From Eledone cirrhosa (Eukaryota): a DNA stretch of 64,000 nucleotides. Of the stretch, positions 1-64,000 are shown one piece after another. Numbering within the stretch: position 1 is the stretch's first letter; the number at the start of each line of letters is the position of its first letter. Below the pieces are notes generated by a model, which was given only the letters and a program-made list of their open reading frames with translations, made no database searches and was not told the DNA's origin. Location: positions 120,032,001 to 120,096,000 of the forward strand of contig OZ024741.1 in assembly GCA_964016885.1 (NCBI GenBank), read 5' to 3'. The position numbers and the translations under genes were made by a program.

Positions 1-3000
1 AACCGGTCCGTCCGTCCAACGCCCCACAACGCTGTCGGACGGCATGGACTTTCCTCTCCAGGTGCCGAGCTGCAAGCCCACCGACTTTTCTTGGTTTATC
101 TTTGCTCCTGTGACCGCTTCGTATTCCTTGAGAGCGGTGCCGAGCATATTGACGTGTCTGGTACTCGACACCACCAAGGTGACGTCGTCGGATTTCCCGC
201 ATCCTAGTTCGCGTGGGACGCCCCTCATCGCCCCCAGTTTGTGCAGTAACGGCTCGAGAGCCAATACGTACAAGTGGGACGAGAGGGGACAACCCTGGCG
301 GACTGAGCGCATGATGTTGAACGGCTGCGACAGGTGACCGTTCACCCTCACAACTGAGCCGATGTCGTTGTACATCGCTGCGATCTAACCCCTAAAAACG
401 GGCCCGAAACCGGCTGCCTCCAGGACCGCCGCCAGGTACCGATGGTCGACCCTATCGAATGCTTTGGATTGATCCAAGTTGATCAGGGCCCCACCCGTAC
501 AGGGTTCCTTAACCACCCTCTCTATGATATATCGCATGAGGTGGAGGTTGTCGTGTATGGATCTGTCCGGAATGGCGCATGTCTGCGCCTCTCACACCAG
601 ACCCTTGACGACAAGCGCCAACCTCGTTGCTAACACTTTAGCCAAAATCTTGAACTCTGCGTTTAGCAGGGTTATGGGCCTGAAATTATCGATAACATCC
701 CCCTTGTTCGGGTCTTTTCTCAGCAGCTCCACCGCTCCCCGGCTCACAAAACTGGGAATGCTCCCGTTCTGCTGCCTGTTGCAGTAGACGTCTGCCAAGA
801 GGTCACTGAACAAGTCTGGCATAAATGCATAAAGCTCGTAGGGCAGACCAACCGAACCTGGCGATTTACCCCTCGTGCAGTTAGCCATCGCTTCCCGTAT
901 TTTACCGGCTGTTATTGGCTTTTCGCAACACTGTGCTTCGGTCGTCGCGAGCCGAGGCAGTCAGTCGAGGTATGCACTGAAGTCCATGCCCCGATCCGGG
1001 CCGCCGCTGCTCCCGAACAGTTCAGCAATGTGCTGCTGAAAAGCTTCACACATCCACTCGGGTTCGAGCATCACGCACCCGTTTTGGTCAAACCGAATTG
1101 TGGCTTTGTTGCCACGTCGCGCCTCTGCCACCCGGGCCATTGGACGGCTTTTGTCCCCTCGTGTTTCAGAGCACGCGCTCTAGCTTTGACAACGCAGCCT
1201 TCGTATTTTGCGTTGAAGAATTGCTCGAGTGCTAATCTCGCCGCAAGCGAGATTGGCAACCGATGCCTGTCCTAAACGCCTCTTCTAGCTTTCTGACTAG
1301 CTCTCCCTTTACTCGATCTTCTTCTATCACTACTCCTTTGCTAAACCTAATCGACTCTACTTTAATTGCCATTTTCAGGGAGAACCACCACCTGTTGTTG
1401 ACGACCGCTCCCTCAACGCCCGCTTAACTAATACACTAATCCGGTCTCTGTAGGCTTTGCGCGCCGGGAAAGACGCGTTCAGATTCCAGTAACCGGGCCC
1501 TTGTCTATGAAGTCTGTCTATGTCGATCTCACAGATCACAAATTTGTGGTCTGTGTACTCGACTATTTTAAATTGTGGACAACTATACTAGCCTTATCTA
1601 GTTCTTAGCAGAATACCCTATCGAGATACGATCTGGATGACCCGATGCGGTTTGTCCATGTCCACATTGGCACATTCGGGTAATCCAGTCGATACCTGTC
1701 AGACAGTTCAAAACGTCTGAGCAGGTTGGTGAGGCTCTTGCACCCTTACTCCCCTATCCACTAGCCCCACACAATCCCAGCGTGCATCCAAGATACCGTT
1801 CCAGTCGCCCACTAACACTAAAGAGCGGCACGTTCCAAGAAAGGTCTCTAGACGTCTGAAGAAATCTGGCCGCCCTGCCCCTGTTGGGGCGTAGACGGCT
1901 ACTAGCCTGAAAGCATTGCCTTCGCTGCCGGTCACGTCCAGCACCACCAACTTACCTTCTGGGTCTAGGAAGATGGCCCGTATGGTGAGATCCAAGCCTC
2001 TCCGAAAAAGGACGGCAACCCCACCCCCCGATCCTGGACGGCTGGGAGATGCGTATACATCGTAGCCGCCGAAGATCGGTGTGAAGGCTTGTGCTTCGGA
2101 GATTCTGGTCTCACTGATGGCCACCACATCTATGTTTAGTGACCTGAGGTCGTTGAGCAGGTGACCCTGCTTCCAAGATGACCCCAGGCCACGTGCATTT
2201 ATACTGCCTATTCTGAGTACGGCCATGTTGGATGAGAAACGGGGTAAGTGAGAAAGAGTCACTTACCTTGAACGTGTGGTGAAGGGACAGTAGAACCGTC
2301 CCTTTGGCTGGTCGTGGGTGTTTCCAAGAGGCTGTCAGTGTATATTCTCTTGGTAACCGATCCTCTGAAGTCTCCAACTGCGTTGGGGAATTTTTGTTTT
2401 AAAGGTTTGTATTGTTCTATTGAGATTTCAATGATGCTTATGTTTGTCGGAAGAGTTCTTGGTGCTGGTGGGGTGTAGTAGTTTTTTTCTGTGATGTCTG
2501 TGTGCTGCTTTATATATTGTATGAGTTCTTTTTTTGCCATGTTTATGGCTGTGTACTTGGGGGGGGGGGGTGTGATTTTGTTGCTGATTTCTTCTTATTG
2601 CTGTATGGTGTGTGTGTTTTGTTTTGTTTGCGTTGTTGGTGTTTTTGGTGATGCTGGTGGTGGTGTGGTTGTTGTTGGCGGTGGTGCTTGTGCTGGTGAT
2701 GGTGATGGTGGTGGTGTTGCTGCAAGTTTCCTTGCTGCGTTTACTCCTCTTTGTGTGCCTTCGCTTTTGGGGGTGAATCTAAGGGTTTTTTTTTTGGTTT
2801 TTTTTTGTGTCAGACCGTTTTCCACTTCACTCCCGCCTCAAACTCCATGTCGGATTCCGTGGCGTCTGGGAGGGGTATGTGCTCCACGGCTGTTGGTGGT
2901 GGTAGTGGAGCTCTCTTCGGCAATTTTGTTGCTGGTGTAGCTACTTCAAATGTAGCTATTCGTGTTGCCGCCACTGATGCTGCTGCTTTAGTTGTCTGTG

Positions 3001-4360
3001 GCCTTGGTACGGGTGCTACGGACGTTGCCCTCCCACTCACCGTGGAAGGGGCTTCTGCGTTTGTTGCCTGCCCTGCTCTTGGTAGCAGCGGACCAGGTAT
3101 TGGAAGGAGAGGGGCCTTCTTCTTCGCTGTCTTCTGCGGGCAAAAGGCACCGAGGTGACCCTTCGACCCACAGAGATAACATTTTAGCCGTCTACCTTAT
3201 ACGCTTATAGGGAGTTGGAGTCCTTCCTCGATGTCTATGATATCGGGGATAGCGTCGATACATTCCTGGTCAGTTTGTATAAGCATTTGCATGCCTATAC
3301 CTGACCAGTTTTCTCTCCCTATTTTTTCTACTTGCAGCATGGTCGTCCTGTTCTCGATTCCAGCAAGGACAGACGCGGCCAGCCAAGGTATGGGCACGCC
3401 GGGTGGGACCTGGGTCACTTTGACCCTCACAATTTTCTGCCCACAGTAGGAGGGCACCAAGACTATCTCCTCACTCTTTAGGGTTTCCAAAGAGTGAGAC
3501 TTTGCTTCCTGGGGGGGGGGGAGGCGAAAAGTACGTCTACTGTGGCGTACTTTCTGCCTCTGGTGATGTGGGTTTTGCGTGCCCAGACGCACCCCCAAGC
3601 CTTTTGGATTTGAGCCTTCGTGGCTCTCTCCACCGATGTGAGGTTTTTGCTTACGGTGCGGTAAGTCACCGTCCGTAGCTGCTGGTCCTTGAAAAAATCG
3701 GGTGGAGGTTTCAGGGAAACTCTATTTTCATTACTTGTCACCATGGCCCTTGCGACGGCCATCTCCTCCTCTGTGACTAACACTGTCTCGATATTTCGGG
3801 CGACACCTGCAAAAGAAGTGGTCCCTTTTTCAGCAGCACCACTATTGCTGCCGCTACTGGTCTTACTGGTGGTGCTGAGATCGCTGTTACAGGTATCAAT
3901 GTCATTGTTGATGTTTTTGTTGGCACAGTTGTTGGTGTTGCTGTTGTTTTCGTTGATACTGTTGCTGTTGTTACTGTTAGTGTGGCTGTTGTTATTATTG
4001 TTGTTTTTGTTGATACTGTTCCTGGATTGGCAGTATCGGTAGAGGGTCGGACGCCATGCTTTCCAGCATAGTTACGTCCCTTTACGATCTGAGTTCAAAT
4101 CCCGCCGAGGTTGACTTTGCCCTTCATCCTTACGGGGTCGATAAAATAAAGTACCAGTAATGCACTGGGTAATTGCTGGCCTTGTGCCTAAAGTAGAAAC
4201 AATTATTGTTGTTGTGGCTGTTGTTATTGTCATTGCTATTGTCGTTCTCGACCTTACCGCTGTTATTTTTGTTATTGTCGTTCTCGACTTTGCCGCTGTT
4301 ATTTTTGTTGTTGCTGTTGTTATTGATGGTGTTGTTGTTGGTGTTGTTGGTGGTGTTATT
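1..4360 (-). mobile_element. Tx1/L1-clade LINE copy A (ORF1 plus 5' part of ORF2; frameshifted; runs off the left edge)
   Basis: APE endonuclease ORF 1708-2262 (GSINARGLG, VVAISET, LVGDWN). RT N-terminus 592-888 (KSPG, NFRPITLLNAEFKILAKVLA). ORF1 pieces 2259-3783 resemble ORF1 of the copy at 36-38 kb. The Asn-rich ORF1 N-terminus is interrupted by a SINE at about 4025. Confidence 0.9.
4025..4208 (+). mobile_element. tRNA-derived SINE
   Basis: A-box-like TGGCAGTATCGG, B-box GAGTTCAAATCCC, body CCTTCATCCTTACGGGGTCGATAAAAT and tail GGCCTTGTGCCTAAAGTAGAAAC. Many near-identical copies in the window. Confidence 0.9.
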
Positions 4361-4361
4361 G

Positions 4362-4957
4362 TAACCTGCCCCATCAAAAGAATTGGTGGGAGCATCAACC
4401 ACCTCCCGTACTTGAAAAAGATCACATCTCAATCTTGTGGAACTTTAGCATCCAAACAGTCCGAAAAATAGATGCAAATAGACCTGATATAATACCGAAG
4501 GACTTTAAAAAGAGGGTATGCCTGCTAATTGATATGTCCGTTCCAACAGACTAGAATGTATCTATAAAAACATTTGAAAAATTGAGCAAGTATACGGACC
4601 TGGAGATAGAAATTGGAAAAATGTGGAAGTTGAGAACTAAACAATACCAGTGGTTGTAGGCGCTCTAGGAATGATACCTAAGGGGTCTAATGATTACTTA
4701 TCGCAAATCCCAGGAAACCCGCGTATAGGATAAATACAAAAGATAGTACTAATGGGAACTGCCCATATACTAAGGAAGATTCTGTCAATATAAGTACATC
4801 ACAAGTCTAAACACCTAAAGATGCATCTGTGTGTATGTGTGTTCTTTCTTGAACATGGCGGACCTTGTTGTCTCTTGAGGTCACTGGTTGTGAGTTGGTG
4901 ATAACTCGTATGAACATAAAGCAAGATAAATGCAACTGTAATAATAATAATAACAAT
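4362..4957 (+). mobile_element. Dong/R4-clade LINE 3' fragment (restriction-like endonuclease) with (TAA)n tail
   Basis: Manual translation gives ANRPDI...CLLIDMSVP...KLSKYTDLEIEIGKMWK...PVVVGALG...QKIVLMGTAHILRKILS. Ends in TAATAATAA. Confidence 0.8.
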
Positions 4958-5143
4958 AATTGTTTCAACTTTAGGAACAAGGCCAGCAATTACCCAGTAC
5001 ATTACTGGTACTTTATTTTATCGACTCCGTAAGGATGAAAGGCAAAGTCAACCTCGGCGGGATTTGAACTCAGTCCGTAAAGGGACGTAACTGTGCTGCA
5101 AAGCATGGCGTCCGACCCTCTACCGATACTGCCAATCCACCCA
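4958..5143 (-). mobile_element. tRNA-derived SINE
   Basis: Reverse complement of the 4025-4208 family. Confidence 0.9.
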
Positions 5144-5149
5144 ATAATA

Positions 5150-8100
5150 ATAACAATGGTTTCATTTATTGGCCACAAGGCCTGCTGTATAGACAATATA
5201 GTAGACGGAGACAGTGGGGGTTTTAATCAAAAATCGAGTAAAAAATAGGAAAACAATAATAATAAACAAGAAAAATACAACAATTAAAGTTCCCCAATAG
5301 GGGAGATCACCACCCAGGGATGACTCACGTACCCCACCAATCCTGAACCACCCGACGCTTCGAGGGCACCCGGGAAGGGCACCCCTCTCCTCAAATTCAC
5401 CAGCCTACAGGCGCATAATCACAGTAGGCCCACAAACACCGGCCATTCTTTTACATTCACTCACTTTTCAGCAAATGTGCTGACTGGAAGCACTTCTCTC
5501 TCCACCCTCACCTTCCTTTCCAAGTGAAATTTGAAAAAGTTGATGAGGGATTGGCCGAAGAGAAAGGTATCTGTCTTCAGTTCTTTCAGCCTGGTCCACC
5601 ATATAACCTCTTTCGCCACCAGACAGGAAAATTGCCTGCCCTTCCTGGCCAAAAGAAGGCGGCGGGTCGATCTTCACTATGGACTCGGCCGATAACCGGA
5701 TCCGTTCTACACGCGACAACAGCTGTTCGACGTAACTCTACAAGTCAGTAATGCACGGACACTAGACGAGTGTGTGCAGAAGGGTTTCGTCGCTCTGCAC
5801 GCATCTCGGGCAGGTCCATCTGACAGCACTTCCATACCTGTAGAGTTTATCTTGAACCGGCAGTGCCCCCCGATAGCAATGCCAAGCGAGGGATTTTTGG
5901 AAGCAATCCATCGTCCCCGGCTCGAAAGCCCTCCGGAACAGACTGGTCAGTTCGACTTGGTCGACGCCCAGAGCGTCTCCGAGTGCGTCGTCGCACTTAC
6001 CCACCACTAATCCTCTATAGAACTCTAGAGTGGAAGTTCCACCGACCGCATTGCCAACCTGGTAGAGGGCAGTGAGTGCCTGGCAACATTCCAAATGCCA
6101 GTCACCCAGTCTCGGTCTCTTCTTGACTCAGGATTGCAGCTCAGTCAAAGAGACGAACTGCGGAAAGGCCCATCTGAAAAACGGTGACCACACCTGTTCA
6201 CCGTTTAGGAAGTATATCTGGAGATGTCGCAGCCTCAGCGCATGACTGCGCATCATTAGCCACGGCATTCCCAACCCTCCACGTAGAGGGTGATGATGGC
6301 AGCAGATGGACCGCCTCACCAACAGAACCTGTGCCCCCCCCCCCCCCCCCCCACACACAAGAATTTAAAGAGGAGCCGTTCCAGCTTGGTGAGGCGCGGA
6401 TGGAGGCAAGGCACGACGGTCAGGAGGTAGTTGATGACGGACGCGATATAGCCATTCGCTACCTTCGCTCGACCTTTCAGAGACAGCTTCTTCGCAGCTC
6501 ATTATTGGGTGAGACTGGCTAACCTGCTCGTCACCTCGTCCCAATTTTTATCCACCTGCAGGTCTGGTCCGAACCAAATCCCGAGCAACTTTACCGGACC
6601 GTCCGTCCAGTGCGCAATGACGTTGTTGGACGACGGCATGGACTTGTCTATCTAGGTGCCGAGCTGCAAGTCCACCGACTTTTCCGGGTTAAGTTTCGCT
6701 CCCGTAAACCTTGCATATTCCTCCAATAAGGTGCCGACCACCTCGATTTCCGGGGTGTCCGACGCCATCATAGTGATGTCGTCCGCATAAGCCGACACAG
6801 CCTTTCCGCGTACCGGTTCGAGCGGGATGTCCTTCAACAGCTCCAGCTGTCGCAGTAAAGGCTCGATAGTCAATACATAAGGGAGGATAAAGGGCACCCT
6901 TGACGGACCGATCGGGAGATCTGAAACGGTTCCGATAGGTGGCCATTAACTTTGACCACCGAGCAGATGCCGCTGTGCATTGCAGCGAACCAGCTTCTGA
7001 AGACGGAGCCAAAGCCAGCTGCCTTGAGGACAGCTTCCAGGTACCGATGGTCGATACTAACGAATGTTTTCGATTGATCTAAATTGATCACGCCCATCGA
7101 AGCCAGGTCTACCCCCTACCTTCTCTATGATGTATCGCATGAAGTGGGGCTTGTCGTGTATGGACCTGGTCGGGATTGCGCAAGTTTGCGCCTCCCCAAC
7201 CAAATCTTCGACGACAAGTGCCAACCTCTTTGCTAACAACTTGGCCAAAATTTTAAATTCTGTGTTGAGCAGAGTTATGGGCCTGAAGTTATTTAATGTG
7301 TTCCTCTTGTTCTCGTCTTTCCTTCTCTGCGTCACTACGCCCCGGCTCACACAACTGGGAATGCTCTCATTCTGCTGTCATTTGCAGTAGATCGCTTCGA
7401 GGAGATCGGAGAACAAGTCTGGCATATTTATGTAAAGCTTGTAGAGCAGACCATCTAAACCGGGTGACTTGCGCCTCGTGCAGCTGACAAGGGCATCCTG
7501 AATTTCGGCTGAAGTTATCGGCCTTTGATAGCGCTCAGCGTCGGCCGTCAAGAGCCGCTAGCCCTCTGACCCGCCACTTCCCCCGAACAACCGAGCAAAG
7601 TGCTGGCGAAAGGTCTCACACATCCGCATGGAATCGCTCAGCTCATGTCCGTTTCGGTCCGTCAAAGACCGAATTGTGGATTTATTACCACGCTGCGCCT
7701 CTGCCACAAACAGCTTTGGTTACCTCGTTCCCCAGATCACGTGACTTAGCTCTGATAATGCAACCTTCGTGTTTCGTATTGAAGAAATTATCCAATGCCA
7801 TTCTCGCCGCTAGCACGTCAGTTGCAATGCCCCTACAGATAGCCTCGTCTAACTTAGCTACCAGCTCCCCCTCCTTTCTATTTTTCTCTAACGCTACTTT
7901 GCTAAACCTTATCGAAATTACTCTAATCTCTTTTTTGAGAGCCCTCCCCCTCCCCCACCATCTGTTGTTGACGACTCCCGCCCCTTGTTAACTTTTTCTT
8001 AACTAAATGATTGACCAGGTCCCTGTAAGCCTTACGTGCCGGAAACGACATGCTCAGTTTCCAGTAACCAGATGCGAATCTACGCATCTTATCTAGGTCG

Positions 8101-8487
8101 ACCATATAGATCACAAACTTGTTTTAAAGCGTGGACAGCCTACATTATTTCTATCTATTTTCCTAATGAAAATCCTGTCTAAATACGATCTAGATGACCC
8201 TAAGCGGTTGCTCTCCAATGGCGCATTAGGGAAATCTAGTCGGAACATGTCAGGCAGTTTAAACTAACTGGTTGATCAGGTACTTGAGGTGTTTGCACCC
8301 CACGCTCCTATCAGCTACTCCACACAATCCCAGCGTGCGTCTAAGATACCGAGACGTACCCAGGAGGGCTTCCAGGCGCCTAAAGAAGTCAGGCCGTCCG
8401 GTCCCGGTAGGGGCGTGGACGGCCACCAGTCGGAAGGCACTACCTTCGCTATTGTTACCTCAAGGTCCAGGCCTTTCATAAATAACA
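5150..8487 (-). mobile_element. Tx1/L1-clade LINE copy B (decayed ORF2 and 3' UTR)
   Basis: RT motifs RSVRQGCPLS and SAYADDIT; C-terminal CPRC..SDETLLH zinc-finger remnant. Colinear with 32908-35830. Confidence 0.9.
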
Positions 8488-10320
8488 CTGCCATCCACCT
8501 CCCATTCCCACCAACTAATAGATTCGAAGTTCTGCCAATCGGGACAAATCCACATGCTTGGTTTCCAGGCATTCTCTTATTGTTTTCGGGAGAATGGGGA
8601 AGCTCGAGAATGTATGCGGAGTCCTTGGGTGTCAGCCGACCCTCGGCTAGGATAGGATGGGAGCAGAGTACGGCGTTGCGGAATTCGGCCTCTCCGTAGC
8701 TGGTGTTGGTCACCTCAAACTTGGTTGGGTTGATCTCAAGTCCAAAGAGCTTTAGAGCTGGGAAGATTTATCGAAGGTCCTCAACTACCGTCTTAGCCGA
8801 ACCGCCCAGGGATGCACCGGACCAACCATGCTACGTCGTCGACGCCAGCGTGAATAGAAGCGAGCCGAGTGGGTCCCCCTGCTGGACACCTGTGGCGGAA
8901 GTAAGCGTGTTGCCAGCAGCCATGAGTGAGCTGGGACTTCCATACGAAAGGTGAACGAGGAGATAGATACAGGGGGGCTCGTCTAAGATATGTCTCTAGG
9001 ACGTGATCCCGTCCTACGTTGTTGAAGGTGTTAATCATGACCAGCTTCACGAGAAGGCGGGATGACGAGGGAGGTGTGTGTTCTATGAAGTGTCTGGCCA
9101 CATGAGCTGCGGCCTCACAACCGCATTTGATTCCCACTCAGAGCTGGACAGGACTTAGCGCCTCGCCCAGGTCGTCTTTGACTGACTTGCAAGCTATCTT
9201 GTTGCAAGTTGTCGGAAGATGTTACCTAGCGCGATGGGGTGGACGTAATTCTTCCTCGGGGTGGTCAAGTTGGCTAGGAGGAAAAGATCGCGGGAATGTC
9301 TGGGCAAGTTGGCACGGAGGAGACAGTTGGTGAGAGCTATTAATGACTGGAGCAGTCAGGTGACAGGGGCGTAAGCCGTCTGCACCACCACTGCTGCTAT
9401 CAGGAAAAGATTTTAGGGTGGCTACCATGTCCTCGCTGGACGCTGCCGAGGAGAGATTGCTGGCCGGGGCTGGAGCGTCCCTGATGTCGGCAGGCGGGTC
9501 CGGATGTTTGAGGTGGAGCACTGACAAAACATCCGGTGTTGGTCGGAGCACAGCGTCGCTTGAGGCCAGCACACAAACAGCGGCCAAAACATCGCCCTCA
9601 ATTAATATGAGGTTGACTCTGTCCCGGAGACGTTTCGTGCTGTCATGGGTCAATTGAGGCATTGTGTGGCACTGGTGGGTAGCACAAGAGTGCCGAGAGG
9701 CTCGTGGGCGAAGGGTCGCAGAAAGAAGTGACATTGCCCTTGAGCCTCGAAGCCAGAGAGGGGCCAGATCTGTTCTCGCCACCAACAGGATCCTGAGTAC
9801 GAAGGAGGCAAAACTGAACAGTAGGGCCAGTCCCGTTATCGCCCGAATCAAGCGCTCGGTCGATTGATTCTCCGCGACTGCCTGAAGCGGGAGATCGCCA
9901 CCAGACGCCCGTTGGGTCGGGCGCCCGTGACCACCTGCGGTGTCGGTGTGGATAGGCATGACGGGCAGTGCCACCGGTGCAAGGAATCCGACATACGCCT
10001 TGTAAGTTTGACGCAAGAGAGGTGGAAGAAGCTGTTGCAGTTGGAGCAGTTCCTTCCTCTCTTGCACCTGTTTCACGTGGCGCACGAGTGGCACCGGTCA
10101 ACCTCCCGTGGGTTGGAAGGTTGAGGAGAGGAGGGTATTGCGTTCAGGGGTGCGGGAGGTCAGATCTTCCACCATATGGGTGAAGAGATGCCTGGTCCGC
10201 ACGGGTTAGGCGGTTGGGAGTAAGCTAGAAAGGAGGATTGTAAACTGTGTTTGGGGGTGAGTGCATGCATGATGTTAAGATGAATGTTATGTGTGTCCGG
10301 GCACCCATAGCAGCAAGTTC
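8487..10320 (-). mobile_element. CRE-clade REL LINE, 5' part, decayed
   Basis: SSSGGADGLRP, GCEAAAH..R and LLVKL.M.NTFN motifs. Homologous to 52535-55640. PHD-finger remnant at about 9955-10090. Confidence 0.8.
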
Positions 10321-10859
10321 AATAACAGGGAAGAAAAAAAAGATACATTAGGGATAAGCTTCCTCTACATAATAGCATCTCTGAGTAAAATGAGGTGATG
10401 AAGGAAGAATTACGAAGTGATATCAGTGACACTTACCTCATCTTATTGAAAGCGCCGTTAAAGTTGAAGACTTTCTGTTCTGTAGACTGCTCATTAATTT
10501 ATATATAAACTACATATTTATGCATTTGTTTATTTACTTACTTCAACAGTCACGTGACCAGAAACTTCAATGTTGTAACGTCGACGTTTTCTCGTTCTTC
10601 GTCAATTGTTATGAAACCGCTCCTTCCATCTTTTCAATTCGATTCACTCGAACACCATCAATAGATTTCCACTTAACCACAGTTAATCAGTGCAGCGCCA
10701 GTTAATAGACAGTATATAAAATAAAATAAATCAACAAAGGGATCATAAAATAAACATGCAAAAAAAAAAACACATATAGGAAACAACGCAATAGAAATAT
10801 TTTCAACAACAATAGTGATAATGACAACAATAACAATAATTATGACAACAGCAGCAACA

Positions 10860-11076
10860 ATGATTTCTAATTTAGGCCCAAGGCCATCCATGTGTGGGGA
10901 AGGGATAGTTGACTATATCGAGATTAATGCATGACTGGTGTTTTATTTTATCGATCCCGGAAAGATGGAAAGTAAAGTTCCCCTCAGCAGCATTTAAACA
11001 GAGAACGTAAAAAGCCATAACTATATGCCACAAACCTTGTTGTCCGACGTTCTAACAACTTTGCCAATCAATCACC
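10860..11076 (-). mobile_element. Older, longer variant of the tRNA-derived SINE
   Basis: Diverged match to the SINE body (TTTATCGATCCCGGAAAGATGGAAAG) and tail (TTCTAATTTAGGCCCAAGGCC). Confidence 0.7.
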
Positions 11077-11096
11077 TTGAATCTGTGAGCCACATA

Positions 11097-11560
11097 AATG
11101 CCGCTGTGGATCCACCGTAGATTCCTTAGCCTCGACCCGCTGTCCTGCCGCTACAGTGCCGGCCACCTTCTACGCCCTGCTTCCCTCAACAAGGTCATCA
11201 AGCATGGCTTGGATGCTGCAGGCTTCCACCACCCAGCTCTAGCCGGTAGGGCTGAACCGAGGGGACAGCAAAAGACCAGACGGGATGACCATTTTCCCGT
11301 TCCGTGGTGGCAAACTCTTCAACTAGGGTGTCACATATAGCGACACATTCTGCTGCAGCAACCTGGTGCAGTCTGCGACTAACCCAAGCGCTGCTGTACT
11401 TCGGTCCGAGGAGGGTTAACTCTCCAAATATCGGTTGCTCTCCGACAGGCTTGCGGTCGAGCCCGTGGAAGTGGAGACTTCTGGTGTCCTTGGCTCTACG
11501 GCCACCTCCCTACTCACCACCATCAACACAGAGTTGGCTTTCCGCAGGTGTGACAATAGT
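11097..11560 (+). mobile_element. CRE-clade LINE 3' (REL domain) fragment
   Basis: Colinear with 55065-55530 (KRPDGMTIFPFRGG; CTGCAGCAACCTGGTGCAGTCTGCGACTAACCCA). Confidence 0.8.
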
Positions 11561-12557
11561 GAGAGATGGGGAGAGCGGGAGAGACAGCGGCGATGAGTGG
11601 GAGTTTGGAGAGTTTGGTTCTCTTGTGTTTGGTCCTGGTGTATATATGTGTACATGGGAGTGAATAATAATAATAATTCATAGAAAAATGAGCAAATTCA
11701 TCAAAGGCTATCAGTAACAACGATGGGCAAAAATGCCCCAGGGGACAGAGACCAGCGGCCAGTGGTCATCAGAGAGACAATTCCCAGGGTGGGTGGCAGA
11801 GAGATTAAATATAGAAAGGATTGAGAGGAGGGGGACAAGGAAAAGTGTGTTGACACATAGAAGTGACTGGTAGAGGAAATAAAGAAAAGTTGTGTACAAG
11901 ACAAGTTAATACACACATCATCATCAGCTTTCAAACTAGCAAAATGGTTTCGCACGATTTAATAGAGAGTACCATATTAAAATGCTGGATCGTGCAATGG
12001 TTTGTAATTTAGGCATCAGGCCAACAATTTTGGGGGATGGGAAAGGATATAAAAGGGATCCCTGATCTTAAAATCTGACACTCCTCATCACGTGACTGTG
12101 TTTATTCAATAAAATCGCATTTTAAACAAATCGAAATTTTGAGCCACTTTTTCAGGCGCAAAAATTACTGTACTTAATCACGTGACTGTCATCGACCAAT
12201 AAAATTGCATTTTAAACAGATAGCAATCTGAACCACTTTTTTTGTATAAAACAGAAATAATTTTCGAACTCCAGTTAGACGCTAAGCACACCACAACAGA
12301 AACACCCATATATGTTCTTTCGTCACATATTCTGTAACCTCCGCAATAACTATCTGTTCTCTTGGTTGAGAACTCCCTAGCCATAGCCATGTACTCTCGT
12401 TAATAATATGAATATAGACGTTAAAACAGCCCTACGAGGGAATACCCATGAACCGGAACTAGAACTCACACCATGGAGAGCACCCAGCGAAAACGAGCTA
12501 ACTCCATTCGCCAGAGCATTAAAGTAACAGTAGACAGAGAGAGAGAGAGAGAGAGGG

Positions 12558-12647
<90 letters not shown>

Positions 12648-12689
12648 TGAATGAACATCTGCGAGAACTTAAGGAGGAGAAAACTTTTC

Positions 12690-13150
12690 TGTGTTATACC
12701 AACATGCCAAATTGGAACACGGGAGCTTAATAGATAACATAGAAATAAAGATCCTATCCTCACATAGAACTGACGCAACACAAATTACGGAGGCCATACA
12801 CTATAGATGATAGATCTAGCCTGAACAGAAAACTCGAATGAGATAGCAACAGCTCGCAACTCAACAACAGAAGATAGAATAGAGGGGAAAAAAGACACGA
12901 ATAACGAAAGATACAACCTCCACCATAGACGCACATAGACATGAAAAGCACACCGACCCCTCCCCTCCACATACACACAAAGTGAAGGCCCAGACACAGA
13001 CGCGTGTGCAGTCACGAATCACAAAAATACGCGCCACAAAAAAAAAAGACGGAGTAGAAGTTTAAGACCAGAAAGAATGGAAGGCACAAGAGAGAACACA
13101 GTCATTGAGAAGGTCACAGACGGTATGACGAAAGAACTTTGACGAACGAA
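12690..13150 (+). mobile_element. Penelope-like element 3' remnant (GIY-YIG C-terminus and HHR)
   Basis: Decayed translation HAKLEH..NIEIKILSSHRTDA..QITEAI matches the endonuclease tail at 18190-18360(-). HHR at 13101-13143. Confidence 0.65.
13101..13143 (+). ncRNA. Minimal type-I hammerhead ribozyme, U3:A8 variant
   Basis: GTCA-TTGAGAA-G-GTCACA/TATGAC-GAAA-GAAC-TT-TGAC; stem I GTCA/TGAC. Confidence 0.65.
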
Positions 13151-13154
13151 ATAA

Positions 13155-13333
13155 TAATTGTTTCTACTTTAAGCACAAGGCCAGCAATTACCCAGTACAT
13201 TACTGGTACTTTATGTTATCGACCCCGTAAGGATGAAAGGCAAAGTTAACCTCGTCCGGATTTGAACTCAGACTGTAAAGGGACGTAACTATGCTAGAAA
13301 GCATGGCGACCAGCCCTCTACCGATACTGCCAT
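13155..13333 (-). mobile_element. tRNA-derived SINE
   Basis: Reverse complement of the SINE family. Confidence 0.9.
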
Positions 13334-13463
13334 AAGCAATAAAGATAAAGTGAAAATGTTATGGTGTGTGTATTTCATTTTATTAGCAATACTAGCAAAA
13401 TGACTAATCGTAAATATATCAATATCGGTTTCAACACATGATTTCATACCAAGAATCTTGCAG

Positions 13464-13667
<204 letters not shown>

Positions 13668-15324
13668 CAATGGTTGATCACATCTGGCCTGTATAACATA
13701 ATACCGTACTGCCTTGAGGCCACTTATGTCCCAGTGAGCCTGGTTCCTTTATATATATAAAAAAGACGTGTTTTCAAAGAACTGAGCAGCCCTGGATAGA
13801 TTAAGTTACCAATCTGCTGATACCAGGGATTTCTCTCTGTGATTTTGTCTGTACACTCGTTCTGAGAGAAAATCATTGCCGGTCAGCTGCAAAAGTATTG
13901 ACCAGTATAGAAACAATTCAGCGAAGATATTATTTCATTACATTTTCATATGTAATATGTAGCCTCAGCACCATTTCTTTTGCAGTTAAAAAATATTTTA
14001 AGAAACTATATCTTACAAGAGAGAATATAAATAACATTTATGTCGGCATGACAGCAGGAAAAAATGCCAAAGTGTTCATTTCATTTGAATTTATCTAGCA
14101 CATTACCTATGGCATCAAAAACCTGGCCTAAGAATAGTCTATCTATGTCTAAATTAAAAATTTCTATTAAAAATCTATATATGTGGGGTATACTATTTAA
14201 TTATTATTTTATATCAACAAGTAAATAAAGGAAATTGCTAGAATGATTTATAAACGTAGAAAAACATATGACGTCATAGTTTGTTTACAAAATCTACGAA
14301 GGTTTGAACGAAAATTTAAGGCTATAGAGAAAAAAAGTGAAAGGCTTAAAATATGCTGAGAAAACTGAATTAATACATTGTAGAATATAATGAAATATGT
14401 GAAAAAAAATGTGTGAAAAAAAATGTGTAAAAAAAATATATATGTTTAAGAAATTAACCGTTATTCGTGGAATATGTTATAGGAATTAGCGATATACTTT
14501 GTAGAACTGTCTTGAAGGATTTATCATTACAAAGACCAAATAAATCTGTACGTCTATTTATTATAGAGTTGAAATTCGAGATAATGGTAAATTTTTCAGC
14601 TAGACATAAATTACAAACACTAGATATGGAAGCATTTCAGTATGGAGAAGCGTTTCAGATTTTACACCAAGAAATTTTATAATTAATGTTTTTGTCTTTT
14701 AAAGACCAAATAAGTTCTGAGAGTGCGGTGTTGGTCCTTTTAAGTGGATATTCAAATGTAGAAGAATGATTATAGAGTCTTGCTTTAAAAGAGGTAGAAG
14801 TAGAGCCAATGTAGGTATAGGTATTTGTACTAGTTAGCACTTTACATTCGTATACTAGGTTTTTATCGAGACAGAAATTACTAAGAGGACAATTAGTTCT
14901 AATAGGGCAGTTGCATTTACGATTAAGATTATTAACAGAGTTATTTGCAAGCGGCCCAGGATTAATTATATTAGGAACTGGAGTGGTGGAATTAGCTAAA
15001 GGAGCTGCTAAAGTTTCTAGATTTACATTATTATTTGAAGTATTCCTCAAAGTTACAATTGACGTCGTATTTATACTTGTGTTATTTTGCCTAGCGTTTA
15101 CATTGCCGTCGGGCCTTACAGTGTTATTATTATGACTCTCGTGGTTGGATGCATATGAGTTATTATTTACTATTTTAGAATTATGTCTTGAGATAATTTT
15201 AGAAATGTTGGAAGTAGTGGAATATGAGAATTTAATAGTATGCTTATTGAAAATCTTACTATATTTATGTGAAGGAGGGAAGCTGTTATCTAAAGCCCTA
15301 AAAAATAATTTAGGGATGCCCTTG

Positions 15325-15448
15325 TCATTCTGAGTTCAAATTCCGCCGAGGTTTACTTTGCCTTTCATCCTTACGGGGTCGATAAAATAAAATACCAGTA
15401 ATGCACTGGGTAATTGCTGGCCTTGTGCCAAAAGTAGAAACAATTATT
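15325..15448 (+). mobile_element. 5'-truncated SINE inside the PLE
   Basis: B-box through tail of the SINE family. Confidence 0.85.
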
Positions 15449-15902
15449 AATAACTGAAAGAGAGAAGGGAGCGTTGTACCAAAGGATATTTTTATATCTA
15501 GGTCTCCTTCCTTTTGCTAGTGGTATTATTAATACTAGCTACATTACTATAAGTTCTGCCAAGATTAGTTTCCTTAGTGTTTCTAATTGTGTCTGGATAC
15601 CCAGCCCTAGATAACGCATTATTATAATAGTTGGCATTAGCTTCGAAGATATCTTTATTAGAGGATAAATTAGAAATTCTTTTTTCTACACTTCTGACTA
15701 TAGCAGTTTTAACATTATTAGGGTGGTTAGATTTAAAGTTAACGTAATTTAGGTTCTCATTATCCTTATGATATGGGTAATATAGGCCAGTATCTAGATT
15801 AAGGGATATATCAAGAAAATTTGCTAATTTATCATTATTCTCGAATTCTATTTTTAAGTTAAGATGCTTAAATAGTTCAAGTATATTTTTCTTAATAATA
15901 TT

Positions 15903-16087
15903 TGTTTCTACTTTTGGCATAAGGCCAGCAAATTACCCAGTACATTACTGGTACTTTATTTTATCGACCCCGTAAGGATGAAAGGCAAAGTTAACCTCGG
16001 CGGGATTTGAACTCAGTTCGTAAAGGGACGTAACTGTGCTGCAAAGCATGGCGTCTGACCTTCTACTGATACTGCCAATCCACCGCC
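15903..16087 (-). mobile_element. Full SINE with 18-bp TSD inside the PLE
   Basis: ATTTTTCTTAATAATATT is duplicated at 15885-15902 and 16088-16105. Confidence 0.9.
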
Positions 16088-17112
16088 ATTTTTCTTAATA
16101 ATATTAAAGTTTACTTTGTTGCAATTAGAGACAGTAAAAAGAGCATCATCACGATAAATACCACCGCGAAGTTGAGGAATTTTCCGTTTTAAAGAGTTCA
16201 AGATGAAAATTCCAACCAAGTCGGTCAATTGAGCTGAATCCGACGAACTCATGGTGATGTCGAAATTGTTGGAAGTATCCGCTCTTGTCATTGTTAAATT
16301 CCAAGATTGTTTTCCTTGCGGTGAGAATGATGTTTAATTCATCAGTAGTGATGTCCGAGTATTTTAAGGCATATGAGAGAGCCTTGTTAAGGAGTGAAGG
16401 GGAAATAGAAGAGTAATAGCTAGCAATGTCTAGTTGAATCAATTTTAGTTTGTTTTTATTATTCAGGTCATTGAACCAGTATATCACATCAGAACAACCC
16501 GACCATAAATTCAATTGAGATTTAGAGCTAACCTGTGGGATAATTCTATCCAAGATGGATTTACTAACGACCCCCAGGTCAGATTTAGAAGAGGCAATTA
16601 GTCTTACAGCCAAGTCGGTTCTAAAATTTCATTTGTGATCCTTGAGACTAATCCTCGGAATTCTTAGGAAGAAGGGTTCTGCTTTTTTCTCAATACCGAG
16701 TTTGGTTATAATCTCATATGCTTCACTATTAATAGAATCAAGATTATCGTACGTAGTTTTACGATAATTTTTTCTTAATTCTTTAAGGATAAGGTTATTA
16801 TATTTATCCTTACTTATGCCATATAAATTATTTGTTTTGTCAGAATGAACTAAAACGTTTTTAGAAGAATTAAGGTCATTAATTTTATTCTTAAGGTTGA
16901 TAAGGTGTCCCTAACGTCGATAAGGGTTTCTTTTGAATTTAAGTCCTCGTATAATTTTAGTTAATTCATTTTCAAAATGTGCTAAGTTTTTATTAAAGGA
17001 AGGATTTCTTCTGGAGTTAAATAATGAATCGAGGTTATTAGGTTCCTTTCTATAAAAATTTCCTTTTAAGCGCTGGTCATGGAAATGTGAGATCCATCTA
17101 AACCTCGGCACA

Positions 17113-17330
17113 ATAACGCACCAGAGTACTCGATACTTTGAGTAGTAGAATGGGTAATAGGAAAAGAGTCAGGACCCCGACGACAGAGCTCAAGCCGTTT
17201 CGACGGGTCAAAACGGCTTGAGCTCTGCCGTCGGGGTCCTAACTATTTTCTTATTACCCATTCTACAACCCAAAGTATCGAGTACTCTGGTGCGTTATGG
17301 TCCTCCTGGTTCCTTACCACACTTCGTTCG
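17113..17330. repeat. Foldback PLE-terminus remnant (~88-bp inverted arms, HHR stem III half)
   Basis: 17113-17200 is the reverse complement of 17211-17298. Contains AAA-CGGC-ttgagctct-GCCG-TC-GGGG. Same family as 48541-48843. Ends at (TA)n. Confidence 0.75.
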
Positions 17331-17352
17331 TTATATATATATATATATATAC

Positions 17353-17601
17353 GTAGTTCCACAACAGTTAGTTCACCATACCGAGAACAAATGTTTCACC
17401 TCATTCGGATCCTCAGCTTGATAGGGACTCAGGATCCAAAACGTACTTGAGTGACGAGAGAAGACACCATTGTCGGGTCGATTGTGTATTGAGGATCCGA
17501 ATAAGGTGAAAAATTTGTACTCGGTATGGTGAATTAACTGTTGTGGAACTACTTCTACCAAACTCTACTACTACGGATATAACCGACCAGTGATCTACTA
17601 T
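17353..17601. repeat. Foldback HHR cassette between (TA)n tracts
   Basis: Inverted arms 17353-17415 and 17490-17553. HHR on the minus strand at 17382-17420: CAAG-CTGAGGA-TCC gaatga GGT-GAAA-CA TT TG-TT-CTCG. Family member at 43348-43500. Confidence 0.75.
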
Positions 17602-17625
17602 TATATATATATATATATTTATGGG

Positions 17626-17719
<94 letters not shown>

Positions 17720-17744
17720 GGAGAGAGAGAGAGAAAGAGAGAGA

Positions 17745-18724
17745 TTCTTTATCTGAAAACGTGTGTTGAAACCGATATTGTTATACTTTGGGAGGGTCAT
17801 GTTGCCAATAAGAAACACACTCTCCAGTTGCTTTCACTCCAATTTATTATAAATTAAATTTATAAATTTAAGAATTTATAAATTTCCGTTTGGTTGGTTG
17901 GTTCCACAACCGGACGGTTGTTCATATATTGTCAAAGTTCTTTCGTCACACATTCTGTGACCTCTTCAGTGACTGGGGATTCTTCTCTTTGTTTTGTGCC
18001 TCTCCTTTGTTCTGTCCTACGCCATCTTGTTTTTGTGTGTGTTGTGTGCTTAGTTTGCGCATATGTTACATCCGGTGTCTGTGTGTGTTTGTATTTGTTT
18101 ATTTATTTATTTATTTGTTTAATTACATGTTACTGGTTGGTTGTTTGTTCTATGTGTGTGTGTTTTCATTTTGTTCTTAATTGTAAGTTGTGATGTTGCT
18201 ATTCCATTCATGTTTTCTATTTAATTTTGGTTGGAGTTCATTTATGTTTATTGCTTCTGTGATTTGTCTAAACATTGCGTCTTTTCTATGTGTAGATTTT
18301 ATTTTATTTTTATTTCTATGTTCTCTAATTTTCCCTTATGTTCTATTTTAACATATTGGTGGAGTACTGATTAATCTTTTCTATCTTTTCTATCTTGAAG
18401 CTCTCGCCAGTGTTCATTTAATCGTTCTCCTATACTACGAGCTGTCTCACCTATTTACACTATATTCTTATCTTTACATTGTCCTTCAGTACATCTTATG
18501 CTATATACTATGTTTCTAGTTTTAAAGTTAATATGTGGGCTTAGTTTACAGATTATGCATTTCTTATCTATACAGGGAGGTCTTTGAAAATATATGAACA
18601 ACCATCCGGTTGTGGAACCAACCAACCAACCAACCGGAAATTTATAAATTTAATTTATAATAAATTGGAGTGAAAGCAACTAGTGCGTGTGTTTCTTATT
18701 GGCAACATGACTCTCCCAAAGTAT

Positions 18725-18732
<8 letters not shown>
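17745..18732 (-). mobile_element. 5'-truncated PLE (GIY-YIG remnant, HHR, inverted terminal copy)
   Basis: Minus-strand translation RNIVYSIRC..IGETARSIGERLNEH..RQITEAINI..LNRKHEW. HHR at 17931-17973(-). Inverted arms ~17775-17937 and 18582-18732. Abuts microsatellites. Confidence 0.8.
17931..17973 (-). ncRNA. Minimal type-I hammerhead ribozyme
   Basis: GTCA-CTGAAGA-G-GTCACA gaatg TGTGAC-GAAA-GAAC-TT-TGAC. Confidence 0.75.
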
Positions 18733-18803
<71 letters not shown>

Positions 18804-18810
<7 letters not shown>

Positions 18811-19188
18811 GTTTGTATATGTATAATAAAGCCAAAACAATGCAGGTATGGTCATAGAATAAAGAATGCAAATGCAAAAGATATTGTTGACAATTAGTCT
18901 TTTACCATAGATTTATTTAAATGTCCTTAATTTTCGAGATAATATCTCTTGACTTGGCAAGCTATTTAGAACACTGGTTTAACCGCTTTACTTCCCTCCG
19001 AAGAAGAGATATTATCTCGAAAATTAAGGACATTTAAATAAATCTAAGGTAAAAGACTAATTGTCAACAATATCTTTTGCATTTGCATTCTTTTTTCTAT
19101 GTCCATACCTGCATTGTTTTGGCTTTATTATACATATACAAACGTTTATACCTCATTACACAATGCTTCAAGTGAACTATAACCTCCT

Positions 19189-19190
<2 letters not shown>
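18804..19190. repeat. Foldback cassette (147-bp inverted arms) with a variant HHR, between (TA)n tracts
   Basis: 18804-18950 is the near-exact reverse complement of 19004-19150. HHR-like motif 18995-19029(+): CCT-CCGAAGA-A-GAGAT att ATCTC-GAAA-AT-TA-AGG. Confidence 0.75.
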
Positions 19191-19236
<46 letters not shown>

Positions 19237-20198
19237 TTGAAAAAGGGGGAAGAGTTTCACACAAATCAAAGTTTATATGGACTGACTTATGTATTATTCT
19301 AGTTGTGAGAATTTTTTTTTTTGTTCTATTTGTATATGTACTTTCTTCGCTGATTTTTCTAATCAAAAGAGTTCTCCTATTTTTATATCCACTATTGCTC
19401 ATGTCATGCGATATACTCTCCCGTGATTTGATAAAAAATTAGAGAAATCAAAATTATCTTATCGTAATTACAACCATGATACGTCTCATCAGGTAAACTC
19501 GTTTTGTTTCTTCTTTCCTATTTTCAACTTTATGATGATCCGTAATATTTATATGGATATAAAGCAAAGTAATGATCGAGAGATATCATAGAAATCAGAG
19601 CGGAGTAATTATTTGGGGGATAAGAAGCTGCATAATAAGCATCTAAAATATATCTGAAACTAAATTAGAAGTTTACGGTTGATGATTCGAACTGCTGGGT
19701 AGAGAAGCTAAGAAAATATTCTTTATATCCGGTAAGCATGTTAACCGGAAATCAAGTGGATTTATATCGCCAGGAAATGAATGGTCTCATATTTCGGACA
19801 TTTCAAATATATTCAACATTATACGATATTTATTACTGAGATTTTCAACAAGAAACATATTTATTCAAAAATAGGGTTTTAAACATAAAAAATATTTTCC
19901 CTCTACCGTGCTACACATTATAGCTTCATGTCACTCTGGGATCTCCATTATATAAAAAAGAGCACAATAATGTTTTTCTAGGAATTCAGTTGCTCGTCTT
20001 ATAAAAGGCGACTGAGTGGAGACAATGGTAGGGTGCTGTACTAAATATGACTGAAATTCCTTTGTGATTGTTTTGGGGTTAGGGTTGGGGTTAGGGTTAG
20101 GGTAATTAATAAAATGAACCTCATTACACCGAGATCGATTGAACTGGCTTTATGAGGTTCCTCTGTAACAGTATAATACATAATTATTTGTCAATAGA

Positions 20199-20372
20199 AG
20201 GGCAGCGGATTGGCAGTATCAGGCGTCAGACAACATGCTTTGCAGCATAGCGTTTATGATCTGAGTTCAAATCCCGCCGAGGTTAACTTTGCCTTTCATC
20301 CTTACGGGGTCGATAAAATAAAGTACCAGTAATGTACTGGGTAATTGCTGGCCTTGTGCCAATAGTAGAAAC
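20199..20372 (+). mobile_element. SINE with 17-bp TSD
   Basis: AATTATTTGTCAATAGA at 20182-20198 and 20373-20389. Confidence 0.9.
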
Positions 20373-21879
20373 AATTATTTGTCAATAGATTTACAAGGAC
20401 GTGAATCACAGCTAGTCGAACAAAATAAACATATGCCGCAAAGTCATGAAAGAAGAGCTTTATTTGAGAAAAAAAATTGGCATGAATAATCTTGAGACGC
20501 TTCTACTCAATGAATCCACCGTCGGCATCGATGACTTCTTCAATACGAGGTCTGAAACGATGACATTTGTCCACAGATTTATAAGGACGTGAATCATAGT
20601 TGGAATAGAAGAAACATAGAAACATCATTTTATATACATTTTGTAGAATTAAACATTCGACATGTCGCAAGATCATGATAACGTCTTTCCAGAAGCCTGG
20701 TTAAAATGTTTGAAATTAGGGAACTCAGCCGTGTACTAGCGGTTGATTTAAGCTCTCCCTGTTACGATAGCTTTGTCAGAGGTTCGGTCGTTTTCATTTA
20801 CTAAATCACCACATGTCATTGGCGTTTCGAATCACACGATCGGCAATGGTGTCCTCTCTCCTCACTCAACTACGTTTTGGATCCCGAGTCCCTACCGCAT
20901 AAATTGGAGGCAACACTCTCGAATTTGGACACAGGATAACCATGTTGGTATACACGAACATCATTACTTCATTATGTAGTCGGCATAAGTACAGTATAAC
21001 CAGGAAAAGTTGGTGGACTGGCAACATGGCAACTGGAAAGGTAGTTCCACACAGGTCAACAGTAAAAGCTGGACCGACGGCCCGGTTAAGATGTTTGGAA
21101 TATCATTTGATGAAGGTCTTCATGTGGATAGAAACTAAGAGGAGGTTACGAGCAGGTTGGCCACTCTCATTCAAACATGAATTGAGAGGCAGCTATTCCT
21201 GAAAGATTGGGTTGTGTTGAAGAGAGGAGAGAAAGAGGGGGAGAGAGAGACGGGGTACGAAAGAGACAGAGAGAGTGAGAAAGTGAGGATGATATACAGA
21301 GGAAGAATCGACCGCAGTACTTGATTGGTACTTTAGTTATCGAAAATATACGATATGTTTACGAATAAACATTTGGATGCCTTTAGCTATGAATTTTAAA
21401 AGGTGATGGCAGAGCGCCACATAACGAGCTCCAACAGAAGCGAAAATAAATTACCGACAGCTTTTTCTGGTTTATCAGACGTTGTCAAGATAATGCACCC
21501 CTCTATCTCGCTTACTGCTGAAGTCAAACTATAGGCAAATATAGTTTTAACGCTTATGTATATGGACTGATTATATTCACTTTCGTACGAAACTGCAGGC
21601 TGGCTCGGTCTGAACAAGAAATAGAATTGAGGTGTTCGCTCCAGCATAGCTATATACAAAATATAAGAATGTAAAGTTTGAATATCGGATATTATACGAT
21701 ATGTTTTACGAATAAACAATTGAATTTCCCTTTGTTTCTGCTGGAACTCGGTTAATTATTTTACTCGATATTATTGTAAATCCCTACTGTCTCCGTCTTT
21801 GTATTGTTATCTGTGTTTGGCCCTTGTGGCCAATGAGAAAGAAATTAATATTATTATTATCATTATTATATCAAGCATG

Positions 21880-22155
21880 GTAGATTGGCAGTATCGGTAG
21901 AGGGTCGGATGCCATGCTTTGCAGCAAAGAGTTACGGACTTTTATGGTCTGAGTTCAAATCCCGCCGGTGGATTGACAATATCGGTAGAGGGTCGGACGC
22001 CATGCTTTGACGCATAGAGTTACGGCCCTTGCCATTCTGAGTTCAAATCCCGCCGAGGTTAACTTTGCCTTTCATCCTTATGGGGTCGATAAAATAAAGT
22101 ACCAGTAATACACTGGGTATTTGCTGGCCTTGTGCCAAAAGTAGAAACAATTATT
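21880..22155 (+). mobile_element. SINE with duplicated tRNA-like head
   Basis: The head (through GAGTTCAAATCCCGCC) occurs at 21880-21967 and again from 21970, followed by body and tail. Confidence 0.85.
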
Positions 22156-22184
22156 ATTATTGTTATTATTATTGTTGTTATTCC

Positions 22185-23700
22185 TTGAATCTCAGTCATT
22201 GATGTTGGTTAACAGTCATTGAACATGGCCGTCAGCTTCGGGTGGAGGGATGTTAAATGTTTAATCCAATACCCCTGCACACCATCTGGGCCTGGTGATT
22301 TCCAGTTGGTTAGTTTTTTGGCTTGCCCCTTAAGAGTTTCAACTGTGATACTCAAATCAGTTTGTTGTTGTGCCTGCTCACCGATCTCCCTCTGTACTGT
22401 CTCAATCCACCCTGCCTGGGCATTGTGTCTAACATCCTGCTCCCATATTCCTCTCCAGAATGTTTTAGTTTGTTCCGCCCCAGGGATCAAGTCGTTGCCT
22501 CTTTCTTTCCCCTCAAGCTGTCCAAACAGCATCTTCTGGTTGTTGTCGAACATGCGGTTCTGTTTATACTGACTGACTCTGTTCTCGTATCGCCTGATTT
22601 TTGCACTCTTTGCTACAATGCGTTGCTTCAATTCCTCTATGATAATATTTAGCTTTTTACTCCTAGTTTTGTATTTTATTTCCAGTCTATTTTATAGTGC
22701 CTATGTTTTTTAGTGTCCCATTCAGTAGTGACTCAAGCTTTCCTATGTCATTCCTCATTTCCCCGATTTGCCCACTCAGTCGCTTCTTCCACCACGGCTC
22801 TGCTCTTTCTTGTCTGTTGTTTCCTCTCGCTTTTATACCAAGTAGTTTCCTCACCGTATTTGCTGTTGCTTTGAGGATATTGTTGCACTGGTGAAGGCTC
22901 CTCGCCTCAAGGTATGGGATGACTTTGTTTACCTTAGCTGTTGTTTCTTTTAACTTTTTCCTGTCTACAAATCTTAGGTTCATAGGTCTCCCACTATCAT
23001 TGTTCAATTCATCTACCACTAAATTTAGGATGTCAACCGAATCTTGTCCTAGCCCGTCAGCATTCATCTCCTCAGTGGCCGTATCTCTGTTCCAGGTATT
23101 ATTATTTATCTCAGTATTCAGATCATTGTCTGCTTCGGGTGGTTCCTCCGTTCTCAGGACCTCTTCACCTTCATTTCCCACTGGCTCGCTTGTCTGGCAT
23201 ACTACACCCGCCATCTCCAAGCCATTCTCTCTGCTCAGTTCCTCCAGTTCCAGCTCGCTTATCCACCCATTAGTTCTTATTACCCGAGCCTGCCCGGCCA
23301 ATTTTTGTTCATCTAATTTAAATAAACCAATCTCGTTCCAGATGTTATGCATCCGTCTCCTGTAGCCCCTCTCCTTGGGGTCACTTTTCAGGTAGCATTG
23401 CATAACAGTTCTATTCAATTCTTTCGTCCAGTTGGTTCTGGCCCCTTTCCTTCTTCTTCCTCCAACATCAGCAGTATTTGGTTGACAGTCAGGTTCCTGC
23501 TGCTGAGCCAGGGGGCACCTGTTGGGTGAGAGTCTGTCACATGACGTTCTAGTCTCCATTTCACCGTTATTCGAACTGTTTATGTTCGATATTTAAACAC
23601 TCTTATCGAGGATTGGCGAATGTATAGTTACATAGCCATCTGTGGGTCCGCCATCCCACTTGGCCCTTGTGTGGCATTATCACCACGCTGTATACGAACA
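22185..23700 (-). mobile_element. Dong/R4-clade LINE, 5' part
   Basis: ORF 22687-23559 (WTKELN..MQCY..RGYRRRMHNIW..EQKLAGQARVI) and ORF 22209-22631 (NWKSPGPDGVQGYWIK, start of RT). Confidence 0.85.
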
Positions 23701-24642
23701 CACATAAACAAACAAACACACAGGCAGAAAGGGCCCCAAAAATGAATAAGCATAAGTTTCATTGTAATGTAGTGTTCGAATGTCTGACTTAGTTTTTGTT
23801 TTTTAAGTTTTACTTTTTCCCCCCTCTTCTCTGTCCGTCCGCCTGCTTCTCTCTTCATTCTTATTTTCTTTACGTTTTTGGGGTTTCTTTTTTTGTTTTT
23901 GTTTTTCTCTGTTTGTTTTTCTCGTTTTTGCTGTTGTTGCTGTGCTGCTTTGGTTTTGTTGTTTGTTTTTTCTTTTTTCTTTTGAGTCTATCTATATATT
24001 TTGATGTCTTCCTCTTTGTTAGTAGTAGGAATTCTATAATGTGGTGGCAGCAGCCAGCTGAAAGAAGTGGGAGACTGGCGGCGGTAGCGATACTGAGACA
24101 GTGGTGGTGGTGATGTCGATACCGAGGCAGTGGTGGCGGTGATGTGACCGTATTACTGTAGTGATGGTGCTGTAGCGGTGGCAGTAGTGAAGGAGTCAAG
24201 GGGTGGTGGCGGCGGTGATGGGATAGTGGTGGTAATGATGGCCGTAGTGAGCGGTGGCGGTGAAGGTGAAAATGCCGTTATCTGGCTGTTGTGTTTAGTG
24301 TACACAGGTGATGGGGTGGGTGGTGTATCTAGTTTCTGGTGTTGGTGAATTTGGCTGTCCTATATAGTGTAGCCAGAGGAGAGGAGGGGGGGGGGGGTTC
24401 TTCTTCCATTTATAGCCATTTTCTTTTTTTGGATATACAGTGTACAATACAAAGTTGAATATTTGAATATTTGAGCCTTATAACAATATATTTTGGGTCC
24501 GAATTTTTTGGGGCTCAAGCCGGGTGCTTTACGTAGCATTTGTACTAAGAGTTGTTATTTCACAAATGATTTAAATATGTTAAAAATTCAAAACTTACGG
24601 GAGCGATTTCATGACCTCCGTCACCTCGTGCGTCTTCTTCCC

Positions 24643-24691
<49 letters not shown>

Positions 24692-24900
24692 TGATTGGCA
24701 GTATCGGTAGAGCATCAGACACCATGCTTTGCAGCACAGAGTTATGGTCCTTTACGTTCTGAGTTCAAATCCCGCCGAGGTTAACTTTGCCTTTCATCCT
24801 TACGGGGTCGATAAAATGAAAAACCATTAACCTACTGGGGTCGATTCATTCGACTTTCCCCTCCCCACAAATTACTGGCCTTGTGCTCATACTAGAATTT
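24692..24900 (+). mobile_element. SINE (long variant) in (TAT)n
   Basis: Family match with an extra internal segment GTCGATTCATTCGACTTTCCCCTCCCC. Confidence 0.85.
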
Positions 24901-25210
24901 ATTATTATTATTATTATTATTTAATGTATTTTCATTTATGCATTTTTAGGAACTTTTCTTTCTTATTTTTATGTTGTGTAGTGGGTATGATTTTGACATT
25001 ATCTAATGTATATTCTGGTGTAATTCTTGTTTGCATACGATGTAATACCCGGAGTTTACCTGATCCTCCACCTGGCAATCTTTTCGTATCACTGATATTT
25101 TCTTTGTTTCATGCAGTATTTGAATATACCACGACTCCCTATCACTTTTCCTTCACTATACTCTTCTTACTTCCACCTTCTCCTTCTCACCCGTCTAATT
25201 TCTTACACTT

Positions 25211-25246
25211 TCTTCTGATGAAGGACTAGCGTCCGAAACGTTGGGG
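25211..25246 (+). ncRNA. Minimal HHR-like motif
   Basis: TCTT-CTGATGA-A-GGAC tagc GTCC-GAAA-CG-TT-GGGG. Palindromic ACGT stem III; weak G.U-rich stem I. Confidence 0.55.
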
Positions 25247-25328
25247 CTCTCTTCATACTATTTCAAGCGTTAAACTAATATATTCCTTCCATATTCTGTA
25301 CCGATTGTGTTGATATTTCTGTTTACCT

Positions 25329-25360
<32 letters not shown>

Positions 25361-25551
25361 CATACATACATACATACATACATACATACATACATACATA
25401 CATAATGGCTGCCTCCTCGTTATCGAGTATGGCCATTGCACGATATACAATTATTAATAATTATTAATTAATTCTATCGTGCAATGCCTGTGCATGAAGA
25501 TATTTCTTAAAGTGAGGAAAGACTGTGCATATATACATACATATATATATT

Positions 25552-25615
<64 letters not shown>

Positions 25616-25684
25616 CGGCTTGACCGCATGCGTTGGGCAGGGAGCATAATATTTACTTGCTATACCTTATAGCGTGGAAATAGG

Positions 25685-25765
25685 GCTGTCTGAAGATTCA
25701 TTTCTTTCCATTGGAAATTCGTTGGATTTCCAATCTTTCGGAATGATGAAACCGTCGGTAACAGC
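25685..25765 (+). ncRNA. Type-I hammerhead ribozyme with extended stem II
   Basis: GCTGT-CTGAAGA-[TCATTTC..ATTGGAAAT/ATTTCCAAT..GGAATGA]-GAAA-CC gtc GG-TA-ACAGC. Perfect 5-bp stem I and a GUA cleavage triplet. Confidence 0.85.
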
Positions 25766-25841
25766 ATCTGAACAGCTGATTATTTAATCATTTTTTAATT
25801 TATTTAGAAAATTGTTTAATAACCGTTTGTTTCGCTACTTT

Positions 25842-25876
<35 letters not shown>

Positions 25877-25880
25877 AATA

Positions 25881-26155
25881 TATAATAAACAATACAATAT
25901 AATTACCTCATTACCAGAGGTTTCCCGAATAAGACGAATACAAGAAACGTCCTCATTCGTTCGTCAGACAAGACAAATTGCCTTGTCTGACGAACGAACG
26001 AATGAGGACGTTTCTTGTATTCGTTTATTCGGGAAACCTCTGGTAATGAGGTAATTATATTGTATTGTTTATTATACATTAAATTTAGCTCTGTAACTTA
26101 CATAGAGCACTCTTCACTCCTATAACCTTTTCGATTTTCAACGGAAACTTCAATA

Positions 26156-26158
<3 letters not shown>
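25881..26158. repeat. Near-perfect palindrome of two back-to-back hammerheads, between (TA)n tracts
   Basis: Arms 25881-25972 and 25982-26076 with a 9-nt spacer. Each arm reads CTTGT-CTGACGA-stem II-GAAA-CC tct GG-TA-ATGAG. Confidence 0.85.
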
Positions 26159-26191
<33 letters not shown>

Positions 26192-26292
26192 TATTGAAGT
26201 TTATTTAAATTGTTGGGATAGAATAAGCAATATATATATATATATATATATATATTATTTACTATTATTGTAATATTATCATTTCAATGAAT

Positions 26293-26359
<67 letters not shown>

Positions 26360-27326
26360 TTGAAATGATCATAGTATAATAAACCTTCTAAGGAATTACA
26401 CCAGTCCAGCCTCCTGCTTTTTAAAATAATTAACTCCGTACTTGCATCACCATCTACACAAACGAAGACGGGTGAGTTGCATTACGTTTGAGTGCTATCC
26501 ATAATATTACATCGAGCTTGACCATACGGAATTATCAGTTCTATCCAGTGGTGAACCAACAAAGCTAAATAAATAATGCTCCAGGAAATGTCGAGCGCTT
26601 TCAGATGTAATAAGGATAAGGGGCCCTGACTCCAGTGTACAGTTATCGCCAGCATGGGACTAACTACACACCATTCAGATTTTGGCTGCATTGAGCTTTA
26701 TCTACCGCCCACCTGGACCATACATTGCTGCTTCCCTATCGAGAGTATTCAGACTCCGTCAGACCTCATAGATTCTTCAAAAAATCAACATATTCTACTA
26801 TACTCTGTATTGTATTGACTGAATTATCTATCCTGGGGATTCACATTGAAAATTAAGACTCGAACATACACTAGGTATCACCTGATGCCATTCCAACTCT
26901 TCCATCCTCTATATCTATATGTATAACCTTGTATTCTCCGACCGTGCTATATATTGTACACTTACTTGACCTTGATATGTATTTTATTTCTCCTGTATTT
27001 TGATTTCTTCGATATGTTCTTATATACTTCCTTTTTACTCCCTACATCACCACCTTAGGTATGGCTGTATTTTATTTATGTATTTTACTTATGGTTTTAT
27101 TTATGTATTTATTTACTCGCTTTACTCTCATTATATACTTATCCTTGTACTCATTAGCACACGACCCTAGAATATTACTCTCTGTACCCCTATATCTGTT
27201 TATCTTTATTCACTCCCCCTACCCACCCAAGAATCACACTACATATAACCCAGACTAACTGGGGACTAAATATAGTCTATTGACACATTTCGTCAGATTT
27301 TGCCACTGTTAAACTTCACATCACGG

Positions 27327-27853
27327 GTGTGAATAACTAATAATCGTTTGGTACACGCGATGATCCGACGGATGTGGCGGCTTTCCCGACTGCACGCCAG
27401 GCGCTCGGGTCGATCAGCCTTCCTAGAGTGCTTGGAAAAATAAATTTCCCCTTTTTTCGGTAAACGATAATACTCGGAACGGCTGCTTCGCCCTGGGGCC
27501 CTGTCAGACTTGGAACCCGCCGCGCCACCGGTTATTGACCGCCAAACAGTACCTTTAAATTCTAGGCTTAACCATAACTTTTAACTTTATCTTGCCTCCT
27601 TCTACTAGCACTTAACTAAATCCCCCACCAGTGTGAATAACTAGTAATCGTTTGGTATATACGATAGCCAGCCGACGGTGGCGCACTTCCCGCTAGCACA
27701 CCCGACGCTTAAGACAGTTAACATTCCTGGAGTGCTCGGAAAAATAAATTTCCATTTCTTTCGCTAGACGATAATACTCGGAACGGCTGAAACGCCGTTG
27801 GGTCCCGGGCTGGCCGGGGGTCCGCGACGTCGCTGGTTATTGACCGCTAAGCA
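27327..27853. repeat. Two diverged ~222-bp CpG-rich tandem modules
   Basis: 27327-27548 and 27631-27853 align almost without gaps and share several invariant blocks. Confidence 0.9.
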
Positions 27854-28402
27854 TGGGCTTAATCTTTACTCTATATTCTACCCTGAAACTTTATCGTGAC
27901 TATCTATAATACACTTAAACTTTTCATAAAAGCCTCCCTCTGTAAATTCTTTAACTAAATCTCACAACTTTAAACCTAAACTTTATTTTTCTAATTTCAT
28001 CTTAAATGGCATTTTCTAACTCTAAACATAAATTTAACGCTTCTAATACTTAATCGTAATTTCTGTCCATACATTATACCATGCAGACACCTACTATATA
28101 TTACTATATATAGCTTTGTTAAAGATATATGTTCTTTGAAAAAATATGTTTCGCGGCACTTTCTAACACTCATGACCAGCTTGATTGTAACCTGATCTCA
28201 ACGCTGGCCTCTGTCTTTGACGGGGTGGTAGTAGTACACTATAAACCTACGCCCCTTCACCAGATGGACATAAGTAGGCTTAATAATCACCACTTGAGGG
28301 CGGCTGACTGGGGTAGAAGATGCTAAATGTTCGGTCGCCCGCATGTTTCTGATTTTTCAGCCCCATCGATTTTGTCTATTATATTCCTTTGCTATATCTC
28401 GA

Positions 28403-28459
28403 ATATCTGATGATGTCACCGGATTCATACTGAACCCGTCATTGAAATGATCATAGTAT
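28403..28459 (+). ncRNA. Type-I hammerhead ribozyme
   Basis: ATAT-CTGATGA-[..GGATTCA tac TGAACCC..]-GAAA-TG AT CA-TA-GTAT. Palindromic ATGATCAT stem III. Confidence 0.75.
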
Positions 28460-28504
28460 AACAAACCTTTTAAGTAATAACACCTGTCTAGCCTCCTGTT
28501 ATTT

Positions 28505-28582
<78 letters not shown>

Positions 28583-28588
<6 letters not shown>

Positions 28589-29330
28589 CAGGTAAAATTC
28601 CCAAGATCCATGGTCGAGTTCTCTCCAGCGGTCTCTGTCTTTCATCATTGCCGCCATGTCCTGCGTCTCCAAGAGACTTGTGTCTGTCGTTAGAGCAACA
28701 ACATATGTCAACCTCGGTCTCCCCCTTCTAGTGTGTCCGTGTTGGGTCCCCCACAGGAGCACTGAATGCAGTGTCAACTCTGAATATCGGTGAGTATGTC
28801 CAGCTAACCTCAGTCCCCTCTGTGTTACTTTCGAGCTGAGTTTCGGGAGGCTCCCGTACAGCTCTGAGTTTTTCATCCTCAGTGTATACTGATTAATGTT
28901 CAGAGCCATCCTCAGCATTCTCGTGTAGCACCCATCTACAACCTGAGTGAGTTTCTTGGTCAGTGTCCAAGTCTCAGACCCGTAAAGTAGCACAGACTCC
29001 ACTTTAGCAACGAAGAGACGGATGTTCAGGTCTTTACGAAGGACCGACTTCCACACCGATCTCAAACTGTGACACGCCGCTCAGGCTTTGCTCCTCCTCT
29101 CAAACACATCATCCTCTGTGTTCCCAATCTTTGCTCCAATATTCAGGAAGTCCTCAACCAACTCTAGCGGCTTCCCGCCTACATTCATAATCTTCTCTGG
29201 CTTCTTAATGTTCTTTACCAGATACTTCGTCTTAATCGCATTCATTCTTCATTTTCAGCCCCACACTCATCGACAGCATCAACTCCTCTGCCTCCTTCAC
29301 TGTGTTTGTCACCAGAACTAGGTCGTATAT
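28583..29330 (-). mobile_element. RTE-type LINE 3' fragment
   Basis: LLYGSETWTL..YTRMLRMAL..LRLAGH..RRGRPRLTY. Ends in (TA)n. Same family at 50518-51110. Confidence 0.8.
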
Positions 29331-29644
29331 ATACATATATGTTGTTTTTGCCGAGAATAAGGGACATAATCATTACTTTAAAACTCATAGCGAATGGACT
29401 TCAAAATGTTTCTAATTAAACATATAGTATATTGCCAAATATACTATACATACATTCATATATATATATATATATATATATGAGTGGGGGGGGGGGGGGG
29501 TCTGCTGGTATATGTTATCTGTGTGTGTGTTCGTGTGATTTGTTAAAGGAAGACTTGAAGCTTGAGTGCGCTTATAAAGAGAAGAGGGAATGGAAATGTG
29601 TGCTTAAAAGGAAAGAATGCAGGAAATATATGTTGCCAAGTTAA

Positions 29645-30800
29645 TCTCTGTCAGCCCGGAGGTGGCGGTGGAGTTGTCGTACTGCTGTAAAAACATCTGG
29701 GTCTCGCCACACAGATAGTTCACTTGGACCCAGGGAGTCGACCGGTGGTGCTGGACCTTGGCAGTGGTGAAGGTGGAGCCTTTAGGTTGGTAGCCGCATG
29801 AGCCCCATTTGGGACAGAGCGGCCCGACTTCTTCCAACGTCTGGAGACTTTTCTAGGGACGTCTCGTTCCCTGCTTTTAGTGGGGGACTGGAATGGTATC
29901 CTGGATTCACGTTGGGACTATGCAGGGGCATGTCCCGATAGAGGGGGGTGTAACAGCCTCAAGGGGTTACTCGGCCGATTTGACCTGGCCGATAGATTTC
30001 GACTAGATTTTCCGACTGCGCCAACCTGAACTTGGACAAATCGCAGCCGTCAATCTAAATCGTACCTAGATAGGTTCTTAGTTAGAAATAAGGATAGGGA
30101 CCTTATAAGTTGTCCAGAGATGCTCATGGTTGGCTATTAAGATCACAAATTAGTGACCTGCAAAGTCAACTTTGATAGAACGCATAGACAGGGTCCCGGT
30201 TACTGGAAGCTGAACTTGTCCTTACCGGTAAGTAAAGCTTACAGGGACCGGATTAGTACTTTAATTAAGGAGCGGTTGACTGGAGCGATCGTCAACAACA
30301 GGTGGTGGGGATCTCTCAAGAGAGAGATTATATTAGTCTCGATAGAATTTAGTAAGGTTTTAGCTGCGGATAGGAATAGAAAGGAAAAAGGGAGCTGACA
30401 GATAGAGTAGAAGAGGCAATTGGAAGCGGCGACGTGGCCAGAGTGCTAGCGTCGAGAACGGCCTTGAACCAGTTTTTCGACGCGAAGCACGAAGGCTGCG
30501 TTGTCCGAAGTAAAATACGTGCTCTATGGAACGAGGGGACCAAAGCTGTTACCTGGGCCCGCGTGACAGAAGCCAAGAGTGGAACTAAATCCACCATCCG
30601 GTATTTGCGACACCAGGATGGACGGGTGATCCTTGAACCTAAGCAGATGTGTGAGACTTTTCATAGGCACTTTGCCCGATTATTCGGAAGGGGCGGGGGG
30701 CCGGATGGGGATGTTGAAATTCGATCCATACCTCGACGGCCTGCCGCGTCTTTCGGACGAGGAGGCGAGGTCCTGCGAGAGGCCGATTTCAGCTGCTGAA
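29645..30800 (+). mobile_element. Tx1/L1-clade LINE ORF2 fragment
   Basis: GPGYWKLN and QFFDAKHEGCVVR; colinear with the other Tx1 copies. Confidence 0.85.
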
Positions 30801-32460
30801 ATATTGTTTTTGCAGCAAAGCGCCTGATGTTAAATATACTGCCTGAGTTTCGATACCGGATGTAAACACCATGCTCGCAATTCCTGAATGCAATATAGAA
30901 AACCATTGCAAAGTATATGGCAAACAGGGTCGATGCTGAGATAGGCTCCGACATGTTACCTCCGACATTAACCCAAGCCTTCATGTCGTCATGGAAAGAC
31001 CTAACTAAAGCAAGGAACTTATCAGGGCAATCAAGTTTCTGGAGAAATAATGCATTTCTGTTAACAGTATCGAAAGCTTTTGTCAGATCGACAAAAACCT
31101 GATACAGATCCAAACCTTGTTCCATGCACTTCTCCTGGAGCTGTCTAGCTGATAAGATCATATCAGTAGTGCTGCGTCCAGCACGAAAACGAGATTGACT
31201 TTCAGGAAGAACACAATCTGCAATGTGTGTCAGCAGACGGTCCAGAAGCACCCTACATAAAACTTTCCCTACGACAGAAAGCAATGATATACCTCTGTAG
31301 TTCCCACAATCATTCCTGTTACCCTTTCCCTTGTACAAGACCACCATTACTGCATCTCTCCAGTCCTCAGGTACGGATTCATTAGCCCATATCCTGCCAA
31401 ACAAAGAGTGAAGATGTTGCAGGAGTCTCTCACCATCATATTGTAGGAGCTCTGCATGTATGCCATCCATACCTGGAGATCTTCCACTGTTCAGCTTCGA
31501 GATAGCCACTGCAACCTCCACAAGCGTGGGAGGTTCTGCGAGAGCTACTTCCACAGGACTTCCTGGAAAGAGATTGAGGAAATCTTCATTGACGACAGAC
31601 GGCTGATTCAAAAGCTCATGAAAGTGCTCTCGCCACCTTCGTAGAATTCCTTGTAAGTCACGAAGAAGTTCTTTGCCATGCCTGCTGCGAAGCGGTGTCA
31701 CCAGAGAAGAAGACGGTCCATAAACTTCACGCAAGAGACTGTACAACAGCTTTGTGTTATTGGAATCTGACGCAGTTTGTATCTCATCAGCCTTCTCACT
31801 CCACCACTGATCATTCATCTGAGAAAGACTCCGCCTAACACGTGATTTCACATCCTTGAGTTCCTTATGCAACATATTCTTCTCATGTGGTTTTGCCGTC
31901 AAGTAGCGTGACAGAGCACGCCTCTTATCACCCAACAAGTCTTCTATATGTTCAGCATTCTCATTAAACCAGTCTTGATGTTTTCTCTGCACCAATCCCA
32001 GAACACGATGACTGTGTCTGCCTGAGGGATATTTCTTAAAACACATTTCAAGGCATGGTAAAAGGACACTTTTTCTTCATCGACAGAATTCATAGTTGGA
32101 GCATACACACTCATCAGGGTCGCATATCTTCCTTTGTCCAACAGAATTCTGATAGACATAAGACGCTCACTAATCCCTACTGGGAATACTCCTAATTTAT
32201 TCACAAGAACAGTCTTAACAGCAAATGCTACCCCAGCCTCTCTTCTGGTTCCTTCATCTCTTCTTTTCCAGAAGAATGTATATTCTCCACAAAATTCTGT
32301 AAGATGACCATCTCCAGCTAACCTCGTCTCAGATAAAGCTACGATGTCAAGATCGTAACGTCGAAGCTTATTTGCAACAAGAGCGGTCCTTCGTTCAGGA
32401 CGTTCCAAGGAATCCCTGTCAAGCAGCGTCCGTACGTTCCAGCAGCCAAGACTAAATGCC
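30800..32460 (-). mobile_element. RTE-BovB-like LINE (APE and RT N-terminal half)
   Basis: ERPERRTALVA..DIVALSETRL; NYRGISLLSVVGK..FRAGRSTTDMI..FVDLTKAFDTV. Confidence 0.9.
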
Positions 32461-32659
32461 TTGTTTGGCTCTATTACAGTGGCACGATGACGAGCGGGCC
32501 CAAGCTGTGATAACCTGGGGCCCCTGCCCTTATTGCCAATTATCTCGTTTGTTCCAGACCTTTATTGCCAATTATCTCTTTTATATTGTTTTGGAACATC
32601 ATTGAATTGGGAAAAGAAAAAAAAAGTAATAATAATATGAACAATAATAATAATAATAA

Positions 32660-35600
32660 TAATGTTTTCTTTATTAACCACAAGGGTTTACATAAAGTAT
32701 ACATTAAGGACAGTACAGGACAATACAGGACGGTAGAAATGGGCATTTCTGCGTGTAAAAAAAACAGAGGATGAAATGAAACAACAAAGAAAAATTCCCC
32801 AATAGGGGGGAGACTTCCGAGGGACATTTGTGGAGAAAGCCCATTAAAAGACCACAGTGGCCCTGACCACCAGGGCAAGTGCCCTCTCCCAGTTTTCCAC
32901 CTTTAATTTACAGACACATAATCAGAGAAGGCCCATTCATTCGGGCCATACTTGCTTCTCTCACCCATCTTTCAACAAAATGCTGGGAAGAGAGCACTTC
33001 CCTCTCTACCCTGATTTTCCTTTTCAGATGAAATTTGAAAAAGTTAATCAGGGCATCACCGAAGAGGTAAGTGCTCGTCTTCAGCCCTTTCAAACGTGTC
33101 CACCATACTATCTCTTTCGCCATGGCCACCAGACAGATAAAAACTGCCTGCCCTTCCCGGCTAAAGGAAAAGGGTGGGGCAATCCTCACGATGGACTCAG
33201 CTGATAGCCGGATCCGTCCTACACGTGACAGGAGGTGTTCGACATAAACCCACAAGTCAGCAATGCTCGGACACTGGACGAGTGCGTGCAGGACGGTTTC
33301 GTCGCCCTGTGCGCATCTCGGACATGCCCGGCTGACGGCACCTCCATGCCTGTAAAGTTTATCCCGAACTGGCAAAGCACCCCGGTAGCACTGCCAGGCC
33401 AGGGATTTCTGGAAGTTGTCCATAGGCCCCGGCCCGAAAGTCCTTCCGAAGAGATTGGCTAGTTGATTTTCGTCGACGCCTAGAGTTTCTCCAAGTACGT
33501 CGTCGCTCTTCCCCTCCACTAATCCCCTATAGAACGCCAAGGTGGAGTTTCCACCGATCACATTGCCCGATTGGTCGAGGGCTGTGAGCGCCTGAAGACA
33601 TTCCAGTCTCCAAGCGCTCCCACTCGGTCTTCGCTTGACCCAGGACTGCAGCTCCGTCAAGGAGACGAGCTGGGGAACAACGTGTCTAGCAAACGGCGAC
33701 CACACCTGATCACCGTCGAGGAAGAGGTGGAGATGTCGTAGCCTGAGCGCGTGTCTGCGCATCAACAGCCACGGCATGCCCAGCCCTCCACGTAGCGGGT
33801 GTTGACAGCAGATGGACCGCCTGACCATTGGAGCGCGTCCCTTCCACAAGAAGCGAAAGAGCAAACGCTCCAGCGCAGTCAGGCGGGGCTTAGGACAAGG
33901 TACGACGGTCAGGAGGTAGTAGATGACGGATGCGATGTACGCATTCGCCACCTCCGCTCGACCTTTCAGGGATAGCTTCCTCTCGGCCCATTTCTGGGTG
34001 AGAGAAGCCACCCTGCTCGTCACCTCGTCCCAGTTTTTGTCCGTCTGGAGGTCTGGACCGAACCAGACCCCTAGCAATTTAACCGGTCCGTCCAGCGCCC
34101 GACGACGCTGTTGGACGGCATGGACCTGCCTCTCCGGGTGCCGAGCTGCATGCCCACTGACTTTTCCTGGTTGATCATTGCTCCTGTCACCGCTTCGTAT
34201 TCTCTTAGTGTAGTGCTGATCGCCTCGATGTGTTTGGCGTTCGACACCACTACGGTGAAATCGTCGGCATATGCTGACACGGATCTTCAGCATCCTAGTT
34301 CGCGCGGGACCCCCTCAACGTCTCCAGTTTTTGCAGTAATGGCTCGAGAGTCAATACGTACAATAGGGACGAGAGGGGACATCTTTGGCGGACCGAGCGC
34401 ATGATGTTGAACAGTTCCGAAAGGTAACCATTCACTCTCACTACAGAGCAGATGTCACTGTGCATGGCAGCGATCCAGCCTCTGAAGACGGGCCCAAAGC
34501 CAGCCGCCCTCAGGACTGCCGCTAGGTAACGATGGTCGACCCTATCGAAGGCTTTCGACTGATCTAAATTGATCAAAGACCCACCCGTGCCAGGTTCCCT
34601 AGCTACCCTCTCTACGATGTATCGCATGAGGTGGAGGTTGTCGTGGATGGATCTGTCGGGAATGGCGCATGTCTGTGCCTCTCCCACCAGACCACCAACG
34701 ACAAGCGCCAACCTCTTTGCTAGCACCTTGGCCACAATCTTGAACTCTGTGTTTAGCAGAATTATGGGCCTAAAATTATCTATGTTATCCCCCTTGTTCG
34801 GATCCTTTCTCAGCAGCGCCACCGCTCCTCGGCTCACAGAGCTGGGAATTCTCCCGTTCTGTTGCCAGTTGCAGTAGACATCCGCCAAGAGGCCTCCGAA
34901 CAAGTCTGGCATTTGTACGTAAAGTCCATAGGGCAGACCATCTAAACCAGGCGATTTACCCCTTGTGCAGTCAGTCATTGCCTCCCGTACTTCAGCGGTT
35001 GTTATCGGCTTTTCGCAACACTCCGCCTCAGTGGCCGAAATCCGCGGCAGTCCGTCGAGGTAGACACTAAAGTCCATCCCTCGAACCGGCCCGCCACTGC
35101 CCCCGAACAGTTGAGCGAAGTGTCGCTGAAAAGCTTCACACATTTGCCCGGGATCGAGTAGCATGCGCCCGTCGTGGTCCACCAAAGACCGGATCGTGGC
35201 TTTATTGCCACGAAGCACCTCCGCCTCTCGGGCCCATTGAACGGCTTTCGTCCCCTCGTGTCTGAGACCACGCACCCTAGCTCTGACAACGCAGCCTTCG
35301 TGCTTTGCATTGAAGAATTGGTCAAGGGCCAATTTCGCCGCAAGTACGTCGGTCGCGATGCCTTTGCTAAGCGCCTCGTCTAATTTTCTAACTAATTCTC
35401 CCTCTGCTCTATTTTTCTCTATTGCTAAAGCCTTACTAAACCTAATGGACTCTATTCTAATTGCTCTTTTTAGAGCAAACCACCACTTGTTGTTGACGAT
35501 GGCCCCCATCAACGCTCGCTTAACTAGTTTGCTAATCCGGTCTCTGTAGGCCTTGCGCGCTGGTAAGGATGCGTTTAGCTTCCAGTAGCCGGGTCCTCGT

Positions 35601-38413
35601 CTATGAAGCCTATCTAAGTCAAGCACACAGATCATGAATTTGTGGTCCGTGTAGCTGACTATCTTGAATTGTGGACAGCCTATGCTAGACCTATCTATTT
35701 CCCTACAAAATACTCTATCTAGATATGATTTGGATGACCCTATGCGACAGTTCAAAACGCCTGAGCAGGCTGGTGAGGCTCTTGCACTCTCCTCCCCTAT
35801 CCGCTGATCCCACACAGTCCCAGCGTGCATCTAAGATCCCGTTCCAGTCGCCCATTAACACTAAAGAGCGGGACGTTCCAAGAAAGGTCTCCAGACGCCG
35901 GAAGAAATCAGGCCGCCCTGCTCCTGTCGGGACATAGACGGCCACTAGCCTGAAAGCTTGCCCGTCTCCACTGGTCACGTCCAGCACCACCAACTTACCT
36001 TCTGGGTCCAAACCTCTCCGAAAAAGCACAGCAACTCCTCCCCCGATCCAGGACGGCTGGGAGATGCGTACACATCGTAGCCGCCGAAGATCGGTGCGAA
36101 GGCCCGTGCTTCGGAGATTCTGGTCTCGCTGATGGCCACTACATCTATGTTTAGTGACCTGAGGCCCAAGCCACGCGCATTTATGCTGCCTATTCTGAGT
36201 GAGTTCATGTTGAAATGGAGTGGAAAAGATGGGAAAGACCACTTACCTTACTTCTCGTAGAGGAAGGATGGTTTGTCCATCCTTTTCACTGCTTGTGGCC
36301 TCCTCCGGAAGGATGTCCTTATAAACCATCCTGGAGAGTGCTTGTCGGAAGTCTCCAATGTCTTTGGGAAATTTTTGTTTTAGTGTCATGTACGTTTTCT
36401 GTTTGATGCGAGTGATTTGTATGTGTGGAGGTGGTGTGAATTTTTGGGGTGTTGTGTAGTCTTTTTCTTTGATGTTGGTGTTGTGTTGGATGTAGTGTAG
36501 TAATTGGTTGTTGTTCGAATTTAGTGATGTGCAGTGTGTATCGTTTTGGTTATTTTGTTTTATTTGCGTTTGTTGTGGGTTTGTTTCTGTTGCGCTTTTT
36601 GGTGACTTTTGTGGTGTTGGTGATGGTGGTGTTGGGGTTAATGATGGTGATGGTGTTGGTGTTTGTGGTGATGGGGTTGGTGATGCTGGTGTGGATGGTG
36701 GCATAGCTGTCCTAACTTTTTTGTTTGTTAGTTTATTTGTTTCGCTCTGTATTTTGTTTTTGGAGGGGGAAGGAAGAGGATTTTTTCTTTTCGGGGATCT
36801 TTTTCTTTTTTTCATTTTACTGATACCGTTTCCCACTCCTCGTCGTCACAATCTGTCTCCAGTTGCGATAGGTCGGGAAGTGGAAAATCCTCCACAGGCG
36901 ATGGTTTTGGTTGTGGCGTGGTGGATGGTGGAGGCGCTAGTGCTGGTTCTGGCGCGGTGGTTGGTGGTGGTGTTGGTTTTGCTACTTCTTGCTGGGCTTG
37001 TTTCTGCTACAGTTGCTTCTGGTGTTCCTGCTACAGTTGTTGCTACCATTTCTGCTGCTGGTGGTGTTGATGGTTGAGTCACTGGGGTGTGTAAGAGAGT
37101 TGGCCTCAACTTTTTAGCCTGAGGGCAGAAAGCCTTTAGGCGGGTTCCTTCACCACAAACGACACACCTAAGCCTTCTACCCTCGACGATTACGGTGAGG
37201 TGGCTGCCGTCAGTGAGGTCTATCACCTGTGGGATTTCTTCAATGTTTTTTTGGTCCGCTTGGATCAGGAGCTCCATCCCAGATCCAGACCAGTTCTCCT
37301 GCTTTTCTTTTGTTACCTCAATTATTTTCGTGTTGGCCTTGATGCCGGCGAGGACTGCAACCATTAGCCCGGAAATTTAGATGGCCGGTGGAACGTGGGT
37401 CACCCTGATCTTCACGAGTCTCTGGCCACAATAGCTTGGGACGAGTGTGAAGTCGTCGCTTCTTAATGGGGCCATGGAGTGCTCTCTGGCTTCCTGTGGT
37501 GTTTCAAAGAACACGTCCAGGTTTCCATATTTCTGCCCACGTCTGATGTGGGGTTTTTTCGCCCACACATGTCCCAAAGCTTTTTGTATGTGGGGCTCGG
37601 GTGCCCGTTCCACTCGGCGTGATTTTGTGTTTATCGTCCGATAAGACACGGTGCATAGGCGCCGATGCTCCATTTTATTAGGTGTAGGGGGGGCTGACCC
37701 TGTTCCCATCTTTTTTTACCATTCTCTTGGCTTCATTTAATTCATCCTGGCTTACCTCGATTGTTTCGCATTTCTTGGCTGCATTGGCAAACGACACATT
37801 TGCGCTGGTGTTGATGTTTTTGTTGTTATTCTCATTGTTATTGTTATTGTTGTTGTTGTTGTTATTGTTATTTTTGTTATTGTTATTTTTAGTTTCAGTT
37901 GTGGTGGTGGTGGCGTCAGTGGTGTTCGGTGTGGAAGAGTCGATTCTAGGTGAATCCATTTCGATGTCACGAGATAATAATTTTTTTTTGTTTCTGTTGT
38001 CGCTGTGGTGGTGGTGGGGTGGCGGCTTTAACACCTGCAGTTTTTGGTAATGGCGGGAAATGAATGTCTGCATGAGACAAATTAAAATTATTGCTACTGC
38101 TTATATTGTTAGTGTTGGCAAACGTAGTAATATTTACAATGGTGGTGTTGGTGTGAGATGTTAGTTTGTGAGGAAGGCTGTCAGATTCGTGTGGTTGTGA
38201 GTCGTCCATGATTTTTCAAAGAAAGTTTTTGTTTGATAATTATAAAAGTTTAAATTTTGGGCTCAAGGCCCCAATCTTTTTGAGTGTCCTTTTCAGAAAG
38301 CAATATATGTGAACTTATAAACACTTAACAACAAACATTTTCCATATTCGAAACAACTGAAAACAACAAACCTTTGCGGAGTTCACGATAATACGATTTC
38401 CTTCGTAGGTCGC
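32660..38413 (-). mobile_element. Apparently full-length (~5.75 kb) Tx1/L1-clade LINE flanked by (TAA)n
   Basis: ORF1 pieces 38209-36243 (poly-Asn N-terminus, CxxC..C knuckle). ORF2 pieces 36208-32908 (APE, RT with YADD, CPRC..ETVLH zinc finger). Several frameshifts. (AAT)n at both ends. Confidence 0.9.
32908..36208 (-). pseudogene. Tx1 ORF2 (endonuclease-reverse transcriptase), frameshifted
   Basis: ORF pieces 35975-36208, 35715-36242, 34295-35830, 34071-34280 and 32908-34293. Confidence 0.9.
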
Positions 38414-38414
38414 C

Positions 38415-38446
<32 letters not shown>

Positions 38447-39072
38447 ACTATTAATAATTATTAATTAATGCAATCATGCAATGCCTGTACGTGAAGAATA
38501 TTTTTAAAGTGAGGAAAGACTGTGCACTGAGCCAATCCCACTCTCTGAGCGGCAGTAGCTATAACCCGAAAAGAAGTAAAGATCAACATCATCGGTAACT
38601 ACTGAGCCGCAGGTTTTATGTCGGAGTTAACCCAGTTTCCTGAGATGCCTTCTCCTAGAAGAATGCCCTGACAAGGGCTAGGGGTTCTTCACTCCCAGTG
38701 GTCTAACTGCGCGATCGGGTATCCAGCCCGACTATTTCTATGTCCCCGCGCATAAAAAAAACTCACTTATTGACACTCATACGTACGACATACACACACG
38801 CGTGCACACACCAACACTCATGCATACAAACAAAACCACACACGCTACTCACTTACACATACACGCATATTGTATATATATATATATATCTATATATATA
38901 TATTACCGTCATTACTTATACAAGATTACAAGATTATGTCAACTGTTGACTTTTAAAAGAGTTCGTATAGTTGAAGCCGTTCGTGTTACCGTTCAGTATT
39001 ATTATAATTGCTTTACAGCATACATACATACATACATACATACATACATACATACATACATACATACATACA

Positions 39073-39103
<31 letters not shown>

Positions 39104-52534: not shown

Positions 52535-55500
52535 CTACCTTCTTATGTCTCCCTCTCCATGCACCCTCTTCTTTTCTCTCTTGTCTTCTGACGCCTCCAT
52601 ATCGGATGTAGGTGAGCTATGAGGCCCTCTTAGCACTTTCCCTTCCACCCACATACGGTTGTGCGTAGCACCTAGGCTGGTGACAACCAGCCACTCACCA
52701 CTGATGCCGCTTGGTGCCCCAGTCCCCGGCCCCACTCCCCATCCTGCATCCCCACCAGTCGACACCTGCAACACTTGCAGCACCACGAACAGACGGAACT
52801 GTTCGGGGTGCGGCTGCTTCCACCACCTCACCTGTGTTGGCTTGACGCGTCAAGCCTCCAGTGCCCTCGCAGCGTGGCGATGCAGAAACTGTCTCTTCCC
52901 CTCGTCTACTCAGCTACGGCCATCTGGCACACCACCAGATGAGACAGCGAGCTTGCCTGACGCCAAAGCCTCGCTGGTCAACATCGCTCGGCACAGGCGG
53001 CTCCGGAAGATCCCACTCAGGATCTCGAGAGCGGGACGGGTGCCGGTAGCCGATGCCCTCGCTTCCTCGATTGAGAGCGCCCTGGACTCCAATCGAGCCA
53101 GTGACTGGGAGCGACTCTTCTATTTCGCCCCATTTGCCCTCGGCCTCCCCAGCTCTGGCGCTGACCGAGGCGGCCGGTCGACAGCAGCCTTTGTCAAGGC
53201 CACTGTTTCGTATTTTGGGCAAGCGTCTACTCTAAGCGTGACTAGGGACGCCACACACCCCATTCTTCAATCCTCCACCCCTGAGGCCAGCGCCAAGCGT
53301 TTGCGTGACCGCGTAAATGCCAAATTAATCAAGGGTGATGTCTCGGCCGCAGTCAGAGTGGTTGCTTCAGAGGACATTGTCCTCCAACCCACCGAGGAGA
53401 TCCTGGATGCCCTGCAACTCAAGCACGCTGAGCCACCCGCTGACCTCAGACCCATACCCCACCCTTGTGGCTTCCGGTGCAGACATCATATCTGCCATCA
53501 AGTTCTTCCCAACTAGCAGCAGCGGAGGTGCTGATGGTCTCCGATCAGGCCACCTCAAGGAGTTGCTATCCCCCCTCTCCGCTGGGGCCGGGCGCCGCCT
53601 TCTGAGTGAAATTGTGGCACTCACCAATAGGCTTATCCATGGCGCCCTGGATCCACCGCTCTCAGGAAGAAAGAGGGTGGCATACGCCCCATCGCTGTGG
53701 GCAATGTCTTCCGGAGGTTGGCTGCCAAGGTGGTCTGCAGGTCCATAACACCCGAACTGGGTGAGAAGTTCAATCCGTTGCAACTGGGTGTCGGCGTGTC
53801 CGGTGGCTGCGAAGGGGCCATACATGCAACCAGGCAGTTCTTTAACAGCTGCCCACCCGAACCGGCATCCAAGCACCTCATTGTCAAGCTTGACATGAGT
53901 AATGCCTTTAAGTGCATACGCCGGGACCATCTGTTCAATGTCTCCCTCAGTCGAGCCCCCTCTGCCTACCCGCTGGCCTAACTGTCGTATGGAGCCGCGA
54001 GCATGCTCCTTGCTGCTGATACGGTAATACCTTCGGCCACTGGAGTCTAACAGGGCGACCCTTTGGGCGACCTCCTGTTTGCCCTTGGTATAGACCACAT
54101 CGCCCGGAGTATCACGACCTATCTCAACGTTTGGTATCTGGATGATGCTACGTTGGACGGGCCAGTACAGACTGTCTGCCATGACCTACAATCGGTGGTT
54201 CCTGCCCTGGTGGGAATCGGCCTCCAGGTCAACTCGTCCAAGTCGGAGGTGGTGAATGTCAGCCACGATGCTGAGAGCTTTGCAGCCTCCGTCTCGGACG
54301 TGCGGTCCATTCTCTGCCAAGTAAAAGTGACCTCCAAAGAGGATGTCCTCATCCTCGGGTCACCGATCCACCCACCAGCCATCCGCTCCACCATCATGTC
54401 CAGGCTCCAACAACTCCAGACCCTCACGACCCGACTGGGCTTGATCGACGGCCACCCAGCTCTCTTTCTGTTGAGGAACTTCTTCGCCATGCTGAAGCTC
54501 CTCTATACCCTTCGTAGCGCTCCGTGCTACACCCACGCACCTCTCCTCACTGACCTCGATACTTGTATCCGAGCAGCAGCCGAGGAGATATGCAACGTCA
54601 GATTTGGCGACATTGGATAGCAACAGGTCACTTTACCTGTCAGGTATGGCAGCCTTGGCCTCCGGTTCCCGATCTCACTGACTTTGCCGGCGTTTCTTTT
54701 GTCGGTAACCTCATGCCACGTCCTCGTCAGCAGGGTTCTCCAAACCACAACAGAACTCTGTGTGTTCAAGGAACGTGAGGACGCCTGTGAGACGTGGGAC
54801 CGGCTGGGACTTAGCCCAGTAGACGTCCCTCCTCCTTCTCCCCCTACTGACGTCAAGTCCCCCCAAAAGCATTTGAGATGCCATCCAGTGCAGCCTGGCT
54901 TCAGACAGGCTCATCAGCTCGACCAGCACCGCCTTGCCTGTTCTCGTGCAGCCTCCAAACCCCATAATGGTGCCTGGCTCCATGTCTTTCCCTCCTTCTC
55001 CACTGGCACGCAGCTAGATAACAATAGCCTGCGCATCGGCGTTTCCTTGAGGGTCGGCCACACCAATGTCGCTGTGGATCCACCGAGGACTCTTTCGGCC
55101 TCCACCCACTTTCCTGTTGCCACAGTGCCGGCCGCATTCCACGCGATGCTGCCCTCTACGAGGTCATAAAGCATGGCTTGGACGCCTCAGGCTTCCCTTC
55201 CCAGCTCGAGCCGGTGGGGCTGGACCGAGGGGATGGCAAAAGGCCAGATGGCATGACCATCTTCCCGTTCCGCGGTGGTATACTCCTCGTCTGCGATGCC
55301 ACTTGCACCGACACTTTCTGCAGCTGCAACCTGGTGCAGTCTGCGACTAACCCAGGTCCTGCTGCACGTCGGGCTGAGGAGGCCAAACTCTTCAAATACC
55401 GGTCGCTCTCCGACAGGTTTGCGGTTGTACCCTTGGCAGTGGAGACTTCTGGTGTCCTCGGCCCTAGGGCTACCTCCCTACTCACCACCATAGGCGCTGA

Positions 55501-55640
55501 GCTGGCCAGTCTCAGGTGTGAATCCCGCGAGTTGGAATGGCTTTTCCAGCGCGTCTCCCTTGCCGTCCTCTGGAGAAACGCCTTCTCTATTCTGTCCGCT
55601 GGGGTTATGGGGAGGCCACCAATGATTGACTGACTTGTCA
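52535..55640 (+). mobile_element. Near-full-length CRE-clade REL LINE with N-terminal PHD finger (frameshifted)
   Basis: PHD CNTC..CSGC..HLTC..WRCRNC. RT motifs RPIAVGNVFRRLAAK, QLGVGVSGGCE, KLDMSNAF and WYLDD. REL motifs RPDG..DATC..PLAVETSG. Confidence 0.85.
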
Positions 55641-55744
55641 TTTATTAGTCAGATGTTATTAAACATGGTGAGACAATACATGTATTAGTTTGTCATAACA
55701 TTGCATATAACACTACCAGTAACATTATTAGTATTAGTCTAAAG

Positions 55745-57743
55745 CAAAGGTTCTCAACGGGGGGCATATGCACCCCGGGGAGCGTTTCGGAACTCCAGGG
55801 GGGGAGCAAGGTCGCGTTAGGAGGGCGTTTGGAGCTTGAGGGGAGGGGGGCTAGGGGGCGCTGGAAGACTCTTTGCTTTGGTAAGTTTTATAAGCCATAT
55901 TTGTATGTCTTTGAGACAGCCAGTGTGAATGCATTTGAATGAGCTTGCAGGTAATACATACATCTAGGACCACACACAACACATAAGAAGGTAATACAAA
56001 CATCTAGGACCACATACAACACATAATCAGGTAATAATACAAATATCTAGGACCACATACAACACATAATCAGGTAATAATACAAACATCTAGGACCACA
56101 TACAACACAATCAGGTAATACATACATCTAGGACCACATACAACACATAAGAAGGCAATACACACATCTAGGAACACATACAACACAAAAGCAGGTAATA
56201 CATACAGCTGGGATCACATGCAATACATAAGCAGGTAATACATACATCTAGGACCACATACAACACACATTGTTTCATGTGCTACGGACGACGCAAGAGC
56301 AATAGTCGGCCAACATAAGGGCTTCGTCACTCTTCTGAAGAGAGAAAATCTATCTGTATTTGCTGTTCATTGTGTCATTTATCGACAACACTTGGCTGCG
56401 AAGAAATTCAGCAAGCCTCTGAGCAAGTCCTTGCAGGTGGCCATTGATGTCATCAATTTTATCAAACGGCATTCCCTCAATGAACGAATTTTCCAGCAAC
56501 TGTGCCAAGATAATAACGAAGAATTCGTCAAGTTGTTCCTTCATACTGAAGTGAGGTGGCTTTCAAAGGGCAAGTGCTTTACTCACTTCTTTGAACTCTT
56601 CGACTCTATCATTGAGTTTCTGCGAGGACGCAACACAGAACTGTACAAGAAAACCATCGATGTGAGGCAAGACTGCGCCTACCTCACCAACATCTTCGAC
56701 AAATGCAGGGGAAGAAGATCACCTTGCTTAAAGCAAGGAATGCTGTAAAAACATTCCTGGCCAAATTGAATGTGATCGAAAGGAATCTTTGTTGACGGGA
56801 ATTCTATAATTTTCCTAGTGTCGCCAATGTTCAAAACATTGTAAGCGATGACCAACTCCAAATTTATACCACTCACCTTCGTGCGCTACAAGACAACATG
56901 AGAGAACGGTTTGTCGACTTTTTACCGATGGACATCCCAATGTGGATAGCAGATGCTTTCATAGCTAACGTCGACGATTTGGACGTTAAATTTCAGGAAG
57001 AATTCATTGAACTTCAAGCAGACGACATGATCAAAATTAGATTTCCCAAAATAGGTGAACCCCTTTTTGGGATGCAGGAGGAAATTCAGCGTTTATTTCC
57101 ACACCTACATGCAAAGGCTAAGAGATTTTCTCTGCCTTTTCCAAGCTCATACTTAGTTGAGAGGAGGTTTGGTGTTGTTTCCAGACTGCCCAGTAAGGCT
57201 TGCAACCGCTACAATGTAATTATACGTGGAGATCGTATAATTACATATTACGTTTATTAATAAATATACCCTCCCGCGTGGTCATGAAAACCCTCTTCCG
57301 TGGTTTCTAAGCTCACAAAGCAGGGGGACATCAAGTTTGATATCAACATTTATTCTGTCCGTTTCATTAAAGGGAAAATTGGAAAGCTTTGAAATGATAT
57401 AATTGCCAGTTTCTTCCAGATAAGAGCACTCTTGGGATAGACAGAGTTGCTCTTGTATAAATGTTCAAAATAGCTGGTATCGCCTGGTGGGAATATAACA
57501 AATTCAACTGGTCCTTATTCATAAAAAAGAACATTTATGTTCCTTTTTTTGAAATTTATATATTTCCTTTCAAGGAATGTATTTATACACTCAGCTGCCT
57601 GAATATTGTTAATCAATTTTTTAGTAATCTACTGATATCAAAATCAGTAGTATATTGAAAAATGGAAAAATAGGGTAGGGGGGTGTTTCGTGATTTCAAG
57701 GGACAAAAGGGGGCGTTTGGCCTAAATGGGTTGAGAACCTGTG
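55745..57743 (+). mobile_element. hAT (Charlie/Buster-type) DNA transposon, internally deleted
   Basis: TIRs CAAAGGTTCTCAAC / GTTGAGAACCTGTG. 8-bp TSD GTCTAAAG at 55737-55744 and 57744-57751. Transposase remnants LHTEVRWLSKG and LPFPSSYLVER. Confidence 0.92.
55946..56270. repeat. ~40-bp minisatellite (about 8 units) inside the hAT
   Basis: Repeats of CAGGTAATACATACATCTAGGACCACATACAACACATAAG. Confidence 0.9.
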
Positions 57744-57957
57744 GTCTAAAGTATCCTTTTATACCACTCTATTAAAGTATCAACAATAAATTCTAGGCGA
57801 ACTGTTCAGATTGTTCGTCACCGCCAAGATAAACCCTTGTGTTTGTAGCGAGCTTCAAAACTTTCTTAGAAGACCAAAGTGTCAATTTATTCAAACTGTT
57901 AAGAATGACTGGGAAAGATTGTCTAAAATCTCCTTCTACTTCTACTACTACTAGTAA

Positions 57958-58034
<77 letters not shown>

Positions 58035-58140
58035 TTACTACTACTACTACAACGAGAACCAGTTAACATACCGTGTTTATTTAGAAATACGTAAATTTCT
58101 ATACATATCTGTATAAAGCTATTTTTGAAGCGAAATCCTA

Positions 58141-58235
<95 letters not shown>

Positions 58236-59362
58236 AGATCAAAAGATGGTTAAAGGAGTTCCATGTATTTTATTATGCGCATTTCAAAAACAAACATCAT
58301 CATGCAATAATATTTGTGTTTTCATCAGATAAAACAGGAGAACATGATATGAAGGCTAAAAAACACTTGTGGATAGTGCAGTTTTAAATCAACATATGAA
58401 AAGTGGTTTTAGATTGATGTGTGATATTGGGAAAAATATTTTATTTAGAGAGGGGGGGAAGGGTGAAAAAGGGGAGGAGATGAGAGGGAGAGATGGGTGA
58501 TAGAGAGAAAGAGATAGTTTTTATAACTGAGAGGAGATATATTGTTTTACATAGAGAGGTTGAAAACCGTTGGAAGATAATGTATAAATTAAAAAAAATT
58601 TGAAAATTAACGAAGGGAGGATATGTGCGAGGAAAAAATATTTTATTTAGGGAGGGGGGTGGAAAGGATGAAAAAAGGGGGAGGAGATGAGAGTGAAGGT
58701 GGAGAGGGAGAGATGGGTGATAGAGAGAAAGAGATAGTTTTTATAACTGAGAAAAAGATATATTGTTTTACATAGAGAGGTTGAGAACCGTTGGAAGATA
58801 ATGTATAAATTAAAGGAATTTGAAAATTAACGAAGGGAATTTATGTATGAAGATAGAGAGAAAAAAAAATAATAATTGTGGATAAATATTCTAACGTCAA
58901 AAAAAGTGTATGTTGATAAGTATTGTGGCAATTTCAAAATTAACGAAGAGAAAAATTATTAAGGTTTGTGTGTAGAAGGATTTGAGAAAAATAATGTGAA
59001 GTTAAAGTTTGTATATTGAAGGAATTGATAATATATGCGAATAAAGAGTTAATATGTATTAAGAATGAGTTCGTTGATGGGGAGAAAAAAATAATAAATT
59101 AAGGATGAAATTGAGATTAAAAAGATTTATGATAGAGAGAAAAAATAATAATGATTGCGGATGAATATTCTAACGTCAAAAAAACAAATGTATATGTTAT
59201 GAAGGATTTTACAAGGTGGAGATAGAATGAGGGTAATGAGTAAACAAGTATTATAGAGTGTATAATGCTCTTTAAAGTAAGGTAGGAAGATGGGTATATT
59301 TTAAAGAGGTGTATGTATATGTGCCTTTGAGAAAAGATTCTAAATTGATAAAGAATTGAATA

Positions 59363-61125
59363 TTAACTGTATACTTTGTGAAAAGTCCTATGGAATTTAT
59401 GCAGGCAGATAGAAAACAAATCTGTACGTCTATTTATTATAGAATCTAGGTTAGAGATAATGGTAAATTTTTCATTTAGGCAGAGATTACAGATTTTAGA
59501 TAGAGAGCTGTTCAAGTATGAGGATGCAGAAGAAACCTTCTTCCAAAAGATGGTATATTTAATGTTTTTGTCTTTTAAGGACCATATGAGTTCTGAGAGA
59601 GCAGTGTTGGTTCTTTTAAGTTTGTATTTGAAAGATGAATGATGATTATAGAGACGAGCTTTAAAAGAGGTGGAAGTGGAGCCAAAATAGGTGAAGGAAT
59701 TGGTGCTAGTTATAATTTTACATTCATAAATTAAGTTTTTATCGAGACAATGGTTGTTGAGAGGACATTTATTTTTAATGCGGCAGTTGCAATTAGAGAG
59801 ATTATTAATGAGTGACCTAGTGTTATCTATAGAAGGAATTGGATTGGAGAAGTTGTTTGCGATAGGAATAATAGGAATAATAGTTTCTTGATTTAGAGTT
59901 GGATTATGAACATTTAGCGAAGTTGTGTTTGATGTTGTATTTGGGTTTGCAGAAGTTAGCCTAGGGTTTACAATGACGTCGGGAGTACTATTACTGTTAT
60001 TATGAAATTCAATGTTGGAAGGAAGAGATTTAGTATTTAGTATTTTATTGTTGTGTTTAGAGATGATGTTGGAAATATTGGAGGATGTAGAATAAGAAAA
60101 TTTGATGGTGTGTTTGTTAAATATTTTACTATAGATATGTGAGGGAGGGAAGCATTTATTTAAGGCACTAAAAAATAATTTAGGAATATTGTTATTAATA
60201 GAGATGGAGAAAGGAGCATTATACCAGATTATGTTTTTGTATCTAGGTCTTTTATTAAAATTATTGGAATGATCATGATTAATTATTCTACTGTAAGTTT
60301 TTCTAGAATTTGTTTCTTTACTATATTTGATTTTATCTGGATAGCCGGCTTTAGAAAGTGCGTTATTATAGTAATTGGCGTTAGCATCAAAGATGTTTTT
60401 ATTAGAGGATATGTTAGATATTCTTTTTCCAATATTACTAACTATAGCATTCTTGATATTGGTAGGATGGTTAGATTTAAAGTTAACATAATTTAGGTTC
60501 TCATTGTTTTTATGGTAAGGGTAATATAGGCCAGTGTCAAGATTAAGAGATACATCCAAGAAATTAGCTAGTTTGATACTATTATCAAATTCAATTTTTA
60601 GGTTATGTTGGTTAAAGAGATTACGTATATTGTTCTTAATAATATTAAGGTTAACTATATTGCAATTTAGGATAGTAAAGAGTCCATCGTCACGATAAAT
60701 TCCACCGCGAAGTTGAGGAATTTTCCGACTCAAAGAGTTCAAAATGAAGATACCAATTAAATCAGTCAATTGGGATGAATCGGATGCTCCCATTGTGATG
60801 TCGAAGTTGTTAGAGGTATCGGCTCTGGTCCAATATTCGTTGTTGAACTCTAGGATGGTTTTACGTGCGGTGAGGATGATGTGAAGTTCATCTGTGGTGA
60901 TGTCAGAATATTTAAGTGCGAAAGATAGAGCATTATTGAGAAGTGAAGGCGAAATGGAGGAATAGTAGCTGGCAATATCAAATTGAATAAATTTTAGTTT
61001 GTTTTTATTATCCAATTTGTTGAACCAGCCAATCACCTCAGAAGTACCAAACCATAAATTTAGGTTCAAAGAAGAGCAATTAGAACTAACCTGTGGGATA
61101 ATTCTATCCAAGATGGCTTTACTCA
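59363..61125 (-). CDS. Penelope-like element RT-GIY-YIG, uninterrupted ~590-codon frame, 5'-truncated
   Basis: QFDIASYYSSI, GIYRDDG, Asn/Pro/Thr-rich linker, CNCRIKNKCPLNNHC..IY..YFGST..FKARLYNH..CNLC..EK..CLH. A long AT/GA-rich 3' region continues leftwards. Confidence 0.9.
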
Positions 61126-61275
61126 ATAATGCATACAAATACATACATCAACTCTCATATTATATATATATATATATTCATGTATGTATGTGTGCGTGTT
61201 TATGTGTGTATGTGAGTGTACGTATGTGTGTGCGAACGTAGGTGGGTGCGAGTGTGTGTGCGTGCGTGGGTGTGA

Positions 61276-61404
<129 letters not shown>

Positions 61405-62169
61405 TGTCTGTGTGTGCGCGCGTGTGTATGCCGGTGCGTATGTGATATGTACCTACGTTCATTTTGTTAGTAGAATCTGGAACTACTAGAGAAATATACA
61501 TTAATAAATAACTATTAATTATAATTAGGATCACACAGCGCAGAATGGAAATATGATATTAACTTGAAAAACAAAACAAAGACATTTTTGCTTTTCATCC
61601 CAATTAATGCAATTAATGTCATGCCAATGTTTATTGGCACGAAACTTGCTTAAACGTTTATTAAATAGTTTTGTCTCATTTTCAGGCAATCCTTCGTTGT
61701 GACTGTATATGTCTTCTACACTTGTGTTTTCTATTAATTATAAGTAATCTAATTGGTATTGTTGTTTTAAACTCTCATCTACGGAGGATATATTATTGGG
61801 CTTAAAAACAAAACAAAACAAAACCAATATCGATGTGGTATGGATACAGCTTATAAAGTGGGATGTGCAATAATTTTATTAGAAAAAGAACAATTCGAAA
61901 GTAAATATGGACTTTAAAGTGGAATGTTTACAGTTGGACCCGTAGCTGGTCATGTACGATTGTCATCAAATTGGTAGCTGACAAACTTCTGAGGCGATAT
62001 AACATCCTATGTTTTTGCAACATTTGTGGTAAATTTTTACAATCATATGTTAATGTTTAATTCTTTTTCTATCAACTAGATACACATACACACTCACCTG
62101 TGTGTGTGCGTGCGTGTGTACGTGTGTGTGTGCGTGTGTGCGTGTGTGTGTGTGCCTATGTGTGTGTGC

Positions 62170-62271
<102 letters not shown>

Positions 62272-62399
62272 TCTATATTATCCTTACATGCCTCAACTAT
62301 AAATAAGACAAAATAAGCCTTAACAAAAATAATTTAGTCTAACGGCGTGAAGCCCTTCGCCGGGAAGCTTGAATAAGAAAAACCATAGCCCGTACAACT

Positions 62400-63076
62400 T
62401 CTATCTTCTTCTTCTTCTTGCTCGACGAGGCTGGGGTCATCCTAAGCCAGCGATCCCAATGCATCGTCATGTGTAGAGCCGACCAGGGTCTGGCCTTGTC
62501 TTGGCGCGGGTGCTTGTGTGTTCAGTAAATCTAAGAGAGGATTACCATTTAGAGCTTTGCTCCTAGTTGGGTCACCTTAGGCGGGGCAGTCTCCCGGAGA
62601 GGTCCCAGACCAACAGTGACCCGCAGCGTTTCGGCTCGCCGCCAAGATAGCAGCCCCATCATCAGACTATTTTACGGAGGGCCAACACCCGCCCAGAAAA
62701 AAACATCAACCTATTACAAAACCGACTATAAGAAACCAGACTCCTCAACATCGGAATCGAAACCTGCATCCCCCACCCCACCCCTCCAACAAGGAGAAAT
62801 TAATTTGCGCCATAAAATGTGTGTTGCCAGATGGAATGTCCTGTCGCTCCTTCAATCCGGAGCAACCACCCTGCTGTTCCGAGAGCTATCACACTGCAAC
62901 ATCATATGGGCGGGACTCTGCGAGACACACTCTGCAAGGAATTCATCGCGGGAGACCACTACCTCATCTGGAGTGGCGCTGGAGATAGGACGGGCCTTTG
63001 CGGTGTAGCACTAGCCATGCCCAAGCACGTCCGCAAGTCACTCATTACCTGGAACCCGATGAGTGACCGTTTCTAA
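62400..63076 (+). mobile_element. RTE-like LINE 5' end (UTR and APE N-terminus)
   Basis: VARWNVLSL..LFREL..AGLCET..LIWSG..GVAL..WNPMSDR. Starts at (CTT)n. Confidence 0.7.
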
Positions 63077-63197
63077 ACTATTTTTAGAAATATAAAATTA
63101 ATATAAAAACGAAGATAAAGAGCAGGTTTATATACATACTTAAATACCTAAATTAAATTAGAGAAACATACATATATCCATGCATACACACACATAC

Positions 63198-63233
<36 letters not shown>

Positions 63234-63509
63234 TAAAACATATCTATAGAATCACCAGATAAAATATATACTGTTTCTTCTCCCAATTAGCATAATTAAC
63301 CATATAAAACATCAATTAGACCAAGCTATAATAATAAAGGCTCCTATGAAGAAATCTCCGACAAATAACCGAAAGCAGCCCTTCGCGGTGGTTGCGACGG
63401 AGTATTTATCGAGTATTTCGACAGCGTGTATAAATCGACCAGATATACAGTCAACTAAACAGAATTAGGTGTAAAATAAACTAGAAGAAAAGTGCACATA
63501 TTTAGTTAC

Positions 63510-63583
63510 CTCTACCATGGTTTCGTCCGCATTTTAAGATATCCGATAACATTGGAAATCTAGAGCTTCGGATTCTTCAGGAG
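63510..63583 (-). ncRNA. Type-I hammerhead ribozyme
   Basis: CTC-CTGAAGA-A-TCCG..CGGA-C-GAAA-CC AT GG-TA-GAG. Palindromic ACCATGGT stem III and a GUA cleavage site. Confidence 0.8.
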
Positions 63584-64000
63584 TTAGCTCAAATTTAGAC
63601 AATTAATTTTCCAAAGTGATCGCGCCAAGAATACATTCAAAAATGGCTAAGAATCGTGACGTGGCAGCGGTCAAGTTAGAAAGGATGTGATTAGTTGCTT
63701 ACGGCTGGTAGGCTTTTTGCTAGAAAGCGCAGCCCAATACAGCCAAAATTGTATCTCAACCTAACGGGAGATTATTACATATAAAGGTTTACATATATAT
63801 ATATATAAAGTCATAGATATATATGTGTTTTGCAACGGGTCACTTTGTGGCTCAATGAAGAATTAATAAATTAAATAATCAGAGCTATATATCATAAAAC
63901 ATGTCTATAGAATCACCAGATAAAATATATACCGTTTCTTCTCCTGATCGGATAACTATCATGTGGCTTGCTGTTTTCCAACCTTCGGTTTGCTTTTCCT

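What the first reader, a model, noticed from the sequence alone, without database searches (positions are those of the whole stretch)
26357..28505. ~2.15-kb non-coding, hammerhead-terminated, direct-repeat-bounded element (large retrozyme-like unit) in (TA)n
Seen: a ~65-bp direct repeat at both ends, (TA)n on both sides, and no credible ORF. The left repeat begins inside the HHR, just upstream of GAAA, and spans the cleavage site, while a complete HHR sits at 28403-28459. A short inverted copy of the terminus (ATCATTTCAATGA, ~26278-26290) lies across the left (TA)n. Known: PLE terminal repeats carry minimal HHRs, and retrozymes are non-autonomous HHR retroelements producing circular RNAs, typically about 1 kb or less. 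Inference: this is a slightly-more-than-unit-length cDNA of a ~2.08-kb circular or tandem RNA mobilised by PLE RT. It would be unusually large and carries structured cargo.
Basis: partly seen in the sequence, partly recalled or inferred. Interest (0 to 1): 0.85.

Follow-up and report, generated by a model that had tools for sequence, protein, structure and literature searches.

The report
Large non-coding Penelope passenger with hammerhead
This is an old copy of an abundant 2.1-kb non-coding repeat that carries a Penelope-type hammerhead motif (cutting untested) and two predicted RNA folds matching no Rfam family, and it was likely pasted into a TA repeat by a Penelope-like retrotransposon enzyme; a circular RNA stage is possible but not shown.

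Summary
There is a 66-nt direct repeat (88% identical, 2082 nt apart), (TA)n on both sides, no ORF and no decayed Penelope-like (PLE) RT. The sequence is a multi-copy family: 4036-4379 contigs were laid per run and cover all 30 bins. In reads of two further samples the hammerhead core shows no listed variation, and family letters improve helix I and helix II (40 of 56 rows seen). The motif is the PLE minimal type, lacks the G10.1-C11.1 pair, and is untested. The 66-nt repeat is only the overlap of a longer pseudo-LTR with two common 3' ends (about 28507 and 26575). Two 225-nt internal modules keep one predicted fold despite 26% divergence and match no Rfam family. Best reading: a non-autonomous PLE copied from an RNA continuous across the ribozyme site, slightly more likely an uncut linear transcript than a circle. 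No RNA run was available. The scan had not noted this family, but had noted smaller 310-478-nt relatives in kind in this genome. Verdict: new variant of a known kind.

The parts
26265..26290 (-). 26-nt inverted copy of the element's left end, across the left TA tract; origin open (local fold-back or stub of a second arm)
   Evidence: 88%, E 0.009; inverted repeat I20; the nearby tract 26158-26189 also has 13-nt palindromic flanks
26291..26356 (.). left (TA)n-rich tract, inferred target
26357..26422 (+). left copy of the 66-nt direct repeat: 3' half of the hammerhead, predicted cut site 26373/26374
26357..26575 (+). 5'-truncated pseudo-LTR; 26575 is the family's commonest listed 3' end, with AATAAA at 26568
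   Evidence: table 7: 64, 71 and 64 contigs run from 26575 into (TA)n
26576..28353 (+). non-coding body, with G-poor stretches like a PLE 3' UTR
   Evidence: covered by other copies
27327..27548 (+). structured module 1: predicted long rod capped by a multi-way junction with two short hairpins, one with AATAAA as its loop
   Evidence: z -4.3, 0 of 200 shuffles
27631..27853 (+). structured module 2: 74% identical to module 1, same predicted topology
   Evidence: z -3.5, 0 of 200 shuffles
28403..28459 (+). PLE-type minimal hammerhead motif, predicted cut after 28455; decayed in this copy; U.U at the base of helix II
28439..28507 (+). right copy of the direct repeat, ending at the family's second, AT-rich 3' end
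   Evidence: 29-30 contigs end at the equivalent place, 26416; 170 and 195 reads continue beyond it
28508..28585 (.). right (TA)n tract, also abutting the 3' end of a neighbouring LINE-like remnant on the minus strand

Best explanation
This is one old, mutated copy of a multi-copy, 2082-nt non-coding repeat with a Penelope-type hammerhead motif in its terminal repeat, likely copied into a (TA)n tract by a Penelope-like RT-endonuclease supplied in trans, from a probably uncut linear read-through RNA. Shown: the anatomy, the absence of coding, family abundance, two common 3' ends at (TA)n, conservation of the hammerhead core in the rows seen, and two modules that keep one predicted fold. Inferred steps: (1) a source copy with a pseudo-LTR at each end is transcribed on the + strand; (2) a PLE protein binds this RNA and nicks (TA)n; (3) reverse transcription starts inside the 3' pseudo-LTR at one of two preferred sites, here the AT-rich one 52 nt past the ribozyme site; (4) it reads through the uncut ribozyme, the body and the upstream pseudo-LTR, and stops 17 nt beyond the second ribozyme site, which leaves the 66-nt overlap. 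The two modules are likely selected RNA domains; protein binding or control of 3'-end formation are guesses.
For: Family: 4379, 4036 and 4047 contigs laid in X1-X3 (one sample), all 30 bins covered, mostly 90-95% alike. In two further samples 2232 and 2162 raw reads lie on 226 nt. Hammerhead constraint: 28406 is C in 866 of 887 and 816 of 830 reads, turning this copy's G.U in helix I into G-C. A G after 28437 (491 of 896; 501 of 895) makes helix II symmetric. 28415 G>A (309 of 992; 318 of 974) keeps pairing with 28442. The other listed variants inside the motif, 28430 and 28431, lie at the apical loop. None of the 40 rows shown falls in 28407-28413 or 28444-28459. PLE type: short helix I, long helix II and palindromic loop 3 match PMC4209133. 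The same GAAA-palindrome-TA anatomy follows the PLE ORF remnants of this window (47702+/44308-, 58328-). Two 3' ends and internal initiation match PMC11167929, where uncut RNA was the dominant substrate. Four opposite-strand joints in other copies fit PLE inverted arms (PMC8557442). Non-coding: a profile of 120 PLE homologs scores the element at E>=0.5 and the window's decayed PLEs at 2e-125 and 1e-38; 0 of 13 element ORFs hit Pfam.
Against: No RNA data and no whole genome. No record spans the whole unit. The pseudo-LTR-to-body junction (26575/26576) is crossed by one listed piece with only 28 letters on its left, under the tool's 31-letter rule (32 of 12662 pieces shown). No autonomous partner shares sequence with the element in the window. 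G10.1-C11.1 is absent, and 16 of 56 variant rows were not shown. Module covariation is thin: 3 two-sided changes among 70 pairs, reached by 69 of 500 shuffles, and one cross-module arm pair is nearly as stable as the native ones (-55.9 versus -58.3 and -61.3; the other is -38.4). Linear versus circular template cannot be told from DNA.
Confidence: 0.5

Rival explanations
1. Large retrozyme: the hammerheads cut a tandem transcript as dimers, the 2082-nt monomer is ligated to a circle, and a PLE RT copies the circle for 1.03 rounds.
For: Both ends lie away from the cut site and the copy crosses it twice. The family keeps the core. Both repeats share a minority letter (A at 26395 and 28477, where 462 of 564 and 517 of 620 reads have T), weak support for one template. 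PMC4209133 proposes circles for PLE tandems. Unchecked notes of this scan argue the same for smaller units in this genome.
Against: The motif is minimal-type, and such motifs cut poorly in vitro (PMC4209133); 8 of 9 tested Xenopus elements did not cut (10.64898/2026.07.22.740005). Helix II lacks the G-C base pair. The unit is only modestly self-paired (about 53% paired; z -1.8). No multimer was seen, though the contigs could not show one. In PMC11167929 no RNA reads ended at the hammerhead site.
Confidence: 0.3
2. The body is the long 3' UTR of an autonomous PLE, 5'-truncated or internally deleted, which came to lie behind a short pseudo-LTR copy; the 2082-nt unit was rarely or never mobile as such.
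For: Summed contig depth is lowest near the 5' end of the body (281-715 at 26639-26857) and higher further 3'. The body's G-poor stretches resemble the 1.4-kb stretch behind the PLE remnant at 46285-47690. Loose ends at 27840 show copies with different rod arms.
Against: There is no (TA)n between pseudo-LTR and body here, whereas 64-71 contigs end there in TA. One other copy crosses the junction (28 letters on the short side). No coding trace lies at the 5' end of the body.
Confidence: 0.15
3. A DNA-level repeat (satellite or segmental piece) spread by recombination, with an inactive hammerhead relic.
For: The surrounding 25862-26382 region is a run of palindromes, a sign of local rearrangement.
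Against: Recurrent 3' ends into (TA)n, inverted joints, depth rising steeply just upstream of the hammerhead, and pairing-preserving variation.
Confidence: 0.05

Closest known systems
Non-autonomous Penelope-like elements with pseudo-LTRs (Chlamys derivatives such as MRC1; PMC8557442, 12 passages and section 6 read)
   Same: Non-coding, partial tandem that forms a pseudo-LTR, microsatellite target, 5' truncation, inverted arms.
   Different: Those are from green algae and most Chlamys lack a canonical hammerhead. This one is in an animal-type genome, has a hammerhead and two structured modules, and its partner was not found.
Animal non-LTR retrozymes (PMC7229834, 12 passages read; bioRxiv 10.64898/2026.07.22.740005, parts 1-3 of 5 read)
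   Same: Non-coding unit with a type I hammerhead, proposed to ride PLE enzymes.
   Different: Here the unit is 2082 nt, 1.03 units are present, the motif is minimal-type, and no RNA is shown.
PLE minimal hammerheads (PMC4209133, parts 1-2 of 4 read)
   Same: Helix I of 4 bp, long helix II, palindromic loop 3, position in the pseudo-LTR, many solo or truncated copies.
   Different: U.U followed by G.U or A-U at the base of helix II instead of a bulge followed by G10.1-C11.1.
Poseidon PLE of Anolis, PAc (PMC11167929, parts 1-2 of 4 read)
   Same: Two internal RT start sites give two classes of 3' ends; AT-rich target.
   Different: PAc is autonomous and its tail is 30-40 bp. Here the two ends are about 150 nt apart.

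Membership tests
Non-autonomous PLE | no RT/EN coding | tested here: met
   the profile's positive controls scored, Pfam's PLE control did not
Non-autonomous PLE | partial tandem forming a pseudo-LTR | tested here: met
Non-autonomous PLE | multi-copy, with 5' truncation and recurrent 3' ends in microsatellite | tested here: met
   tables 2 and 7
Non-autonomous PLE | whole architecture repeated at other loci | tested here: inconclusive
   piecewise colinear cover only; no record spans the unit
Non-autonomous PLE | terminal homology to an autonomous PLE | tested here: inconclusive
   none within the window; genome not held
PLE minimal hammerhead | conserved core, helix I of 4-5 bp, long helix II, palindromic loop 3 | tested here: met
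   40 of 56 variant rows seen
PLE minimal hammerhead | G10.1-C11.1 pair after a bulged base | tested here: not met
   U.U then G.U or A-U
PLE minimal hammerhead | self-cleavage, as dimer or protein-assisted | not testable with these tools
   needs in vitro transcription
Animal non-LTR retrozyme | two or more consecutive units with complete hammerheads | tested here: not met
   1.03 units and one full motif at this locus; other loci could not be seen
Animal non-LTR retrozyme | small unit (under about 1 kb) | tested here: not met
   2082 nt; the published ceiling partly reflects the search setting
Animal non-LTR retrozyme | highly self-paired circular RNA fold | tested here: inconclusive
   z -1.8, 1 of 19 shuffles as stable; this copy is mutated
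Animal non-LTR retrozyme | expressed circular RNA | not testable with these tools
   no RNA run was offered
Any Rfam family (for the 225-nt module) | covariance-model match | tested here: not met
   two chance-level hits, neither in the modules

The most novel reading that the evidence does not exclude
The family makes a 2.08-kb hammerhead-closed circular RNA, about twice the largest animal retrozyme unit in the papers read. Its duplicated 225-nt rod with a multi-way junction would be a new RNA domain that recruits the telomerase-like PLE reverse transcriptase; the junction recalls telomerase RNA CR4/5 (from memory, untested).
Probability: 0.12. Interest if true: 0.8.

Novelty: new variant of a known kind. 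Interest (0 to 1): 0.42.

Why it matters
Protein-free passengers of Penelope-like elements are known, so the class is not new. This one is much larger than the animal examples found in the searches and keeps two copies of a fold with no Rfam match. With no ORF to constrain it, what the family conserves points at the cis signals a PLE enzyme needs. The two 3' ends and the double crossing of the ribozyme site give a simple test of an open question: whether PLE partial tandems come from circles or from uncut linear RNA. Supplements were not read (Craig 2021 consensus files, Cervera 2014 alignments, Li 2026 tables) and could hold a related family.

Tried and rejected
Whole-genome search: none is held. 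Exact-pattern scans gave 0 matches in metagenome contigs, viral contigs and prokaryote genomes; distant blastn of the modules against phages gave none. No RNA holder was listed, which says nothing about expression. Rfam gave no hammerhead or other credible family, and no tRNA was found. Decayed PLE RT was rejected; Pfam did not hit the window's own PLE ORF either, so the custom profile is the informative test. A third module or a relative elsewhere in the window was not found. A minus-strand fold of the modules is less favoured. A scrambled-order hammerhead, noted elsewhere in this genome, does not apply: the order here is ordinary type I. The inverted 26-nt copy as a true second arm is doubted, because it stops at neither family 3' end and lies beyond a TA tract; 2 of 27 TA tracts have 13-nt non-microsatellite inverted flanks, and these two lie about 120 nt apart. 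Summed contig depth was not used as a copy number. Run X4 (organism B, 26 contigs, 16 of 30 bins) shows related pieces, but what it is was not established. PMC5785218 is not held. The host species was not determined; 'octopod' comes from unchecked earlier notes.

Full report
Observation. A 66-nt direct repeat (26357-26422 and 28439-28504; 88%; spacing 2082) is framed by (TA)n-rich tracts. No frame is longer than chance gives: 95 aa against a shuffle mean of 99. A type I hammerhead-like motif lies at 28403-28459, with the predicted cut after 28455, and the left repeat starts 17 nt before the equivalent site. Rfam does not call it, and this copy alone prefers another fold. The inverted terminus is 26 nt (26265-26290). 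The window is repeat-rich animal-type DNA, and no whole genome is held.

It is a family. Four runs hold parts of it. In X1-X3, which are one sample, 4379, 4036 and 4047 contigs were laid, most 90-95% alike, covering all 30 bins. Listed pieces of other copies are colinear over 26548-26770, 26811-27460, 27473-27900, 27669-27963, 28001-28257 and 28119-28386. None spans the unit, and only 32 of 12662 pieces were shown. Two further samples (RAD libraries, biased) gave 2232 and 2162 reads on 28290-28515, with depth about 280 at 28306-28313 and about 1040 at 28442-28449. Short hammerhead-end copies therefore outnumber longer ones, and depth rises steeply just upstream of the motif. I give no copy number.

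The ends. The 66-nt repeat is an overlap, not a true terminal repeat. In one search, 64, 71 and 64 contigs run to 26575 and then into (TA)n, and 29-30 contigs stop at the place matching this copy's right end (24 of 1245 loose-end rows shown). In one search, 170 and 195 reads continue past 28511 with sequence that by eye matches the window behind the left repeat. The family thus has a pseudo-LTR with two common 3' ends about 150 nt apart. This copy used the inner one and is 5'-truncated inside the upstream hammerhead. Four listed joints change strand, as in PLE inverted arms (PMC8557442, section 6). Two internal start sites that give two kinds of ends were shown in vitro for the Anolis PLE (PMC11167929, parts 1-2 of 4).

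The hammerhead. Family letters improve the fold. C at 28406 (866 of 887; 816 of 830 reads) gives four Watson-Crick pairs in helix I. An extra G after 28437 (491 of 896; 501 of 895) makes helix II symmetric. G>A at 28415 (309 of 992; 318 of 974) keeps its pair, and a loose-end row of 9 contigs mends the one C.C mismatch. Variants at 28430 and 28431 lie at the apical loop. None of the 40 rows shown (of 56) touches the core. Short helix I, long helix II and palindromic loop match the PLE minimal hammerhead (PMC4209133, parts 1-2 of 4), but the conserved G10.1-C11.1 pair is replaced by U.U, so activity is uncertain. The same anatomy follows PLE remnants in this window, at 47702+/44308- and 58328-. 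[quoted passage not shown] It has 231 homologs; I did not place it on a tree, and it shares no DNA with the element.

No decayed RT. tblastn with 211 window ORFs gave only chance hits (best E 0.049). A profile of 120 PLE homologs scored the element at E>=0.5 and two decayed PLEs of the window at 2e-125 and 1e-38. None of 13 element ORFs hit Pfam.

The cargo. Two modules (27327-27548 and 27631-27853) are 74% identical: 53 of 60 positions in the core, 35 of 61 and 39 of 59 in the arms. Each folds on the + strand better than all 200 shuffles (z -4.3 and -3.5). Module 2 takes module 1's topology at a cost of 1.1 kcal/mol: a long rod capped by a junction with two hairpins, one with AATAAA as its loop. 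Of module 1's 70 pairs, 58 can form in module 2 (43 unchanged, 12 one-sided, 3 two-sided). Against: two sequences give little power (69 of 500 shuffles reach the score), and one cross-module arm pair is almost as stable as the native ones. There is no Rfam match, no third copy in the window and no match in the public contig scans. Selection on structure is likely; the function is a guess.

Mechanism. Neither end is at the cut site and the copy crosses that site twice, so a cut linear monomer was not the template unless the enzyme jumped (inference from sequence). An uncut read-through RNA or a religated circle both fit. I favour the linear form (0.5 against 0.3). Minimal motifs cut poorly (PMC4209133), uncut RNA was the main substrate for PAc (PMC11167929), 8 of 9 Xenopus elements did not cut (10.64898/2026.07.22.740005, parts 1-3 of 5), and the unit is not strongly self-paired as a circle (z -1.8, 19 shuffles). 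A truncated UTR of an unseen autonomous PLE remains possible (0.15), because the pseudo-LTR-body junction is crossed by just one listed piece, with 28 letters on its short side.

Comparison and verdict. The element works like a non-autonomous PLE (PMC8557442) and is kin to animal retrozymes (PMC7229834, 12 passages), but it fails the retrozyme tests of tandem number and size at this locus. PMC8490949 (12 passages) describes hammerhead-bearing satellite elements in Schistosoma; I saw no unit like this one in those passages. Nine paper searches listed no 2-kb animal example; supplements were not read. The scan holds no look-alike by sequence or nearby, but holds unchecked notes on 310-478-nt hammerhead repeats with fixed ends in TA in this genome. 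Verdict: real, a new variant of a known kind, interest 0.42. The modules are the part most worth following.

Noticed in passing
window 25862-26087: Two short back-to-back arms, each with a hammerhead-like motif (cores 25987+ and 25967-, helix I of 9-11 bp), both cut off just upstream of the motif: likely a two-armed insertion of another PLE family.
   Followed up: partly
window 44184-47888: Inverted two-armed PLE remnant, arms 98.7% identical over 1.66 kb, GIY-YIG-like piece at 45844-46284, hammerheads at 47702+ and 44308-, two different 3' ends into (TA)n.
   Followed up: partly
window 58328-61147 (-) and 14508-16574 (-): RT plus C-terminal GIY-YIG PLE with a 594-aa open stretch and a hammerhead about 1 kb downstream; a decayed relative at 14.5-16.6 kb.
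   Followed up: partly
window 25215+, 25690+, 17969-, 62665-: Further solo hammerhead-like motifs.
   Followed up: no
window 17353-17645 and 43310-43482: Small (TA)n-flanked repeat holding hammerhead core words; it may belong to the scrambled-order families noted elsewhere in this genome.
   Followed up: no
window 26146-26201: TA tract with 13-nt perfect palindromic flanks, near the element's own inverted terminus; a fold-back hot spot or an assembly artefact.
   Followed up: partly
window 28586-29326 (-): 3' end of a LINE-like element (RTE-like from recalled motifs) abutting the right TA tract; a relative at 50518-50799.
   Followed up: no
window 4023-4213, 4949-5139, 13150-13332, 15893-16084, 20198-20379, 21967-22185, 24657-24839: A short interspersed repeat of about 185 nt in many copies, 82-95% alike.
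   Followed up: no
window 27605-27632: A branch-point-like word, a pyrimidine tract and CAG just before module 2, resembling a 3' splice site (by eye); not matched before module 1 in this copy.
   Followed up: no

Follow-up and report, generated by a model that had tools for sequence, protein, structure and literature searches.

The closest described systems to the element treated here are the EN+ Penelope-like elements (PLEs) of the Neptune/Nematis type and the non-LTR retrozymes. According to the available portions of PMC8557442, PLEs form partial tandems and inverted, 5'-truncated copies, their reverse transcriptases (RTs) are the sister group of TERT, and the role of the hammerhead in EN+ PLEs is termed unclear. 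PLE hammerheads, in the accessible part of PMC4209133, have an extra base after position 9, a long helix II, a palindromic helix III and a G10.1-C11.1 pair. The literature on EN+ PLEs, as far as it was accessible, describes no cis-acting RNA structures beyond the hammerhead. Non-LTR retrozymes and non-autonomous PLEs (PMC7229834; bioRxiv 10.64898/2026.07.22.740005, both available in part) are non-coding and arranged in tandem, carry one type I hammerhead motif per unit and presumably depend on PLE enzymes.

A long non-coding Penelope-like element

The window considered here is a stretch of 64,000 nucleotides from Eledone cirrhosa (contig OZ024741.1, positions 120,032,001 to 120,096,000 of the forward strand). 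Its + strand contains a non-coding Penelope-like unit (26357-28511), which starts with the 3' half of one hammerhead motif and ends shortly after the next. A pseudo-LTR-like partial tandem repeat (26357-26422, +; 88% identity to 28439-28504) is followed by a conserved post-hammerhead leader or tail (26430-26575, +), and the equivalent of position 26575 is the end of many copies. The repeat of ~2.1 kb is bounded by (TA)n tracts on the 5' (26230-26356) and 3' (28508-28585) sides and harbours two modules, A and B. Among 30 related loci, 5' truncation of variable length, partial tandems and inverted 5' pieces occur. Hammerhead-to-hammerhead units measure 1.7-2.4 kb (9 loci), with the type I hammerhead motif present once per unit. 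The ends of copies are concentrated around the hammerhead and tail, away from the modules. The modules are not subterminal repeats of a DNA transposon, given the partial tandems, the inverted 5'-truncated copies and the (TA)n flanks of the host element; this candidate was ruled out, the element having no terminal inverted repeats and its ends being partial repeats in direct orientation, with 5' truncation that varies.

The element groups with non-autonomous PLEs and retrozymes and has several times the length of the classical ones. It has in common with those described in PMC7229834 and the bioRxiv report the non-coding nature, the single type I hammerhead motif per unit, the tandem arrangement and the presumed dependence on a PLE enzyme. 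Whereas the non-LTR retrozyme unit is given there as ~300 bp, the window element is ~2 kb long, and its copies are dispersed, 5'-truncated, partly in tandem and partly inverted, in place of the short (~300 bp) tandem-array monomers that mark a classical non-LTR retrozyme. Unlike the hammerheads reported for non-LTR retrozymes, its own is of the minimal PLE type, and internal tandem rod modules do not figure in the accessible text of those two sources. The features shared with EN+ PLEs, as described in the available parts of PMC8557442 and PMC4209133, are the partial tandems, the copies that are inverted and 5'-truncated, the (TA)n targets and a minimal hammerhead in which a base is added after position 9, helix II is long and helix III palindromic. 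It differs from them in lacking an RT-EN open reading frame (ORF) and in having G.U instead of G-C at 10.1-11.1.

The hammerhead claimed by the first-pass annotation was located at 28403-28459 (+) as a minimal type I hammerhead-like motif with CTGATGA at 28407-28413, GAAA at 28444-28447 and the palindrome TGATCA at 28448-28453. Cleavage is predicted, from the sequence, after 28455. Of the four PLE hammerhead features given above, the window motif shows all but the G10.1-C11.1 pair, a U before GAAA in the aligned copies making it G.U. The core, the palindromic helix III and a short helix I are present in 32 aligned copies, and the motif scores under the Rfam thresholds. About 60 nt upstream of the hammerhead lies a separate 11-bp hairpin (28296-28342, +), in which both sides change in 10 of the 11 pairs (17 sequences), and this covariation spans old and young subfamilies. 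The hairpin is a second candidate cis element, and its behaviour shows that the dataset is able to reveal covariation where it is present. Further minimal hammerhead families with other helix II sequences were seen at L031, L034, L042, L046, L152, L153 and L155.

A Penelope ORF between leader and hammerhead was found in none of 37 complete units, nor do these units have any ORF in common. Their longest ATG ORFs (43-136 aa) are mainly of low complexity and unshared, and a 54-codon leader ORF was rejected as a candidate, its frame being lost between subfamilies. Several PLEs in the genome bear an ORF with a CxC...C linker and, at the C-terminus, a GIY-YIG-type domain. ORF-bearing elements with the minimal PLE hammerhead type coexist there with the non-coding family. 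They would be of the Neptune/Nematis type, an assignment made from the linker description in the available part of PMC8557442 and not from a tree. An alignment of the leader with an ORF-bearing PLE scored 34 (maximum in shuffles, 43); the hammerhead type is shared.

None of the sampled ORF-bearing copies possesses the module. It is absent from the PLE portions of 30 + 10 loci of the first ORF-bearing family and of 25 + 6 loci of the second. The lone match near the first family (L116) belongs to an adjoining non-coding element, as does the match near the second (L156). The module is likewise absent within 1.5 kb of 30 more endonuclease matches (7 groups). Neither a partner protein nor an autonomous partner was found among the ORF-bearing PLE copies sampled, the 3' flank covered being 1.5 kb for those 30 endonuclease matches. 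The module-free state of these copies speaks for a site bound by a host factor rather than the RT, or else for a partner outside the sample. Outside this genome, viral contigs gave 0 matches with two patterns, and metagenomes gave 11, none with module flanks, which were taken as chance. The sequencing runs with the pattern are DNA runs from one study, with no RNA run among the matches listed.

Several other repeats were recorded along the way. An open 809-codon PLE frame (L148:2963-5389) belongs to a family of at least 150 copies with 93-98% identity in the endonuclease, and Pfam gave no meaningful match for this frame. Pieces of PLE ORFs related to this 809-aa product lie in the window at 59366-61132 (-; 94% identity) and 14508-17111 (-; 57-80%). 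A near-perfect inverted repeat at 44202-47808 has arms of ~1.5 kb (99-100%) and a centre of ~590 nt, in which a PLE endonuclease fragment is located (45877-46254). The 4.4 kb ORF-bearing PLE unit L181 (G000:C7:32538400-32548300, -) has a 3' UTR in which a module that is unrelated and folds weakly is repeated three times in tandem, and tandem UTR modules may be common in ORF-bearing PLEs. LINE ORF2-like frames, which we take to be of the L1/Tx1 kind, occupy 32908-36247 (-), with related copies near 1-800 and 6600-7400. The window also holds a SINE, presumably octopod by its look.

Two tandem modules and their predicted fold

The tandem duplication of ~222 bp reported by the first-pass annotation is real. 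Over 226 columns, copies A (27327-27548) and B (27631-27853) share 73.9% identity (E 6e-33), and the alignment is, as had been stated, essentially gapless, with a single internal gap. The repeat period is 304 nt, and the 82-nt spacer between the copies (27548-27630, +) is G-poor and without CpG. The modules themselves are CpG-rich, as had been noted, with CpG observed/expected values of 1.29 (A) and 1.43 (B) vs 0.63 in the 5' part of the element. The sequence blocks named earlier were all found in both window copies. 'ACGATAAT' is nevertheless not an invariant block, because the T of copy A occurs in 1 of 30 A copies. The proposed fixed spacing did not hold in the family either: the head-to-head distance varies from 251 to 312 nt in 33 complete two-module units, the heads of the oldest module pair are ~390-400 nt apart, and ~19 nt of the right arm are missing from three subfamilies. 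The supposed TAACCC-like character of the spacers finds no counterpart in the counts: the window has 34 matches where 49.9 would be expected, and the sole match in the spacer carries 3 mismatches. A short run of TAACCC-like repeats was seen outside the element, at 20070-20105 (-).

On the + strand, each module is predicted to fold as an imperfect rod of ~200 nt, extending from GTTTGGT to GCCAAAC, with a three-way junction on top. In module A, a 5' leader predicted to be unpaired (27327-27345, +), the conservation of which is lost in distant subfamilies, precedes the predicted rod (27346-27547, +), whose basal helix would pair 27346-27352 with 27541-27547. The head (27420-27479, +) comprises TTCC/GGAA, a 2-nt bulge and GAGTG/TACTC (27426-27430 with 27471-27475), the last of which closes the three-way junction with its two hairpins (27434-27449 and 27455-27469, +). 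The fold of module A has a minimum free energy (MFE) of -81.7 and a z of -4.14, with 0 of 200 shuffles as good. For module B, the values are -78.5 and -2.68 (3 of 200 shuffles as good). Its predicted rod (27650-27852, +), the inner part of which also has an alternative fold in the window copy, carries a head (27724-27783, +) with the same junction as module A. RNAalifold applied to A and B alone preferred a different inner fold.

The + strand z is negative in the majority sequences of all 10 subfamilies (-0.7 to -4.75) and lower than that of the - strand in 9 of them. The rod topology appears in most subfamily majority folds; subfamily e does not show it, and the second hairpin is rearranged in subfamilies c and X. 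In the 64-module alignment, the head helices are paired in 92-98% of cells and scarcely vary. The second head hairpin has, by eye, a changed stem sequence with pairing kept in two old subfamilies.

These data bear unevenly on the architecture first proposed. The GGAAA/TTTCC hairpin stands, being paired in ~98% of cells across the 64 modules. AATAAA in its loop was found to be replaced by AATTAA, AATCGA, AATTGA or longer loops in other subfamilies. GAGTG/TACTC is a helix (GAGT/ACTC paired in ~98% of cells, 64 modules), although it is nested, and not crossing as had been suggested. The complementarities AATAAC/GTTATT, said to close the unit, and ATCGTTT/ARACGAT are paired in 71.8% and 65.3% of cells, respectively, and are absent from the folds of the window copies, leaving a unit closed by AATAAC/GTTATT plus a pseudoknot unsupported at 72% and 65%. 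The broader suggestion of an unrecognised structured RNA is supported by the + strand fold z, the rod topology shared by most subfamilies, the co-adaptation of the arms described below and the absence of an Rfam match. A cmscan-type search gave no window match at the gathering score and 17 at E<=10, none overlapping 27327-27853; among IRES, ribozyme, SRP, telomerase, iron-responsive element and snRNA families, none matched the modules. An iron-responsive element consists of a CAGUGN loop on a 5-bp stem with a bulged C below. This candidate was ruled out, the motif reading GAGUGC and being a helix strand without an upper stem.

Conservation of the heads and pairing of the arms

The module core pattern has 1203 exact matches in the 3.0 Gb assembly, compared with 0 for the reversed control, and these are spread over many subfamilies; the leader pattern has 184 matches in the genome. 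From 164 distinct modules, 64 near-complete ones were picked by hand and aligned, representing 10 subfamilies. Identity between the subfamilies is 83% in the head and ~50% in the arms. At this level, conservation peaks at head A, as it does at the hammerhead, and the spacers are less diverged than the right arm. Within the subfamily of the window, divergence (3-7.6%) is similar for heads, arms and flanks, the figure for copy A being biased low because copy A served as the query. This uniformity, together with the peak at the head between subfamilies, would place the constraint on source lineages and not on inserted copies, as would be expected of a cis element for replication.

A first module is paired with a second in the old subfamilies as well as the young ones, and the duplication is therefore old. 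Of 60 leader-anchored loci sampled, 37 reach the next hammerhead; the other 23, without a downstream hammerhead, were not counted as complete. All 37 complete units, picked by the leader, retain at least one module (two in 33, one in 3 and four in 1), which is weak evidence, since few deletions are big enough to remove both. One module would suffice, and two are the usual state. The distance from leader to module spans 244 to 1094 nt in complete units.

The two arms of a rod fit each other better than they fit the arms of other subfamilies. Inter-arm duplex energies are -63.1 kcal/mol for native, -52.1 for swapped and -41.4 for shuffled arms. Swapping arms between subfamilies costs 22.1 kcal/mol on average and is penalised in 43 of 45 pairs; the shuffled-arm swap control gives 3.6 +/- 3.2 kcal/mol (maximum 9.7 among 40), and the - strand 11.1. 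With DNA energies, the swap effect is alike on the two strands (10.7 and 9.3). The test was extended to 20 subfamilies, consisting of 17 clusters of at least 3 modules, which take in 185 of the 258 modules, and of three older groups belonging to the 64-module alignment, and native arms beat swapped ones in 172 of 190 pairs, with 8 of 9 disjoint sister contrasts positive. When the arm came from the other module of the same element, the control values were 3.3 and 5.9, as against 13.2 and 15.9. Each rod contains 3-15 G.U pairs on the + strand.

At the level of individual positions, the tests are weak. A tree-aware covariation test found no base pair significant (best E ~3), and RNAalifold retained 4 pairs across all 64 modules. 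In favour of the rod, double-change cells in its structure number 158 vs 104.5 +/- 11.4 in shuffles, a comparison in which relatedness is uncontrolled. Of 94 changed cells in other subfamilies, 30 retain the arm pairs derived from A and B, no better than in slid controls, and leave-one-out analysis kept 306 pairs vs 295 +/- 5.8, with 12 vs 9.1 +/- 2.8 double changes. The head helices give no covariation because they are nearly invariant. As no pair covaries singly and native arms pair better, the arms seem to be kept as a duplex with a slipping register and the head in its sequence, while exact pairs are not kept. A-to-I editing in the arms was considered, with A>G in 60 of 1374 cells vs T>C in 24 of 1563, yet no editing signature emerged: distinct alleles (A>G 18 of 48 vs T>C 14 of 54, p 0.29) and singletons (p 0.46) are non-significant.

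Possible roles of the modules

On balance, and with moderate confidence, the module is best regarded as a docking site for a protein, one that the non-coding element would need for reverse transcription by a Penelope-type enzyme made elsewhere. Tandem copies of the element would be transcribed, and the hammerheads would cut the RNA into uncapped monomers, probably as dimers, the basis for which is the available part of PMC6765202. The rod would present the three-way-junction head in the + strand RNA, and the head would bind a protein. Since the module is missing from the ORF-bearing Penelope copies examined, this protein would more probably be a host factor, protecting or routing the RNA, than the RT itself. 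The RNA would then be reverse-transcribed in trans by the Penelope-type enzyme, and selection would act on source lineages rather than inserted copies.

Several known systems offer analogies. The Alu dimer consists of SRP9/14-binding domains in tandem. The window element resembles it in being non-autonomous, in its two tandem structured modules with a low-complexity linker, in having monomeric relatives and in the absence of the modules from the coding partners examined; it differs in belonging to a PLE rather than an L1 system, in its unrelated sequence and in modules without a 7SL/SRP match in Rfam. The export elements RRE, CTE and RTE are long imperfect stems with a conserved apical protein-binding head. 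The predicted rod has a similar shape, with a putative protein-binding head, although it shares no sequence or Rfam match with them and the host element is not an LTR element. The CR4/5 domain of telomerase RNA has, like the module, a three-way junction with a short 4-5 bp hairpin. The modules differ from telomerase RNA in having no template, supported pseudoknot or Rfam telomerase match, and in being multicopy in a mobile element. By this analogy, the head might, quite tentatively, be the docking site that brings the telomerase-related Penelope RT, or a host factor delivering it, to select the RNA. The junction would then, just as tentatively, do for this RT what CR4/5 does for TERT, and it would be present in duplicate, as in the Alu dimer.

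The modules may instead act as DNA, in the form of an internal CpG-rich promoter or enhancer. This reading, which we consider unlikely, draws on the CpG observed/expected of 1.3-1.4 and on a nearly invariant head without compensatory change, in which GGAAA...TTTCC would presumably be Rel/NFAT-like transcription-factor sites. The GGAAA-TTTCC loop, however, varies in length and has an extra pair in two old subfamilies; the co-adaptation of the arms, moreover, is roughly twice as great with the + strand RNA as with the - strand. Penelope elements do possess internal promoters, according to the available part of PMC8557442, but those described sit in the pseudo-LTR, and the window heads lie ~630-980 nt upstream of the hammerhead. 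The spacing-dependent DNA module proposed earlier is further weakened by the variable spacing and loop length. The lack of position-level covariation and the faster divergence of arms than spacers would also suit a functionless relic of an old inverted duplication, whose arms template switching would have re-matched in the course of reverse transcription. Junctions between inverted pieces are frequent in the family, and one lies within a module: at L036:2565-2844, a B-type half is joined to an A-type half in opposite orientation. A relic is nonetheless improbable, as it leaves unexplained why the head is conserved and asymmetric, why each + strand rod has 3-15 G.U pairs and why the module is present in old and young subfamilies.

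Catalytic and translational roles are less likely still. The compact, nearly invariant junction with its fixed 2-nt bulge could point to a small ribozyme of a new kind, self-cleaving or ligating, and the element does have one ribozyme-like motif already. The head matches no Rfam ribozyme and has no supported pseudoknot, a cut in mid-unit would ruin the template of ~2 kb, and copies tend to end around the hammerhead and tail instead of at the modules; a ribozyme is thus very unlikely. Y-shaped heads occur in viral IRES and in 3' enhancer domains, and ribozyme-cut RNA is uncapped, so the modules could be IRES-like translation elements inherited from a coding ancestor. The IRES raised by the first-pass annotation is unlikely because the 37 complete units have neither a Penelope ORF nor a conserved one; with the module missing from the ORF-bearing copies examined and 0 matches in viral contigs, we give this role hardly any credence.

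The preferred reading, a docking site acting in cis, concerns a real and apparently undescribed structured RNA module in a non-autonomous retroelement. No description of such modules was found in the accessible literature, and Repbase/Dfam and article supplements may hold the family as an unnamed consensus. Since the family has no ORF, its conserved parts, namely the hammerhead, the pre-hammerhead hairpin, the tail and the rod heads, form a short list of candidate cis requirements. Should the rods prove dispensable, the element would still represent a long retrozyme-like family that is new to the literature found. If the head is a docking site for the Penelope RT or a host factor, the family would provide an abundant and defined natural substrate for studying template recognition by PLEs.
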